Origin: a virus | Virus record (IMG/VR): IMGVR_UViG_3300021962_000023 | Coordinates: 134,535-198,534 of that record | Direction: 5' to 3' (one strand) | Length of the DNA stretch: 64,000 bases | Shown here: positions 1-64,000 of the stretch, piece by piece | Numbering within the stretch: position 1 is the stretch's first letter | Layout: each line of letters begins with the position of its first letter | Position numbers and translations under genes: made by a program | Notes under the pieces: generated by a model | Database searches by the model: none | What the model saw: the letters and a program-made list of their open reading frames with translations, nothing else | Told to the model about the DNA's origin: nothing

Positions 1-1353
1 AGAATATCTATCCACCATTTCTGCTAAAAATATCATACCATCTGCCATATCTTCAACATGTAGTAAATCTCGGATTTCAGTTCCATCACCCCATACTGGT
101 ATTGGGTCTAATCCATCTGCTACTTTACGAATGTTTGCAGGAGTAACATGACACTTTTCGAAATCAAACTTATCATTCGGTCCGAATGCATTCGAAGGTC
201 TGATAATTATACATTGCATTGGATTTTCAATCTGATTAGAAAAGAAATCACATAACATTTCACCATATCGTTTCATACCACCAACTGCTTTATAAATTGG
301 TAATAATGGGGTAGCATGTACATTAATATCTTCGGTACAAAATTCATTTTTCATATCAGGATATGTTGTGTTTGAAGAAATAAACATAAATTTCTTAACA
401 CTATTTACCCAACTTTGCTCCATCATATTAACATTCATTATAACATTTGGAGTTACATGCAACAATGGATTAAATTTCGTATCCAATGCATTTGAAGTAT
501 TTGCTGCTAAATGGAATACAACATCAACATCTTTTGTAATTTGTTTACAAAATTCAGCATCTCGTAAATCACCCTTAATATGCTCAATAGATTGTTTATT
601 TTCTATTGTATCAGGCAAATCTCTACTGAATGATGTAGTTCGTAGATTCCAATATCCTTTTTCTTTTAAACTCTTAACTAATTGTGAACCAATAAATCCA
701 CTTGCTCCTGTAACTAAAATTTTGTAACTTTTTCCCATATGATTTCGTTTATGAATGAATGCGCAAATTGCTAATCTTTTTCCGTTTGTAACTGGTGTGA
801 CTTCATGCGACACCTCATTATTTATATAATCAATACATATTGCTTGTCCAAATTCAGGCGCAACATCTATTATTTCATTTGTATTTGGGTCTATAACTCT
901 TAGTAGACCACCATTATCAACATCATAATTTTCATTTAAGTAAAATAAAAATCCAGCCATTCTGTCGGAATCTCTACCATCAATATGTTCTTCTATAAAA
1001 CATCCTTCTGTATACATTGTAACATTCCATAGAATTTCTAATGGATAATTTATATTCGGATATAAAGTTTTAAAATGCCTTTCTAACATTTTTTCAACTT
1101 CAACTCTATTTTCAGGCTTATTTAATGTATACCAAATTTGACTTAATTTAGTATTTTCATTTAAGATTCTTTCTTTTTCTTTTTCTGAATTTTCAAATGT
1201 TTTATCAAACCCAGTTGGGAATGAATAACTTTGATTACCCACACCTTCAGCGGATGCTCGTATATTCTCTATATTAGTAGATAATTCTAAGACCTTTTTT
1301 AAAATAGATTGGTCATTAGAATCTAAAGTATATAATTTAAATGGTTGATTCAT
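1..1353 (-). CDS. 2OG-Fe(II) oxygenase fused in frame to an NAD(P)-dependent epimerase/dehydratase (extended SDR); 3' end runs off the window
   Basis: Hand translation from ATG at 1353 gives MNQPFKLY...MYTEGCFIEEHIDG...SHEVTPVTNGKRLAICAFIHKRNH-MGKSYKILVTGASGFIG...FHLAA...RPSNAFG...WGDGTEIRD. I found no stop through the junction (M at 738) or in the stretches read downstream. The N-part has HxD...H...R; the C-part has TGxxGxxG. It is missing from the ORF track, as expected for a frame with no stop in the window. Confidence 0.8.
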   Translation of the reverse strand, partial: MNQPFKLYTLDSNDQSILKKVLELSTNIENIRASAEGVGNQSYSFPTGFDKTFENSEKEKERILNENTKLSQIWYTLNKPENRVEVEKMLERHFKTLYPNINYPLEILWNVTMYTEGCFIEEHIDGRDSDRMAGFLFYLNENYDVDNGGLLRVIDPNTNEIIDVAPEFGQAICIDYINNEVSHEVTPVTNGKRLAICAFIHKRNHMGKSYKILVTGASGFIGSQLVKSLKEKGYWNLRTTSFSRDLPDTIENKQSIEHIKGDLRDAEFCKQITKDVDVVFHLAANTSNALDTKFNPLLHVTPNVIMNVNMMEQSWVNSVKKFMFISSNTTYPDMKNEFCTEDINVHATPLLPIYKAVGGMKRYGEMLCDFFSNQIENPMQCIIIRPSNAFGPNDKFDFEKCHVTPANIRKVADGLDPIPVWGDGTEIRDLLHVEDMADGMIFLAEMVDRYS

Positions 1354-1372
1354 ATTATTTGGTATTAATCTA

Positions 1373-1404
1373 TAAAGATACTAATTTTTTTTGATATTAA
1401 CAAA
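1373..1404 (-). promoter_or_regulatory. Bacteroidota-type sigma70 promoter (TTTG-N20-TATCTTTA)
   Basis: The minus strand reads TTTG, a 20-nt spacer, then TATCTTTA, ending 19 nt before the ATG at 1353. Confidence 0.6.
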
Positions 1405-2008
1405 AATTTAGATAACATTTTCTTTGATATCCACTAACTTTTTTAACACCATGCTTTACATCATTTTTTGTAAAATCCATTATAGCAACATTACCAATTA
1501 TTGGCTTAACTTCAACATTACCATTTAGTATTAATTCTCCGCCAGTTTGTAATTCATCTTCTTTATTTAGATAAATTAATATAACGCATTTATATTTTGA
1601 ATTTGGATTAAATCCATCACAATGCTCTATTAAAAAGCAATCATCATTATACATCGTTATATAAGAACTATGATGAAATTCATCAATACCTTCATTATAA
1701 AAAAAATTCTTTATTTTATTTAATAATGGTTTTTTAAACTTATCTTTATTTACATCATTGTAATACCAGATTTCGTATAAATTATTTTTTTTAGTAGAAT
1801 TTTTTATTTCTTCTAAATTTTCAAATGAATCTTTTATAAATGTAGCTTCTTCCGAATGTATATTTTTATATCGTAAAGTTTTAAATTCAACATTACTCAT
1901 AGAATACAATTCATTCAATGAATTATGAATTTCAACATCATCTATATCATATAAATTAAATGTTGTATATCCTTTTTCGAATAATTCTATTTTATTTAAT
2001 TCAGTCAT
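1397..2008 (-). CDS. 2OG-Fe(II) oxygenase (prolyl-4-hydroxylase-like)
   Basis: Motifs TMYNDDCFLIEHCDG (HxD), YLN, GGEL, VKHGVKKV and RKCY. The start was moved to the ATG at 2008, which forms a TAATG overlap with the upstream stop. Confidence 0.8.
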   Translation of the reverse strand: MTELNKIELFEKGYTTFNLYDIDDVEIHNSLNELYSMSNVEFKTLRYKNIHSEEATFIKDSFENLEEIKNSTKKNNLYEIWYYNDVNKDKFKKPLLNKIKNFFYNEGIDEFHHSSYITMYNDDCFLIEHCDGFNPNSKYKCVILIYLNKEDELQTGGELILNGNVEVKPIIGNVAIMDFTKNDVKHGVKKVSGYQRKCYLNFC

Positions 2009-2670
2009 TAGCAAAAGCTTATAAAACAATATCTGTTATATCCAATTACTTTTTCAACTCTATGCCATACATCATGTTTTGTAAAATCCAATATAGCAAC
2101 ATTACCATATATTGGCTCTACTATCAATTCAGTTTCATTGTGGGATGATAATACCAATTCGCCACCTTTTCCTTTTTCATAATCGGTTGATAGATAAAAT
2201 AATATAGCACATCTTCTAAACCCACTATATTCACCATTGCCATCACGATGATTTTTAAGATAACAGCCATCATTATACAATGTAACTTGTGAATTAGCTG
2301 CTTCCAATTCACTATCATAAAATTTATTAAATATGGGTCTTACTATTCTATCTAATGGATTATTTTCCGTATTTACATTGAATAGCCAATCGTAAAACCA
2401 AACTTGATTACAATCCGATTCATAATTATTTATGATATCTTTTTTTATAATATCAAGCTCTTCAAATGATTTCTTCATTAAAGATTGATTATTATATTGG
2501 TATCCAATATCTACCGGTATGGCGTGTTTTAAATTTTTAAACATTTCCGGTTTTAAATTACCAATTGGAAATATACTTTCAAAATTATTGTAAATATTTT
2601 CATCTAAATTTTTTAAATGAAAAGATATATACCCATTATTTAATAATTCTTCTTTTAATAAAGATTCCAT
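2008..2670 (-). CDS. 2OG-Fe(II) oxygenase (prolyl-4-hydroxylase-like)
   Basis: Motifs TLYNDGCYLKNHRDG, FYLS, GGEL, VWHRVEKV and RYCF; paralog of its neighbours. Confidence 0.8.
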   Translation of the reverse strand: MESLLKEELLNNGYISFHLKNLDENIYNNFESIFPIGNLKPEMFKNLKHAIPVDIGYQYNNQSLMKKSFEELDIIKKDIINNYESDCNQVWFYDWLFNVNTENNPLDRIVRPIFNKFYDSELEAANSQVTLYNDGCYLKNHRDGNGEYSGFRRCAILFYLSTDYEKGKGGELVLSSHNETELIVEPIYGNVAILDFTKHDVWHRVEKVIGYNRYCFISFC

Positions 2671-3740
2671 TTAGATACAATTTCTTTTACAAATTTTCTA
2701 TATAAGCTAGCCGATACATGTCCTAACGGGCAATTACCATCTTTATAAATATCAATTAAACTCTCTTCTGTATGTATTACACCTCTTCTATATTGTTCCA
2801 TAAATAAAACATTAGCACTTATACCATCATTATAATTGATATCAAAATTTCTAATAGCCCATTCGGTAACTCCGCCAAATTTATGTAAATTTTCTTCTTC
2901 ATAGAACCAAAACGAATCCCAATCAATCATATTGTAATAATGATTCAAATATGGATTTTCAAAATATTCCATTTTAGAATTCCAAGTATTTGGTATATAT
3001 TTATTTTTAATTAGTTCATACATTTCATTATTCTTAGAACCATTTGGTTTAAAAATAGGAAATCCTCCTCCATTTACACAATTCAATACATATTCATCTG
3101 AAAAGTTATTAGCAATATTAAACATTTTGTATTTAATACCATTTGATTTAAAATACATTTGTAGCATTACAATTGTTTCTAAAAATACTAATAGACGTTC
3201 TTCATACGAATGTAAATGTCCTAAATTAAGATAAGCAAATTCTTTCATAGGATTTTTTATGTGGTCCATACCAAATCCACCCGAAAGAAAATAATATCCT
3301 TTTTCACCTATTTGATTTTTTTCTTCCACAAAATCATTAATATGTGCATAATCATCATCCCATCTCTTACGATGTTGTGGTAATTTTAATTTTGGATTTT
3401 CTTCTTGTTTAGATGGTGATACAAAATATGCATTTCTATAAAAAGATGACCATTGAACTATTACTGATATATCCGAAGGCGATATTCCTTCTTTTTTCAT
3501 TTTTTCTATTTTGTATATCAGATTTCTAGCTATAACTTGATTATCATTTGTGACATTTCCTAAATTGATTACTTTTAATTCAGAATTTAACAATTGAATC
3601 CAGTGTGGATAATAATTAAATTCAGATGAATCACCGTGACCGGACATATCATCTTCTTTTATAAAATTACTATCTGTAACATCTATATTGATTCTACCTG
3701 CTCTTGTAAAAGAACATCCGTTTGTAATTACATATTTCAT
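2655..3740 (-). CDS. SGNH/GDSL-like protein (GCSF type)
   Basis: N-terminal ITNGCSFT, VIVQWS and C-terminal GHVS resemble SGNH block I and the catalytic His region. Confidence 0.5.
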   Translation of the reverse strand: MKYVITNGCSFTRAGRINIDVTDSNFIKEDDMSGHGDSSEFNYYPHWIQLLNSELKVINLGNVTNDNQVIARNLIYKIEKMKKEGISPSDISVIVQWSSFYRNAYFVSPSKQEENPKLKLPQHRKRWDDDYAHINDFVEEKNQIGEKGYYFLSGGFGMDHIKNPMKEFAYLNLGHLHSYEERLLVFLETIVMLQMYFKSNGIKYKMFNIANNFSDEYVLNCVNGGGFPIFKPNGSKNNEMYELIKNKYIPNTWNSKMEYFENPYLNHYYNMIDWDSFWFYEEENLHKFGGVTEWAIRNFDINYNDGISANVLFMEQYRRGVIHTEESLIDIYKDGNCPLGHVSASLYRKFVKEIVSKWNLY

Positions 3741-4753
3741 AAAAAATTAGGTTTTAAAACTTCAAAATAAAATTTTCTCCACATCAATGCAGATGGGTGG
3801 CCATATGAACGATGTTTGAAATAATCTGCCTTTTCTTGTTCACTCAATCCTTCCATTTCAAAATATACCAATTCACTCAATCCAAATCCAGAATCATCTT
3901 TTACACCACTCCCCCATTCTCCAATAGACCATTCTATTGCACCACCAAACTTATGATAATTTTCTATTTCATAAAACCAAAAATCGTTTAAATCGATTAA
4001 TTCAAATAAATAATTAATGTAAGGTATATCGATTAATATCGATGCATTCCAGTTATCCCCAACAAGTCTTTTTTCCAAAATATCAGGTCTGATATCCATA
4101 TGCGGCTCTTGCTGTGTTTTAAGTTTTTTATTTATATCTTCGTATTTTGTAAATATGTTCGATGAAAAATTATTTCCCATCGTAAAAAATTTATATTTTA
4201 TTCCATTTGATTTACAAAAGCTTGAAATAAAAATTATATTTTTTAAAAAACTTATTATTCTTTCTTCATTTGAATATTCCATACCCAAATAATTGAATAC
4301 AATATCATTAAGTTCATCTAAATTATTTGTTCGATTGTATCCACCTGTTAAATATTTAAATCCGTGTTCGTATTTGTATCGTTTTTCCGTTATAAAATCG
4401 TTAGTATGTGTAGTTACGCCCATCTTACTTCTATCCACCATTCCTTTTGGAATAAAAAATGAATTCCTACTTACAGCAGACCATTGTATTATAACTTCTA
4501 TATCCGATTTATCTACACCTTCTTTTAATAATTTATTAATACCATATAATACGCTTTCTACAATAGTATCATTATCATTGGTAGGACATCCGTAATTATG
4601 AATTTGATATTTATCTCCTTCGTAATGTTGTATCCATTCTATCCAAGTCCATGTAGTTTTGTCTTTTTTTGCCAAATCATATTCGGTTGGCATATCTACA
4701 TTTGGCTTTACCAAACTAGAAAAAGAACATCCTGCCGCTACTAAATGTTTCAT
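3737..4753 (-). CDS. SGNH/GDSL-like protein (GCSF type), paralog of 2655..3740
   Basis: Motifs VAAGCSFS, VIIQWS and YGHPSA; shares FWFYE..(Y/L)HKFGG..EW with its neighbour. Confidence 0.5.
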   Translation of the reverse strand: MKHLVAAGCSFSSLVKPNVDMPTEYDLAKKDKTTWTWIEWIQHYEGDKYQIHNYGCPTNDNDTIVESVLYGINKLLKEGVDKSDIEVIIQWSAVSRNSFFIPKGMVDRSKMGVTTHTNDFITEKRYKYEHGFKYLTGGYNRTNNLDELNDIVFNYLGMEYSNEERIISFLKNIIFISSFCKSNGIKYKFFTMGNNFSSNIFTKYEDINKKLKTQQEPHMDIRPDILEKRLVGDNWNASILIDIPYINYLFELIDLNDFWFYEIENYHKFGGAIEWSIGEWGSGVKDDSGFGLSELVYFEMEGLSEQEKADYFKHRSYGHPSALMWRKFYFEVLKPNFL

Positions 4754-5754
4754 TATAATCTGCTTTTATATTCTAAAATTGATTTTTTTAATCCTTCTTT
4801 TAAAGTAGTTTGTGGTAGGATTCCATATTGTTTTTGTTTTTTAGAACCTAAACATCTAATTGGGTCTCCGTTTGTTTTAGTTTCATCCCAAATAATATTT
4901 TTAGTTTTACCTGTGATTTCGGTATAACATTCAACAATAGTTTCAATTGTTTCTTTAATGGTTACTGCTTCCGCACACCCAAAGTTAATAATATCTTTAA
5001 CTTCCTTCTTAACAACATCAATGGTGGCTTGAGCTACATCATCTCCAAATACAAAATCTCGTTTAGAAGAACCATTTCCCCAGCAAACCATATCATCTCC
5101 TTCTACATTAAATAACTTCCATATATTAGAACTAATTACAGTTGCATCTTGTGCGAAATTATCGTTTGTTCCATATATGTTTGAAGGTCTGATTACAGTC
5201 CAATTATCCCAACCATACTGAACTCTTAATGAATCCAATGTGAGTTCTCCCATTCTCTTTGTCCAACCTGGATGCCAATCTAAACGAGATGGAGTCGATG
5301 CCCAAGTTTCTTCTTGTGACCAAATATCTTCTTCATTCATTACATCCGTTGGTTTATATACACCTACCGATGAAAGATAAACGAACCAATCAACTTTTGC
5401 ATCAAATGATGCTTTAATCATATTAGTATTGAACATCAACATTGGGAATAGATAATCAGCTGGATTTTGTGATGAACGGGCTGGTGAACCTTTTACTCCG
5501 GCAATATGAAGAACGATATCTATTTTAAAATCGTGAAATAAATTTTCGCAATGCGATAAATATGTTAAATCAGTTTTAACAAGTATTAGTTTTTCTCTAC
5601 CATACTTCATTTGTAATGATTCTAATTTTTTTCCAATGTTTAAATCAACTGCTATCACCTTATCGGCTCCTTCTTCTAAACATTTTTCAATAGTTGGTAA
5701 TCCTACCAAACCATTTGCACCCGTAACTAAAACTCTTTTTCCTTTAAATTCCAT
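4753..5754 (-). CDS. NAD(P)-dependent epimerase/dehydratase, GDP-fucose-synthase-like extended SDR
   Basis: Motifs VTGANGLVG, LHIAG, LSSVGVY, RPSNIYG and WGNGSSKRDF. Confidence 0.85.
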   Translation of the reverse strand: MEFKGKRVLVTGANGLVGLPTIEKCLEEGADKVIAVDLNIGKKLESLQMKYGREKLILVKTDLTYLSHCENLFHDFKIDIVLHIAGVKGSPARSSQNPADYLFPMLMFNTNMIKASFDAKVDWFVYLSSVGVYKPTDVMNEEDIWSQEETWASTPSRLDWHPGWTKRMGELTLDSLRVQYGWDNWTVIRPSNIYGTNDNFAQDATVISSNIWKLFNVEGDDMVCWGNGSSKRDFVFGDDVAQATIDVVKKEVKDIINFGCAEAVTIKETIETIVECYTEITGKTKNIIWDETKTNGDPIRCLGSKKQKQYGILPQTTLKEGLKKSILEYKSRL

Positions 5755-7066
5755 AGTTTTTTATTTTTTGTAAACAATTGTAGAAGTAATCGTAATTGGT
5801 AAATTTTAATAAATGTTGCCTGTTATGTATATACACTTCTTTATAAGATAAATATAATTTATTTAATTCTGAAATATCCATTTGTGATAATCTTAATATT
5901 TCATCGCATACCATTTTAAATCTTTTTTGAGAATTTTCTTCTAAATCATAACTCTCATCAATCAATCCATCGAATGTTCTAAATCCTAATCTTTTTAGTT
6001 CCTGCAAATGTCCGTTTGAAGAAAATATAATAAATGGTTGTAAATTTATTATTGGATGAAATGTTTTTTCGGATATGAATACTTTGTTATTTGAAAATGT
6101 TGTTTCGGTAACAATATTAATTACAGAATCTTCGTATGCAGGTTTATAATATATTTCAGATACTCTAAATGCATGTAGATTATTTTGATTCTTTAAATAT
6201 CGAGTATCAACATGCATTGGTATTTTTGATTTAAAAGAAGTATGGAATTCGCCATATGAATTGAAATCATTCATAGAAAGAGTTTCAAAACATTGATTAA
6301 CATCATCCATCATATGTAAAAAACTAAAATAACCTTTATCCCATAAGTTGTGTTTTTCTAAAAACAAACCAAAGGCGTATCGATGTGGTCTACTAACCTG
6401 TCTATTTAATGATATAAAATGTTTAGATTTATATTTGTTAAATGCATCGTAATTAACTATTTCAGAACTCCAATCAAAATCATTGTTCATATTTTTAGCA
6501 GTGTTATGTGTTAAAAATAATTTTAAAGAATTTGCTGTATTTTGTAAGAAAAAATGGTCTGATATATAATTTATTTTTGATGTGTTTTTTATATTGTTTG
6601 CACTCGTCAATATGAAAACTAAATTAATATCTAAATTATGTTTTTCGAATTCTGATTCTAAACTTGAGTTTATTCTATCATCATATAGTGCTTCACCTGC
6701 CCAATTGAATATAACTTTTATATTTTTATTTTTTAATTTATCAAATACCTTCGAATCCATATTTTGAATAAATGTATCCAAATAAGGAGATGGTTCGTAA
6801 CTCTCACATAGATAAATTAAATTATCATCATTTATATTTGTTGTGGATAATTTTTTAGTATGAGCATATGCTCTATAAAATGTACTTAATGATTTGGTAG
6901 AATATCCATTTTGAATAAATGAATCCCAATCATATTTTTCGGAACACAAAGTATTGTAATGATTCAATTCATCCTTTGATAGATTATTTGGTAATATTCT
7001 TCCAAATTTATCAACATTCTCAAAATAGAACTTAAACGAAATTTCTTCATTTTGCATCATAACCAA
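5744..7066 (-). CDS. putative glycosyltransferase (GT-B; C-terminus resembles GT10 fucosyltransferase-like phage proteins)
   Basis: C-terminal INIVTET...FISEKTFHPI...QPFII...LKRLGF recalls the E-N...Y-x-T-E-K donor-binding motif of GT10. It lies in a sugar cluster. Confidence 0.45.
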   Translation of the reverse strand: MVMMQNEEISFKFYFENVDKFGRILPNNLSKDELNHYNTLCSEKYDWDSFIQNGYSTKSLSTFYRAYAHTKKLSTTNINDDNLIYLCESYEPSPYLDTFIQNMDSKVFDKLKNKNIKVIFNWAGEALYDDRINSSLESEFEKHNLDINLVFILTSANNIKNTSKINYISDHFFLQNTANSLKLFLTHNTAKNMNNDFDWSSEIVNYDAFNKYKSKHFISLNRQVSRPHRYAFGLFLEKHNLWDKGYFSFLHMMDDVNQCFETLSMNDFNSYGEFHTSFKSKIPMHVDTRYLKNQNNLHAFRVSEIYYKPAYEDSVINIVTETTFSNNKVFISEKTFHPIINLQPFIIFSSNGHLQELKRLGFRTFDGLIDESYDLEENSQKRFKMVCDEILRLSQMDISELNKLYLSYKEVYIHNRQHLLKFTNYDYFYNCLQKIKNYGI

Positions 7067-7081
7067 TTATCTTTATTATAA

Positions 7082-8038
7082 CTATCTTCTATCTACTTTT
7101 TTAATAATATTTCTAACAAATTTATTATCATGCTTAAAACTATCGAATAGAGTTTCATTTTGTATGTATCCCCTTTGACACATTTTATCAAACATAAAGT
7201 CGCCAAATTCTATTTGTGGCGAATATAAATGTGAAAGTGATATATTGGATTTTATATAGTGCTTTATTCCATCTATTATTTTTTTCTTATCTTCAAAATC
7301 GGATTCGGTGATTTCCCAATCAGCATTAATAAATTCGCCATTTATCAAATCAATATGCGTTCCAACTTTATCTACAAAAACGGATTCAAAAAATATTATA
7401 TTATCTTTAAATTTTGTTTCATAAAATGGATATAATCCTTCTGCATCGTTTATAGGCAAATTACCTTTGTATGTAAAATACTTTCCTATGAACTTATAAC
7501 CATAAACTTTTTCCAAATAATATTGCGTTGTTCCCTGAAATCCACTATCTACCATTACAATTTTTTTTGCAGAACCAATTACATCATCTATATATTTTTT
7601 ATATTCAATTCTAAGTTCATTTGATTTGATAATAATCGTTTCAATCCACTTATTCAAATCAGGCAATTCTTTCTTTGTATCAATCCATTGATTTTCCGTA
7701 TTAGTTTTAATACCAAATCTATCAAATAATAAATCGTTTATATCACCCTCATATCTATGCAACTTAAATGAATCATATATTTCAATTTCATTTGTAAATG
7801 ATATCATCGATGCCAATTTACGAGATGTTTTAAAATATACACTCTTTGGTAAATCGTATTCATTTTTATAGATTTCCCAAATTTGTTTTAAGAAATATCC
7901 TTCTCTAGAATTAAATAAAACCAAATCGGCACCATTTAAATTATCAATTAACCATTTAAAGTAATTGAATACTAGAGGACCAATATAGGTTGAACCTAAT
8001 TCTTCTAATGTTTGCGGATTTCTATTAATCAATAACAT
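7082..8038 (-). CDS. hypothetical protein resembling the C-terminal region of HAD-associated polysaccharide-locus proteins
   Basis: Motifs FNSREGYFL and VDSGFQGTTQYYL. The start was moved to the ATG at 8038 to reduce overlap with the upstream gene. Confidence 0.45.
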   Translation of the reverse strand: MLLINRNPQTLEELGSTYIGPLVFNYFKWLIDNLNGADLVLFNSREGYFLKQIWEIYKNEYDLPKSVYFKTSRKLASMISFTNEIEIYDSFKLHRYEGDINDLLFDRFGIKTNTENQWIDTKKELPDLNKWIETIIIKSNELRIEYKKYIDDVIGSAKKIVMVDSGFQGTTQYYLEKVYGYKFIGKYFTYKGNLPINDAEGLYPFYETKFKDNIIFFESVFVDKVGTHIDLINGEFINADWEITESDFEDKKKIIDGIKHYIKSNISLSHLYSPQIEFGDFMFDKMCQRGYIQNETLFDSFKHDNKFVRNIIKKVDRR

Positions 8039-8465
8039 AAACTTTAAAACAAGGTATTCCCATTTCAATCCACATATCAATTATTCGTTGGTCATCATCG
8101 TATGCACAAAATACATCTTCTTTGATATAAGTTTTATACATTTTCTTTTTGTAATTTGGTGCTTTTAAAAAATTGTCTTCCCAACTTCTCATAATTAATT
8201 GGTCATATTGGATTTCATATTTTTTTAACCATTCTTCTGTAACTTCTCTAACCGATTCCGGTCTACCCGTAAGCAATATAATTTCAAATCCATCTTTTTT
8301 ATATTTTTTTGCTAAATCAATCATAGGATAAAATGGGTCATCCATTAAAATATTGTTAGGAATGTGCGCAGCTTCCCAATCAATTTTTCCATTAGGTTTT
8401 GTTGCCAATGCAAATCTTATGTTACTATTACATAATGTATTATCTATATCAATTATTACTTTCAT
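8025..8465 (-). CDS. HAD phosphatase, like the T4 polynucleotide kinase 3'-phosphatase domain
   Basis: Motifs DIDNTL (DxDxT), LTGRPE and YDDDQRIIDMW; no kinase domain. Confidence 0.8.
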   Translation of the reverse strand: MKVIIDIDNTLCNSNIRFALATKPNGKIDWEAAHIPNNILMDDPFYPMIDLAKKYKKDGFEIILLTGRPESVREVTEEWLKKYEIQYDQLIMRSWEDNFLKAPNYKKKMYKTYIKEDVFCAYDDDQRIIDMWIEMGIPCFKVYVID

Positions 8466-9667
8466 AAATCTCGTATTCCTTGTTTTTCGTAACTTACTGG
8501 TACTTTAATTCCGGTATTACATCCATTGCAATTATCGCAAAATGTGATGTATCCTAAATCAGTATAACCCAAATCAAACTTTAGTAATTCTTCTTTTGAA
8601 ATTGTGTTTATATCCACATAGTCATTTTCATTTAATGGAAATAACTTTGTTAATACAGCGCTAGTATTAAGATGGCAATAATAAAACTTACCATCATTTA
8701 ATCCTCTAAATGGTGCAGTACAACTATCAAAATGTTTGATTAGTCTATCGGTTGGTAGATTTTTCTTAATTCTTAAATCGCCAAAATCATACCATTCAAT
8801 TTCATTTCTAACATAATGGTTGATATTTTGAGATTTTAAAGTTTCTATTACTTTTAAAACTTTTACTTTTATATTTTCTAATTTATCTGTATAATCACTT
8901 ACACTCAAAATAACATCACTACTTTTTAATAAATCCAATGTACTCTGCTTTGGAAGAATTGTACCATTTGTTGTTATTATTAATTTATCTATTTTGAATG
9001 AATAGTTTGAAACAATATATCTAATAACATCTTCTATATGTGGATATAAAAATGGTTCACCACCTACCAAATGAAATACACTAACATAATCTACTTTATT
9101 AAAAAATAAATCAATATCCGATTTTATTATTTCAAAATCTCTATGATTTGGTGATACAAAATGTGGCATAAACATATTACAATGAGAACATGCCAATGTA
9201 CATCGTTCCGTTACCAAAACATCCGTTTGAAATATATGAACTTTATTTTCATATTTGAAAGGCCAAATTGATACAATATTTTTATACCAAGTATATTTTA
9301 TATTATGTTCATCTAAATATGTTGTATAAAGTTGTTTATAAACATCGGTTGTTATAATAACTTTTTCATCTATTTCAGCGGAGAAATCATCGATATGAAT
9401 TAACTTTATATTTCTTCTATCGATTTTAATATTTTTGGATTGTCTAAAAAAGGAACTGATTTCATTTATGTCATCTACATTTGTAGTATCTTTTATACTA
9501 TGGTCTACTATGTATTTAATTTTTAATTTCCTATCTCCCAATAATAAATCTAAACTTCTAATGAATTGAACGCATTCTTTACTTGCACCAAATAAAACAT
9601 ATTCGGTATCTAAGTTCCACTCCGAAACGAACTTATCAAAATTATGTAATTCATCTTTATATAACAT
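8462..9667 (-). CDS. radical SAM protein with an N-terminal Rossmann-like domain
   Basis: CTLACSHC (CxxxCxxC), GGEPF, ITTNGT, and C-terminal Cys residues (CTAP, YYCH, CDNCNGC). Confidence 0.85.
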   Translation of the reverse strand: MLYKDELHNFDKFVSEWNLDTEYVLFGASKECVQFIRSLDLLLGDRKLKIKYIVDHSIKDTTNVDDINEISSFFRQSKNIKIDRRNIKLIHIDDFSAEIDEKVIITTDVYKQLYTTYLDEHNIKYTWYKNIVSIWPFKYENKVHIFQTDVLVTERCTLACSHCNMFMPHFVSPNHRDFEIIKSDIDLFFNKVDYVSVFHLVGGEPFLYPHIEDVIRYIVSNYSFKIDKLIITTNGTILPKQSTLDLLKSSDVILSVSDYTDKLENIKVKVLKVIETLKSQNINHYVRNEIEWYDFGDLRIKKNLPTDRLIKHFDSCTAPFRGLNDGKFYYCHLNTSAVLTKLFPLNENDYVDINTISKEELLKFDLGYTDLGYITFCDNCNGCNTGIKVPVSYEKQGIRDL

Positions 9668-9668
9668 A

Positions 9669-10298
9669 TTAAAATGCTATCCACTTACCCGTTCCGTAAT
9701 GTGGAAATTTTGATTTGTATTTGTAATAAATTACATCCGAAGGTACTTCTCTTTTTGTATTCCAAGTTGCTTTGGTTGGTGTATAAGTTGAAACATCATT
9801 ATCTTCAACTACAAAATAAAGTGGTAAATCAAAGTTTCTTGCGTATTTGTGAACCTCATAGAATATACCACTTTCAAAACTCATATCTCCTATGAAACAC
9901 CAAACCTTTTCATCGCTTCCTTTTTCTTTTATTCCCATTGCTACACCCAATGCAATAGATAAAGTTCCACCTACAATAGCAGATGAATAAAATTTCTCAT
10001 CCGAATTACAAATAGTTATAGATTTTCCTTTAAGAATTTCTTCTTCAATCCAAACAGGACACACTTCTTTTAATAAAGCATGATAATGAGAACGCCATGT
10101 ACTGAATATCCAATCCGTTGTTTTAATTCGTTTGAATATTTCTATAAGTTGTTCTTCGTTTCCATTTGATAAATGTATTGGGCCTCTGATTTTGGCATCT
10201 TCCCAATGCTTTATTATTAGTTCTTCAAATTCAATTAAAGATTGTGTAGTTTGGTTGATATCTCTTATAATTGGATATTTTTCTAAATTTTTTATCAT
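9669..10298 (-). CDS. ThDP-dependent dehydrogenase E1 alpha-like subunit (short)
   Basis: Motifs GPIHLSNGNE, STWRSHYHAL, IVGG, and the ThDP motif GD...EDN. Confidence 0.85.
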   Translation of the reverse strand: MIKNLEKYPIIRDINQTTQSLIEFEELIIKHWEDAKIRGPIHLSNGNEEQLIEIFKRIKTTDWIFSTWRSHYHALLKEVCPVWIEEEILKGKSITICNSDEKFYSSAIVGGTLSIALGVAMGIKEKGSDEKVWCFIGDMSFESGIFYEVHKYARNFDLPLYFVVEDNDVSTYTPTKATWNTKREVPSDVIYYKYKSKFPHYGTGKWIAF

Positions 10299-11050
10299 AT
10301 AACTTTTGTTTTTCTATTTTTTATTTTTTGATACATAAGTTTTGCAGCTTCCATATGACCTTCTAAATTAAGATGTGGGTCTGGCACGGGACAATTGGGT
10401 ATATCCATAATTCTCAATTTATTTTTTTCAGCCCAAGCTCCCATATTATCTCCATTAAATTTTATAAACTTATCGGATTCAGTAAACTGCATTGGATTGC
10501 CATCGTATGATAACCACAATGTATCAACTCCTTTATATCGTAACCAATTATCATACAATTCAATATTTTTTTCTAAATTAGAAACCACATTATCTTCATT
10601 ATAAATAAATGATAAATAGTTTGTATAGTAATCGTGTAATGGTTTAAATTCGGCTGAACCATAAAATGGTGGTTCTTCGAATTCCGTTCTATTTAATTTT
10701 ATAAACTTTTTTGCATAATCATAATAAACATGCTGTCTTGTAAACATCGTAACTTGCCCTATAAATAATATTCGTTTAGTTACAACATTTCCTTTAAAAT
10801 AATCGTATATTTTTTGAAAAATCAAATCATTCGATGACATCGATTCTCCAAAATTTATATATTTGCATTCAAAGAGTTCTGATAAATAAGATATAAAATT
10901 ATTATTATATTTAAAATTTAGTACATCTGGGTGCATGAATCCAATCGAATCATCGTTTATATTTTTTATAAATTTATAAACATTTGGATTATCCAATCCC
11001 CCACCTTCGGTAAAGCTACATCCAAATCCTATTATTAAATCGTAGTTCAT
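10295..11050 (-). CDS. SGNH/GDSL-like protein
   Basis: Motifs GFGCSFTEGGG and C-terminal DPHLNLEGH. Confidence 0.55.
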   Translation of the reverse strand: MNYDLIIGFGCSFTEGGGLDNPNVYKFIKNINDDSIGFMHPDVLNFKYNNNFISYLSELFECKYINFGESMSSNDLIFQKIYDYFKGNVVTKRILFIGQVTMFTRQHVYYDYAKKFIKLNRTEFEEPPFYGSAEFKPLHDYYTNYLSFIYNEDNVVSNLEKNIELYDNWLRYKGVDTLWLSYDGNPMQFTESDKFIKFNGDNMGAWAEKNKLRIMDIPNCPVPDPHLNLEGHMEAAKLMYQKIKNRKTKVI

Positions 11051-11880
11051 ATTATATTGTCGGGTTTAATTTTTTTATTTATATTCAATCTATTTAACAT
11101 AATATTTGCAAACCAAAGGTGTCCTTTTTTTGACAAATGGAAATCATATATTGATTCTTCGGTATCGTGCCAAATCGTTAATTTTAATTTACGAAATATA
11201 TTGAGCCATCCATAATCGAATGTATCTACTCCAGTATACTCTGTATCATATAAAGAAAAATCATACATTTCGGAATAATCATCGAATATATTGAATACCA
11301 ATGGTTGTTTATTTGGAACATAATCGGTTCTAATTGATTCTAAATTCCAAAAGATAGTATTTTTTACTATATTTGATTTATGTAAATATTTTGCCATATT
11401 TACCAAATTCATTAAACTTCTTTTGTAATAATATGTAGATGGTAACATATATTGCATAAAATCTTTACTAGCTTTATATTCAATCTCACTTATGGGGTTT
11501 CCATCGTAAGTTTCAAAATCATTTCGTATCATATCATATGATATAGAATCCATTTCGTTTAAAAAATATATATAGCCATCCGTAACTTCCTTTTTTTCTT
11601 TATTTTTATCATAAAACGGAAATTCGTATCGCGTAATAGTACTGCTACCAATGATAACAATATCATCTTTAGTAAAATTTTCTAAATTTTCTATTACTCT
11701 AAGTAAAATTAGTTCATTTGTACTACCATTCATACTACAATCTTTCAAATCATAATCCAATGTAGTAGCTAATAATTTCGTCCATTTATAATTCTTATCA
11801 GCATGTTGATATTCAGGTATCTCTCCGTTCATACCATGCCCTGCTGTAAATGAATCACCAAATGTCCAAAGTGTAGGCAT
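11047..11880 (-). CDS. SGNH/GDSL-like protein
   Basis: Motifs TFGDSFTAGHG, SMNGSTN and DFHLSKKGH. Confidence 0.6.
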   Translation of the reverse strand: MPTLWTFGDSFTAGHGMNGEIPEYQHADKNYKWTKLLATTLDYDLKDCSMNGSTNELILLRVIENLENFTKDDIVIIGSSTITRYEFPFYDKNKEKKEVTDGYIYFLNEMDSISYDMIRNDFETYDGNPISEIEYKASKDFMQYMLPSTYYYKRSLMNLVNMAKYLHKSNIVKNTIFWNLESIRTDYVPNKQPLVFNIFDDYSEMYDFSLYDTEYTGVDTFDYGWLNIFRKLKLTIWHDTEESIYDFHLSKKGHLWFANIMLNRLNINKKIKPDNII

Positions 11881-12416
11881 TATCTATCTCGTTTTTGTAA
11901 TATTGGTTTATCAGTTGGCCATTCCATTTGGTATTCCGGGTCATTCCATTTAACAACACCTTGCTCATCTGCATCAACATATCCATCTTTGTAGAATAGA
12001 TTATAATGAAACATACAATCAGTTAATGCATAATGTCCATTTGCAAAACCCGGTGGAACTAATACCTGATTTCTTAATCTTTCTGAAATTATATAAGATT
12101 CCCAATCTCCATAAGTAGGGGAATCTTTTCTCATATCCAAAACAACTAAGTAAATATCACCAACTGCGGCTTGAACCAATTTCCAAGTTTTAGTATCCCA
12201 ATGCAATCCTCTTAATACTCCTTTGTATGAACGAGAGAATCTTCCGTGAATTTCACATCCTTCGCTCACATAATTCATTACGGGATGTTCTTTCGAATGA
12301 AAGGTTGTAAATATTTCACCTCTATATTCTCTAAATACGGATGGTTGAAATAATGGAACTTGATATCCAAATATGTTTGATGGAGTTTCTATGAACTCAT
12401 CCCATTTATTACTCAT
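11880..12416 (-). CDS. rmlC: dTDP-4-dehydrorhamnose 3,5-epimerase (RmlC cupin family)
   Basis: Motifs EYRGEIF, GVLRGLH, KLV, VVLDMRKDSPTYG, VPPGFANG, WNDP and RD. Confidence 0.9.
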   Translation of the reverse strand: MSNKWDEFIETPSNIFGYQVPLFQPSVFREYRGEIFTTFHSKEHPVMNYVSEGCEIHGRFSRSYKGVLRGLHWDTKTWKLVQAAVGDIYLVVLDMRKDSPTYGDWESYIISERLRNQVLVPPGFANGHYALTDCMFHYNLFYKDGYVDADEQGVVKWNDPEYQMEWPTDKPILQKRDR

Positions 12417-12418
12417 AG

Positions 12419-13384
12419 TTAAAAATTTTGTGCATATCCTAACGGAAACCCATTTCTAAATTCAGAACTCATTTTTGGAACTACCATTTGATATGCCATT
12501 ATTAGTTCGGCAATACCCCCATCCAAACTCCATTCAGGATACCAACCAGTCGCTTCTATTTTAGCGTTGGATACGATGTAATCCCTTTTATCAGGGTCCT
12601 CATAAAAGTCGTTGTATGATACCGCAAAATCCCTTACATGCAATTGTATTTTTTCTAACAATTCTTGCTTACTCAAATTTGCATCACTCAATCCAACATT
12701 AAATACTTCACCTCTATAATCATCATAATTTTCTAACATAAAAAGAAATGCAGATGCTACATCTTGAATATGAATAAAATTTCGTTTAAATGTTTTTTCA
12801 AATACAACAATGTATTTATCGGTAATTGCTTTATAAGTAAAATCATTTACTAATAAATCGGTTCTCATTCTCGGAGATACACCAAATACAGTTGCCAACC
12901 TAAATGTAATTGCCGATGTGTTTGCTCTTAAAAAGTTTTCTGCATCGCATTTAGTTTGTCCATAAACTGAAATAGGAGTGAGTGGTGATTCTTCCGTACA
13001 TTTTGTTTGTCCAACTCCAATTCCATATCCACTATTTGTATTTGGATATAGAATCTTCTTATTTTTTGCAAATTTTACAATATTAAAGATTTGGTCAAAG
13101 TTAATTTCTTTTGCCAATTTAGGGTCAGCTGCACAAGCGGGAAATCCTACAATAGCAGCTAAAGGAATAACAACTTCTGCATCATTACAAAGTTGTTCTA
13201 ATAGAGTTACATTACGAACATCTCCATAAATAAATTTAAATTTTAGGTTAGATGTATATTGTAACAATGAGGTTTGATTAAATAGTAATTTATCCAATAC
13301 CACAACTTCATGTCCGGCATTTAACATTTTACCAACAATAACCGAACCTAAGTAACCGGCTCCACCTGTGATTAATACTTTCAT
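12419..13384 (-). CDS. NAD-dependent epimerase/dehydratase (extended SDR)
   Basis: Motifs ITGGAGYLG, PLAAIVG, YGQTK (YxxxK), RLATVFG and RNFIHIQD. Confidence 0.9.
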   Translation of the reverse strand: MKVLITGGAGYLGSVIVGKMLNAGHEVVVLDKLLFNQTSLLQYTSNLKFKFIYGDVRNVTLLEQLCNDAEVVIPLAAIVGFPACAADPKLAKEINFDQIFNIVKFAKNKKILYPNTNSGYGIGVGQTKCTEESPLTPISVYGQTKCDAENFLRANTSAITFRLATVFGVSPRMRTDLLVNDFTYKAITDKYIVVFEKTFKRNFIHIQDVASAFLFMLENYDDYRGEVFNVGLSDANLSKQELLEKIQLHVRDFAVSYNDFYEDPDKRDYIVSNAKIEATGWYPEWSLDGGIAELIMAYQMVVPKMSSEFRNGFPLGYAQNF

Positions 13385-13385
13385 A

Positions 13386-14120
13386 TTATAACTTTTCTAA
13401 ATCTTTACAATGTTTCATTAAGTGATTATTATTTCCAGTCATGTCCCAAAATTTATAATCAGTTTCAGTTTTGAAATCAAAACAACACAATAAACCTAAT
13501 TCATTTTTAGTTAAACATCTGAATCCATGTTTATTTTCTTTTACATATTTATCGATGTTTTTTCTGAAATCATTTATTGTAGAACCATCTAATTTTTTGT
13601 TAGATACTGTGAAGAAATCAGTATAACATTCTTGTGCCCAACTAAAGTCACCTTTAGTATCAGCTGCTCCAATAAAATAAGGTGCGTTGATATAATCTCT
13701 CAACTTACCTGCCAATGTTTCGGAATAAACTAATTCATCATCTATCCAAAATTCATAGGTAAATGTTTCACCATCCCAATTTAATGTAAATAAATGTGGT
13801 TCATTCCAAAATGCTTCATCTTTATAGAATAAAATTTTATCAGCATATTTTTCTTCTTCGTTTTCAACATACCAAAAATTTAACATCAACATATCAGGCT
13901 TTCTATAAACGATTCCCGTATGTAATCCTCTTCTCATAAAGATTCCAGCCATATCATCTATTTTAGAATCATCTTCACTTCGTTTCCAAGTTCCACTTAT
14001 AGTCCAACTTGATTCATTCATTACATAAAACGCAGAGGTATCAATGATACCATAAGCGTTGTGTGGCCACCAAGGTAAATCTGCTAAAATTAATGGCGCT
14101 TTGTGTGATACTTTATACAT
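13386..14120 (-). CDS. LamG/concanavalin-A-like domain protein
   Basis: Beta-rich, with FWIDDELV, YFIG and a terminal DMTGNNNH typical of LamG-like folds. Confidence 0.5.
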   Translation of the reverse strand: MYKVSHKAPLILADLPWWPHNAYGIIDTSAFYVMNESSWTISGTWKRSEDDSKIDDMAGIFMRRGLHTGIVYRKPDMLMLNFWYVENEEEKYADKILFYKDEAFWNEPHLFTLNWDGETFTYEFWIDDELVYSETLAGKLRDYINAPYFIGAADTKGDFSWAQECYTDFFTVSNKKLDGSTINDFRKNIDKYVKENKHGFRCLTKNELGLLCCFDFKTETDYKFWDMTGNNNHLMKHCKDLEKL

Positions 14121-15520
14121 TATAACTTAATTTCTTTTGTAAAGTGATAAAATTCTTCTAATTCAGGGAATGTTTTACAAAAATCAGTTCCTCTTCTTTT
14201 ATCATGTTCGCTGAAGAATTTATAAAAATTGTAACGTGATTTATGTAATTCCATAGCATCGATAGGCGAAATCGCCCAATCGTATGTTCTTTTTAATTTT
14301 TGAATTTCCAAATCGGAATATCCAACATACCCCTTTGAATAATATGGAATTCCATAATAGAATGCCAATTGAGCTTGGTCAAATATGTTTTGTTTAAATT
14401 GATGTGGAAGTACTTGAACAGTTTGATGACGAGGATGTCTTAAATATGATGTATCCAATAATACTGGCGATAACCAGTATCTATCATCACCAGCATATTC
14501 TCTTTTCAAATCATATACTCCTTTAATTAATTTATCAAAACTGAATACTGATAACATATTGTATGTTACCATAAATGTAATAGTGATTCTTGGAACTTCT
14601 CTTAAAATTCTATTTACATTATTCCAAAAACGATTAAACTCCAATCCATTACGAATATATTCAGCTTGCTCACCCCATCCATCGCATGATGTAAATAACA
14701 CAAATCCTTTTACTTTATCTTCTTCGGTAATTCTTTTTAATTTTTCAATTAATTTAGTAATCAACTCATCGGGTACACCTAAATTTGAATTGATTGAAAA
14801 ATCTAAATTTTTATTTGGATTTGGTTCATCAATAATATAATCCAATACTTTCCAAGTATCTTTATGCATTAAAGGTTCACCGCCAGTAATTCTAAAGGTA
14901 TGTAAATCCCTATATAAGTCAGGCCACCATTTCCAAAATGCTTCTACATATGGATTATGTTCTCTCAATGGAATTGGCATCTTTTGTTCTGCTGCCAAAT
15001 GTTTTAAATCATTAAAACTATCCGTTGTATTATATGCACCATATTGTTGAATTTCCTCCATCCATTTAGTAGAAAATGTAGGTGAACAATATGAACATGC
15101 AAAGTTACAAGCATTTGAGAATGCAACTTCTACATAACGTGGGTTAAAATCATCTCTCCAATTTGAATTAATGATTTGGTCTGCTAAAGGCCAACTCCAA
15201 TCTTCCGATGATTTAAAAACTCTATCAGAATACAAATCGGAATTATCCTCAACCCCCCAACAATAATCACATTCAGAAGGTCTTGCGCCATTCATCATTT
15301 CTTTTCTTCTTTGCTTTTTAAACAAAGTGTTATGGAGTGCTGATGGATTCCGTTTAATCTCTTGTTCGGAAACTTTATGAGTATTAGGGTGGTGACACGA
15401 GTGATTGTGACCAGTGTGTAAGTGCGTTGTGACTTGTGTCCATTTCGCCAAACACATTCCCTTACCTACATTATCCAATGTATTCTTTACTTCTTCGTAA
15501 AGTGGTTTTTTATATGCCAT
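14120..15520 (-). CDS. radical SAM protein with an N-terminal twitch-like Cys/His region
   Basis: MCLAKW...HSCHH...CDYCW, then CNFACSYC, ITGGEPL and SINSNL. Confidence 0.85.
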   Translation of the reverse strand: MAYKKPLYEEVKNTLDNVGKGMCLAKWTQVTTHLHTGHNHSCHHPNTHKVSEQEIKRNPSALHNTLFKKQRRKEMMNGARPSECDYCWGVEDNSDLYSDRVFKSSEDWSWPLADQIINSNWRDDFNPRYVEVAFSNACNFACSYCSPTFSTKWMEEIQQYGAYNTTDSFNDLKHLAAEQKMPIPLREHNPYVEAFWKWWPDLYRDLHTFRITGGEPLMHKDTWKVLDYIIDEPNPNKNLDFSINSNLGVPDELITKLIEKLKRITEEDKVKGFVLFTSCDGWGEQAEYIRNGLEFNRFWNNVNRILREVPRITITFMVTYNMLSVFSFDKLIKGVYDLKREYAGDDRYWLSPVLLDTSYLRHPRHQTVQVLPHQFKQNIFDQAQLAFYYGIPYYSKGYVGYSDLEIQKLKRTYDWAISPIDAMELHKSRYNFYKFFSEHDKRRGTDFCKTFPELEEFYHFTKEIKL

Positions 15521-15522
15521 AA

Positions 15523-16929
15523 CTATGCTTTAACATTTATTAATTTGTGTTTATTATATATAGTATCAATTGATAATAATTCGTATTTCATAGAATTTAT
15601 ACCATCCGATTTGTAATCAATACTTCCTTGCTGCATTTGTAAAACATATCGTCTTTCGTTTCTTGCAGTGGTTTCACCTTTTGCCCATTTATCTATTCCA
15701 CCTTCATTTATCAACCCTTCCGTTTGATGAGGTAAACATCTAAATTTACCATTTCTTCTATGTGGTAATATCGTATGTGGTATTTCTATTTTTTCTTTTC
15801 TATATTCAACATTTGTAGATTCTCCAAAATCCAAATTCATAGTAAATAAATCTAAAACTAAATTATCTTCTGGAAATTTGATGTGTAAATTTTTAATTTC
15901 TTTAGGAGTCAAACATCTATCCCACATTGCTATCGATGCAACTGCTCCTTTAAAAAAAGATTCAACGGGAGATTTTGAATATCCAATATAAAACGGCTCC
16001 ATACCATATCGTTTCAATGGTTCATTATATATTAAGGGAGATTGTGTACCCGTTCCCAATCTTGCATCACTTTCTCTACCATTTAAATAGAAATGTATTT
16101 TTTTATTATCTGCATCAACAGCCATTGTAATCCAACTCCATTGATTCTCATATCTTTTAATCCATTGATACAAATGCCCTTTCATTCTATCCCAAAGTTG
16201 CATTGTATATGCTCTACTATTATTAAACGATAATCCCCAATCATAACCAGGTTTTCTGAAGATTGGATATTCCATAAATTGTCTATTATTATCTCCAATT
16301 AGCCAAATAGGAACTTTTTCAATTTGCTGTTCAGCTTTTACTAATACTGAAATAGTATGTGAGTTTGAAATACAATTCTTTTGTTCTCTCGAAGGTCTAA
16401 ATTCTATTTTCGAATCTACACCATTAAAATATGCTACAACTTGCTCTTCGTTATAATCTAATTTAGTTTTTTCAGCATATCCTTCCATCACACATCTCCA
16501 AAATAAATCATCATCTTCCATTCCCCAATCCCAATAATCATTAGAGTACCCATTAGTTCGTTCAACTTGTTCCTTAGAAAACACAACCGCTCCTCCAAAG
16601 TATTCTTCATATTTTAATTGATAATCCGATTGTGAGATACGAACTGCAATGTGTTGGGGATTATCATTAGGAAACGAATAATCACAACTCTCATCTTCAG
16701 GAACCATATCTATATCATGCCAAACGATGTAATCACATCCATCATCAAATGCATGTTTAGCTGCAATGTTTTTCATTAAACCTCTATTGAATAATTTATC
16801 ATCACATTGATGTGCTAAATAAATTGTATGTTCAATTCCCCTCTCTTCCAAAAACTTTGAAACATGAGGAACAAACTCATTCATATGAGCTTCTCTATTT
16901 CTATATGGTACACATACTCCTAATTTCAT
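15523..16929 (-). CDS. GT7 (beta-1,4-galactosyltransferase family) glycosyltransferase with an inserted LamG domain
   Basis: GT7 motifs VPYRNR, FNRG, HDID, YFGGA and NGYSNDYWDWGMEDDDL. LamG motifs YFNG, FYLNG, FYIG and FKGAVASIAMWDRCL. GT7 resumes at GKFRCLPH. Confidence 0.85.
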   Translation of the reverse strand: MKLGVCVPYRNREAHMNEFVPHVSKFLEERGIEHTIYLAHQCDDKLFNRGLMKNIAAKHAFDDGCDYIVWHDIDMVPEDESCDYSFPNDNPQHIAVRISQSDYQLKYEEYFGGAVVFSKEQVERTNGYSNDYWDWGMEDDDLFWRCVMEGYAEKTKLDYNEEQVVAYFNGVDSKIEFRPSREQKNCISNSHTISVLVKAEQQIEKVPIWLIGDNNRQFMEYPIFRKPGYDWGLSFNNSRAYTMQLWDRMKGHLYQWIKRYENQWSWITMAVDADNKKIHFYLNGRESDARLGTGTQSPLIYNEPLKRYGMEPFYIGYSKSPVESFFKGAVASIAMWDRCLTPKEIKNLHIKFPEDNLVLDLFTMNLDFGESTNVEYRKEKIEIPHTILPHRRNGKFRCLPHQTEGLINEGGIDKWAKGETTARNERRYVLQMQQGSIDYKSDGINSMKYELLSIDTIYNKHKLINVKA

Positions 16930-18344
16930 TATATACCTACATTTATTATTCTAATATTTTTATCAGATTTTTTAACACCATGTTCTATGAATTCCAAAGT
17001 TGATAAACCATCATTTTTTAATAATTCATCATTATCAATTACTTCGTTTACAAATCGTAATTGATTCCATCGAGTACATTCATTTTTCCATTTATTTCCT
17101 AAAAAGCCATTTTCATCATGTTTTAATGATTTAAATTTACTCTTTCTTCTATGTGGAATTAAATATTTAATTTCATCGGAATCCGATGTTTCTACCATTT
17201 CACAAGCAATTATATCTGCATAATTTTTATGACCTGATAAATCTTTTAATCTATACTCATAAATTTTAGATGCATCATAATACATTTGTAAAGAAGTAGA
17301 TTTTGGTAGTAATTCATCCAATTCAGTTCCCATTTTATAGATGGTATCCTCATTTAAAACTTCATCAAAATAAGCAAACGATTTAAAATATCCTTTAAAC
17401 CAATTTGGTATAAGTTCTCTGTTTGGATTCCCTACTCCAATATAAAACTCTTTAGCAATTTTATAATCAACTAAAAATTTTCTAATACTATCAGTTTTAC
17501 CAACACAAATACCATCTTGATAAACGCTTATAATCTTTTCATCTGAATCATAAGTCAATGTAATATTTGTTAAGTAGTTTGGTTTAATTTCTGAATTTAT
17601 AAAATGAGAATTTAGTTTATAATCAAATGCACAAAAGTTGTATCTATGAAATGATGTATATGAAATAGCAAAATCATATCCAGGTATACTGAATATTGTA
17701 AATTCATCAGATTCTTTATTGTGGTCTAATTTTAATTCATCTGGACAAAATGTCAATGATAAAGTAAAATGATAATTAAAGTCTATTATATTTTTTACTT
17801 TTATATAAGAATCAATTCCATTTAATTTTAAAAGTTTACGATTTCCAATATTTTTAAAATATTTAGTATCAAGTGATACATTATACTTTTTACATCTTAA
17901 TAATAAATCATCATCTTCATAACCCCATCCCCAATATTTATTAGAATACCCATCAATTGATTCAAATACTTTTGTTGGAAACATTGTTACACCACCAAAG
18001 TAAGTATCAAATATTTCTCTCTTTTTTTCATCAATAGAGTATTGAAAATCGGTTGCTAAATGTAATGGTATATCTGAATAAGAATAATCAACACTCAATG
18101 GAATCATATCTACATCGTGAAATACTACATAATCGCATTTTAGTTTTTTTGCATAAGTAAATCCAATATTAAGAAGCATACCACGATTGAATAATTTAGC
18201 ATCATCTTGTTCAACTATAATTAATTCGTAATCGATACGAGCACTACTGAAGTAATTAATCAATGATTGCTTAAATGCTTCTAAATGTTCGTATCGATTT
18301 CTATATGGTACAATGATTCCTAATTTGTGATTAGTCTGCATCAC
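16929..18344 (-). CDS. GT7 glycosyltransferase with an inserted LamG domain (tandem paralog)
   Basis: GT7 motifs VPYRNR, FNRGMLLNIG, FHDVD, YFGGV and GYSNKYWGWGYEDDDL. LamG motifs LNGIDSY, VYQDG, FYIG and DLSGHKN. GT7 resumes at SKFKSLKH. Confidence 0.85.
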   Translation of the reverse strand: MMQTNHKLGIIVPYRNRYEHLEAFKQSLINYFSSARIDYELIIVEQDDAKLFNRGMLLNIGFTYAKKLKCDYVVFHDVDMIPLSVDYSYSDIPLHLATDFQYSIDEKKREIFDTYFGGVTMFPTKVFESIDGYSNKYWGWGYEDDDLLLRCKKYNVSLDTKYFKNIGNRKLLKLNGIDSYIKVKNIIDFNYHFTLSLTFCPDELKLDHNKESDEFTIFSIPGYDFAISYTSFHRYNFCAFDYKLNSHFINSEIKPNYLTNITLTYDSDEKIISVYQDGICVGKTDSIRKFLVDYKIAKEFYIGVGNPNRELIPNWFKGYFKSFAYFDEVLNEDTIYKMGTELDELLPKSTSLQMYYDASKIYEYRLKDLSGHKNYADIIACEMVETSDSDEIKYLIPHRRKSKFKSLKHDENGFLGNKWKNECTRWNQLRFVNEVIDNDELLKNDGLSTLEFIEHGVKKSDKNIRIINVGI

Positions 18345-18543
18345 CCTCTACTACCTTTTTGTGAAATTCAGCTAAATACCATTGTATTCTTTCACCCCAC
18401 TCATCTTTATCAATTTCTTCAAACCAAACAGTTAATGCATCTAAAGAGTTTGCAATCTTTTCTAATGCTTTAACTTTTTTAGCTTCTAATAATAATAATT
18501 CAGATGCTTCTTGCGTTTCTTGTTGTTCTTTTTTTGTAGACAT
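18331..18543 (-). CDS. small helical hypothetical protein
   Basis: 70-aa ORF directly downstream of the promoter at 18560..18591. Confidence 0.7.
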   Translation of the reverse strand: MSTKKEQQETQEASELLLLEAKKVKALEKIANSLDALTVWFEEIDKDEWGERIQWYLAEFHKKVVEGDAD

Positions 18544-18559
18544 AACTTTATTATTTTTA

Positions 18560-18591
18560 TAAAGATAATATATTTTATTTAAAATTCCAAA
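18560..18591 (-). promoter_or_regulatory. Bacteroidota-type sigma70 promoter (TTTG-N20-TATCTTTA)
   Basis: TTTGG, a 20-nt spacer, then TATCTTTA, in the gap between 18592 and 18543. Confidence 0.6.
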
Positions 18592-19434
18592 TTATATTGT
18601 AACTATTTTTTGAATTAATTCTGACCATTTTGAGTATTCTCCTTGCTGAATATATTCCATACCAAATTCCGAATTAGCAATATCAATTTCAAAATTATTT
18701 CTTCTAATTGCTTGGTACATTTTTAAATATTCTGATGAATATGCATAATCTTTTCTAATATCGGCTACTGCTTTAATTCTTTCTACACAAGTACTATCCC
18801 ATTTAAAATGATGAACCTGTGCATTATATTTATCAATAGGTGCTATTAGTTTATTTTCAGTTTGTGGGCCCCATAAAGTTTCTCCATTTACTTTTGCATA
18901 ATGTTGGCCTGAAGTTATCTCAACATATCCTTTCATTACACATACTTTATTTGGACACGCACCACTTAATGGGTATCTAAAGAATCCTGCAAGTGGAAAT
19001 TGGTCAAATATATTTTTATAAGGTAATATTTCAGGAAAACTTCCAAATGTACCAATTCTATCTATAAACCCACCTCTAACAATATCCCATCCATTTTCTT
19101 CACAATCTTCAATCATAAATGGTAATGGCATTGAATATACATGCAATTCATCATCATCCGAAACTACCCACCAATCATCGGGATGTAATACCTTAGTTTC
19201 ATTATATAATTGGGTTACATATTCCCAATTAAACTTTTCTTTCTTTTCAACTCTAACTACTTTTGCTGTTGGGAAATTTTTAAGTATTTCACCTACTTCA
19301 TCTAAAATAGACATACCTTCCCATTCATATACTACAACATAAATTTCATCAACTATATGCTTGTAGTGATTCAACATATGCCAGAGAGTGTTTGTTCTAC
19401 TTCCTGTCACTGTTACTAATCTTACTTTTTTCAT
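18592..19434 (-). CDS. GT2-like glycosyltransferase (GT-A fold)
   Basis: Motifs HYKHIVDEIYVVVY, WWVVSDDDELH (DxD) and VHHFKW. Confidence 0.65.
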   Translation of the reverse strand: MKKVRLVTVTGSRTNTLWHMLNHYKHIVDEIYVVVYEWEGMSILDEVGEILKNFPTAKVVRVEKKEKFNWEYVTQLYNETKVLHPDDWWVVSDDDELHVYSMPLPFMIEDCEENGWDIVRGGFIDRIGTFGSFPEILPYKNIFDQFPLAGFFRYPLSGACPNKVCVMKGYVEITSGQHYAKVNGETLWGPQTENKLIAPIDKYNAQVHHFKWDSTCVERIKAVADIRKDYAYSSEYLKMYQAIRRNNFEIDIANSEFGMEYIQQGEYSKWSELIQKIVTI

Positions 19435-19446
19435 TTAATTTTTATT

Positions 19447-20211
19447 TTAACTTTTTCTTGTTAGTAGTGTCAGTCCTGTCGAGGTTGGTCTTTTTGTTCC
19501 AAATATACGAAAATTTTTTAAATTTACCAAATTCCAATCGGTATTGTTTTCTAATTCTTTTACAAATTTTGCAGGCCCATCAAATGTGGCAAAATCTTTT
19601 TTTGCATCTTCAGTAACAATAAATGTATCGTGATATAATTGGTCAGTATCATGAATAGTTATGATTCCATTTTCGGATATTATAGTTGAATATAAATCAA
19701 AATCTTTTTTAACTCCTTCATACGAATGGTCGCCATCTATATGTAGATAATCAATTTTAATATCCTGTCTAACAAAGTAATCGTAAAATGCTCTCTCCGA
19801 AGTTTCTAATATAATTTGAGGGCTGAAATGTTTTCTAAGGAATGAATCTTCTTCAGTCCAATCGGTAAATCCACCCACCCCATTTGAGGCATCTACTATA
19901 ATAGTTGTACCAACATCGCCCCACTCATTTGATGAATTTCCTTCAAATATATTTTGAGAATGTAAATCAACTCTGGCTTGAGTCATTAATCGTGGAATAA
20001 ATCCACCACCACTTCCAATACACACACATACCTTTGCTCTTATAAATTGTATGAATGAATATACCAATAACCCATCTCCCAAATGTAAATCAGTTGCACC
20101 ATGCGTCCAACGATAGTTTATAGGAGTATGTATTTGATTACCCTCTTCATCAAATTGATGATTATTAGTAAGGTAATCTTTAACTATATTTAAATTTATA
20201 AGACTTTGCAT
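19447..20211 (-). CDS. class I SAM-dependent methyltransferase (Methyltransf_24-like)
   Basis: Motifs CIGSGGG and LHIDGDHSYEGVKKDF...GIITIHDT. The start was moved to the second Met. Confidence 0.8.
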   Translation of the reverse strand: MQSLINLNIVKDYLTNNHQFDEEGNQIHTPINYRWTHGATDLHLGDGLLVYSFIQFIRAKVCVCIGSGGGFIPRLMTQARVDLHSQNIFEGNSSNEWGDVGTTIIVDASNGVGGFTDWTEEDSFLRKHFSPQIILETSERAFYDYFVRQDIKIDYLHIDGDHSYEGVKKDFDLYSTIISENGIITIHDTDQLYHDTFIVTEDAKKDFATFDGPAKFVKELENNTDWNLVNLKNFRIFGTKRPTSTGLTLLTRKS

Positions 20212-21170
20212 ATTTCCGTAACCCAATTTTGTTTATTTGTAAATTTTTCTAATCCTTTCTTTAACCTATCGAATTGTTTTTTATTTTTTTCAAAACCATC
20301 TTCCAATATTCTTAAATACTGATAATGGAATTGTTTTTTATTGATTGCTCTATATCGATACTTTATATCCCTCATCCAGTCCGAATGTATAATTGGTAAT
20401 TTACCATTATCAATCGCATCAAATATTGCATACCCAAATGGTTCTTTAGTATAACAACCATGAAATATCTTAAATTGTTTTTCAAAAAATTTGTTGTGAA
20501 AACGATAATCAAATTCTATGAAAGTATGTACATCTGCGTTTATCTTACTACCCTCTAACATTCGTTTGTAATCGTATTTGTTTGAGAATATGAAAGCAGG
20601 AATTGCATCCAAATAATGTGCATTCTTTCGTGTTTCACACCTTGCCGCATATCCAATTTTATTACTTGCTACATCTTCGAATGGTTTATTATTTTTCCAT
20701 TCGTAATAATTTGGTATTGTAATTGTATTTGGAAAATATGTGTGTATCGTATCTTTTTCATAACCTATCCATACAATATTTTTGGAATTATCTAAAATAT
20801 CTTTTTGCCAATGCCAATCCAATCGTGTCATTAGATTTTCGTATTCATCGTTTAACCCTAACATATCAGGAATAAATGCATGAACAAATGTTGTGTGAGT
20901 TTTGTGAAGATACTTTTTGATTATAGGATTTGGTTTGTAAGAATGATGTAGAAAAACTATCTTATCACACTCATCTAATATCTTATCTATTTCTTCATCG
21001 TTTTGAAAAGTGTAAATTGCCCCTTTTTCTGGTAACAAAGGTCTGCCATCAACTACAATTTTGTAATCTTCCGTAACTAATGGTAAAACATTCTCCATAA
21101 AGTTATTACACCATATATCAGAACCTCCTATTATATTTTTTCCGTAACCTGTTGTTATGAATACTATCAT
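20196..21170 (-). CDS. GT4-like glycosyltransferase (GT-B fold)
   Basis: Motifs IGGSDIW, IGYAARCETRKN and EPFGYAIFDA (EX7E-like). Confidence 0.7.
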   Translation of the reverse strand: MIVFITTGYGKNIIGGSDIWCNNFMENVLPLVTEDYKIVVDGRPLLPEKGAIYTFQNDEEIDKILDECDKIVFLHHSYKPNPIIKKYLHKTHTTFVHAFIPDMLGLNDEYENLMTRLDWHWQKDILDNSKNIVWIGYEKDTIHTYFPNTITIPNYYEWKNNKPFEDVASNKIGYAARCETRKNAHYLDAIPAFIFSNKYDYKRMLEGSKINADVHTFIEFDYRFHNKFFEKQFKIFHGCYTKEPFGYAIFDAIDNGKLPIIHSDWMRDIKYRYRAINKKQFHYQYLRILEDGFEKNKKQFDRLKKGLEKFTNKQNWVTEICKVL

Positions 21171-21181
21171 ATTTTATTTAT

Positions 21182-22723
21182 TTATACAATTCCACCTCCG
21201 CTTCCATCGCATTTAATAGCAGTACCTAATGTTCCATTCCAATACCTAATCCAAGCACCATCCGAATAATATCCTTCCGGCGGCGAACCTGTTCCATTTG
21301 AGTATAAATAGAATTCTGTTGCGAATTTCCAACTATTATCGTATTGTCCGATATAATATGTACTAGTTATATTACTACAAGCCGTTTGTGCATCATAATC
21401 AAATCCTAAATAAACTTCGGGATAATAAATCCATCCACAATATGTAGAATTTGTTTCAACATTTACCCAAGTATAGCCACCACTTCCGTCGTGATATTTT
21501 TGTTGCTTTGTATAGCCAGAACATTGATATTCGGTAGGACTAACAGGCCCATATGATGGAACTTGTATTGGACAATTTGCTCTTGAACCAAATGGCTGTG
21601 CAATCGTTGTAGCTCCATATCCTTTGCCTATCGGAACATATCTACCATTGTAACTAAGATAACCAATTGTAACAGTGGTTGGATATGATGAAAAATAGCT
21701 AGAAATAAATGTACTTGCATTTTCAAATGTAGCACCCGTTGGCATTTCGACTGTTATATTTGTATACGATGAATCACATCCACCATTGGTTCCAGATGGA
21801 ACACCTGCTGATGCTTCTCTAAATCGTACTCCCAAATAATTTGGTGGAGCTGGTAAATTAAATGTTATTTCATTAAAACTTACAACATTACCAACACTAT
21901 CAGCGATAAATGCTATATATGAGCCATTTGCTAAATTTAAAGCATAATCCCCAATTGCTCTATGAGTTGCATCCGTATTTAAATACCAATAATATCCCGT
22001 TCCGCTACCACCGCTCGCCGATGTAACTCTAATATAAGCTTCCCCTGCATATGTTCCGCCGGATGTTATAGTACCTGTCAATGATGGATAATTACAATTG
22101 ATGACATATCCAAATTTATCTCTAGTATTATTAGCACTATCTCGTATTTGTATCATCCAGTTACCATTTGGTAATATACCGCCGGTTGTACCAGTACCAT
22201 ATATCCAATTTGAATAGGATGAATCGGGGTCTGTTTCTATTTTGTATCTCCAAGTATAAGGTGCGCCGCTTCCTGCACTAAATGAACTAACATTTATATA
22301 TCCTTTATTTGGTGCATTTGATTGACAACCATAACTTGTTACTGCATTTAAATTCAATGTACAACTTCCATTAGAATTTACATATGCTTGTCCTTCGGTA
22401 TTAAAATTACTATCACCACTTGCTAAAGCATTTGCATTTGCTTGTGAAATGTATGATGTATATGTTTTTGTAAATGTAACACTACCGGCATCGTATCCAC
22501 TAGCACAATTGTTTCTTGTAAAAGTTCCACTTCTAGTTGCGTTATAATATACCGATGATTTACCATAAAATTCAGACATTTGTAAATCATTACTACCATC
22601 GGTTGTGTACGAAACCGAATAGGCAGTTCCAGCTGAAGCTAAATCTATTTGTGTACCCGATGCGATTCCTCTATCGGTATTAAATAAATTCATTGTAAGT
22701 TCTCCACTAGCAGGTATAGCCAT
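21182..22723 (-). CDS. putative tail/virion adhesin with a DUF5977-like domain and SprB-like repeats
   Basis: RSGTFTRNNC...YTSYISQANANALA...GQAYVNSNGSC resembles DUF5977. Also has GSGAPYTW and SGGSGTGYYW repeats, is Cys/Gly/Ser/Thr-rich, and directly follows the tail fibre. Confidence 0.6.
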   Translation of the reverse strand: MAIPASGELTMNLFNTDRGIASGTQIDLASAGTAYSVSYTTDGSNDLQMSEFYGKSSVYYNATRSGTFTRNNCASGYDAGSVTFTKTYTSYISQANANALASGDSNFNTEGQAYVNSNGSCTLNLNAVTSYGCQSNAPNKGYINVSSFSAGSGAPYTWRYKIETDPDSSYSNWIYGTGTTGGILPNGNWMIQIRDSANNTRDKFGYVINCNYPSLTGTITSGGTYAGEAYIRVTSASGGSGTGYYWYLNTDATHRAIGDYALNLANGSYIAFIADSVGNVVSFNEITFNLPAPPNYLGVRFREASAGVPSGTNGGCDSSYTNITVEMPTGATFENASTFISSYFSSYPTTVTIGYLSYNGRYVPIGKGYGATTIAQPFGSRANCPIQVPSYGPVSPTEYQCSGYTKQQKYHDGSGGYTWVNVETNSTYCGWIYYPEVYLGFDYDAQTACSNITSTYYIGQYDNSWKFATEFYLYSNGTGSPPEGYYSDGAWIRYWNGTLGTAIKCDGSGGGIV

Positions 22724-25700
22724 TATTTGTTATTTTTTAATTCGGTAATTTCTTTTTTCAATTCTTTTATGGATTCTATCAACAAAGGAATTATTTTTTC
22801 GTATCTAACCGCCAAATATCCATCTTCTCTTTTCATAACAACTTCAGGTAAAACTTCTTCTATTTGTTGAGCGATGACTCCGATATCGTGCTTTTTGATT
22901 AAACTTTGTGCATCTTTATCATCACCAACTTCCTTTTCCATATACTCTTCTGTCCAATCAAATTCAACTCCATCAATTTTATCAATTTTATCTAATGCGT
23001 TTTCTATTGGAATAATGTTTTCTTTCAATCTTTTATCCGATGAAGCGTATGCCGTAATATTTCCCGTTGCGGATAATGAACCACCGATTTTAACATATGC
23101 TCCAGTAAATGAACTTCTATCAATTCTTAAATAAGTATCTTGTGCATTTACTACTTGAAACCCTTTATCTGTAATTTCAGTTGCTTCAACCGATGATGCT
23201 ATCGAAACATTTGAAACGGAACTACTTTTTGCATAAAATTGAGTAGTAGCAGTTGTATTACTATATTGTGTTCTCCTCCAAACTAATCTAGCATAATATG
23301 TACCAGATGTGGCTGCAGAAAATGCTATACTATTAGTGGATGCTGAAATAGAAACAGTTCCTGTGCTACTTATACCATTACTACCCACTGTACCTGTACC
23401 AACTATGTTATTGAAATTAATATCAGATGCAATTTCCCAACCTACACCGACCCACAAATATCCACTCCAACCACCAGGAGTAGTAGCTATACCACCAACT
23501 GCGGCCATTGATATTGTTCCACTATATGTACCGGCTGCAGATACACTAAATGAGAATCCACTACCATATAATGATTGAGAACCTATGGTTGATACCGCAT
23601 CCGACCAAGACATAACATTATTACTACCAAATGAAATAGTTAAACTATTTCCAGCTCCTAAATCTGTCAAATCACCTGCTCTGATTGTTAATTTTGGGTT
23701 TCCAGATGTATTATTAACTGCTATTAATGGAGATGGTGAGAAAGTTAATCTACTATAACCACTACCATCAGGTGGAGATGATAATTTATCAGGATTGATA
23801 GTCCATCCACCAATTTGACCGGTCGTAAATACTGCATTTTTACCAGAAAATTCTAATGCGGATATGTGGGATGCATCTAATGTATTTGCTACAACTTTTC
23901 CCGTTGTAATAGAATTATCATCTATATAAGTTGCATTTACGGAATTTCTAGTAGCTAAAGAACCTAATCCCGATACCGATGCGTTTGGTACTGTAACACC
24001 TGCTTGCAATGTTAAAGATGTAGCGGTGATACCACCTTGAATAGCTAAATTTGTACCATCAAATGTCAATTTACTACCCAATGAAAATATATCAGTAGAG
24101 CCCGATTTAAAATAAAATGGAGTATTTGAATTATTATATGTACCCGTACCTACATAAATTGCCTTATTAGTACCATCTAATGTTATACCATTAGTACCTA
24201 CTTTTAAAACATTTGAAATATATCCATTTGCACCTGCTATAACGGGGGATATGATACTATCATTACTAATCAATGTTCCACCCGAATATGTGCCATTTGC
24301 TATACTGTCTGCTACTGATTTTGCATTTGTAAATGCCGCCGAAGCCGATAGTGCCGCATTAGAACCTGCTAAAGAAGCGGCCGCTGAACCCGATGTGACC
24401 GCATTTGTTCCTATTGTGTTTGCATAGGTTTGCGTTGCCGCATTTCCACCTGTTACATTTATTGTACCATTTACTTCCAAAGAACTACCATTCCATTTCA
24501 ATTGGTCTTTTAATGAAAATTGTCCGGCACTATCTAAATAAATTGCCGTATTTGAGTTATTGTATGTACCTGTTCCTATGTATATTTTACGAGTAGTGGT
24601 TCTTGCATCCAAATTAATTTGTGCTGCAGAGGTATCACCAACTGTAAATAATTCTTTTATATATCCAACTTGTCCACCAATTGCAGGAGAATAAATTGTA
24701 GTATCACCTATAAATGAACCACTATATTGTCCATCTGCTAATTCTTGTACTTTTGATAAAGAAGATGATAAAATTATTGAATTTGAAGAACTTACTGATG
24801 AACTCAATGATGTAATGGATGAACTTACCGATGAACTCAATGATGTAATACTACCACTTGCAGATGAACTATAAACAGTCATCGTTCCACTAATAGAAGA
24901 TGATACTGCGTATAATTGTGATAACGAAGAAGATGCCGATGAACTAATTAATGTTATCGTTCCACCTAAATTATTATTACCACCTGTAAATAATGCTGAT
25001 TGGGTAACTGCAACTGGCACATAGTTATTATTTACATCGTAAAATTCAAAATTAAATTCATAAGTTTCATTACCAATCACAGTTGGCATTGATGTTACAA
25101 ATTCAATTTCAGATGGTGAAAATGCAGTATCTTGTGTTAATTTTAAACTAACATTTCCTAAATGCCATTCACTTTGTGATTGTGAAAAATATAAACTTGC
25201 AGTTGGTTCTGCATTTGGTAATGTAAATTGAATAGTTTGGTCTTTTAAATTCTTTGTAGGAGTTATTCCATATAAAGTACCAACCAAATACTCACCATTA
25301 TTTGAACCACTAATATAAATACCCAAATTACTTGCAGTTGATGATGAATAAAATGCATCAATCCCTAATTCATACACACTTATATCTGATAAATTTAATG
25401 ATGAACTATATTTAAAATATCCACCACCATTTAATTTAACACCATTATCAATTCGACTTGAAGTCAATTGAGTAGTTACCCCATCTGCAATCCATAATTT
25501 TTCTAAAGTTTCGGATGTAAATAATCCAGCATTTCCAACTACACTACCACTTAATTCATAAGTTGTAAGTAATTCTTTCGATTCAACCAAAATATCTTGT
25601 ATTAAATCGGAATCGGAAATATCACCCAAAGAAGTTCTAAATACCTTTATCCTTTTAACATCACCTGCAAATGTTTCCATTTGAGATATTTTAATATTAG

Positions 25701-26292
25701 CAAAGGATGATACAACATTTGATTCAACTTTTAAACCATCAACTATTGTGTAAATTGGTGAAAGAGTTTCACTAATACTCGCCGATGGTCTTCTATAAAA
25801 ACGAATTTTAGTTGTATTCGCTAAAGATGGATTAACATTTATTTGTTTTTGCCACTTTACATTATATTGACCTTCCCATTCAAATGGAATAGGAGTATTT
25901 AATCCATTATTATTATATGATGATAATTCACCTAATATTGTAATTGTAGCAGGCCCATATGCCGTATCGGGGTAAATGTGAACCGCTACTACTTTGGAAA
26001 CACCCTCATAATATTCGGTAACAATTTCAGTTCCACCAACTGATGATGAAACTATACCTTCCCCTGGTTCGTGATAAATTACATTACCACTAGCATCTTT
26101 TATTTCTATCTTAATTAAGGTATCTGGTACCAAATATTCAGAACCTTGTATTAAAAATGCATTCTTACCACCCGTTAAGGTATCTGCTAATTCGGTTATT
26201 TTAAAATATTCACTATTCGGATTAGTATCAGTAACAAATGTTTGATATCTATCCAAATTTTCAGCAAATAAAGTTTTTTGTATTACAGCCAT
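22723..26292 (-). CDS. tail fibre/spike protein with a C-terminal intramolecular chaperone (Peptidase S74)
   Basis: C-terminal SSDKRLKENI...GVEFDW...GVIAQ...YEKIIPLLIESIKEL, preceded by a long Ser/Gly/Thr-rich body. Confidence 0.85.
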   Translation of the reverse strand: MAVIQKTLFAENLDRYQTFVTDTNPNSEYFKITELADTLTGGKNAFLIQGSEYLVPDTLIKIEIKDASGNVIYHEPGEGIVSSSVGGTEIVTEYYEGVSKVVAVHIYPDTAYGPATITILGELSSYNNNGLNTPIPFEWEGQYNVKWQKQINVNPSLANTTKIRFYRRPSASISETLSPIYTIVDGLKVESNVVSSFANIKISQMETFAGDVKRIKVFRTSLGDISDSDLIQDILVESKELLTTYELSGSVVGNAGLFTSETLEKLWIADGVTTQLTSSRIDNGVKLNGGGYFKYSSSLNLSDISVYELGIDAFYSSSTASNLGIYISGSNNGEYLVGTLYGITPTKNLKDQTIQFTLPNAEPTASLYFSQSQSEWHLGNVSLKLTQDTAFSPSEIEFVTSMPTVIGNETYEFNFEFYDVNNNYVPVAVTQSALFTGGNNNLGGTITLISSSASSSLSQLYAVSSSISGTMTVYSSSASGSITSLSSSVSSSITSLSSSVSSSNSIILSSSLSKVQELADGQYSGSFIGDTTIYSPAIGGQVGYIKELFTVGDTSAAQINLDARTTTRKIYIGTGTYNNSNTAIYLDSAGQFSLKDQLKWNGSSLEVNGTINVTGGNAATQTYANTIGTNAVTSGSAAASLAGSNAALSASAAFTNAKSVADSIANGTYSGGTLISNDSIISPVIAGANGYISNVLKVGTNGITLDGTNKAIYVGTGTYNNSNTPFYFKSGSTDIFSLGSKLTFDGTNLAIQGGITATSLTLQAGVTVPNASVSGLGSLATRNSVNATYIDDNSITTGKVVANTLDASHISALEFSGKNAVFTTGQIGGWTINPDKLSSPPDGSGYSRLTFSPSPLIAVNNTSGNPKLTIRAGDLTDLGAGNSLTISFGSNNVMSWSDAVSTIGSQSLYGSGFSFSVSAAGTYSGTISMAAVGGIATTPGGWSGYLWVGVGWEIASDINFNNIVGTGTVGSNGISSTGTVSISASTNSIAFSAATSGTYYARLVWRRTQYSNTTATTQFYAKSSSVSNVSIASSVEATEITDKGFQVVNAQDTYLRIDRSSFTGAYVKIGGSLSATGNITAYASSDKRLKENIIPIENALDKIDKIDGVEFDWTEEYMEKEVGDDKDAQSLIKKHDIGVIAQQIEEVLPEVVMKREDGYLAVRYEKIIPLLIESIKELKKEITELKNNK
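24788..24853. repeat. 33-bp tandem coding repeat (11-aa unit, SITSLSSSVSS)
   Basis: gaacttactgatgaactcaatgatgtaatggat followed by gaacttaccgatgaactcaatgatgtaatacta. Confidence 0.85.
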
Positions 26293-26306
26293 TATTCTCT
26301 TTTTAA

Positions 26307-26314
26307 ATAAATAT
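26307..26314 (-). promoter_or_regulatory. putative late promoter motif ATATTTAT upstream of the tail fibre
   Basis: ATATTTATT on the coding strand, 14 nt before the ATG at 26292; the motif recurs in the structural-block gaps. Confidence 0.5.
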
Positions 26315-26335
26315 TCTTAAAAAAATAAATCTACC

Positions 26336-26343
26336 ATATTTAT
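26336..26343 (+). promoter_or_regulatory. ATATTTAT motif upstream of the plus-strand RHH gene
   Basis: ATATTTATA on the plus strand, 50 nt before the ATG at 26394. Confidence 0.45.
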
Positions 26344-26344
26344 A

Positions 26345-26390
26345 TAAAGAAAACTAATGAATAGTTTATTAAACTAAAGAAAACTAAAGA
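26345..26390. repeat. direct repeats (TAAAGAAAACTAA x2; AAACTAA x3), possible operator
   Basis: 13-mer at 26345 and 26375; AAACTAA at 26351, 26371 and 26381. Confidence 0.55.
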
Positions 26391-26393
26391 GTT

Positions 26394-26573
26394 ATGAAAT
26401 ACGCTATGTTACAAATAAAAAAAGAAACCCATGAACTTCTCAAAAATTATTGCGAAGAACACGGGTTTAAAATGGGAAGTTTAGTGGAAAACTTAATTAA
26501 GAAACATGTTGGTGTAACTAAACCTCAAGCTAGTGTGTTGAAAGCTGACAAGGTTAGAAGTCAATCTTACTAA
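26394..26573 (+). CDS. ribbon-helix-helix (CopG/Arc-like) DNA-binding protein, 59 aa
   Basis: Hand translation gives MKYAMLQIKKETHELLKNYCEEHGFKMGSLVENLIKKHVG...: an alternating beta-strand, a helix, a G turn and a second helix. It is below the ORF-track size cutoff. Confidence 0.7.
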   Translation: MKYAMLQIKKETHELLKNYCEEHGFKMGSLVENLIKKHVGVTKPQASVLKADKVRSQSY

Positions 26574-29500
26574 ATCCATTTTCTTTTTTTATTTCTATCA
26601 ATCCATCTACGATATCTCGCATTTGTTCTAAGTGAGAAATTACCCAAATGAAATCAAATTGAGTTTTAAGATACTGCATCATCATAAATAAGGATGATAA
26701 GTTATCACTATCCAATGTACCAAATCCTTCATCGATTACTAAAAAGTTTGGACGAGGTAAATTACATACATTGATAAGTGCAACTCTAATAGCCAATCCA
26801 CTTACGAATTTCTCCATACCACTACACATTTCTAATGGCCACTCTTGGTCATCATAAACTATTTTTGCATTAATTGATTTACCATCAACTTCCATTACAA
26901 CTCCAAAATCTACTACTTGTGAAAGAATATTATTCACTTCATTTTCGATTACTGGCAATGCTTTAGAAATCAACTCATAAGGTATGCCATCTCTCTTAAC
27001 TGCATCTAAATAATAGGTGTATAGGCGATTCTTTTCTTCTAATTCCTTAACATCATTCATCTTACCTTTTATCCCCTCTATAAACGAAGATATGGAAGAA
27101 ATAGAACCATTCACACTTGCTATATCTTTAGTTACTTTTTTGATTTCACCTTCTATTTCGGATTTAGTTCTTTTTAAACCAGATATCACTTCGTTAATTT
27201 GTGCATTCTTTTTAATAGTTGCTTCATTGTCGTGATATTTCTGAATATTAACCTTAACCGATTCTAATTGATGTTCTAATAATTCTTCTTTAGTATTCAA
27301 TCCTTGCAATTCTGCTTCAGATTTTTCTTTAATAACAATTGCTTTACCATATTTAGCTCGCAACTCTAACATAGAATCGTATTGAGATTTTGCATCTTCA
27401 AACATATTCATAACATTAGAAAATCCACTTAAATCGTTTAAAGCTTCATCTACATTAACCTCTAAATATTCCAAATCTTCTTTTGCTTTCATTGCATCTT
27501 TTACGAATACATTATCACAACAAAATTTACAATTAGGGTCATATTGGTGTGAATCCAAATGTTTAATCTTCTCTTCCGCTGCTTCTAAAGTTTTTTGAGC
27601 AACATAGTAAATATTGTTTGCTACATTAAAATCCTTTTCGGCTTGTACATAATTGGAATTTGCTTCCTCAATATCAATATAATCATCTTCTGAAAAATAG
27701 AATTTCTTTTTATCTTCCATTGATGCTGATATCTCACTTATAACCTTTGTATAATTTTCTATATTTTCTACTTTGGCTTTCTTTTCTGCAAGAATGTGTA
27801 GGATATCTCTACCAATTGAATTTTGTTGTTTAGTTAAACTATCTAAATCCAAATTACCATCCATTGGAGTAAGTTCTGCACTTAATCCAACAATTCTATT
27901 ATTTAAATCAGTAGCATCATCGTTTAATCTACCCAATTCTTTTTCTAAATCCTTTAATTCAACCTTCTTATCTTTTAATTCAGTTGCCTTATCAGCCAAT
28001 TCAGATGTGAAATCGGTTTTCTTAAAGTTCTTAATTAGAACGGATACTTCTTTGATATCTTCGGTTGCAGTTTCATACAATTTATCGAATACATTCAATC
28101 CCATAAATTGTGCTAATAAATCTTTTCTTTCCGATTGTGATTTATCAATGAATAATGCGTTATTACCTTGTAATGAAAGAGCAGTTAATACGAAATCTTC
28201 ATACTTGCCAACATATTGTTCAATGATTTGGTTTGTATCTCGTCTCTCCGTTCCATTTAAAGATGTTTTATCATCCCCATCTTGTCTCCAGAATTGTACA
28301 TCTACTTTAACATTCTTTCCTTTGTTAATTGTCTTTGCGGTTCTTTCGATATGATAATCCAATCCATCAATTTGAAAGTGTAAATGACAAGAGAATTCTG
28401 ATTTACGATTATTTAGAATATTAGCTGCTTTGTAAGCTCTACTACTCTTATCATATAAACAAAATGATACTGCATCAAATAAAGATGATTTACCCTGTGC
28501 ATTTGGTGCAAATAATCCCATCAATCCACCTAACTTTGTGAAATCAATTTTGTTATTCTCTCCATAACTAAACATATTTGAAAACTCAAACTTAATTGGT
28601 TTCCATTGAATATTTCTTTGTACATCTTCATTTACAATTCTACTATTAATATCTCTATTGATTATTTGTAATTTATCCAAATCTTCTTTAACTACAAACG
28701 GCATCATTCTCTCAACATATTCATTGATAAGAGAGTTCTGATAATTGATATCCGAAATATCTTCAAAATCTAATTTGTTTAATCTATTACCTGTTTTTGA
28801 TTTAGAAAGAGAATCGGTTCTGATAATTGTGAAATCCTCAACACCATACCTCATCTTAATTTCAGCCATTACTCTTTTAGTATCAGCAGAATCAGTATTA
28901 GATAAACGAACTCTTAAACGAGGTTTCTTTGGCATATCCGATACAATAGGAACTTTCCCATTATCAATATCCATTGTGTAATATCCATAATCGTTGTGAA
29001 TATCAACCGATTCGTAAGTCATTGTATCCAAATTCCAAACAAGGAATCCGTGCTTATCCAAAGTTTCACCAAAGTTTTGTTGAACCAATGAACCGGCATA
29101 AACTACTTTACAACCTTTTGGAGAAATCATCTCTTGTCTTTTATGAATATCACCTAATAAGGCTAAATCATACCCATCGAACATATCGGTTGTAAAATGT
29201 CTACTACTTACAACATATCCAATATCTGTCATTGAATTATCAACTGGCCCGTGAAATAAAGCAATCTTTTTATTTCCACTTAAAGTTTCTGCTTTAGGCC
29301 AATTAGATTTATCATCAAAAATACTGAATACACCAAAATCCACTCCACCAATAGAGTAAACTTGCGTATCCCTCAAATATGTAAAGTTTGGTAAATTTAA
29401 TGCCTCCACAATTGGAGTAAGTACATCCAATCTATCGGAATTATTCATATTACAATCGTGATTACCTGTAATAAGAATAGTTTCACAATGTTTAGAACAT

Positions 29501-29715
29501 TCCGTAAATAACCAACTAATCTCTCTCACTAATTCGGGAGAAAGTTCCAATTTAGCATGAGCTATATCACCCGCTAAATAAATGATTGAATCTTCAGTTC
29601 CTCTTTGACGGATTTCTTCAAACATTTTTTCAAACACCTGTCTATACTCATTGTGTCTTTTCACATTACGGATGTGTACATCGGCAATATGATAAATCTT
29701 TTTTAATTTACTCAT
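26554..29715 (-). CDS. fused Mre11/SbcD nuclease and Rad50/SbcC ATPase (T4 gp47-gp46-like)
   Basis: Phosphoesterase motifs ADVH, GDIAH, GNHD and GDIH; Walker A APNAQGKSS; coiled coil with a CKFC hook; signature CSGMEK; Walker B VIDEGFGTLD. Confidence 0.92.
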   Translation of the reverse strand: MSKLKKIYHIADVHIRNVKRHNEYRQVFEKMFEEIRQRGTEDSIIYLAGDIAHAKLELSPELVREISWLFTECSKHCETILITGNHDCNMNNSDRLDVLTPIVEALNLPNFTYLRDTQVYSIGGVDFGVFSIFDDKSNWPKAETLSGNKKIALFHGPVDNSMTDIGYVVSSRHFTTDMFDGYDLALLGDIHKRQEMISPKGCKVVYAGSLVQQNFGETLDKHGFLVWNLDTMTYESVDIHNDYGYYTMDIDNGKVPIVSDMPKKPRLRVRLSNTDSADTKRVMAEIKMRYGVEDFTIIRTDSLSKSKTGNRLNKLDFEDISDINYQNSLINEYVERMMPFVVKEDLDKLQIINRDINSRIVNEDVQRNIQWKPIKFEFSNMFSYGENNKIDFTKLGGLMGLFAPNAQGKSSLFDAVSFCLYDKSSRAYKAANILNNRKSEFSCHLHFQIDGLDYHIERTAKTINKGKNVKVDVQFWRQDGDDKTSLNGTERRDTNQIIEQYVGKYEDFVLTALSLQGNNALFIDKSQSERKDLLAQFMGLNVFDKLYETATEDIKEVSVLIKNFKKTDFTSELADKATELKDKKVELKDLEKELGRLNDDATDLNNRIVGLSAELTPMDGNLDLDSLTKQQNSIGRDILHILAEKKAKVENIENYTKVISEISASMEDKKKFYFSEDDYIDIEEANSNYVQAEKDFNVANNIYYVAQKTLEAAEEKIKHLDSHQYDPNCKFCCDNVFVKDAMKAKEDLEYLEVNVDEALNDLSGFSNVMNMFEDAKSQYDSMLELRAKYGKAIVIKEKSEAELQGLNTKEELLEHQLESVKVNIQKYHDNEATIKKNAQINEVISGLKRTKSEIEGEIKKVTKDIASVNGSISSISSFIEGIKGKMNDVKELEEKNRLYTYYLDAVKRDGIPYELISKALPVIENEVNNILSQVVDFGVVMEVDGKSINAKIVYDDQEWPLEMCSGMEKFVSGLAIRVALINVCNLPRPNFLVIDEGFGTLDSDNLSSLFMMMQYLKTQFDFIWVISHLEQMRDIVDGLIEIKKENGFSKIDF

Positions 29716-30653
29716 AAACTCATAATCTTGTTTAACAATAATTCCTCCGATGAAAACTCTTTAGTTTTCTTTAGTTCTTCATAAAACTTATCGTATCCAA
29801 TTTCGGATGCATCTTTATCTTTCATATACATCATCTTAACATTGATACCTTGCTTACGAAAATATTCTGCTGCTTTAAGTGCTTCATTAATTGCATCATT
29901 ATCCAATGAAATAATAATATCACTAACTCCACTCATAAAGATTTTTTCTACTAATAATTTTGATGGAAACTTACCTAATAATGGGATTGCGTTTCTTTTA
30001 ATTGTAATTGCATCAAAAACCCCCTCACATAATATGATTGGTTCATTCCAATTAACTTGCGATTCCAAACAAATTACATTTTTACTGATTGGTGGGTTTT
30101 TGTATTTCATTTTCTCTTCTGGGTAATATGAACGAGAAACAAAGTAGTTTAATTGTCCATCGCAATTATATGATGGTATAATTACTCTCCTACTATATAA
30201 ACCTTCTTTACAATAACCTATGTTGTACTTAATAATTTCCTTTTGAGTGATTCCTCTTTCATTTAAATAGTGAATAGCATGTTTATATTCGGGATTAAAT
30301 CCCTTTGGTTCTTCTACTAAACTAATAAATTCTTTTGGTAACTGAATGAATACTTTTGTACCTTCATCTTCGTTTTGAAGATTATAATTGGAATCCCCAT
30401 ATATTTCTCTAATAATGGATATGGTTTTTCTATCAACATCCAATCTCTTTAATAAAGAAGTTAATTTCTTACCACCACTATTACAAGTCCAACAATGCCA
30501 TTTTTGAGTTTCGGTATTGACTTGTAGTTTTTGTTTGTGGTGATTACAAAATGGACAATAAAATGCTAATTCGTTACCCCTTAAATTGGAATAACTACCC
30601 AACGCATTAGAAAGCGTAGATACTACGATATTTTTGTCAGTACTTTTCAACAC
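29712..30653 (-). CDS. DNA primase (Zn finger plus TOPRIM)
   Basis: Motifs CPFCNHH...WHCWTC, CEGVFD, SLDND and KDASE. The start was moved to GTG 30653, just downstream of the promoter at 30658..30689. Confidence 0.85.
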   Translation of the reverse strand: MLKSTDKNIVVSTLSNALGSYSNLRGNELAFYCPFCNHHKQKLQVNTETQKWHCWTCNSGGKKLTSLLKRLDVDRKTISIIREIYGDSNYNLQNEDEGTKVFIQLPKEFISLVEEPKGFNPEYKHAIHYLNERGITQKEIIKYNIGYCKEGLYSRRVIIPSYNCDGQLNYFVSRSYYPEEKMKYKNPPISKNVICLESQVNWNEPIILCEGVFDAITIKRNAIPLLGKFPSKLLVEKIFMSGVSDIIISLDNDAINEALKAAEYFRKQGINVKMMYMKDKDASEIGYDKFYEELKKTKEFSSEELLLNKIMSL

Positions 30654-30657
30654 AATC

Positions 30658-30689
30658 CAAAGATACGACAAATATTTTATATTTCCAAA
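30658..30689 (-). promoter_or_regulatory. Bacteroidota-type sigma70 promoter (TTTG-N20-TATCTTTG)
   Basis: TTTGG, a 20-nt spacer, then TATCTTTG, between the endonuclease and primase genes. Confidence 0.65.
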
Positions 30690-30693
30690 TATT

Positions 30694-31098
30694 TTAGAAC
30701 CAATCTTCCGGTATTACCTTATCGGCATACTTAAATCCGTTCTTATCGCACCAATCTGCGTAAGTAGTTTTTGAGTTTTTACTTATCTTGTTCTTTGAAT
30801 TGGAGAATACGAATCGTATATCCAAGTTGGGGTTTTGTTGTTTAACCAATAGATGTTTCTTTCTATCAGCTGCAAGGAATCTGCCTTTGGTTTCTACGAA
30901 AATACCATTAGGCAACTTAAAATCAGGATTGTAAGTATGTTTAGAAGCAGGTATAATATAATCCACTTTTTCGGACTCATATTTAACCTCAATCCCTTTA
31001 CTTTCGATTTGTATTGAAATATTTTCTTCAAGACCAGATTTAAATCCGTATTTTCTAGCAACCCAACTGCTAGATTTCTTTGTAACTTTTTTAGCCAT
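30694..31098 (-). CDS. T7 endonuclease I-like Holliday-junction resolvase
   Basis: Motifs FKSGLEE, YNPDFKLPNGIFVETKGRF and DRKKHLLVKQQNPNLDIRFVF. Confidence 0.9.
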   Translation of the reverse strand: MAKKVTKKSSSWVARKYGFKSGLEENISIQIESKGIEVKYESEKVDYIIPASKHTYNPDFKLPNGIFVETKGRFLAADRKKHLLVKQQNPNLDIRFVFSNSKNKISKNSKTTYADWCDKNGFKYADKVIPEDWF

Positions 31099-31107
31099 TA
31101 AATTGGT

Positions 31108-31317
31108 TTATTTTTTTGCTTTATCAGAATATTTTTCTGCTTTTAATTCACCACCTCTACCTGCTTTATATTTTGCAGCTGTTAATACTTGTTCATCTAC
31201 TTTTTTATTATCATTAGTAGTATATGGTGTTTTTGCCGCAACTCCTGCATCAAACCCAATTTTATCAACACCCAATGCTGATTGAGCTGCTTTGTATAAT
31301 TCTAAAATCTTTGACAT
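31108..31317 (-). CDS. small hypothetical protein
   Basis: 69-aa ORF preceded by an ATATTTAT motif. Confidence 0.7.
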   Translation of the reverse strand: MSKILELYKAAQSALGVDKIGFDAGVAAKTPYTTNDNKKVDEQVLTAAKYKAGRGGELKAEKYSDKAKK

Positions 31318-31335
31318 ATTTTCCTTTGTTTAGTA

Positions 31336-31343
31336 ATAAATAT
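31336..31343 (-). promoter_or_regulatory. putative late promoter motif ATATTTAT
   Basis: ATATTTATT 18 nt before the ATG at 31317. Confidence 0.5.
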
Positions 31344-31346
31344 AAA

Positions 31347-32543
31347 TTATAAATCAAAACGAACAATAAAATTGACTGGGATATCTGGTTCCGATTTGAT
31401 TGGTTGTGGTAATTTTGCAACTGCTACTAAATCCATTTCATCATCATATAATCCAATTGTTGTTATAAATGGTGCTAAGAATGAACCAGTAGTATCGATT
31501 GAACCACTCAAATCATAATGTTCAAATCCTGCAAAATGAGTAGAAGAACTTACAGAAGATGTGTATCTAAAATCCAAACTATTTCCATTTTCTAATATAG
31601 ATTTTTTACGAATATATTTAGTTCCGGCATTTGTTATAGCTTTATATACTTTACCATCGGTACCAGTAACATATTCCGATACCTTACCTACTTCAACTAC
31701 TGCCGATGGGTTTTGTGATACATTAAATTCATCTTGATTAACAACCAAAAGATATTCATGCTCATATATTGTTTGTGTAGATTTATATGATAAATCCCAA
31801 TTGGTGTTAAGTAAATCATTAACGGCTCTCGTTATTACAATTAACCCCTGTGCATAAAATACATTACCAATTTTATCAGTAGCTGCTGCTCCTTGTAAAA
31901 ATGGTATATTATCGACAACCATTACACCACTCTCTACATCAAAACTGATAATATTCATATCATAGTCTACACCTTGATATCTTAAATTAAAACTACCTGA
32001 TTGGATATCCCAATTTCCCGTACCCGTTTGAACGGATGCAGTATATCCTGCGCTTAGTAAATCTTCAAATAATAATACATTTGATTCCAACTCAACCGAT
32101 ACTATTGTAATAGTATCACCTTTTGCACTTATTAAATTACCATCACCATCATCTATAAATGGGTTATCTGCGCCATCTAATAGATAAACAGAACCCTTCT
32201 TAATACCCTCACCAACATATACTTGTGGAATTGAAATTACCTTTGCACTTCCACTTAAAAATCTATCTCTACCAGCCGATTCGGTTACATATGTATTAGA
32301 TTTAGTACCACTTCTTAAAAATGGATTATCTTCATGTCCGTTGTAGAATTGAGCTCTTAATTGACCAAATATTGCTCTTTTTTGAAAAGATAAATCAGCA
32401 TCAGTCGATAATGATGCAGATAAGTAATTACCATCCTCAGCTTCTAATAAAGAAATTGTATTTGAAGATTCATCAAAACTCCATTCTTTATAGGCTTTAA
32501 ACGGCCTTATACTAATATCCGATTTTGGTATTCTTTTTAACAT
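31347..32543 (-). CDS. virion structural protein (tail/baseplate)
   Basis: C-terminal ITTIGLYDDEMDLVAVAKLPQPI...VRFDL is shared with its neighbour; lies in the baseplate block. Confidence 0.6.
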   Translation of the reverse strand: MLKRIPKSDISIRPFKAYKEWSFDESSNTISLLEAEDGNYLSASLSTDADLSFQKRAIFGQLRAQFYNGHEDNPFLRSGTKSNTYVTESAGRDRFLSGSAKVISIPQVYVGEGIKKGSVYLLDGADNPFIDDGDGNLISAKGDTITIVSVELESNVLLFEDLLSAGYTASVQTGTGNWDIQSGSFNLRYQGVDYDMNIISFDVESGVMVVDNIPFLQGAAATDKIGNVFYAQGLIVITRAVNDLLNTNWDLSYKSTQTIYEHEYLLVVNQDEFNVSQNPSAVVEVGKVSEYVTGTDGKVYKAITNAGTKYIRKKSILENGNSLDFRYTSSVSSSTHFAGFEHYDLSGSIDTTGSFLAPFITTIGLYDDEMDLVAVAKLPQPIKSEPDIPVNFIVRFDL

Positions 32544-32550
32544 ATCGTAT

Positions 32551-32558
32551 ATAAATAT
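32551..32558 (-). promoter_or_regulatory. putative late promoter motif ATATTTAT
   Basis: ATATTTATA 7 nt before the ATG at 32543, just downstream of a terminator. Confidence 0.5.
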
Positions 32559-32568
32559 CTCTGAAACT

Positions 32569-32591
32569 AAAAACCCACCAATTAGGTGGGT
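32569..32591 (-). terminator. Rho-independent terminator
   Basis: The minus strand reads ACCCACC-TAATT-GGTGGGT followed by a T run, after 32616..33830. Confidence 0.75.
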
Positions 32592-32615
32592 CTAAAGTTC
32601 ATTAGTTACTCTCTA

Positions 32616-33830
32616 TTAAAAATCTAACTTTACTTTTATTGCTACTTCCTTATCAAATGATTTTTCAATTGGTTTGGATGTTTTTGCTACTGCTAATAAT
32701 TCGTTTGCATCATTATATAAACCAACCGTTGTAATATACACATGCGGGTCTTTTTCAAATGATGAATTTGCAAATGCTCCTACCGAACCACTTACGAATG
32801 TTGGGTTGTTTGAGAAGTTGAATTCTCTATTATTTGCTCTTACGAAATAATGTGATGTAGAAACATTTTCAGTTCTACGAGCTTGGAAATCGGCTCCCTT
32901 ATTAAGTGCATCTAATAATTTTAATGAACCAGATGCTGAACCCGATTGGTGATATTGTGCCGTAGTTGAACCAACTGCCGCCATTAAGTTACCACCTACC
33001 GATGCTGATAATGCTGATGGGTTTAATAACACAACACCCATATCTGGGTAGAATAAACCAAATCCTGCTCCATTAGATGCCGTATATGTATTGATTGATG
33101 CAGTTAATGCTGAGCCAATATTTAATGAACCACTTGCTAAATAATAAACTCTACCAGCAGTTGTTACATTTTCATCAGTACCACCACTATTATCAATCAA
33201 TGTTACCAATCCAACCGAACCTGATAGGTTGATTGAAATGTTACCCGGGTCTAATCTTTCTTTGTATCTTGCTCTATTTACATTAATTGCGTAGAATGAT
33301 GTCATATTATTTCCAGCATAATCCGTAAAATATGTATCAGCAGAATCTAACAATACATTTTTTAATTGATTATAAACTGCTTTTGTAGAAAGAGTAGATG
33401 AATCATCTTGTGTTAAAGTTGGCGCACCATATCCGTTTACATCACCATATGCGATTGAAAACTGAACTTCGGATGAACCCGTTGCTGCCGAATCATATAC
33501 ATCTAAGTAATACTTACCCGTTGCCGAATTAAGTTGTACCGCTGATGTGTAAAATGCGTTTAATGAACCTGTATCACCACTCCAAATACCTGAAGTTACG
33601 ATTTCAGTTCTATTAGTTACTTTATCAATTGCTCCGAATTTTTTATAAATACCATTTGTGATGGTAGTTAAGTCAGAACTAATTTGCTCACCAGTTCCTA
33701 AAAATTGGTTCATCAATCTAACTAATTCGTTAGTATCAATGGGAGTACCAGCCGTATTGGCTGCGCCTGCTAAGTATTGTGATATATTACTTGCTAAAAG
33801 GGCTCCTCTATTATCTCTTATTAATGCCAT
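32616..33830 (-). CDS. virion structural protein (tail/baseplate), paralog of 31347..32543
   Basis: C-terminal YITTVGLYNDANELLAVAKTSKPI...VKLDF; Ser/Gly-rich. Confidence 0.6.
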   Translation of the reverse strand: MALIRDNRGALLASNISQYLAGAANTAGTPIDTNELVRLMNQFLGTGEQISSDLTTITNGIYKKFGAIDKVTNRTEIVTSGIWSGDTGSLNAFYTSAVQLNSATGKYYLDVYDSAATGSSEVQFSIAYGDVNGYGAPTLTQDDSSTLSTKAVYNQLKNVLLDSADTYFTDYAGNNMTSFYAINVNRARYKERLDPGNISINLSGSVGLVTLIDNSGGTDENVTTAGRVYYLASGSLNIGSALTASINTYTASNGAGFGLFYPDMGVVLLNPSALSASVGGNLMAAVGSTTAQYHQSGSASGSLKLLDALNKGADFQARRTENVSTSHYFVRANNREFNFSNNPTFVSGSVGAFANSSFEKDPHVYITTVGLYNDANELLAVAKTSKPIEKSFDKEVAIKVKLDF

Positions 33831-33837
33831 AGTTTAA

Positions 33838-34461
33838 TTATTGTACATATGTTACGGTGATTGGAATAGTTTGTGAACCACCTGTTTCGTTACCATAAAC
33901 AGTTATAGTTGTTCTGATAGTCGAAGTTAAAGATGGGTTAGGAATAAACTTAAATGTTAATCCTTTTGCGATTGCTGCAGTTGCAGATACATCATCACCA
34001 ATGAAAACAGGTACTGAACCTACATCGGATGTTACACCTTCTCCTACAATATCACCGGCATTTTTGTTAGATAATACAATAGTATATCCCAAACTTCTAT
34101 TTCCGGCTGGAGATGTTGTTGGAGATAATGCTACCTCACCACTTTTTTGATTAACTGAAATGTTAGGAACACCAAATTCCACAACAGGAATACGAGTTGT
34201 ATTTTTAGGAAGTGTTACTAATTTATATTTCATTACCTGAGTCTCATCAGGGTTTGCTTCTAAAACTGGCATATTCTTAATTGCTGCATCATAATATGCA
34301 GAACCAAGTGGATGCGCTGGTTCATAAAGAGTATAATCAATCTCATCATCTGCTAAAGCAAATTGAGTGATGTTTAATCCTTGTCCAGCTGCCAATTTTT
34401 CTCTACCTTTTTTTGTTAAGATAGCATCAACTGTTAATTCGGTATTACTTAAATATCCCAT
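33838..34461 (-). CDS. virion structural protein (baseplate/tail)
   Basis: N-terminal ILTKKGREKLAAG...ITQFALADD resembles the start of tail-collar fibre domains; structural context. Confidence 0.55.
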   Translation of the reverse strand: MGYLSNTELTVDAILTKKGREKLAAGQGLNITQFALADDEIDYTLYEPAHPLGSAYYDAAIKNMPVLEANPDETQVMKYKLVTLPKNTTRIPVVEFGVPNISVNQKSGEVALSPTTSPAGNRSLGYTIVLSNKNAGDIVGEGVTSDVGSVPVFIGDDVSATAAIAKGLTFKFIPNPSLTSTIRTTITVYGNETGGSQTIPITVTYVQ

Positions 34462-34483
34462 AGTATATTATTATTCTTTGTTT

Positions 34484-34491
34484 ATAAATAT
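34484..34491 (-). promoter_or_regulatory. putative late promoter motif ATATTTAT
   Basis: ATATTTATA 22 nt before the ATG at 34461. Confidence 0.5.
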
Positions 34492-34509
34492 AATTATTTT
34501 AAAAATCCG

Positions 34510-37500
34510 TTATTCTACTTCCAAAATTGGTTCATTAGATGCTCTACCTGCTTTATTTACTTTCAATGTATTTGGATTAGATACAAATGTTTCAATTGGA
34601 GAACTACCATCCAATGTTGTTGCGGCTGTATTTTTACTTCCTAAATAATAAGAATTTCTTAATCCGGTTGTTAAATCCGAAGTAAATTTATTATGAGTTG
34701 GTAAGTATCCATCGATATTTTTAACTGCTATAATATCTCCACCAATCGTAGGAGGAGTTGAACCACTAAATGGTTGTATATTTAATTTAGTTTCAGTATA
34801 AACAGATGATGTTAATTCATACCCACCTCTAGGGTCACCTTTACCACCAATTACTATTTTAAATTTAGAAACTTCTCTTTCTTTTTGTTCAGTCACCAAT
34901 TGAACTCTAACTCTTTCTTTTACTCGTCTACCATCTTTATCGAAATATGTTCTAATAGCAGAGCCACTTTGTGCATAAATACCAAATCCAATATTTTCAT
35001 AATCAGTTTGACCTACAACTTCATTTGATGATAAAATATCAAATTCAGTAAGAATAGTTGGTAAATCTAATTTAGCATCTATACTAACTTCTTCTTGATA
35101 ACTAACACCACTTGCATCAGTATCAGCTACATAATCATAAGTTGATTCGTATTGATAATTTTCTGCAATAGTTCTATCAACCGATGCTGTATAAATAATT
35201 GCATCATATTGATTATTTTCCGAACTAATATTGTATTCTGATGTAGTATCTAATGTTACTTCGTTTTGATTATTTTCAGAACTTAATATTGTTGTATCAC
35301 TATAATGGATAACACTTTCTTGTTGATATTCTTCTCCGCTTGGTTTTTTATGTGCAACTTTACTTCTTTCCAAGATATGTGGTTCTATTAATAAACCAGT
35401 AGTTGCTTTAACTCTTGCCGGCAACATTTTCTTAATATCTTCAAACATAGATTTCTCATATAGTTTGATTAAGTTAATGTATTCGTAAATATCTCTACCA
35501 TCAAATCGTTGGAAATAATAATTTCTTAAATTATCCAATCGTTTGTAATTTGGTTTGTAACTATCCGATGGGTCACCAATGTAGTTATCTAAATTAATTC
35601 CACCAAATGATTTAGCAATATCAATATTCAACTCTTTTGTAGGAGAGAAGAATAAACCAACTCTATTAGAATCGGTTGGAGATTGGTCAAATGCTTTTTT
35701 AGTTGCTCTACTTTTATGTGATAAATCTGAAACTAATTCTTGTGATTCAAATCTAACTTTATTTGTAGAATATCTACCAGCTCCCAAGTCAGGTATTTCC
35801 AATACTACACTTCTATCAATTGCTTCAAATTGGAATGGGTATATCCCTATATCAACAAACCCACTTGCACTTGCATATAGTAATGGTGCCGCATTAGTAG
35901 AGTTAAGTTGTATCAATGAACCACTTTCGTAATCATTTCTACTATATCCATTTTCAAAGTAAATGTTTGTATCAACATTTATTAAAGAAGCAGTTGCATA
36001 TAAATTTTTAGGATATTCAAAATCCAAACGGAAATATAAATCATCCGTTGAAGATGAAATATGATTACCATTAATCATTTCAGGGAATGAAACGTGTTCA
36101 TAAAATCTTTCAGTATTTAATACTTCAGACCACATACGGAATTCATCCATTGAACCACTATATATAGAGCCAACTGTTAATATTGAATTACTTTCCCAAT
36201 CAACTGAAATGGATTGTGATATAGAAGTACCAAATATAGTTCTTTCTTTATCGGCTTGTCTAACATTCAATTGAATACCATTTGAACCAGAACTTACAGA
36301 TAATCCAAAAAATTTTCCATTAAATATTGGTAGTGATGGTGTTTGAAATGTAGAGGAACTACCACTAAATTTAACTACACCATAATCACTATTTAATGAA
36401 CCATTTAAAGTTACACTCCAATTATCCGTTTCCAATAATGTCCAATCCCCACCATATGCCGGCTTAACAAACATTTCCAATGTAGATGGTTTTATACCTT
36501 TATCAGTATCTTTCCAATCCATAGAAATAGATGAACCACTATTGAATTTAAGAGCAGTAGTAACATTATCCATTACTAATTTACTTTTAGTAGCTTCCGT
36601 TACTTCTGGTCCACCAAATTCTAAAATAGAAAGATTAGATGATGGAATACCATAACAACTTAATAATGCATATACACCTCTTCGTGTTCCTTTATGTTTT
36701 AGTAGATAAGGTAAGTTATTTACAATTCTTCGCCAAACTTCATATGTTCTTTGTTTAGCAGGAGATAAATTTTTAGTATTACCATCCTTATCCAATCCAA
36801 ACACATAATTCCATAATTGAGCATCTGCTGCCAAATTCTTTGCATCCCAACCAAATGATTGTAATACATCGAATAATAATTTATCAGAAATACCATCTTT
36901 AGCTTTATACCCCAATCCCCTGCTCTTTTCAATAGCTTTTGTATGATAGTATATATTATCAAAGTGCTGACCAATCATTGAAAAGAATAATAACAAACTA
37001 TCGTTATCATCGTTATTAACAATGTATTGTGGAATATTATTTTGAACCCAGTTTTGATTTTCAATATCAAAATTCTCAGCTAATGAAATTATATTATCAT
37101 ACCAAGGTCTAACATTAACAATATCAGTAGATGATAATCTAACACCATTATTATAAGGCCAAGTTATAGAACTACTATCCGATGTTGTATATGTAGATGA
37201 TGAAGTATATAAGAATTTTTCAAATCCATCAAATCCTTGTATTAATTGTTGTTTTTTAATTTTATTTCTTTCAACATCTTGTCTTGCTGCAATCGAACCA
37301 GTGTATGTGGATGGATATAAATCATATCCATACAATGAACCACTAATATTTGCACCACTATCCGTAGATGAACTTAATATTAATTCCTCATATGATTCTA
37401 TCAATTGAACTTTATAAACAAAGTTATCCACCCTTTCTTTTGCAGAACTGAAGTGAACAAAATTATCCCAAGCATATGTAGAACTTGATACATATTCTAT

Positions 37501-39570
37501 ATTTAAATCCGTTGTATCTATGAAAGATGAGCTCAAATATGTACCAATTAATTCATTTGATGATGTTGAACCACTTAAAATCAAATTATCTAATGATTCA
37601 AAATTAGTTGATTGTCCAGTTACGAAATCAACTTCTATATCAAAGTTAGGTCCTTTTAATGGAGGACATTTTAATTCATCTTGTTCATTTAATATAACAG
37701 TTTCAATTAATGGATTAGTCATCAACTTCGTAATCCAAAATGTTGAATTATTTACTACATTCGATGGTATTGGTGAATATAATTTTAATATTATAGATTC
37801 AACTACATCTTCATCCTTTACATACACATTACCCAATTCATCTTCTGATTTTTTGGATAGAGTCCAATTATCATTTTCCCAAGATGAAACTATAATTTGC
37901 TCATCGTTGCCAAAATTAGCAAGATGTGTTAAATATTTACTATCTGGCTCCGGTTCTACTACACTTATTTTTTCAGCAAATGCTTGAAATAATGCAGTAG
38001 ATAATATATCCTCATCTAATTGTAATGTAGGTAAAGTTAATTTAGTAACAACTTCATATTCATTACCAATTAACTCTTCTGCACCACCTCTATTGTATGG
38101 TTTTAATATTAATGTTACACTATCACTACCACTCCAATTAGGATATGATTCTCTTAATGTTTTAAGATTTATTTTTAAACTTCCATTTGGAGATTGATTA
38201 CTCATCAATCCAATTTTAGTTCCATCTTTTTGTTTTAACCAAACATCAACCGATGTTGCTGCAAATGTTGAATACTTAACTTCGTATTCTATATTGAAAT
38301 CAGAAAAAGATGGTACATCAATCAAATCGGCAACAATTGTTTCCGTTATGGATGGAAAATCATTTATAGCAGTGAATGTAACTAATGCCTCTGCTTTTTG
38401 ACCAGTTCCATAATTATTACTTTCTGCTACTAATATTACTTTCTTAGTACCATATATTTCCTTGAAATCTTTTTGGAAATATAAAGTAGTACTACCATTT
38501 GAGGCAGGTACTTCTATTGCATTGTTCGAATCAATATATATCAATACTCTATCAGCATTTTCAGTATTAAATGAAATAGCAACAGGCTTTTCAGTATCAG
38601 ATTCTTTTACAGCAATCGTATATTGCGTTCTACCTAAAGTTATTTTAGGTTCTGCAAATTTAACTTCTCTACCTGCATCAACTACAACTAAAACTGTATT
38701 TTTTAATTGAGAAGCAGGTATAGTAAATGCATATGGTACTTTATTTAATCTACTAAAATCTCCATTATATTGAGATGAAATACCGCTATAAATTTGTTCT
38801 ACAAAAATACCATCCGGAGTATTACCTTTAACTTCAAAATTTACCGATGCATTATCTAAAATTTGATTCGATAATTCTTTGAAAATATTGTTACCCATTT
38901 CAATATTTCCAGAATCTATTATTGAACCACCATACACAATTTGATATGATAGTGTTAAACTATTACTTAATTCATTTTGTAAATTTGAAAAGAATCCCAT
39001 TTCAATTTGAGAATTGGGATTGGCAGTTGAAATTGTTGTTTGTACAATTTCAGTTTCAATTGGTAATGTTGGAATTAATGTTTTTACATTTTCAACATTA
39101 AAATTTAATGTTATAGTTCCTGATGTAAAGTTAAAAGTGCGTGGAAATGGTTGTTCTACCCATTGTTCATTTTCCCACTTATATTCGATTACTCTAATTC
39201 CTTCTGTATATTGACTTGTACCATCGTAATTAAATGAATCAAATTTAATAATAGCAACTATAAATTTAGAAAGAACTTTTCCATTATTTATACTTGCTGT
39301 ATATTCTCTTCTTGAACCAAATGCAGTTGATGGGTTATGTACTACAAATGTACTAACTCCAAACCCCTTAGATTTACTATCTTCAAAGAATTCAACCGCA
39401 GAACCATTATTGGTTGACATTTGTATTTTCAATGGATTTTGGTCCACCGGTGGAACATATGGTGGCGGATTACTAATTGGCGCAGAGTTACCTCCTCCAC
39501 CTCCAGTATCCGGATTTAGAAGTTCTGATGAATTAAAATCGTAAAGTCTTTCTATTGGAGTAATAGCCAT
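34510..39570 (-). CDS. large baseplate wedge-like protein (gp7/tail protein I-like segment plus LamG-like domain)
   Basis: 1686 aa, with LPYLLKHKGTRRGV (KGT motif) and a LamG-like SGSMDEFRMWS; lies near the gp6- and gp25-like genes. Confidence 0.6.
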   Translation of the reverse strand: MAITPIERLYDFNSSELLNPDTGGGGGNSAPISNPPPYVPPVDQNPLKIQMSTNNGSAVEFFEDSKSKGFGVSTFVVHNPSTAFGSRREYTASINNGKVLSKFIVAIIKFDSFNYDGTSQYTEGIRVIEYKWENEQWVEQPFPRTFNFTSGTITLNFNVENVKTLIPTLPIETEIVQTTISTANPNSQIEMGFFSNLQNELSNSLTLSYQIVYGGSIIDSGNIEMGNNIFKELSNQILDNASVNFEVKGNTPDGIFVEQIYSGISSQYNGDFSRLNKVPYAFTIPASQLKNTVLVVVDAGREVKFAEPKITLGRTQYTIAVKESDTEKPVAISFNTENADRVLIYIDSNNAIEVPASNGSTTLYFQKDFKEIYGTKKVILVAESNNYGTGQKAEALVTFTAINDFPSITETIVADLIDVPSFSDFNIEYEVKYSTFAATSVDVWLKQKDGTKIGLMSNQSPNGSLKINLKTLRESYPNWSGSDSVTLILKPYNRGGAEELIGNEYEVVTKLTLPTLQLDEDILSTALFQAFAEKISVVEPEPDSKYLTHLANFGNDEQIIVSSWENDNWTLSKKSEDELGNVYVKDEDVVESIILKLYSPIPSNVVNNSTFWITKLMTNPLIETVILNEQDELKCPPLKGPNFDIEVDFVTGQSTNFESLDNLILSGSTSSNELIGTYLSSSFIDTTDLNIEYVSSSTYAWDNFVHFSSAKERVDNFVYKVQLIESYEELILSSSTDSGANISGSLYGYDLYPSTYTGSIAARQDVERNKIKKQQLIQGFDGFEKFLYTSSSTYTTSDSSSITWPYNNGVRLSSTDIVNVRPWYDNIISLAENFDIENQNWVQNNIPQYIVNNDDNDSLLLFFSMIGQHFDNIYYHTKAIEKSRGLGYKAKDGISDKLLFDVLQSFGWDAKNLAADAQLWNYVFGLDKDGNTKNLSPAKQRTYEVWRRIVNNLPYLLKHKGTRRGVYALLSCYGIPSSNLSILEFGGPEVTEATKSKLVMDNVTTALKFNSGSSISMDWKDTDKGIKPSTLEMFVKPAYGGDWTLLETDNWSVTLNGSLNSDYGVVKFSGSSSTFQTPSLPIFNGKFFGLSVSSGSNGIQLNVRQADKERTIFGTSISQSISVDWESNSILTVGSIYSGSMDEFRMWSEVLNTERFYEHVSFPEMINGNHISSSTDDLYFRLDFEYPKNLYATASLINVDTNIYFENGYSRNDYESGSLIQLNSTNAAPLLYASASGFVDIGIYPFQFEAIDRSVVLEIPDLGAGRYSTNKVRFESQELVSDLSHKSRATKKAFDQSPTDSNRVGLFFSPTKELNIDIAKSFGGINLDNYIGDPSDSYKPNYKRLDNLRNYYFQRFDGRDIYEYINLIKLYEKSMFEDIKKMLPARVKATTGLLIEPHILERSKVAHKKPSGEEYQQESVIHYSDTTILSSENNQNEVTLDTTSEYNISSENNQYDAIIYTASVDRTIAENYQYESTYDYVADTDASGVSYQEEVSIDAKLDLPTILTEFDILSSNEVVGQTDYENIGFGIYAQSGSAIRTYFDKDGRRVKERVRVQLVTEQKEREVSKFKIVIGGKGDPRGGYELTSSVYTETKLNIQPFSGSTPPTIGGDIIAVKNIDGYLPTHNKFTSDLTTGLRNSYYLGSKNTAATTLDGSSPIETFVSNPNTLKVNKAGRASNEPILEVE

Positions 39571-39583
39571 TTAATCTTTTATT

Positions 39584-39591
39584 ATAAATAT
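39584..39591 (-). promoter_or_regulatory. putative late promoter motif ATATTTAT
   Basis: ATATTTATA 13 nt before the ATG at 39570. Confidence 0.5.
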
Positions 39592-39603
39592 TTTAATATT
39601 TTT

Positions 39604-40917
39604 TTATTGGAACTGCTCTTCCATTCTATCCCTATTAATATAGCCATCATTATAGTATCTATCATTATATGTCATACCACCTCCACCGCCACCACTATAT
39701 ACAGGCTGCTCTACAACAGGCATTGGTGTTGGTTTTGATATTGGCTCCGGCGTAGGTGCCGGTGGTGGTGAAACCTCAGGCGTTTCCACTATTGGTTGAG
39801 GTTTTGGTAGTGGCACGGGTGTTGGTTCTGGCATTGGTTTTTCTATTACAACTTCTTTTTCTATAACAGTTGTAATTGGTGGCAATTCCTTAGTACCTAT
39901 TACTTTAACATCAACTTTATCAGGAGAATAGATATTTCTTTTAATATCAATTTTAGTTTGGAATGATTCTAAATTATCTTGTATTTGTTTTCTCAACTCC
40001 ACAATACCAAATTCTTTTGGAACTTGATTATAATTAACACTTCTTCTTTTTAATGTTTTTATATTAAACGAAATACAATTATTTAAAATAGATTGAATTT
40101 CGGTTAATAAGATATTAAAATCATATTGTTCACAATCTTCAAACCTAGTTTCGGATGGTTTACCAAAAGTAGATTGAGATATATCGTAATATCTATTGTT
40201 TACCCAATTCTTTACACTATCTCTAAAATTTTCAAATACTCTCTTATTAAAAGTATCCAAATCTCTTAAACCAAAATCCTTTCTAATAGTTGCTCTAAAA
40301 TCATTTCCAAATTTAGCAACCAACGCATCATCTATTACTGATAATGAATTTGCTTCAAATTTATCAATCGCATCTAATATATTTTTCTTATAATATTTAA
40401 AATCTTTACTTAGATTATTTATCTTTTTAAATTCAGATTTAGTTATATTATTTATATTCTCATCTTTTGTTTTTAATGGAATGATACGAATTTCTTCTCT
40501 TGAAGGGGATATTTCTTGTATCCAAACTCTTTGTAATTCATTATCTGAACCAACTTTGTTTCTAACAAAATTTATATTAATTTTAAGAATACCATTTTTA
40601 AATCCCAAATCATTTAATAGTTTTTCAATGTCAATAGCTATTTCCTTTTGGCCGCCCCCATTTACTAAACTATACATATAATTTTTAATATCTTGCTTTT
40701 TTATATAAGCAACATTATTTCCCGATTTTTGTGGTAATAAATTACTATTAATATCGTAAACAGATACTTCCATAACATCATACTTACAGTCGCCAAAATC
40801 AGTATCTTCTATTTCATTTTTAGAAACAATAAAGAAATCTTCTGGTTGTAAAAAACGACCTTCATTATCTATCTTAGCATTTACTGCTTCGAAGTTTGTA
40901 TATTTTTTAATACTCAT
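39604..40917 (-). CDS. hypothetical virion-associated protein with a Pro-rich C-terminus
   Basis: 437 aa, with EISPSREEIR (also seen in related structural ORFs as I recall them) and a PEPTPVPLPKPQP...GGGGG tail. Confidence 0.65.
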   Translation of the reverse strand: MSIKKYTNFEAVNAKIDNEGRFLQPEDFFIVSKNEIEDTDFGDCKYDVMEVSVYDINSNLLPQKSGNNVAYIKKQDIKNYMYSLVNGGGQKEIAIDIEKLLNDLGFKNGILKININFVRNKVGSDNELQRVWIQEISPSREEIRIIPLKTKDENINNITKSEFKKINNLSKDFKYYKKNILDAIDKFEANSLSVIDDALVAKFGNDFRATIRKDFGLRDLDTFNKRVFENFRDSVKNWVNNRYYDISQSTFGKPSETRFEDCEQYDFNILLTEIQSILNNCISFNIKTLKRRSVNYNQVPKEFGIVELRKQIQDNLESFQTKIDIKRNIYSPDKVDVKVIGTKELPPITTVIEKEVVIEKPMPEPTPVPLPKPQPIVETPEVSPPPAPTPEPISKPTPMPVVEQPVYSGGGGGGMTYNDRYYNDGYINRDRMEEQFQ

Positions 40918-40923
40918 AATTTA

Positions 40924-42066
40924 TTAAAATGATTTTGGATGATTTTTTACAAAATGAATTGTATATGATTTCAATTCAGTACTACCATCAGCTCGTTTAA
41001 CATTAACAGTCATAGTTGTATCGTATCCTCTACTTTTGCCCCATCCACTAATCCATCCACCATATTCAGGGTCTATACCATCTCCACCACTTTTACTTAT
41101 TGATAATTTTAAACTTTCATCTTTACCACCCTCTATTTGGAAATTTGATTTTGGAAATATTAACCAAGGTTTTTTCATTCCACCGCCAACGGGTGCTGCT
41201 AGTTCAATTGTAACAGGTTGAGTATCGTTATTTACAAATCTCAATGTTCCACCTGTTACGAATTTAGTATCACCATTATCAGGATTCAATTTACCAACTA
41301 ATTTATAATTTGGTTCTTCTTTAGGTCCTTCAAATGTCAATACTACAACTTTATTTATCACATCACCACCACTAGCAGCTGCGGAATTGACGGTTGATTG
41401 TTGAATCGCTTGTTGTTGTTGAACCGCTCCCAATTGTGCTTGTAAACCACGGATAATTGCATTCAATGAATCAATTTGCTTTATTAAAGCATTAATTTGA
41501 GCTTTAAAACCTGTATTTTGGGATTGTAAAGATGCTCTTAATATGGATTCATCAACTGATTTTTGTAAAGATGTTGAAATTTGTCCACTTATATCACCAA
41601 TTGTACCACCCAATGTATCTAACTGATTTGCTAATAAATCATTGGTTTGTTCTATATTTAACTTTTGATTTATTTCAGTTTGTAATTTAGTATTCAAAGA
41701 TGAAACTTCATTTGTTAAATCACTAACATCATTTGTTAATTTTTCAACTTCTTTTCGTAAATCTTCAACTTCGGTTACTTTTTCATCATATAATGGTTTG
41801 GGTACTAAATCACGATTTATGGTAGGGATATCCGGCTTTAATTCCTTTACTTCTACATCAATCGCTTTCACCAATTCAACATCATCCAACTTTGTTTTAG
41901 TTAATGATTTGAATAATAAAGAAGATGCTACATTTTTATCATCTACAATAGTTACACCATATTGATTTTTAGCAATAGCAGATGAACCCGATACACTTAA
42001 TATCGATTCTAATCTTGCTTTTTTTTCTTCTTCTAACTTTAATGCTATTGCTTCTAAATTAGTCAT
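40924..42066 (-). CDS. coiled-coil protein with a C-terminal beta-sandwich
   Basis: Long heptad region (VEDLRKEVEKLTNDVSDL...QQQQ) followed by a beta-rich C-terminus; structural block. Confidence 0.6.
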   Translation of the reverse strand: MTNLEAIALKLEEEKKARLESILSVSGSSAIAKNQYGVTIVDDKNVASSLLFKSLTKTKLDDVELVKAIDVEVKELKPDIPTINRDLVPKPLYDEKVTEVEDLRKEVEKLTNDVSDLTNEVSSLNTKLQTEINQKLNIEQTNDLLANQLDTLGGTIGDISGQISTSLQKSVDESILRASLQSQNTGFKAQINALIKQIDSLNAIIRGLQAQLGAVQQQQAIQQSTVNSAAASGGDVINKVVVLTFEGPKEEPNYKLVGKLNPDNGDTKFVTGGTLRFVNNDTQPVTIELAAPVGGGMKKPWLIFPKSNFQIEGGKDESLKLSISKSGGDGIDPEYGGWISGWGKSRGYDTTMTVNVKRADGSTELKSYTIHFVKNHPKSF

Positions 42067-42067
42067 A

Positions 42068-43153
42068 TTATACTATTTCGAATGTTAATTTATCATCAAT
42101 TATGTATGTGATGCCCGATTGAATTACTTTTATTTTTAACTTATACACTCTATTGAATGGTAAAGTATTCAAATCTAATATGAAATAACTTCCGTTTGAA
42201 TCACAACTTAACTTTGTATATTCGCCAAATGGATATATAACCTCATTAGTTACATAATCTTCTAATTGATAATAAGATGTAGTTGGTAAATAGCTTGTAT
42301 TATCATAATCAAATGTTCCAGAGAATGTTCTCAATGGATACAATTCTCTACCTTTAACTCTTATTTTTACTTTAGTATTTTTTTCATATTTTGCTTTTAA
42401 ATTGGATAGTACCACTTTAAAATTTTCAGAAGGTATAGCCGATAGTGAGCCTGTTACAAATGATGAATCATCCCAAACTAATTCTAATTTTGGTTCGTAT
42501 ATTGTATGAGTTTCTTTTGAGAAAAACTTCAATACACCATAATCTAATGTATCATTTTCGGCATTCAAACTATGATGAATAATCATACCATTATTAGATA
42601 TAGAACCACTCAACCACATATTTACCATATTGGTTACATCCATTCTAACATCATCTGGTTCATAATTAAATGATTGAGAAGCGGAGCCACTTAAATACCA
42701 AACACCACCTTCTGCATTTGCCGAACCCGTTGTAGTATTTCCCGTTGTAGGATATATAGCAGTTCCCCCCGTCGTATCATATTCAACCCATTTATCTACT
42801 CCATTTCTATATTTCCAACTAACACCATCGGTTGATATATTATCAAACTTAGTGCCAGTTCCCATATTCCAACTTGAAGAAATGGCATTTGCATAAATCG
42901 AATATTCTAATGGAATTTCTTCTGAATTAGCTGATTTCAAATTTAAATATGCTTTCCAGCTGCCCGTTATTTCTCCACTAACTATTGATGCAGAAATAGA
43001 AGATACATCAAACTTAATTAGAGTTCTGTATATATCCTTTATATCTCCGTAATAAAGTTTACCTACTTCCAATATTTCATCTCTACCTGCATTTTGGTCA
43101 GGTTGTTGTAAGTAGATACTTGCATCGTATGATGATGTATAAAATTTATGCAT
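42068..43153 (-). CDS. DNRLRE-domain-like virion protein
   Basis: YDASIY...NAGRDEILEVG...RTLIKFDVS...PKLELVW pattern. Confidence 0.65.
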   Translation of the reverse strand: MHKFYTSSYDASIYLQQPDQNAGRDEILEVGKLYYGDIKDIYRTLIKFDVSSISASIVSGEITGSWKAYLNLKSANSEEIPLEYSIYANAISSSWNMGTGTKFDNISTDGVSWKYRNGVDKWVEYDTTGGTAIYPTTGNTTTGSANAEGGVWYLSGSASQSFNYEPDDVRMDVTNMVNMWLSGSISNNGMIIHHSLNAENDTLDYGVLKFFSKETHTIYEPKLELVWDDSSFVTGSLSAIPSENFKVVLSNLKAKYEKNTKVKIRVKGRELYPLRTFSGTFDYDNTSYLPTTSYYQLEDYVTNEVIYPFGEYTKLSCDSNGSYFILDLNTLPFNRVYKLKIKVIQSGITYIIDDKLTFEIV

Positions 43154-45165
43154 TATAAAGCCCTCCCTTTTATGTCTTTGTTTGGATATTTTACTTCAAA
43201 TATAGATGGGTCTAACGATGGATAAATAATTTTACCTTTAGTTGCTTGCTCTATATTATATCTATTTGTTGAATAATTACCATCCCCACCACATAAATTA
43301 TGAATTTTTACAGATGGAACGCTCATAACTCCTTCTACATTTGCCAATATTAATTCTATTTCCGAAATATTGATTGGTTTATTAAATGTCCAATTATCTA
43401 TATCGAAATATTTTTGCATTTCTATCAAACAACTAGCTAATACTTCGTTTTTATTATAATTTTGATAACAAATTACTTCAAAATCCAACCCAACATTTAT
43501 AATAAATCCATTTATAATATTAACTGCATCGGTAATCATTCTATATTCACCTAAATAGGTTTTAAGATTTTGTTTAACCGCATCGTTTATATTTGTTAAA
43601 TTTTTATTAGAATCATATCCCAAAATATACATATTGATTGCAAACGGATTATTTACTTCCGATATTGCTGTTTTCTTTTGAGTAAGATATTTAACTAATT
43701 CTTTTTGAATATCCGATTTAGATTTATCTTTTAATCCCTCTACAACACCTACAAATTCGGTAATATTTTTTGGGTTAGCAAGTATTGATGCCGGTGAATT
43801 ATTATCAATTTCCCCATCAGGAGAAACATATGCCTTAGCAATACTACCATATCTTTCTGGCATAGATAATGCTCTTACAATGTAATCCTGTCTAGTCACT
43901 GCTCTATTTTGAGAACCAAACATTGCCAATGCATTTTGTCTAATTTCTTCAATAGATTCACTACCTCTACCACCAACTGCAGGTTCTAAGTTTTCAACCG
44001 CAATCGATTGTTTCATAGCATCATACAATGATTGATTTGTTATTGAGATTAAATCTTCATCAAAATCAATTTTATTTAATTTTACCAAATCGCCAGTATT
44101 AACATTCGAACTAACTCCCCCACCAACTAGATATTTAACAGTTATGGTTGTATTAGTAGGAACTACACCAAATGTATTTGTTTTTAAGAAATTTGATGGG
44201 TCAATACCTTCATTCAATCTATTAATAGAATTAGCTAACCCCAATCCTACATTTTTTGGATTTGGTAATAAAATTTCATCATTCATAGATGTATCACCAC
44301 TACCAAATTGTATATCCATAGTATTATCAGAATTTACCTTTACGGAAAATCTTCTTGGAACTTTTTGTACTTCCAAAATATATGGAACATCGGATACATT
44401 TGAATATAAATCCGAATTGGCTTCTATATTTGGTTTTTCAACAAATATACTTTCTTGTGCCAAATATGGAACTTCATAGTATTTGTTATTATCACTATCC
44501 GTAACTGATACTATTGAAATTATATTCTCATCATTTAACTCTATCTTAGGATATGATTCATATGAAGCAAATGAATACGATGTTTCTTTTTGTATAGCAG
44601 AAATTGCTTTGACTTTTTTAGTCAACAAATAAAAAGTAGGTTCGCCATTCCCATCTCTCTCATGCACATCAACTTCTCTACTTCCTGTTAATGAAAAATC
44701 AACTATATCGGTAGTTCTAAAAACTACATTTGAATTGGTGGTAGAACTAATCTCCATCCCTTCTTTTATTCTAACACAATATGTTTCATCGGGTCTATTG
44801 TTATCACCACTACCAATTGCTGGTAATAATTGATATACAGTTATAGTTGTTACCGCTGGTGATGTTACTTTTGGTTTATATCCCATAGTTTGTGCCAATG
44901 CAACTACATTCTTTCGTTCGGTTGCATGTGATAACATCGATTCTTTTAATTGTGTATCTTGGTAAAACGCAAGAATATCACCGATAGCTGATGCTTGTTC
45001 AATGAACACCATACCAGGCGAAGCTTCATTGAAATCTGAATATGTATTTGGAAAATAAGTTTTAGCATATTCAATAAGATTTTCTTTAAACGTGGCAAAA
45101 TCTTTACCAACATAATTTATATTCTTACCGCTACCAAAACTCTTATCAACAGACTTTATTGCCAT
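43153..45165 (-). CDS. baseplate wedge subunit (T4 gp6 / baseplate J-like)
   Basis: Motifs DFATFKENL, DFNEASPG, AQTMGYKP, FGSG, GGRGSES and QNRAVTRQDY. Confidence 0.85.
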   Translation of the reverse strand: MAIKSVDKSFGSGKNINYVGKDFATFKENLIEYAKTYFPNTYSDFNEASPGMVFIEQASAIGDILAFYQDTQLKESMLSHATERKNVVALAQTMGYKPKVTSPAVTTITVYQLLPAIGSGDNNRPDETYCVRIKEGMEISSTTNSNVVFRTTDIVDFSLTGSREVDVHERDGNGEPTFYLLTKKVKAISAIQKETSYSFASYESYPKIELNDENIISIVSVTDSDNNKYYEVPYLAQESIFVEKPNIEANSDLYSNVSDVPYILEVQKVPRRFSVKVNSDNTMDIQFGSGDTSMNDEILLPNPKNVGLGLANSINRLNEGIDPSNFLKTNTFGVVPTNTTITVKYLVGGGVSSNVNTGDLVKLNKIDFDEDLISITNQSLYDAMKQSIAVENLEPAVGGRGSESIEEIRQNALAMFGSQNRAVTRQDYIVRALSMPERYGSIAKAYVSPDGEIDNNSPASILANPKNITEFVGVVEGLKDKSKSDIQKELVKYLTQKKTAISEVNNPFAINMYILGYDSNKNLTNINDAVKQNLKTYLGEYRMITDAVNIINGFIINVGLDFEVICYQNYNKNEVLASCLIEMQKYFDIDNWTFNKPINISEIELILANVEGVMSVPSVKIHNLCGGDGNYSTNRYNIEQATKGKIIYPSLDPSIFEVKYPNKDIKGRAL

Positions 45166-45167
45166 TA

Positions 45168-45605
45168 TTAATTATTTATATCTATTTGTACTGAATCTTG
45201 TATGTTTTTATTTGATTTCAAAGAGAATTTTAAATCTAAGCTAATTCTATTGGCATCAATATCATTTTCATCATAATCAAATATAATTTCATCGATATTC
45301 AAATATGGTAACCATGTATCAACTGCTTCCAATATAGTTCTCTCTATATCCCCTTCTATTTTATCTTCTATAATTGGTTCAAATAAAATTTTCCAAATAT
45401 CACAACCAAATTCCGGCTGCATTAACCTTTCACCTTTATGAGTTAAGATTAAGTTTTTTAAATTATTTTTAGCTTGAGAAATTGTAGTAAAATTAACAGC
45501 AAATACGCCATTGGAATCCGATGTAGTGTTTACACCAATTCCCAATATTTTATAATCGTTTTCAGCTAAATCCGTTACATTAACTTTACCAAGCTCTATT
45601 GCCAT
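45168..45605 (-). CDS. baseplate wedge subunit (T4 gp25 / GPW family)
   Basis: NLILTHKGERLMQPEFGCDIWKILFEP. Confidence 0.9.
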   Translation of the reverse strand: MAIELGKVNVTDLAENDYKILGIGVNTTSDSNGVFAVNFTTISQAKNNLKNLILTHKGERLMQPEFGCDIWKILFEPIIEDKIEGDIERTILEAVDTWLPYLNIDEIIFDYDENDIDANRISLDLKFSLKSNKNIQDSVQIDINN

Positions 45606-46108
45606 TATTTAAATCTCTTTACTAATTCTGAATAATCTCTTGTTAATGCTTTTATAGTAGCATCTTGCAACCCATCGCCAGTTGATTCGAATTGAGGAGT
45701 GCCAGTTGGTACATCCACATCTCTAAAATCCATAGTTTCCCATTCACTCTCATCAACTCTCAATTCAGGTTTAATCATATCCAATACACTACCAACTGCA
45801 CTTGCGCCTTCTTTTCTTTGCTCTGCTGTAAATGGTTGTGTCATATTAAGAATCTCATTAATCATAGGGTCTTTTGAAAATTCCTTTTGAATTTGAGGTC
45901 TTTGTTGTTGTACAATTGGTTGTTGCTTTCTAACAGGAGTAGGAGCAACTTCTGTCATCTCTCTCAATGATGGAGTAGATGGTTTTCGTTGTGAGTTTAA
46001 TGTAACCGCACCAGATTTAATTAATTTAGCTAATTCTTCTTTAACTTGTTGTTTAACTTCATTTTTAACAACTTCCTTAATTAAACCTACTAATAATTTT
46101 GAATCCAT
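45605..46108 (-). CDS. hypothetical protein
   Basis: The start was moved to the ATG at 46108 (MDSKLLVGLIKEVV), which lies downstream of an ATATTTAT motif; the track's longer start overlaps the upstream gene. Confidence 0.7.
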   Translation of the reverse strand: MDSKLLVGLIKEVVKNEVKQQVKEELAKLIKSGAVTLNSQRKPSTPSLREMTEVAPTPVRKQQPIVQQQRPQIQKEFSKDPMINEILNMTQPFTAEQRKEGASAVGSVLDMIKPELRVDESEWETMDFRDVDVPTGTPQFESTGDGLQDATIKALTRDYSELVKRFK

Positions 46109-46131
46109 AGTAATTGTGTATATGTTTAGTA

Positions 46132-46139
46132 ATAAATAT
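46132..46139 (-). promoter_or_regulatory. putative late promoter motif ATATTTAT
   Basis: ATATTTATT 23 nt before the ATG at 46108. Confidence 0.5.
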
Positions 46140-46152
46140 AAAAAGATTAAAT

Positions 46153-46956
46153 TTAATCGGAAACCGAATATCCGGACCATTGCAATACCGATGGAGCAGG
46201 GGGGGCAGGTGGTGGATACTGACTAAATAATAAAAATATACCACCCACAGTAAATAAATGTATTTTAGCACATAAAATAAATGTATCCAAAAACATATTA
46301 GAATCCATATTGGGAAATATTGGGAGTTTAGTCCAAGTTCCTGGATTTAATACTAAATTAGGTGATGGTATTTTTATTGATTTAAAATCTTGCATCTCAA
46401 CAAACGCATCAAATATTTCTTGCTCCGTTAATAAAGATGATGGATATTTCTTTTTTAAAATTCCTTCTATGATTTCCTTCAATGTTAATTCACCATAATC
46501 TTTTGTTTTTATTTTTTTATTAAAATCCACTTTAGGCTTTAATGCTTTTTGGGCTGCTGCATCTGCTGCTAATAATATGGGATTAACCATTATATTTGAA
46601 ATCGAACCGGGAGCAGGTATTGTGCCCGGCCATCCCGTTGGATTTATTGTTGGATTTGGCATTGGTGCCATTCTAGCTCCCATCCAATATGCCATTACAG
46701 CCGGCCCCAACGCATCTAATAAATCTATTTTAGTTCCACCATTTTTTTGTGTCTTTTTAAGTAATAGAGTTAAAATTATTACAAATAATTTTTTATTTCC
46801 TTTACCAACTGGAACTCCATTTAATAAATCACCACCTCTTTTTAAACATGCATCATATTCATCTACAAAAGCTAAAGCAAATTCCTCTATACTACCACCA
46901 AAGGCTTTAGATTCGAATTTAGGAAGTAAATTTGCTTTGAATGTATTCCAAGACAT
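46153..46956 (-). CDS. hypothetical Pro-rich protein in the baseplate block
   Basis: 267-aa ORF directly after the spike-like gene. Confidence 0.65.
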   Translation of the reverse strand: MSWNTFKANLLPKFESKAFGGSIEEFALAFVDEYDACLKRGGDLLNGVPVGKGNKKLFVIILTLLLKKTQKNGGTKIDLLDALGPAVMAYWMGARMAPMPNPTINPTGWPGTIPAPGSISNIMVNPILLAADAAAQKALKPKVDFNKKIKTKDYGELTLKEIIEGILKKKYPSSLLTEQEIFDAFVEMQDFKSIKIPSPNLVLNPGTWTKLPIFPNMDSNMFLDTFILCAKIHLFTVGGIFLLFSQYPPPAPPAPSVLQWSGYSVSD

Positions 46957-46957
46957 A

Positions 46958-48166
46958 TTATTTGGATAAATAGTTTCTAGCCGAAAGGATAGTTTTCAAT
47001 TTAGATTTAATTGCTGAGAAAGCGGCTGCATTAACTGGTCCAGTTGCGGTTGGTCCTGTTGGAGTTGCATATATTTGTTGATTTATTGCATCAATCAAAT
47101 CACTCATTATTTGAACTAGCTCACCCCCTAATACCATTTTTTGCACATCTGCTCCAGCATCACCAACTCCTTTATCTTTACCTAAAAATATTTTACCATT
47201 TTCAGAATTAAGGAATATTTGATTTGCTCCTGATGAATGTATTGTTACATTTTTATTAGTATGAACATATACATCTTTTTCGGCATCAATTGAATATTGA
47301 CCATCGGTAATCACACCAGTGTTTCCTTTACCATAAATGATGAATTCACTAGCTTTTGCAGATAATAATATTCTATCCGAATTTATAAATAATTGGTCAC
47401 CTTTTAATTTATCAGATGGTGGAAAATCTTTAAATGCTTTCTTTTCTTTCTTTATAGTTTCCTTAAATGGGATTTTTACTTTATTTGATGTAATATAAAT
47501 CGATGTACCATCTTTATTAATATCTTCATCAACTAATGTACCAACTGGTTTAGAATTTAATTCTAAATTTTGTTTATTACGAATAAAAATAGATGGAGAT
47601 GATGTTTTACCATCTTCCGTTAAATGAAACTCACTAAATCTAATTGTATTACCAACTCTACCACTTATAATAGTATCACCTTCTTTTGGATTTAAAAATT
47701 TAATAGCATCATTTATCTTATATGCTTTTTCAGAAGATTTTGTTTTTACGGGTGGAGTATTTGCTATACCCGTTTCTTTTGATTCGCTATATTCTTTATT
47801 TTTGTTTTTTGATGATACTTCTTCAATTGGTTTTTCTTTATTAATTTCAGAAGTTTTATAATCTTCTCTATAATTTGGATAATGATTATTGGAATATGGC
47901 AACCAAAAATAATCATTACCAATTACGATAATCATTACAGTTTCTCCCAATATGGGATATGTCATATTATTTTTATCAAATGGAAATGCATATGCTTCTT
48001 GGGAAATAGAAGATTCTCTTTTAAATTCAATAGCACCTAAAAATCTAACATCATTATCATCAAATGATGGATTTTCACTATATTTTTTTATGTAATCCTT
48101 ATCTTTACTTAATGGTTTATCGGATTTCAAATAAACTTTAGTAACAGCTGCTAAGAATGCTTCCAT
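46958..48166 (-). CDS. baseplate hub/spike protein (gp5/gpV-like)
   Basis: N-terminal OB-fold-like YPILGETV, then GDTIISGRVGNTIRFS, beta-strand repeats and a C-terminal PTGPTATGP. Confidence 0.6.
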   Translation of the reverse strand: MEAFLAAVTKVYLKSDKPLSKDKDYIKKYSENPSFDDNDVRFLGAIEFKRESSISQEAYAFPFDKNNMTYPILGETVMIIVIGNDYFWLPYSNNHYPNYREDYKTSEINKEKPIEEVSSKNKNKEYSESKETGIANTPPVKTKSSEKAYKINDAIKFLNPKEGDTIISGRVGNTIRFSEFHLTEDGKTSSPSIFIRNKQNLELNSKPVGTLVDEDINKDGTSIYITSNKVKIPFKETIKKEKKAFKDFPPSDKLKGDQLFINSDRILLSAKASEFIIYGKGNTGVITDGQYSIDAEKDVYVHTNKNVTIHSSGANQIFLNSENGKIFLGKDKGVGDAGADVQKMVLGGELVQIMSDLIDAINQQIYATPTGPTATGPVNAAAFSAIKSKLKTILSARNYLSK

Positions 48167-48570
48167 TATAATTTAGTTTTTATTTCTTCTATTTCAATTT
48201 GAATATCGCCTAATTTTTCATCGGCTTTTTTCTCCACTTCATTTATAGTATCTTCCATATCTTGCAATAATTGAGCTTTTTCATTTTCACTCAACCAACC
48301 ATCTTCGCCAATACCTTTAGCTTCTGCTGCCGCTAATCTTTGTGCAATTGTTGCAAGTTTAATTAGATGGTCATCGTTTTTAATAGATGCATCTATAAGG
48401 TCTTTTATGATTGGTGCAAGGACTGTTGCTTCACCTACATTACGAATTAATTTACGAAGAGATTCAATCATTTCTGAAATATTCTTCTTCTTAGTTTGTT
48501 GATTATCGTAAATATCTTTAAATAATGATGATAAGTTTTTACCATCAAATAATTGAAATTCTGTTGCCAT
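48166..48570 (-). CDS. hypothetical helical protein
   Basis: 134-aa ORF coupled to both neighbours by 1-nt overlaps. Confidence 0.7.
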   Translation of the reverse strand: MATEFQLFDGKNLSSLFKDIYDNQQTKKKNISEMIESLRKLIRNVGEATVLAPIIKDLIDASIKNDDHLIKLATIAQRLAAAEAKGIGEDGWLSENEKAQLLQDMEDTINEVEKKADEKLGDIQIEIEEIKTKL

Positions 48571-49346
48571 TATATTAATTTGTTTCCTACTATATAATTA
48601 TAAAGTTCTTCACTTATTAGTTTGTAACCTTCTTTGTTAGGATGCTGTGCTATCTTCATTGGGTTTGGAGTTTTTTGTTCCCATATAGGTTGACCTGAAT
48701 AATTTTTCATCATCCATTGCTCCATTGATATTTTAGCAAATCCCCAATAATTGTTTTTATTTATCAAATAAGTAATATCATCTTCTTTATTTAAACTCTG
48801 AACCATTAAGTCAAAAGCATCGCACATAATATACTTTATATTGTAAGATTCTAACATTTTTTGAAGAAAGATAATGTAATTTTGATTAATGATATTATAA
48901 TAATTTTGATTAAACATATTTCCTATAAAGAATTGTTTATATTCAGCTAAGAATGAATTAAATTTATCATCACCATATGTATATGAATTAAAAAACTTTT
49001 GAGGTAATTTAGCTAATTCATTTTGTCCCCAACTAATCCATTCACCTTTAGGTAAAAAGGGAACATAATCTCTTAAAGAAGAACTCCACATAATTGTTAC
49101 AAAATCTCCTTTATGAATTTTACCATTTCTTAAATCATTAATTACATCATTGAATATCACATTATTGGCTTTTCCACTCCAACCATTATTTACATATTCC
49201 AACCCAAATCTAACAGCAAGGTGATTTGCCCAACTATGTTCATTTCTAAATAATTGTAATTGTAATCTATCTTTGAATTGCTCTTCTTCGGGCCAGTTTG
49301 CTCCTTCACCTTCAGTCCAACTATCGCCGTATGCGTGTAATTTCAT
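48570..49346 (-). CDS. SGNH/GDSL-like protein
   Basis: Motifs AYGDSWTEGEG, NNGWSG and QHPNKEGY. Confidence 0.6.
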   Translation of the reverse strand: MKLHAYGDSWTEGEGANWPEEEQFKDRLQLQLFRNEHSWANHLAVRFGLEYVNNGWSGKANNVIFNDVINDLRNGKIHKGDFVTIMWSSSLRDYVPFLPKGEWISWGQNELAKLPQKFFNSYTYGDDKFNSFLAEYKQFFIGNMFNQNYYNIINQNYIIFLQKMLESYNIKYIMCDAFDLMVQSLNKEDDITYLINKNNYWGFAKISMEQWMMKNYSGQPIWEQKTPNPMKIAQHPNKEGYKLISEELYNYIVGNKLI

Positions 49347-49353
49347 AACTTAT

Positions 49354-51051
49354 TTATTTCTTTTTATGAACTATAAATCCACTAATAGCTAAATAATCCA
49401 TATCACAATTTAAAAATGTTTCAATTGCGGTTTTAGGGTCATTTACCATAGTTTGTCCTCTTAAATTAAATGATGTATTTAAAAGTATTGGAGTTCCACT
49501 TATTTTTTTAAATTGTTTAAGTAATTTATAATATAGAGGATTTTGCTCTTTCTTTACAGTTTGTATTCTCGCCGAATTATCAACATGGGTTACTGATGGA
49601 ATCTTTTTATAATTTGTAACTTTAACAACTTGATTCATATAAGGAACATCTTCTTCTGAAGTAAAATATTTCGTATATTCATCGTGAGTTACCGATGGGG
49701 CAAATGGTCTAAACATTTCTCTTTTCTTTACAACTTTATTAATTCTATCTCTAATATCGGATATATGTGGGTTTCCTAATATAGAACGATTACCCAATGC
49801 TCTAGCACCAAATTCAGTTCTACCTTGAAACCATCCTACGATATTACCTTCGTTGATTAAATTAGCAACTTGCTCTACTAATAATTTATCAGTTGGATAT
49901 GATGAAACCTCTATCCCATCAAATGTATTCAATATATCCAATATTTCATTGATATCAAATTCTTCTCCTAAATATGGAGATTGATTATCCCCACCCTTTA
50001 TCTTTGGATGGTTCATCATATCATGCCAAAAGTATAAACAAGCTCCAATAGCAGAACCAGCATCGGATGGTGCATATGGAATCCATACATTCTTAACTCC
50101 ACAATGTTTTTTGATTTTACCATTAGCAGTACCATTATAAGCAGAACCACCTCCTAATACTAAATTAGAACTTTTAATGTGAGAAGTTGCATGATTAATT
50201 AAATAGTATAGACATCCTTCATACCATTTTTGTAAAGAAGCTGCAAGTTCCATATGATGCAATTCTATTTCAGATTCTGGCATTCTTGGCTCGAATCCTA
50301 TCAATTCAACTAAATCATATGTAAACATATCGGTATTTGAGTATTCCCAAGTAAAATATTTCTGATTTATATTAATTAAATTCTCACCACCAAATGATGT
50401 AAATCTATTGAATATATCATAGTATTTATCCGAATTACCATATGGTGCTAATCCCATAACTTTATATTCTCCACTATTTGGTTTAAATCCTAAATAAGCA
50501 GTTATAGTAGAATACACCAATCCCAATGAATTTGGAAATTTAATTGTTTTTATTTCGGAAATTCCATTTAAATCACATTTGGCCATAGAAACAGTATCCC
50601 ATTCACCTACCCCATCGATTGATAATCCAATTGCATCATCAAATGGCGATGTATAAAATGAAAGAGCTAAATGAGATAAGTGATGTTTTACAAACACCAA
50701 AGAGCCGGTATATCCAATTCCCTCTAATATTGCCTCCAATGCACCTTCACCGGCTTTCCAATCTTTTTTAAACTTATTCCAACTTTTCCATTGAGATATC
50801 CATCTATTACCTAAAGTCTTTTCAACTCTATCGTATTTTATATCCGAATCCTCATACCAACATACCACATCAACTTCATCAATAGTAATGTGTGCATAAT
50901 CCAAACATTTTTGAATTGCTTTAAACGGAAAAGAGTTGTCATGCTTTATGCCCGACAACTTCTCTTCTTCTATTGCGAATATTACCTTACCATCTATTAA
51001 TAAAGCTGCTGCTGAATCATGGTAAAATGCGGATAATCCTAATTTAATCAT
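49354..51051 (-). CDS. carbamoyltransferase (NodU/CmcH family)
   Basis: Motifs YHDSAAAL, HHLSH, DGVGE, GEYKVMGLAPYG, EFGARALGNRSIL, RPFAP and LNTSFN. Confidence 0.95.
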   Translation of the reverse strand: MIKLGLSAFYHDSAAALLIDGKVIFAIEEEKLSGIKHDNSFPFKAIQKCLDYAHITIDEVDVVCWYEDSDIKYDRVEKTLGNRWISQWKSWNKFKKDWKAGEGALEAILEGIGYTGSLVFVKHHLSHLALSFYTSPFDDAIGLSIDGVGEWDTVSMAKCDLNGISEIKTIKFPNSLGLVYSTITAYLGFKPNSGEYKVMGLAPYGNSDKYYDIFNRFTSFGGENLININQKYFTWEYSNTDMFTYDLVELIGFEPRMPESEIELHHMELAASLQKWYEGCLYYLINHATSHIKSSNLVLGGGSAYNGTANGKIKKHCGVKNVWIPYAPSDAGSAIGACLYFWHDMMNHPKIKGGDNQSPYLGEEFDINEILDILNTFDGIEVSSYPTDKLLVEQVANLINEGNIVGWFQGRTEFGARALGNRSILGNPHISDIRDRINKVVKKREMFRPFAPSVTHDEYTKYFTSEEDVPYMNQVVKVTNYKKIPSVTHVDNSARIQTVKKEQNPLYYKLLKQFKKISGTPILLNTSFNLRGQTMVNDPKTAIETFLNCDMDYLAISGFIVHKKK

Positions 51052-51054
51052 AAT

Positions 51055-51744
51055 TTAGATTTTTATGTCACCTTCATCCATGAACTGATTAAAAAGTTCC
51101 ATTTGTTTTTCTCTCATTTTAGTAACAACCTTTGTTATATAATGAGTTGGATGTCCGGTCATTTCTCTAATAAGTAGATATAAACTCTTTTTATTGAAAT
51201 TTTCTATATATTCTGCTCTTCTAAATAACTCTAAAACGGCATCTGCTATTTGCATATCTCGTTTCTTTGGAAAATAATTTTCTAAATGTTCATCCCAATA
51301 TGCTAACATTCTTTTGTTAAAGATTTTATACTCATTGTTAGTATCTTCTTCTTTCCAATTATTTTCGGTATCAAATGATTCTGGCATAGCAGACATTATA
51401 TCCGTATCTTTGTATCGTTTATAGTTTGCGTTATTTGTAAGAATCAAATAGTTTCTTGCAACAATAGTAAAATAAGAAAATGCTTTACCTTTACCTGCTT
51501 TGTACATATGAATCTTTTCAATCATAAATGTAACAACCTCACTCATCACATCTTGTGGGTCATCATCGAAATATGTAAATTTCCATTTGTTATATACAAT
51601 CTCTGCTAGTTTATCAAATGCAGGTTTAATTCTATCTCTATAAACTCTATCCTTAATTCTTTGGTCATCGGTTGAGTTATATTCTATGATAGCATCTTCC
51701 GTATCTTTAGTAAAATATTGTTTATTTCTGGGTTTTCTTGGCAT
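51055..51744 (-). CDS. putative phage RNA polymerase sigma factor (gp55-like, late)
   Basis: Region-2-like QDVMSEVVTFMIEKIHMY...KAFSYFTIVARNY with a helical C-terminus. Confidence 0.55.
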   Translation of the reverse strand: MPRKPRNKQYFTKDTEDAIIEYNSTDDQRIKDRVYRDRIKPAFDKLAEIVYNKWKFTYFDDDPQDVMSEVVTFMIEKIHMYKAGKGKAFSYFTIVARNYLILTNNANYKRYKDTDIMSAMPESFDTENNWKEEDTNNEYKIFNKRMLAYWDEHLENYFPKKRDMQIADAVLELFRRAEYIENFNKKSLYLLIREMTGHPTHYITKVVTKMREKQMELFNQFMDEGDIKI

Positions 51745-51995
51745 TAGTTAAATTTTTTGAATCTTTCGATAGTTTCTTTTATTTGATAAAATATAGAACC
51801 TACTTCATCATCCTTCTCAAACATTTCACGCGAATCTATTTCACGCAATGCCTCCAGTAATGCTTGGTTTCTTTGTAATTCTTCTTCTACAAAATCTTCA
51901 TATTTTTCTAATTTATTAAGAAGATTATAAATCGTATATCCAGCAACTGCTAAAAATACAATAGATAGTGTTAATATTATTTCCATATTAAACAA
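51744..51995 (-). CDS. small membrane-anchored coiled-coil protein
   Basis: N-terminal hydrophobic helix IILTLSIVFLAVAGYTIY. Confidence 0.7.
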   Translation of the reverse strand: MFNMEIILTLSIVFLAVAGYTIYNLLNKLEKYEDFVEEELQRNQALLEALREIDSREMFEKDDEVGSIFYQIKETIERFKKFN

Positions 51996-52629
51996 TTTCG
52001 TATCCTTTTAAGAAAAATTTGTTAGCATGTTTATACTTAACTTCTTCCATTTCACCCGATGGGGATTTCATTACAATTAAATCATTTCTACCATAAGTTT
52101 GTTTTTTAACAACTTGTGTATTATATACTCTATCTTTAATGGTAATACCATCTAAGTGGTCAATTTCATGTTGAACTATTACAGTCATCATAGTTTCTAC
52201 CGAAATTTGCTCTTTATCTCCTTCTGGATTGATTTCAAATGTTAATTCACCTAAATTATCAGTCATTACAACAACTTTACATGCTCTAATGGTTCTAATT
52301 GATTTCTCTAATGTTTTTGGAATAGATAAGCACCCCTCATAGAAAATAAATCCCTCATTAGAACGAGATGTAATAACTGGGTTTAGTAAAAATAGTTCTC
52401 TACCATTTTCTTCATCTCCAAACTTAATATAGCAAGCTCTTTTTTTAATTCCTAATTGAGTTGCTGAAATACCCAAACCTGGATATTTTTTCATACCCTC
52501 TTTTAGAATATTTTCCAATTCATCTGCTTCCGATTGAGTAAATTCTGATTTGGCTATTGGAGTTTTTAAATACTCAATGAATTCTTTTGATGTTAATCCA
52601 TTACTCCCTTTGTCTACGATTAATTTCAT
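51988..52629 (-). CDS. def: peptide deformylase
   Basis: All three PDF motifs: GLGISATQLG, EGCLS and QHEIDHLDG. Confidence 0.92.
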   Translation of the reverse strand: MKLIVDKGSNGLTSKEFIEYLKTPIAKSEFTQSEADELENILKEGMKKYPGLGISATQLGIKKRACYIKFGDEENGRELFLLNPVITSRSNEGFIFYEGCLSIPKTLEKSIRTIRACKVVVMTDNLGELTFEINPEGDKEQISVETMMTVIVQHEIDHLDGITIKDRVYNTQVVKKQTYGRNDLIVMKSPSGEMEEVKYKHANKFFLKGYEIV

Positions 52630-52634
52630 TTGTT

Positions 52635-53507
52635 TTATTTTATAAATTGTAATATTGCTAATTCTTTTGCTTTTGCTTCTACCATAATATCTACATTATT
52701 ACCATATGTTTGTGGTAATGATTCGATATAATCAGAATGAGCTTGTGGTTTACCACCTGCTTTGGATTCTGAATAATGAACTACGGGCGTAATACCTTCT
52801 GGCCAAGTTGATGTTGCTAACTCTAATGCTTCTTGCTCCGATAAATCACCTGTACAAAACTTATGGTGATGATAATCGAATACAATAGGAATTTTGATTG
52901 CGTTATGGATATACATTAAATCTTTAACAGAATACATAGATGCCTTGTCATCATTCTCTATTGTTAAGCGATTTTGTACTGATTTAGAGAGTCTTTGGAA
53001 GTTTTTGATGAATCTATCCATTGCAGAGATTTTATCTCCGTAAACACCATTACAATGGATATTAATCTTATTGTAGGGAGTTTGAGATAATCCCATCATA
53101 TCGAAGATTTTACCATGCAATTCTAAATCTGCAATTGTAGCTTGGATTACTTTCTCATTTGGAGAAACTAACACATTAAATGGACCTGGATGTGATGTGA
53201 TACGAATATTATTTAATTTAGCATAATCACCTGCTTTTTCCAACTCACTTTTAATTTCTTTGTAATCTTTTAGTTGAGTTAAATCTAAGTTATCACCCCA
53301 CGGAATGATTGCAGAAGATAAACGAAAGAAATGAATCTTATGTTCCTTATTCCACTCTAAAATTTTAATAATATCTTTAGCATTTGCTAATGACAACTCC
53401 GAAACATAATCCAAGCCTTTGGCATTGAATGTTTTCTTCACCATTGAACGATTGGTGGTAACTTTCTTACCCATCGTCATATTAATACATGCATAACCTA
53501 CATTCAT
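52635..53507 (-). CDS. uvsE: UV damage endonuclease UvsE/UvdE
   Basis: Motifs GYACIN, FFRLSS, RITSHPG, ENDD, VFDYHHH, HYSES and AHSD. Confidence 0.93.
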   Translation of the reverse strand: MNVGYACINMTMGKKVTTNRSMVKKTFNAKGLDYVSELSLANAKDIIKILEWNKEHKIHFFRLSSAIIPWGDNLDLTQLKDYKEIKSELEKAGDYAKLNNIRITSHPGPFNVLVSPNEKVIQATIADLELHGKIFDMMGLSQTPYNKINIHCNGVYGDKISAMDRFIKNFQRLSKSVQNRLTIENDDKASMYSVKDLMYIHNAIKIPIVFDYHHHKFCTGDLSEQEALELATSTWPEGITPVVHYSESKAGGKPQAHSDYIESLPQTYGNNVDIMVEAKAKELAILQFIK

Positions 53508-53530
53508 ATTTTAAAGTTTATTAGTTTTAA

Positions 53531-53562
53531 CAAATATAAACAAAAAATATGAGAATACCAAA
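53531..53562 (-). promoter_or_regulatory. Bacteroidota-type sigma70 promoter (TTTG-N20-TATATTTG)
   Basis: TTTGG, a 20-nt spacer, then TATATTTG, upstream of uvsE. Confidence 0.7.
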
Positions 53563-53566
53563 CTTT

Positions 53567-54667
53567 TTAGTAAGTTTTTATATTATCGTTATCGTTTTTG
53601 ATTTTATTTAGTTCACGAACTGAACCACCTTTTGTGTTTAGCCAATATTGTACGGCTTTTGGATTATTAATCCACATTTTTTTATTATTCCATGGAAAAT
53701 CGGGATGCATAAATTCTTCCCACTTCAAACCTAATTGACTTTCTTCAATTATTTCTTCTTCTAAATTATTTTCCACTATAATTGGAGTTTCTTCCTCAAT
53801 TGGTAAATTTTTTCCACTATTTTCGATATTTTGTAAATTATTTTCCACTATATCTTCTTTAGTATCACCATATACCTCATATAAACCTAATTTTTCATCA
53901 TTTTCCATCATTTCGGTAAGAATCTCTCTTTGTTTTTTCTTTTTATCCGAAACTAAACCATTAAAAGCGATAATTAGAGCTACCGCTAACGGGTCAAATA
54001 CGATTACAATCAAAAATATGAAGAATTTTACCACATTTTTCAATTCCATACCAAATGCTTCAGCAACAAATCGAAATCCACCAACTTCTTTCTCCAATCC
54101 TAAATTTGCAATCTTAATTTGGTTGATTTTTTCAGTTTCCTGAGCATTTTCAGTTTGTAAATTGGAAATTTTATCGTTAATTTTGGCAATTTGCTTATCT
54201 CTGTTATCAATTGAACGAATAAGACGAGAATTTACCTTACCACCATCTAAAATTTTACCTTGATTTGTGTTAAATTCGGTAATTTGAGTAGAAAGTTGGG
54301 TAATTTGAGCCGTATTTTGGTCAATTTTAGTTTGATGAACGGCGATTTCTCTATCAACTTGTTGTAATTGTAGAGATTGTGCTTGGAAAGCGTTTGAAAG
54401 ATATCCAAAGATACCTGCCGAAGTGATTAACATCAATAATCCAACTGAAGTAGTTAAATACCATTTGTTAAATCCTTTGATATTATCCCATTCTTGCTTC
54501 AAATATGTTGCTGCAACTAATTTAGCTAACTCTAAAGAACTAGCCATTACCATAACTGATATAGATGCTCCTGCAAAAAGAACACCTAACCCCGTTACTG
54601 AAAAATATGCCGCACAACCTGCAATAATTAGTGCGGAAAAACCCACTAAATATCTAAGCCAATTCAT
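53567..54667 (-). CDS. membrane protein with three TM segments flanking a coiled coil
   Basis: Hydrophobic N-terminal helices, heptads (IDQNTAQITQLSTQI) and a C-proximal TM IVIVFDPLAVALII. Confidence 0.7.
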   Translation of the reverse strand: MNWLRYLVGFSALIIAGCAAYFSVTGLGVLFAGASISVMVMASSLELAKLVAATYLKQEWDNIKGFNKWYLTTSVGLLMLITSAGIFGYLSNAFQAQSLQLQQVDREIAVHQTKIDQNTAQITQLSTQITEFNTNQGKILDGGKVNSRLIRSIDNRDKQIAKINDKISNLQTENAQETEKINQIKIANLGLEKEVGGFRFVAEAFGMELKNVVKFFIFLIVIVFDPLAVALIIAFNGLVSDKKKKQREILTEMMENDEKLGLYEVYGDTKEDIVENNLQNIENSGKNLPIEEETPIIVENNLEEEIIEESQLGLKWEEFMHPDFPWNNKKMWINNPKAVQYWLNTKGGSVRELNKIKNDNDNIKTY

Positions 54668-54668
54668 A

Positions 54669-54845
54669 TTATCGATTTATTCTACTTAATTCTGCAACTC
54701 TTTCTACAATCTTTCTACAAGATTCTAATGTATTATGAGCTTCAGCAGGTGATAAATGCTGTGCACCTGAAATTCCGTTTTGTAAAATCCTTAATTTCCC
54801 ATCAAGAGATTCTAATAAGTTTTGAATTTGTTCTGTGTAAATCAT
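54669..54845 (-). CDS. small hypothetical protein, 58 aa
   Basis: Hand translation gives MIYTEQIQNLLESLDGKLRILQNG...ERVAELSRINR*. It fills the gap, with its stop 1 nt before the next ATG. Confidence 0.65.
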   Translation of the reverse strand: MIYTEQIQNLLESLDGKLRILQNGISGAQHLSPAEAHNTLESCRKIVERVAELSRINR

Positions 54846-54867
54846 ACTAATAAATAGTTTATAAAAT

Positions 54868-54903
54868 AAAAAAAAGGTAGAAGTCGCTATAACTCCTACC
54901 TTT
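54868..54903 (-). terminator. Rho-independent terminator after Hsp20
   Basis: The minus strand reads AAAGGTAGGAG-N9-CTTCTACCTTT followed by a T run. Confidence 0.75.
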
Positions 54904-54927
54904 CAAAGATACGAAAAATAACCTAAA

Positions 54928-55314
54928 TTACCTAATATTAATAGATATTTTTTTTGTTTTGGTTTCCTCCTTTTTAGAGATGGTAATTACCAATAACCCA
55001 TTATCAAATTTAGCTTCCGATTTTGTACCATCGTACTCATTACTTAATTTAAAGCTAAAATCAATATCTTGTACTAAACTACAAGCGGTATCCGGTTTTG
55101 CGGATTTAACAATAATTTGGGAAGTGGTTGCTTCCAACGAAATGTTTTTAGGGTCGTGTCCTAATACATCTACGGATAAATGAATCTGATTATCTTCTAT
55201 ATGATAAACATAATCAACTTCTTTTGTTTCTGACACGGAGGTTTTCCACGAATGCGATGGTAATTGAGTATCGAATAACCTGTCAATTAAGTGATTTAAA
55301 TTTGTTGTGTGCAT
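54928..55314 (-). CDS. small heat-shock protein (Hsp20/alpha-crystallin)
   Basis: Motifs DVLGHDPKNISL and AKFDNGLLVITISKKEE...KISI. Confidence 0.85.
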   Translation of the reverse strand: MHTTNLNHLIDRLFDTQLPSHSWKTSVSETKEVDYVYHIEDNQIHLSVDVLGHDPKNISLEATTSQIIVKSAKPDTACSLVQDIDFSFKLSNEYDGTKSEAKFDNGLLVITISKKEETKTKKISINIR

Positions 55315-55358
55315 AATAATAAATGTTTTGGTTTAAAATAAAAATTCGGTCAATATAG

Positions 55359-55400
55359 TTCAATTTCTATACCAACCGAATTAATTATGACAAATTGTCA
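55359..55400 (-). promoter_or_regulatory. palindrome TGACAA-N-TTGTCA plus a TTGGTATAGAAATTGAA element upstream of Hsp20
   Basis: A perfect 6-bp inverted repeat at 55388-55400 and a second box at 55359-55375, in the intergenic gap. Confidence 0.45.
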
Positions 55401-55403
55401 GTA

Positions 55404-56051
55404 TTATACTTCGTTATCTTGTGATTCGATAACTGTACTCATATGGTCTGCCCAATGCATTATGTAAGGAATTTTATATTTCATTCTCTTACTGATATCA
55501 AATACTTTTAAATATTTAGTGTTATCTTCATCATATAAACCATCAGTCAACTTCATACCAAAGTATTCTGCTTCGCTAACTTGAATATTATATTGCTGTA
55601 ATAAGAACATAGTTCTATCCGTATGAGTCATATGTGATAACTCCGGATTTGGTGTAAATACTTTACCTTGATTTTTAATGTGCCATTCTGAAGGATTAGC
55701 TATATAGTATGGTTTACCTTTAGAACCTAATTTACCTAAATCGTGATGTAATGCACAAAATATTAATTCTTCATCGGTAAAATCTACTTTACCACCCATA
55801 CTGACAAATAATTCTTTTACTTTTAGTGCATTTTTACAAACATTAAAAATATGGTCTATATAACCACCTGTATAACAATTATGATATCCAGCATTGCCAC
55901 TTGCTGGAGATATTGCTAAATTCACTCCCAATTCTCCTTCTGAATACATGAAAAGGAGTTTTTCTAATCTATCACCTGTAAAATACTTTTTTACAATAGC
56001 AATAAATCTCTCGTAGTTTTGTTGTAATTCTTGTTCTGTCTTTTGTTTCAT
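55404..56051 (-). CDS. HD-domain phosphohydrolase
   Basis: Motifs YHNCYTGGYIDH, LHHDLGK and HWADH. Confidence 0.8.
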   Translation of the reverse strand: MKQKTEQELQQNYERFIAIVKKYFTGDRLEKLLFMYSEGELGVNLAISPASGNAGYHNCYTGGYIDHIFNVCKNALKVKELFVSMGGKVDFTDEELIFCALHHDLGKLGSKGKPYYIANPSEWHIKNQGKVFTPNPELSHMTHTDRTMFLLQQYNIQVSEAEYFGMKLTDGLYDEDNTKYLKVFDISKRMKYKIPYIMHWADHMSTVIESQDNEV

Positions 56052-56128
56052 CTTTTAGATTTTAATTGTTTTATTTTTATTTCTTTCTTTTTCAGTGCTG
56101 TCAAGTATAATACTATAAAAAGATACCT

Positions 56129-56160
56129 CAAATATACAACAAATTTTTCAAATTTCCAAA
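56129..56160 (-). promoter_or_regulatory. Bacteroidota-type sigma70 promoter (TTTG-N20-TATATTTG)
   Basis: TTTGG, a 20-nt spacer, then TATATTTG, upstream of the HD gene. Confidence 0.7.
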
Positions 56161-56478
56161 TTATTTAAGGAAAATTTCTTTCTTTGTTAATAACTTATAT
56201 AAAATTTCCACTTCTTCTTCAAATTCTAATTCAGGCAAATCATCATCAAATAATCTAACTGTATAAATTGGTTTACCATTTTCATCAGTAAACTCATCCG
56301 ATTCGGAACTAAACATTTTAGGTAAGAATTCCAAATCTTGCATTTCATCCTCATCTATATCAATCAATGGTATTATATAGTAATGATACGATTCGTTACC
56401 ATTTTCTATTTCTAATCTATGACACTTCCATCTTTGGAATGAAGCGTCTGTAATTGGTGTTTGGGGAAGTATAATCAT
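56161..56478 (-). CDS. hypothetical acidic protein
   Basis: 105-aa ORF with its own promoter. Confidence 0.7.
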   Translation of the reverse strand: MIILPQTPITDASFQRWKCHRLEIENGNESYHYYIIPLIDIDEDEMQDLEFLPKMFSSESDEFTDENGKPIYTVRLFDDDLPELEFEEEVEILYKLLTKKEIFLK

Positions 56479-56483
56479 AGTAC

Positions 56484-56515
56484 CAAATATACTAAAAATT
56501 TGTCATAAAGCCAAA
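56484..56515 (-). promoter_or_regulatory. Bacteroidota-type sigma70 promoter (TTTG-N20-TATATTTG)
   Basis: TTTGG, a 20-nt spacer, then TATATTTG, ending 5 nt before the ATG at 56478. Confidence 0.7.
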
Positions 56516-57736
56516 TTAAATCAATTTTAATTCAATCTCATTTTCAAAGTTTTTATTAAAAATATCTAGCATAGAGTTCTCGTATGTTATTTTTTTAATA
56601 AAAATATCTCTACATTCATCCATCCATTCTTTACATAATATGTAATTGTTTTCAAAATCATTCATAAATTTTTCTACAAATTTTACAAATAATTTATAAT
56701 CTCCTTTTATTAATTTAAAATCAGTCATAAATGGGTGCGACCTGATACCAATTAATTTTTCTAAAACTTCCAATGGATATGAATGTGTTGATATGAATGG
56801 TATACCTGCCAAAATTAATCCAACTGTTTTTTCGGATAAATATTGAGATGTAAAATCTTGTTTACACCAAGCCCAACTTTCATCCAATACTTGCATTTTT
56901 GCTTTTGGTAAAACTCTATAAAATAAATCCATACCAATTCCATCAAACCAACTTATCCAAGTTAAATTTTCAAAATCATTATTACCTAATACGGAATTTA
57001 ATTTTATATCCTTTACATCGGATTCATATGGCGTTGAATATGTTATTCTATTAATACCATTTGTTCTTTGTAATAATAAATTCGGAATATTTAATTTATA
57101 TAATTCTTTTAATGCATTTACTCTGTGTAATTTATGATTACGAACTGAATACATTAAATCATAATCGAAATTTAATTTTTTATATATTTCATTAAATTCA
57201 TAATACCATCTAATACCAATTAATTCATTCCATTGGAATATAGTATTAGTAAATGTAGTAAATACATTTTTATATTCATTGGCATTGTGTATAAATACAT
57301 TATCGGTTATCAGTATGTGCTGATTTAAACAAGATAATACATTTTCTATTTCACATATATCGGGAGACCAATTTACATCCCTTATACCAAATAATTTTTC
57401 AGTTCTAAATAATGTAAGTATCCATCCTTTTTTATATTTTAGTAATTCCACAAATCTTTTAAAAAATGGTAAATCTTCAACACCGCTGGTTATATCGATA
57501 TCCCTATAATATTCATATTCATTTTTATTTCTTAAAGATGTAAAGAAATCTATTAAATGATACCCATCTTCGGCATCATGTAAAATGGGATTAAACACAA
57601 ATGTAAATTCATTATTATTGTATTTACATTTTATTTCACCAATTTTACCTTTTATATCATATTCTCTATCGGTAGTATTATGTGCTAATTTGTAAAATAA
57701 TGAATTAGAAAAATAATGATGTACATATATTTTCAT
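56516..57736 (-). CDS. putative glycosyltransferase (GT10-like C-terminal motif)
   Basis: VLDESW...YLSEKTVGLILAGIPFI is similar to the C-terminus of 5744..7066. Confidence 0.45.
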   Translation of the reverse strand: MKIYVHHYFSNSLFYKLAHNTTDREYDIKGKIGEIKCKYNNNEFTFVFNPILHDAEDGYHLIDFFTSLRNKNEYEYYRDIDITSGVEDLPFFKRFVELLKYKKGWILTLFRTEKLFGIRDVNWSPDICEIENVLSCLNQHILITDNVFIHNANEYKNVFTTFTNTIFQWNELIGIRWYYEFNEIYKKLNFDYDLMYSVRNHKLHRVNALKELYKLNIPNLLLQRTNGINRITYSTPYESDVKDIKLNSVLGNNDFENLTWISWFDGIGMDLFYRVLPKAKMQVLDESWAWCKQDFTSQYLSEKTVGLILAGIPFISTHSYPLEVLEKLIGIRSHPFMTDFKLIKGDYKLFVKFVEKFMNDFENNYILCKEWMDECRDIFIKKITYENSMLDIFNKNFENEIELKLI

Positions 57737-58149
57737 ATCATTGATAGTTTAATATTCTTTTTCTTAAACCCTTCTACTAATTTCCAATATTCTTCACCAC
57801 CATAGTAAGTACATATTTCTTCGCCTACTTCAATATTTTTAATAGCAATAAATTGAAATGCTTTATGTGTTGGATGATTTTTCCAATATGCATTATTATT
57901 ATTTGAATGATTATAAATACATCCATTACCCAATGGTAAAACATACTCTTCAACTTTACCTTCTGCCGGATAATTAAATTTATAATCGTACAAAAAGAAT
58001 GATTGTTCGCCTGGTTTAAATGGTAGGGTTATTAAATGACATTCTTCAATTATCTCACCTGCTTTAATTTCTTCAATAGCAAATACACCCAAACCATGTA
58101 TAGGGGATTCTTTAACTTCTACCTTTGTTGCTACTTTTAAATTTATCAT
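57733..58149 (-). CDS. SET-domain methyltransferase
   Basis: Motifs SPIHGLGVFA, IKAGE, IYNHS..NN, IEVGEEIC..Y and YW. Confidence 0.92.
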   Translation of the reverse strand: MINLKVATKVEVKESPIHGLGVFAIEEIKAGEIIEECHLITLPFKPGEQSFFLYDYKFNYPAEGKVEEYVLPLGNGCIYNHSNNNNAYWKNHPTHKAFQFIAIKNIEVGEEICTYYGGEEYWKLVEGFKKKNIKLSMI

Positions 58150-58151
58150 AA

Positions 58152-58853
58152 CTATATCAATGTTTTATTGATTTTTGGAATTGGTAAATTATACTTGTCT
58201 TTACCCACATAATGCGTATAGTATTCATTTGGAGTTCTTAATCTATTTGAAAAATTATATAGATTTAATCCATCAGATAGTATTGTTAATAAATATTGAG
58301 ATGTTATTGTGCAACATAAATCAAATGTTTTTAAACTATTTTTTCTAATTTTACAAAATTCATATAATTTAAACCACCTATCTAAGTATAATTCTTTTAA
58401 TTCTTTATTATTTATTTTAAGAGTTCCAATATTCATAACTCTTTGTTTTCTAACCTCCCATTCAGGTATTATATCCGATATACCCAATCCATCCAATTCA
58501 TTTACACAATCATCATAAATACTTAACCAACTCTCCCATCCATCAAAATATACATCTATTGAATTATCTAACTCCGGTAATCTGTTATGAAATATAACAT
58601 CACCATCTACTAATATATAATCATCATTTCTATTTAGTGGTATTGTTTTAAATGCATCCCAAAAAACAAACTCATCAGTTACTATATGTTTAATATCTAT
58701 CAAATCATCAAACCAATCACAATTAGAATATAATTCAGTTTGGTATCCCAGTAGTTTAGCAGAATTTATACTATTTGTATAATATGATTTCAACACATTT
58801 AACTTATGTGCATCCGTATTTACATTAATATCGAATGTATAAATTAAATTCAT
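58152..58853 (-). CDS. putative GT-A glycosyltransferase-like protein
   Basis: Motifs LVDGDVIF (DxD), MNIGTL and YTHYVG. Confidence 0.5.
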   Translation of the reverse strand: MNLIYTFDINVNTDAHKLNVLKSYYTNSINSAKLLGYQTELYSNCDWFDDLIDIKHIVTDEFVFWDAFKTIPLNRNDDYILVDGDVIFHNRLPELDNSIDVYFDGWESWLSIYDDCVNELDGLGISDIIPEWEVRKQRVMNIGTLKINNKELKELYLDRWFKLYEFCKIRKNSLKTFDLCCTITSQYLLTILSDGLNLYNFSNRLRTPNEYYTHYVGKDKYNLPIPKINKTLI

Positions 58854-59584
58854 TATATGATACTTTTATTAAAAATAGCATTTATATGATTGAAGAATGT
58901 TTGCTGAAATTTTAATTCCGATGCATAATGTGTATAGTTGTTATACTCTCTACAAAATTTATAGGATATGTTATTCTTATCCATCAATCTAGCAAAATAA
59001 TATTCACATATCACAATTGATGGGTCATTCCATTGAGTTAAATTTTCAGTAGGTTCTATTGTTTTTAAATACCATTCTCTAAATTGATAATAACGATTTA
59101 TTAATAAATTTTTAGTATGCAAATTGTTGAATTTTAAAATACCAACATTGCACGCATTCAATCCACTATAATCAAAACTATTTATATATTTTGATGTATT
59201 GTATTTTTTAAACACCTCCATATATCTTTTGAACTTTTTATTTTTGGTATTTAAAAGTTTTGTTTCAAATAGTACATCGCAATCATCTGGCAAAATTAAT
59301 TTTGATTCTAATATAATATCACCATCGATTGTAACGCAATTCAACCCTTCTCTTTGATGTATGAATATTTTTAAATCATCGGTTAATATAAATTCTTCAT
59401 CTTCTATACTAACAAATTCATCTATATCATCTATTAAATTTTCATACATAAAATTACATCCGTAAAACTTAATCTTATAACCTAAACTTCTAGCTCTACG
59501 CATAGCTGCTTTATAGTATATTACTACCCAATCGTTATCGGTATAATTACCCATTTTTGTAGTAAAACTATAAACTAATTTCAT
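58853..59584 (-). CDS. putative GT-A glycosyltransferase-like protein (paralog)
   Basis: Motifs TIDGDIIL (DxD), CNVGIL and YTHYAS. Confidence 0.5.
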   Translation of the reverse strand: MKLVYSFTTKMGNYTDNDWVVIYYKAAMRRARSLGYKIKFYGCNFMYENLIDDIDEFVSIEDEEFILTDDLKIFIHQREGLNCVTIDGDIILESKLILPDDCDVLFETKLLNTKNKKFKRYMEVFKKYNTSKYINSFDYSGLNACNVGILKFNNLHTKNLLINRYYQFREWYLKTIEPTENLTQWNDPSIVICEYYFARLMDKNNISYKFCREYNNYTHYASELKFQQTFFNHINAIFNKSII

Positions 59585-59967
59585 ATTAATTCTTTCTGAA
59601 TAATTATTTCTTCTTCAATGTAATCGTAATCTATTATTGAATACCTATCTATTAACGATTCTGGCAATTCTATCAAATCAACTACATTCATATAATTTAT
59701 AGTCAATTCTTCGAAAACGGATATTTCTTTGTTGGTATATATTTCAATACTATCTTTATTTAGAATTAAATTACAATTTGGATTTCGGTTATGATTTAGA
59801 TATCTACCCAATGGATTAGTTTCAACCCACCCATTATAGATGAATCTGCTTTCTATTGTAATTGGTTCTGATTTTGTGAAATAGTTACCTATTAATGTAT
59901 TAAATGGAATTACTTTGGATGATATAATACCAATTCCTCTTGAATTAAATTTGTATCGCTTAAACAT
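59581..59967 (-). CDS. SET-domain protein
   Basis: Motifs RGIGIIS, RYLNHNRNPN and ISVFEELTINY. Confidence 0.8.
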   Translation of the reverse strand: MFKRYKFNSRGIGIISSKVIPFNTLIGNYFTKSEPITIESRFIYNGWVETNPLGRYLNHNRNPNCNLILNKDSIEIYTNKEISVFEELTINYMNVVDLIELPESLIDRYSIIDYDYIEEEIIIQKELI

Positions 59968-60473
59968 TATAACATTGATTTTTGAATATCGAAATCGGAT
60001 TCGTATAAAAATAAAACCAATGAATATCTTTCACCGGATTCCAATATAGTTACTTCATGCTGAGCCGTTGGCGATATAGTAGTCAATGAACCAATCACTC
60101 TCGATTGTGGAGTATTTTCAACTATTAAATCCCCACCAATATAATCAGTAGATTCGGATAATTGAACTAATAATGTTTTATAAATAATATCAACTCCATA
60201 TTTCGAAAAATCCTGATGTTTAGCCAAACTACCACCCCTACCATATTTCATAATCTTTATGGTAGGTATATTCTTAACCTTTAAAGGTTTTAGTTTTTCT
60301 AAAAGAAAATCCTTTAATTCCGAATTATCAATTGTTACAAATTTGGCAGAACTGCCTTTTCTGAATTTTATTGGGATACCATTAAGAGTGTGAGTATCCA
60401 TACCATCTACTTCCTTATAAAGTTTATAGAATGATTTTATATACTCACACTCTTCCTTTGAAAACATAACCAT
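59967..60473 (-). CDS. 2OG-Fe(II) oxygenase (P4Hc/PKHD-like)
   Basis: Motifs MKYGRG..LAKHQD, YIGGDL, HEVT and GERYSLV. Confidence 0.85.
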   Translation of the reverse strand: MVMFSKEECEYIKSFYKLYKEVDGMDTHTLNGIPIKFRKGSSAKFVTIDNSELKDFLLEKLKPLKVKNIPTIKIMKYGRGGSLAKHQDFSKYGVDIIYKTLLVQLSESTDYIGGDLIVENTPQSRVIGSLTTISPTAQHEVTILESGERYSLVLFLYESDFDIQKSML

Positions 60474-60484
60474 TTAAAAAAATA

Positions 60485-60622
60485 TTAAGAATGTTTATTC
60501 TTCACATATTGTATAAAATTTACCAATATTGTGTTTATCGATTGATTTGTAGCAGATGAAGTCGGAACTACTGCTTTATTATCCAAATCAACTTTAGTAA
60601 AAGTTTTATATACTACTGCCAT
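60485..60622 (-). CDS. small ORF, 45 aa
   Basis: Hand translation gives MAVVYKTFTKVDLDNKAVVPTSSATNQSINTILVNFIQYVKNKHS*. It fills the 157-nt gap, leaving 7- and 11-nt spacers. Confidence 0.6.
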   Translation of the reverse strand: MAVVYKTFTKVDLDNKAVVPTSSATNQSINTILVNFIQYVKNKHS

Positions 60623-60629
60623 AATATTA

Positions 60630-62897
60630 TTATTTGTTATGTACTAAAATTCCGTTTGCGTAAAAGTTATGATTATCTTCTACTGTTATGATATAAGTTT
60701 GAGTATCTTTCTCATCCAATTCGATGATATCTTTGATGGCTGTTTTACTTACACCATTTGATAAATAAACCATATCACCCGCTTTAATCTGTCTAACATC
60801 TCTATCCAATTCATATCTTCTATTAGTTAAGAATGGGGTAAATGATGCCAATTCCAAATTACCAACATAGAATGGGTGGTCGAATGTAGAAGTGATTGAA
60901 GTTTGATTAGCAAATTCATATTTAACTAAATCATTATGAATTGGAGTTTTTAATCCAATTACTTTTTTAACTTCATTTTGTAAAGTAGATTCATTGAATG
61001 AAAGTACTTCATCACCAACTACAACATCTTCGATACTCTTTTCAGAACCATCTCCCATAGTTACTTTAGTTCCTGCTACAAAACAGAATCCACCACCATA
61101 TTTAAAGTTATGTACTAATAAATTTTCAGCGTAATATGTGTGATTATCTTTAACATCTAAAATGTGATAAACCTCAACTTCGCCTAAAATAGTTTCTTTT
61201 TCAATTACAATAGTTTCATTACCATCTCTATTAATTAGAATATCATCTAATGTAATATCTTGTGCGGCAATCCATCCTTTACCCTTCACATAGAACTTAT
61301 GTAATGCAGTAGATTTAACTTCATTACCATCATCCGTTTTATGTCTGATTAATAAGTGTTCTTTTTTCTTTACAATATTACCAATCGCACCTTCTGTTTT
61401 TTCACCAGTAAGTTCGTTGTATGTTAATAATTTATCACTCAATGTTAAATCTTCGATATTCTTTTGAGTACCATCTGCTAAAGTAATTTTAGTTCCAGCA
61501 GGGAAACAGTTGTGAGTAACAATCTTAACACTTAACTCACCATTTGAAAGGAAGTAAGTATCAGATGTTTCCATATCAACAATATATGTTTTATAATCAC
61601 CATCTAATATCTCTACGATAACTGAACTAATATTAATTAATCCACCTGTTAAGTTGATTAATTGATGTTGTGTTGCATCTAATTTTGAAATAGATTCGTA
61701 ACGAATACAATCTAACTCAATATCGTGTACCAATAAGTGAACACCACCCGATGCTCTAAATTCAGAACCATCTTCCATTGTAATATGGAATGCCAAATTA
61801 TATGCTAATGGTTGTTCAATCTTATTAATTAAAACCGATGAGGTTTCATATGAACCAGATGGTAATTCTGCACCAGGCCAGTTCCAATTCATAAATTCAG
61901 ATACAACATCGGTATCAGGTGCAGAATTGATAAAATATGATTTGAATTCATCACCAACCGATGCACTACTAATTAAGATAGTAGAGCCATCTGCTTTAAT
62001 AATTTCTTCTTCTTCAAATATACCACCCCAATTGTACACATTTGTAAACTTAGGGAAGTTTGTAGTTAATTCGTAATAATGTTTTATATTAGTTTCGTTT
62101 GCTATATTCTCATCATCGTATTCGATTGATGCAGGTTTATCAAATAATCCCTGATTTTTGAATGTAGATACATTTATCATATCTAAATTACCACCATAAA
62201 TTATATTGAAAGAACGAATCGATTCAACTTTATCATTCTCCGTATTTTCGTAGAACTTAATAAGTAAACGATTCTCTGGAAATGAACCAATAAATTCTTC
62301 GTATCTATTTTCAGTAGTTTCGTTTGATTTACCAATCTTATAAAAAGATAATGGGTTTGTAGTTGTAGCTACTAAATTCTTTACCGCCACATCCGGCATA
62401 TTAGCAGAATTGATATCATATGGTAAGTTATTAAACACATATGAATCAGTAGAAGAAGATACATAGTATTCTACAATAGAACCCGTATCATCATTTTCCT
62501 GAAACAATTGTAAAGGAGCTAATTTATTTTTAGCATATTCTGAATCAAAGATTGATGATTCATCGTAAGCCAATCTTAATATAAATTTATCACTACCATC
62601 CGCAATTGAAGATGGATATATCGTAGATGGTTCTTCTTCTACGGTATTAAATGATGTGATAAATGGTGCAGAAGTTGATACACTTTGAGATAATGAAGCT
62701 ACAATATCATCTTGGAAATTTTTGTGTATAACATGCAATTGAGTAATCGCTGAACCGGATAATACATTAATAAAATCTGTCCAATCTAAATATTGAATAG
62801 CGTTGTAAACACATGCAGTATCGGTATTCACTTCCATTAATCGTAAATTACCTTCACTATCCTGTATAAAATCCGCTGAGAAAAAAGTTCCTTTCAT
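60630..62897 (-). CDS. GspS-type (circularly permuted) ATP-grasp-like domain fused to three tandem Hint domains
   Basis: N-terminal ADFIQDSEGNLRLMEVNTDTAC. Hint1 aa292-463 (GIF...ADG...THN), Hint2 aa464-597 (CFPAGT...STALH...VHN), linker FKYGGGF, Hint3 aa605-754 (CFVAGT...STFDH...VHN), then K-stop. Confidence 0.8.
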   Translation of the reverse strand: MKGTFFSADFIQDSEGNLRLMEVNTDTACVYNAIQYLDWTDFINVLSGSAITQLHVIHKNFQDDIVASLSQSVSTSAPFITSFNTVEEEPSTIYPSSIADGSDKFILRLAYDESSIFDSEYAKNKLAPLQLFQENDDTGSIVEYYVSSSTDSYVFNNLPYDINSANMPDVAVKNLVATTTNPLSFYKIGKSNETTENRYEEFIGSFPENRLLIKFYENTENDKVESIRSFNIIYGGNLDMINVSTFKNQGLFDKPASIEYDDENIANETNIKHYYELTTNFPKFTNVYNWGGIFEEEEIIKADGSTILISSASVGDEFKSYFINSAPDTDVVSEFMNWNWPGAELPSGSYETSSVLINKIEQPLAYNLAFHITMEDGSEFRASGGVHLLVHDIELDCIRYESISKLDATQHQLINLTGGLINISSVIVEILDGDYKTYIVDMETSDTYFLSNGELSVKIVTHNCFPAGTKITLADGTQKNIEDLTLSDKLLTYNELTGEKTEGAIGNIVKKKEHLLIRHKTDDGNEVKSTALHKFYVKGKGWIAAQDITLDDILINRDGNETIVIEKETILGEVEVYHILDVKDNHTYYAENLLVHNFKYGGGFCFVAGTKVTMGDGSEKSIEDVVVGDEVLSFNESTLQNEVKKVIGLKTPIHNDLVKYEFANQTSITSTFDHPFYVGNLELASFTPFLTNRRYELDRDVRQIKAGDMVYLSNGVSKTAIKDIIELDEKDTQTYIITVEDNHNFYANGILVHNK

Positions 62898-62922
62898 AAA
62901 AAGTTTTATATTATGTTTGTAT

Positions 62923-62930
62923 ATAAATAT
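62923..62930 (-). promoter_or_regulatory. putative late promoter motif ATATTTAT
   Basis: ATATTTATA 25 nt before the ATG at 62897. Confidence 0.5.
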
Positions 62931-62931
62931 A

Positions 62932-63165
62932 TCATTTTTCTACTTTATCCCATTTATGTAAATCACATGAACCCATAGTTGGGGTAAATATCTTTTTACC
63001 AATAGGACAACCACATTCGGCACACTTTTTAGTAAATACTACCGAATCAACCATAGAATCGCAAGTGTTACATATAGCCAATCTTTTCTTAGCCAATTCA
63101 GCTTGTTCTTTGGATGGCATTTCCGCAATCACCCAAGCTCTGAATATATCTACTATACTACTCAT
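62932..63165 (-). CDS. small Cys-rich protein (DUF6171-like)
   Basis: RLAICxxC...CAECGCP...C..HKW pattern. Confidence 0.65.
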   Translation of the reverse strand: MSSIVDIFRAWVIAEMPSKEQAELAKKRLAICNTCDSMVDSVVFTKKCAECGCPIGKKIFTPTMGSCDLHKWDKVEK

Positions 63166-63464
63166 ACTATCTTCATTAAATCGTTAATGCGTTTACAATT
63201 CTCAAAGAATTCGTTATGTAACATTCTCTGATACATCCAATCCAATAAATCTCTAAACTCCTCTCTTTTAATTGTTATATAAGCAGGAATACCTTGAAAA
63301 CGAAATACAACCAACTCTTTGGCAGATTTATTGTTCTTAAACACATCAATCATATCGATGATGGTTTCCATATGGTCTTTGGTTAATTCTACTCTACTGA
63401 TGTAATCTTTCCAATCTAATTGGATGTAACCTTTTTCTAACTTAGATAACGCTTTGGAATTCAT
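63162..63464 (-). CDS. hypothetical protein
   Basis: 100-aa ORF downstream of a promoter, with an ATGA-type overlap with the next gene. Confidence 0.65.
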   Translation of the reverse strand: MNSKALSKLEKGYIQLDWKDYISRVELTKDHMETIIDMIDVFKNNKSAKELVVFRFQGIPAYITIKREEFRDLLDWMYQRMLHNEFFENCKRINDLMKIV

Positions 63465-63495
63465 TGTGTAACGGTTGGGATGGATTTATAGTAAA

Positions 63496-63527
63496 CAAAT
63501 ATACTAATAATTATTCACATTTCCAAA
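63496..63527 (-). promoter_or_regulatory. Bacteroidota-type sigma70 promoter (TTTG-N20-TATATTTG)
   Basis: TTTGG, a 20-nt spacer, then TATATTTG; the -33 box overlaps the terminator T run. Confidence 0.7.
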
Positions 63528-63555
63528 AAAATAAGGGAGAATTTCTTCTCCCTTA
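63525..63555 (-). terminator. Rho-independent terminator
   Basis: The minus strand reads TAAGGGAGAA-GAAA-TTCTCCCTTA followed by TTTTTT. Confidence 0.85.
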
Positions 63556-63580
63556 GTGAATACCTTGTGATTATATTTTG

Positions 63581-64000
63581 TTAGAATTTAGTTCCGCAAT
63601 GTGGGCAGAACTTGTGTGTATCTTTTTTTCTCTTAGCACCACACTCACCGCAATATAGAACACCTAATTCTTCTTTGTGATATTGTTTATGTGATGTAGG
63701 TAGAATTCTCCATGCTACATTATGAAATGCATATGAATTAAATTTTCTATCCGATGATGTAAATTGTTGATTAGAGGTATCACCCTTTTCAGTTGTACCA
63801 GTTTCAACTTTATTTGTACTTCGAATATTTGGACCTGCCAAAGTATTAGATGTTAAACTTGCATTATTGTAATATGCAGTATTAGTAATACCACTAATTC
63901 CCAATGTGTTTGTAGTGTAGGTTATATTATTTGTCCAATTTCCAATACTATTTGTAGTGATTGTACCATATCCACTACCATATATTGGTCTATTTGAGAA
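63581..64000 (-). CDS. C-terminal zinc-ribbon protein (5' part outside the window)
   Basis: The frame is open to the window edge; the C-terminus is YCGECG...KFCPHCGTKF. Confidence 0.75.
   Translation of the reverse strand, partial: FSNRPIYGSGYGTITTNSIGNWTNNITYTTNTLGISGITNTAYYNNASLTSNTLAGPNIRSTNKVETGTTEKGDTSNQQFTSSDRKFNSYAFHNVAWRILPTSHKQYHKEELGVLYCGECGAKRKKDTHKFCPHCGTKF

Follow-up and report, generated by a model that had tools for sequence, protein, structure and literature searches.

We found that a gene of an uncultured aquatic phage (198 kb) encodes a 755-residue protein in which a minimal, circularly permuted ATP-grasp domain is followed by three Hint domains, designated here Hint0, Hint1 and Hint2 (Hint1, Hint2 and Hint3 in the original prediction). 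The gene (P0001) lies at positions 60630..62897 on the minus strand of the window, the 64,000-nucleotide stretch of phage DNA that was analysed. Our preferred reading, which we hold at a probability of about one half, is that the gene encodes a self-processing enzyme precursor that is cleaved at Asn463, after which its ligase-Hint0 core acts with a 45-residue partner protein. In alignments, the universally conserved parts of the family are the predicted catalytic residues of the ATP-grasp domain and H462-N463 of Hint0. We could not find a description of this virus-restricted ATP-grasp/Hint family in the papers or family libraries searched.

The open reading frame and the domain order were as originally predicted and are shared by more than 700 homologues. 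Met1 is invariant in a 98-sequence alignment (A2), and nearly all of the matches listed align from their own residue 1. An assembly artefact was considered as the source of the tandem Hints and was ruled out by the homologues with the same layout, by the divergence of Hint1 from Hint2 (29% identity) and by independent DNA runs from several studies that contain the stretch; apparent "joints" in DNA run X3 were ignored because their sides were shorter than 30 letters. Contigs from RNA libraries of three freshwater studies covered the gene parts 60623-61123, 61217-62024 and 62514-62905; these contigs are possibly DNA-derived and were not counted as proof of transcription, and the uncovered parts are uninformative. 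A terminator-like hairpin with a T-run at 63532..63555 (minus strand), together with a TATAAAT motif about 25 nt before the next open reading frame (63162-63464), possibly marks the start of the transcription unit containing the ligase gene. Matches to sigma-70-like promoters were fewer than expected from shuffled sequence.

In a full-length structural model (pTM 0.48), the domains are arranged as beads on a string, with disordered junctions at residues 460-463 and 598-604. By contrast, the AF2 model of residues 1-463 alone reached a pLDDT of 93 and a pTM of 0.87, suggesting that the ATP-grasp domain and Hint0 behave as one rigid unit. This unit had no family match in Pfam or PHROGs, every viral protein returned by a BFVD fold search contained a Hint, and the leads from the ESM Atlas (GSP_synth, TTL/YheCD and GshA) were weak, at 0.75.

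Modelling and sequence comparison support the assignment of residues 1-290 (62028..62897, minus strand) to the circularly permuted ATP-grasp group of GspS, YgiC and eukaryotic glutathione synthetase. Residues 9-29 carry the motif D-F-x-x-D-x-x-G-x-L-x-L-x-E-V-N-T-D-T-A-C, from which a resemblance to glutathionylspermidine synthetase had originally been proposed, and the fold bears this out. VIA comparison of residues 1-284 gave Z scores of 9.3 (5oeu), 9.1 (YgiC, 7uka), 8.8 (GspS, 2io7) and 8.7 (2wyo) over 203-222 residues, with an overall range of 9.3-8.4 to eukaryotic glutathione synthetase-like proteins, YgiC and GspS; the alignment with YgiC extended over YgiC residues 94 to 381. Classical ATP-grasp proteins scored only about 6 and aligned only from about residue 50 onward, and ArgX and LysX were weaker matches as well (Z 6.6 and 5.8). 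Foldseek returned E values of 1.6e-5 to 2e-5 and a probability of 1.0 for the permuted group. The profile comparison suggested at the outset gave a divided result. With hhalign, the domain was collinear with YgiC residues 95-373, D9, E22 and N24 falling with equal spacing on YgiC D102, E115 and N117, and K173 on the Lys of the YgiC I-K-P motif, residues that we take to bind metal and ATP. The hhalign probability was only 9-11%, however, and the Pfam GSP_synth HMM (PF03738) found no match in this genome at E <= 10, with positive E. coli and Caulobacter controls. The homology therefore rests on fold and motif. The profile-profile comparison stayed weak because the search for YgiC homologues yielded only sequences 77-100% identical to YgiC. 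The putative metal triad D9, E22 and N24 and the surrounding site are nearly fixed in A2: D9, E22 and D118 occur in 98/98 homologues, N24, R108 and R228 in 97/98, and K173 in 93/98. Since the first ~94 residues of YgiC have no counterpart, substrate binding may differ completely.

Hint0 (residues 292-463; 61509..62024, minus strand) is a half-disabled Hint domain. The AF2 model of residues 289-463 has a Hint fold, with VIA Z scores of 19.6 to the Tetrahymena BIL2 domain and 19.4 to the BIL 2lwy; 5ol6 was also among the fold matches. Its first position, where Hint1 and Hint2 carry the nucleophile of canonical inteins (Cys464 and Cys605), is occupied by Gly292 (Gly in 90/98 homologues), and the block-B His of TxxH is not conserved. 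Retained are the block F acids D441, E443 and D446 and the terminal block G, with H462 in 97/98 and N463 in 98/98 homologues. These features, including the Gly at position 1, the altered TxxH and the intact terminal HN, agree with what had first been noticed in the sequence. Hint0 thus has only the C-terminal half of what characterizes a type-A BIL domain. The residue after N463 is mostly a non-nucleophile (A in 29 of the 98 homologues, C in 19, P in 9, others in the rest); in this phage N463 is directly followed by C464, the first residue of Hint1, as originally noted, and the Hint0-Hint1 spacer has zero length. Although Hint0 has Cys464 at its +1 position, it lacks an N-terminal nucleophile with which to pass on an N-extein.

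Hint1 (residues 464-597; 61107..61508, minus strand) and Hint2 (residues 605-754; 60636..61085, minus strand) are separated by the spacer FKYGGGF (residues 598-604; 61086..61106, minus strand), which has low pLDDT. Hint1 is of the BIL type, with Cys464, T530-x-x-H533 and H596-N597; Hint2 resembles a mini-intein, with Cys605, TxxH (H674) and H753-N754, and only K755 separates it from the stop codon. These boundaries, including the Phe after the first HN and the HN-K-stop ending, are those first proposed. In the alignment of the close clade (A1), C464, T530, H533, H596 and N597 are invariant, and C605 and H674 are present in at least 90% of sequences. In Pfam, Hint1 matched PT-HINT (PF07591) with 64.4 bits (cut-off 27.7; 1.7e-17), and Hint2 matched Intein_splicing with 54 bits and also the Hint family; the AXH module scored in the same scan. 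The best PDB profile matches of the Hints were BIL domains (E 2e-26 and 4e-24), with inteins at 5e-14 or weaker, and among solved structures Hint1 and Hint2 came closest to BIL2 of BUBL and to a BIL of bacterial origin. Mini-inteins of Vibrio phage helicases share 33-35% identity with Hint2. An intein would be expected inside a conserved host protein, the two parts of which it rejoins; the flanks here are only the 7-residue linker and one Lys.

The absence of a homing endonuclease was likewise borne out: Hint1 and Hint2 are only 134 and 150 residues long, with no LAGLIDADG or HNH match. Both therefore show the full type-A BIL set of Hint fold, Cys1, TxxH, HN and no endonuclease. A +1 nucleophile (Cys, Ser or Thr) is absent after both, the position being Phe598 after Hint1 and Lys755 after Hint2. 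With no Cys1 in Hint0 and no +1 nucleophile after Hint1 and Hint2, none of the three can splice, and cleavage is the expected chemistry, as had been anticipated. True protein splicing was rejected on these grounds.

What varies in the family is the part after the HN of Hint0. The relatives, more than 700 and restricted to viruses, have in common the ATP-grasp domain and a half-Hint ending in HN, which is followed by tails of 1-35 residues or by one to three Hints. The number of canonical Hints ranges from 0 to 3 and changed at least seven times on a 62-tip tree, compared with 23-27 changes in the five listed of 200 label shuffles, and in some relatives the last Hint has been swapped for a different Hint type. 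Spacers between HN and Cys1 are 0 to 21 residues long and unrelated in sequence, many relatives having just 1-3 spacer residues or one Lys behind HN, and this suggests that FKYGGGF is a linker. In the close clade of the window gene, only [FLI]-K-Y and a Gly run of variable length are kept in the Hint1-Hint2 spacer (A1), and FKYGGGF as a conserved tag was rejected because of this variation in length and sequence. Some one-Hint clades do retain P-[FY]-G-x-G-R-[WM] in the Hint0-Hint1 spacer, hinting that some spacers exceed a linker role, and short forms in freshwater relatives carry Cys-rich tails of 30-35 residues directly after HN. Of the original interpretation, the ATP-grasp domain, the three graded Hints and the expectation of cleavage were retained, whereas neither an ordered three-step cascade nor the FKYGGGF peptide appears to be the conserved point of the system.

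The family comprises 228 clusters at 50% identity from marine, estuarine and freshwater phages, on contigs of up to 326 kb. Among 185,579 prokaryotic genomes, a relative was present on only one 2.8-kb contig. A tblastn search of 50,697 phage GenBank records yielded no relative, only the Hint parts being matched (Vibrio and Ruminococcus phages), and a literature search on combinations of Hint, ATP-grasp, phage, GspS and RiPP found no description of the family.

Analysis of the neighbouring genes revealed conserved companions. The 45-aa partner ORF, the 2OG oxygenase and the C-terminal tail common to the neighbouring enzymes were not part of the original prediction. The partner is a micro-ORF 7 nt downstream of the ligase gene (60485..60622, minus strand); an ORF of 43-53 residues occupies the equivalent position in 80/83 loci, with Tyr5 invariant, Lys6 nearly invariant (alignment A3) and a helix-like C-terminus of the form N-F-x-x-Y-x-K-x-K-H-S. 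It is followed by a P4H-like 2OG-Fe(II) oxygenase ending in K-S-M-L (59967..60473, minus strand; PHROG 61, PF13640 below the curated cut-off), a homologue of which adjoins the micro-ORF in 68/83 loci. Beyond the oxygenase, five minus-strand genes spanning 56516..59967 all carry the shared tail or a loose form of it: a SET protein ending in KELI (59581-59967), a 243-aa protein ending in KSII (58853-59584), a 233-aa protein ending in KTLI (58152-58853), a second SET protein ending in K-L-S-M-I (57733-58149) and a 406-aa protein ending in L-K-L-I (56516-57736). The strict tail K-x-[LIM]-[IL] is present in 4 of the 61 minus-strand ORFs of the window, and these are the four genes directly after the micro-ORF; across 61 loci, the tail is enriched at positions +1 to +6. 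Neighbours across the loci include a hydroxylase, methyltransferases and other enzymes, and the micro-ORF and tailed enzymes also accompany Hint-free forms of the ligase. Directly upstream of the ligase gene lies a gene for a 77-aa Cys-rich (CxxC) protein (62932..63165, minus strand; phrog_13558), which has BLAST matches in 15 loci and a homologue at 3191-3478 of the distant locus L003.

From these observations, we propose a model in which residues 1-463 form the functional core, a minimal permuted GspS/YgiC-type amide ligase in rigid connection with Hint0. Having lost the N-terminal nucleophile and TxxH but kept the block F acids and the terminal His-Asn, Hint0 would make a single cut by cyclisation of Asn463, and everything downstream would be shed. 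In this phage the shed part would consist of two BIL-type Hints, which in the absence of +1 nucleophiles can be expected to cleave only their own ends, through N-S shifts at Cys464 and Cys605 and cyclisation of Asn597 and Asn754. Hint1 and Hint2 would be removable cassettes, repeatedly gained and lost and joined by a flexible linker; that the terminal Hint keeps its HN before a single Lys counts against the Hints being mere leaving groups. The mature core probably works with the co-inherited 45-aa Tyr-Lys protein, likely in a module with the 2OG oxygenase, the SET proteins and the other tailed enzymes. Its likely reaction would use ATP to form an amide bond at the carboxylate of a peptide or protein. 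The tagged C-termini are candidate substrates, by analogy with the peptide-spermidine ligase YgiC. A bolder extension, which we regard as possible but doubtful, is that the core, its partner and the tailed enzymes form a hitherto undescribed viral protein or peptide conjugation machine: the ATP-grasp domain would activate a C-terminal carboxylate such as the shared tail, and the Hint module would supply either the acceptor, as the N-terminal Cys exposed after cleavage at Asn463, or a thioester relay. If true, ATP-grasp and intein parts would here be combined into an E1/E2-like logic.

Several rival explanations were weighed. In the cascade first proposed, thioesters at Cys464 and Cys605 would activate either the ligase C-terminus or an excised FKYGGGF peptide for transfer to a target, as in Hint-driven tagging resembling the Tetrahymena BUBL loci; for the BIL domains of those loci, conjugation of the flanks has been proposed or shown. 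Every residue required for the N-S acyl shift and for cyclisation of Asn is retained in Hint1 and Hint2, which among solved structures come closest to BIL2 of BUBL and to a BIL of bacterial origin, and the clade of the window gene retains both the direct N463|C464 junction and [FLI]-K-Y after the HN of Hint1. We nevertheless consider this reading unlikely: relatives have 0-3 Hints, junctions such as HN-A-P-C and one- or two-residue spacers offer no meaningful cargo for transfer, the Gly run varies in length as in a linker, and the conserved partners are also found with Hint-free forms. Alternatively, the segment after the HN of Hint0 could be a RiPP-like product, decorated on the scaffold by the tailed enzymes before its release, perhaps in cyclic form or as a C-terminal thioester; here it would be the spacer flanked N-terminally by an Asn-lyase and C-terminally by a Cys1 able to form a thioester, and in freshwater relatives the Cys-rich peptide. 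The hydroxylase, methyltransferases and other neighbours are typical tailoring enzymes, hypervariable cores are normal in RiPPs, and engineered SICLOPPS constructs have a matching HN-peptide-Cys1 layout, with 5ol6 among the fold matches; the Cys-rich tails and the conserved spacer motif of some one-Hint clades point the same way. The locus contains a small conserved ORF together with tailoring-type enzymes; a known RiPP family or recognition element was not found. In this phage, the Hint0-Hint1 spacer is empty and the sole peptide enclosed in this way is F-K-Y with its glycines, many relatives offer 1-3 residues or a single Lys, and neither the strictly conserved ATP-grasp site nor the 45-aa ORF has a part in this reading. 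It seems to us rather improbable.

Hint1 and Hint2 could also be purely selfish, intein-derived parasites at the C-terminus that keep their catalytic residues only because the host ligase needs their removal, with no functional gain. The identity of Hint2 to Vibrio phage mini-inteins, the changes in copy number, the replacement of the last Hint and the beads-on-a-string arrangement all accord with this, yet there is no homing endonuclease to drive spread, and insertion always occurs at one place, right after a Hint that is itself predicted to cleave there. We think it improbable that selfishness is the whole account, and it is compatible with, rather than exclusive of, a self-processing precursor. 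Finally, the full-length protein could work uncleaved, its Hint folds serving as stable domains such as docking sites for the K-x-L-I tails or the small partner. Such docking would give the tail a reader, and non-cleaving Hint-fold domains exist, such as the AXH module that scores here; but the residues that are invariant or nearly so in A1 and A2 (C464, T530, H533, H596, N597, H462, N463 and C605) serve chemistry and not fold, which makes this reading very unlikely.

Hint domains are known as inteins, as Hedgehog and BIL autoprocessors and as toxin releasers, and ATP-grasp enzymes are known for joining carboxylates to amines. The papers and family libraries searched yielded no natural and strongly conserved fusion of these domains; in this family the Hint has kept only its Asn-lyase half, and its companions are a tiny partner and end-tagged hydroxylases, methyltransferases and other enzymes. 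Its abundance in aquatic phages suggests a widespread piece of phage biochemistry. If processing and ligation hold true, the family would offer protein engineering a thiol-free self-cleaving module that performs C-terminal cleavage only, and possibly reveal a new viral route to modify or join proteins or peptides during infection.

Compared with known systems, the N-terminal domain is most like YgiC/YjfC, GspS and eukaryotic glutathione synthetase, with which it shares the circularly permuted fold, a D-x13-E-x-N metal motif that opens the permuted unit and the ATP-binding lysine of V/I-K. Enzymes of this type couple an activated peptide carboxylate to an amine, and E. coli YgiC is annotated in RefSeq as a peptide--spermidine ligase. 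Unlike them, the phage domain lacks a GSP_synth HMM match and the N-terminal region of YgiC, has only 290 residues, is fused to Hints and is restricted to viruses. The work on peptide-spermidine ligases referred to here is Pederick et al. 2023, as cited in PMC12270671. The small conserved protein of ~45 residues beside an ATP-grasp ligase and tailoring enzymes recalls the LysW-LysX/ArgX systems and RiPP clusters, the latter built on a leader/core precursor; however, the phage protein ends in K-H-S and not in an acidic residue, and the tags sit on enzymes and not on a peptide.

For all three Hints, the best profile and fold matches are type-A BILs (2lwy) and the Tetrahymena BUBL BILs (6tmm/6y75), which likewise have Cys1, TxxH and HN without a +1 nucleophile or endonuclease, a tandem arrangement and tiny flanks, with cleavage or transfer expected over splicing. 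The phage Hints differ in standing at the very C-terminus, with only a linker and one Lys to release, in the loss of the N-terminal half of the active site from the first copy and in having no ubiquitin-like cargo. The score of Hint1 and the family-wide order of conserved N-terminal part, Hint and variable C-terminal piece resemble pretoxin-HINT proteins (PF07591), whereas no domain follows the last phage Hint, the next gene is the conserved 45-aa ORF, and the setting is a phage enzyme operon rather than a secreted toxin with its immunity gene. In contrast to Hedgehog/Hog proteins, all three phage Hints end in HN and are not followed by a sterol-recognition extension; the VIA Z score of 17.6 between Hint0 and Hedgehog (1at0) reflects the Hint fold common to both. 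Hint0 is closest in logic to Asn peptide lyases and to intein mutants capable only of C-terminal cleavage, as it keeps just what Asn cyclisation needs: the block F acids, the penultimate His and the terminal Asn. We found no description in the literature of a natural, conserved counterpart joined to an enzyme domain; unlike the intein mutants, Hint0 is a natural and conserved one-sided Hint welded to an enzyme domain.

The ligase-Hint gene (60630-62897, minus strand) is open throughout and translates into 755 residues, with the ATP-grasp-like motif of the original prediction present at residues 9-29. Pfam returned significant Hint units at residues ~464-597 (Hint1; PT-HINT, 1.7e-17) and 605-754 (Hint2; Intein_splicing, Hint) and no match to residues 1-463. 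The junctions read as predicted (...T-H-N463/C464-F-P..., ...V-H-N597/F-K-Y-G-G-G-F/C605... and ...V-H-N754-K-stop), and the two canonical Hints, of 134 and 150 residues, indeed contain no homing endonuclease insert. Since Hint1 and Hint2 are only 29% identical (E 3e-18), they are old paralogues, which agrees with the earlier argument that the tandem did not arise by mis-assembly.

An AlphaFold2 model of the core (residues 1-463), obtained with 98 diverse homologues, had a pLDDT of 93.1 and a pTM of 0.87, and split cleanly into two domains in a search of 48,161 PDB representatives conducted independently of Foldseek. In this search, residues 1-284 matched circularly permuted ATP-grasp enzymes: the glutathione-synthetase-like 5oeu (Z 9.3), YgiC 7uka (Z 9.1, chain residues 94-381), GspS 2io7 (Z 8.8), T. 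brucei GS (Z 8.7) and trypanothione synthetase (Z 7.2). Classical ATP-grasps (RimK, LysX/ArgX, TTLL) scored about Z 6 and aligned only from approximately residue 50 onward. Foldseek was concordant (YgiC, E 1.6e-5; GspS, 2e-5). YgiC is annotated as a peptide–spermidine ligase (Pederick 2023, as cited in PMC12270671). Profile comparison upheld the proposed relationship to GspS-type enzymes in part. Using hhalign, the family profile was aligned to YgiC with a probability of only 9-11%, yet collinearly (family 3-253 with YgiC 95-373), superposing D9/E22/N24 on the identically spaced (13 and 2 residues) D102/E115/N117 and the family P-D-x-x-V-K173 on V-I-K-P. The Pfam GSP_synth model found no match in the genome carrying the window even at E <= 10, so the domain does not belong to that family as Pfam defines it, and the sequence-level link to YgiC and GspS is thin. 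The N-domain is thus a distant, trimmed member of the circularly permuted ATP-grasp group.

Residues 289-463 (Hint0) have a Hint fold, with Z scores of 19.6 to BIL2 (a bacterial intein-like domain) of a Tetrahymena BUBL locus, 19.4 to the Clostridium BIL 2lwy and 17-18 to mini-inteins and Hedgehog; both fold assignments made from the sequence were therefore correct by the PDB search and Foldseek. In a 98-sequence alignment M1 is invariant, and nearly all homologues among the matches listed align from their own residue 1. D9, E22, D118 and N463 occur in 98/98 members, N24, T25, R108, R228 and H462 in 97 and K173 in 93. The Cys1 position of Hint0 is occupied by Gly in 90 members and Ser in one, never by Cys or Thr, and the block-B His is not conserved, while the block-F acids (E443, 93/98; D446, 97/98) and the terminal His-Asn are kept. 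This pattern indicates that Hint0 has retained exactly the Asn-cyclisation (C-terminal cleavage) half of the intein active site and has lost the N-terminal-thioester half.

Clustered at 90%, the proteins recovered with the N-region number at least 701 (228 representatives at 50%), all from viral or metagenomic contigs of up to 326 kb. No phage GenBank record contained a relative, and prokaryotic genomes yielded a single 2.8-kb contig among 185,579; this contig (CAYNGR010000277.1) was assigned to a Cyanobium MAG, probably as phage DNA within that bin, and gives only a faint clue to the host of one clade. Across the family, the sequence following N463 is not conserved. Short forms of 460-500 residues end 1-35 residues after the HN, some with Cys-rich tails, and longer forms have canonical Hints in single (~610-650 aa), double (~730-790 aa) or triple (~905 aa) copy. 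Among Hint-free members, P0235, P0238, P0263 / L003 1557-3047 have tails of 30-35 residues with 7-9 cysteines after the HN, and L003 is flanked by at least six 2OG oxygenase genes and one methyltransferase gene. The residue following N463 is Ala in 29 of the 98 members, Cys in 19, Pro in nine and mostly hydrophobic in the remainder. The number of canonical Hints thus varies from none to three, and the HN-to-Cys1 spacers (0-21 residues, often Gly/Pro/Thr-rich) are unrelated in sequence; the close clade of the window keeps only [FLI]-K-Y and, after it, glycines in varying number. For the window, these results favour a linker role of the spacer over that of a substrate, a role that spacers may have elsewhere in the family. 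Five one-Hint loci of different clades (L060, L062, L066, L068 and L076) have a similar stretch of 8-12 residues between Hint0 and Hint1, approximately P-[FY]-G-x-G-R-[WM], which may be more than a linker there; the small ORFs following their ligase genes have different ends and lack K-H-S. A tree of 62 distinct N-domains requires at least seven changes in Hint number, compared with 23-27 in the five listed of 200 label shuffles. Hint1 and Hint2 strictly keep Cys1, TxxH and HN and, judged from these residues, would be catalytically competent but, with Phe and Lys at the respective +1 positions, unable to splice. In the full-length model the domains are confident, whereas pTM is 0.48 and junctions 285-288, 460-463 and 598-604 are disordered, suggesting a beads-on-a-string arrangement.

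A 45-aa micro-ORF (60485-60622, minus strand) begins 7 nt past the ligase-Hint stop. Of 83 related loci, 80 have a 43-53-aa ORF at this position, and the remaining three have one of 47 or 50 aa located ~90-100 nt downstream or, in its place, one of 218 aa; the micro-ORF also adjoins a Hint-free relative of only ~23% identity. Its alignment shows an invariant Tyr, a nearly invariant Lys directly after it and a conserved, helix-like C-terminus, with no match in family libraries. The 302-aa metagenomic protein P0232 joins a degenerate ATP-grasp-like N-part, its metal triad lost, directly to a C-terminus resembling this helix (...F-F-R-V-I-K-T-K-H-R); it could have arisen naturally by fusion, which would hint at binding between the two proteins, or else through mis-assembly or a frameshift. 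Downstream of the micro-ORF, a P4H-type 2OG-Fe(II) oxygenase is found in 68/83 loci. In the window, six consecutive minus-strand genes (56516-60473), encoding the 2OG oxygenase, two SET-domain proteins and three proteins without a family match, end in a shared tail, four strictly fitting K-x-[LIM]-[IL] and the next two loosely. The strict form K-x-[LIMV]-[ILFMV] occurs in only 4 of the 61 minus-strand ORFs of at least 60 aa, all directly after the micro-ORF (oxygenase, KSML; SET protein, KELI; two unknown proteins, KSII and KTLI). Across 61 distinct loci, the proportion of ORFs ending in it is 31-43% between positions +1 and +6, versus 3-14% between -3 and -8. Upstream of the ligase-Hint gene lies a small CxxC...CxxC protein (62932-63165, minus strand; phrog_13558, weak DUF6171 match) that recurs in 15 loci, the distant L003 copy (3191-3478) being downstream. 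A strong terminator-like hairpin with a 10-bp stem and T-run (63532-63555, minus strand) separates a 107-aa from a 100-aa ORF and is followed by TATAAAT ~25 nt before the ATG of the latter, which may mark the start of a transcription unit.

The window forms the final 64 kb of a 198,534-bp IMG/VR virus record rated complete by CheckV. The virus is a large myovirus whose genes include those for a baseplate wedge and a tail fibre as well as a fused SbcCD-like gene, the nearest cultured relatives by a gp6-like baseplate protein being Microcystis phage Mel-JY01 (43%) and Flavobacterium phages (40%). The fused gene (26554-29715, minus strand) is a single ORF of 1053 aa, of which residues 5-349 match an SbcD/Mre11-like nuclease and residues 281-1052 an SbcC/Rad50-like ATPase, and a Nol-like carbamoyltransferase (49354-51051, minus strand; PHROG 1601, E 1e-122) and a radical-SAM protein (14120-15520, minus strand) lie among structural genes. 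The stretch occurs, whole or in part, in DNA runs from 14 marine, estuarine and fresh water studies; RNA-library contigs from three studies overlap the gene, which is no proof of transcription.

We give roughly even odds (about 0.5) to a model in which the ATP-grasp domain has amide ligase activity and cyclisation of Asn463 cuts away all downstream sequence, leaving a mature 463-residue ligase-Hint0 protein. Hint1 and Hint2 would release themselves as dispensable cassettes, possibly helping cleavage where Cys464 abuts Asn463 or merely being tolerated through self-removal. The mature core would act together with the micro-ORF product and the enzymes bearing the tail, the weakest link of this model, on a carboxylate substrate. 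The closest characterised relatives, of the YgiC type, activate the C-terminal carboxylate of a peptide, which makes a protein or peptide carboxylate the most economical guess, possibly the shared tail itself.

The thioester-tagging cascade originally proposed appears improbable. A RiPP-like peptide factory, with the bracketed segment as its product, draws on the Cys-rich tails of some relatives and the spacer motif conserved in some one-Hint clades, and is unlikely though worth keeping in mind. That the Hints are purely selfish seems as improbable as the cascade; it is compatible with the Asn463-cleavage model. A protein undergoing no processing at all, next to an Asn463 kept in every aligned member, is very unlikely.

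The phage protein is not an intein, with Cys1 or a +1 nucleophile missing and no exteins to join, and identity as a Hedgehog domain or polymorphic toxin was likewise rejected. Our literature search found no paper on the fusion of ATP-grasp and Hint domains, on naturally one-sided Hints, or on the partner ORF and the shared tail. Among known systems, its predicted mode of action would amount to two of them joined, a BIL or PT-HINT autoprocessor and a YgiC-like ligase.
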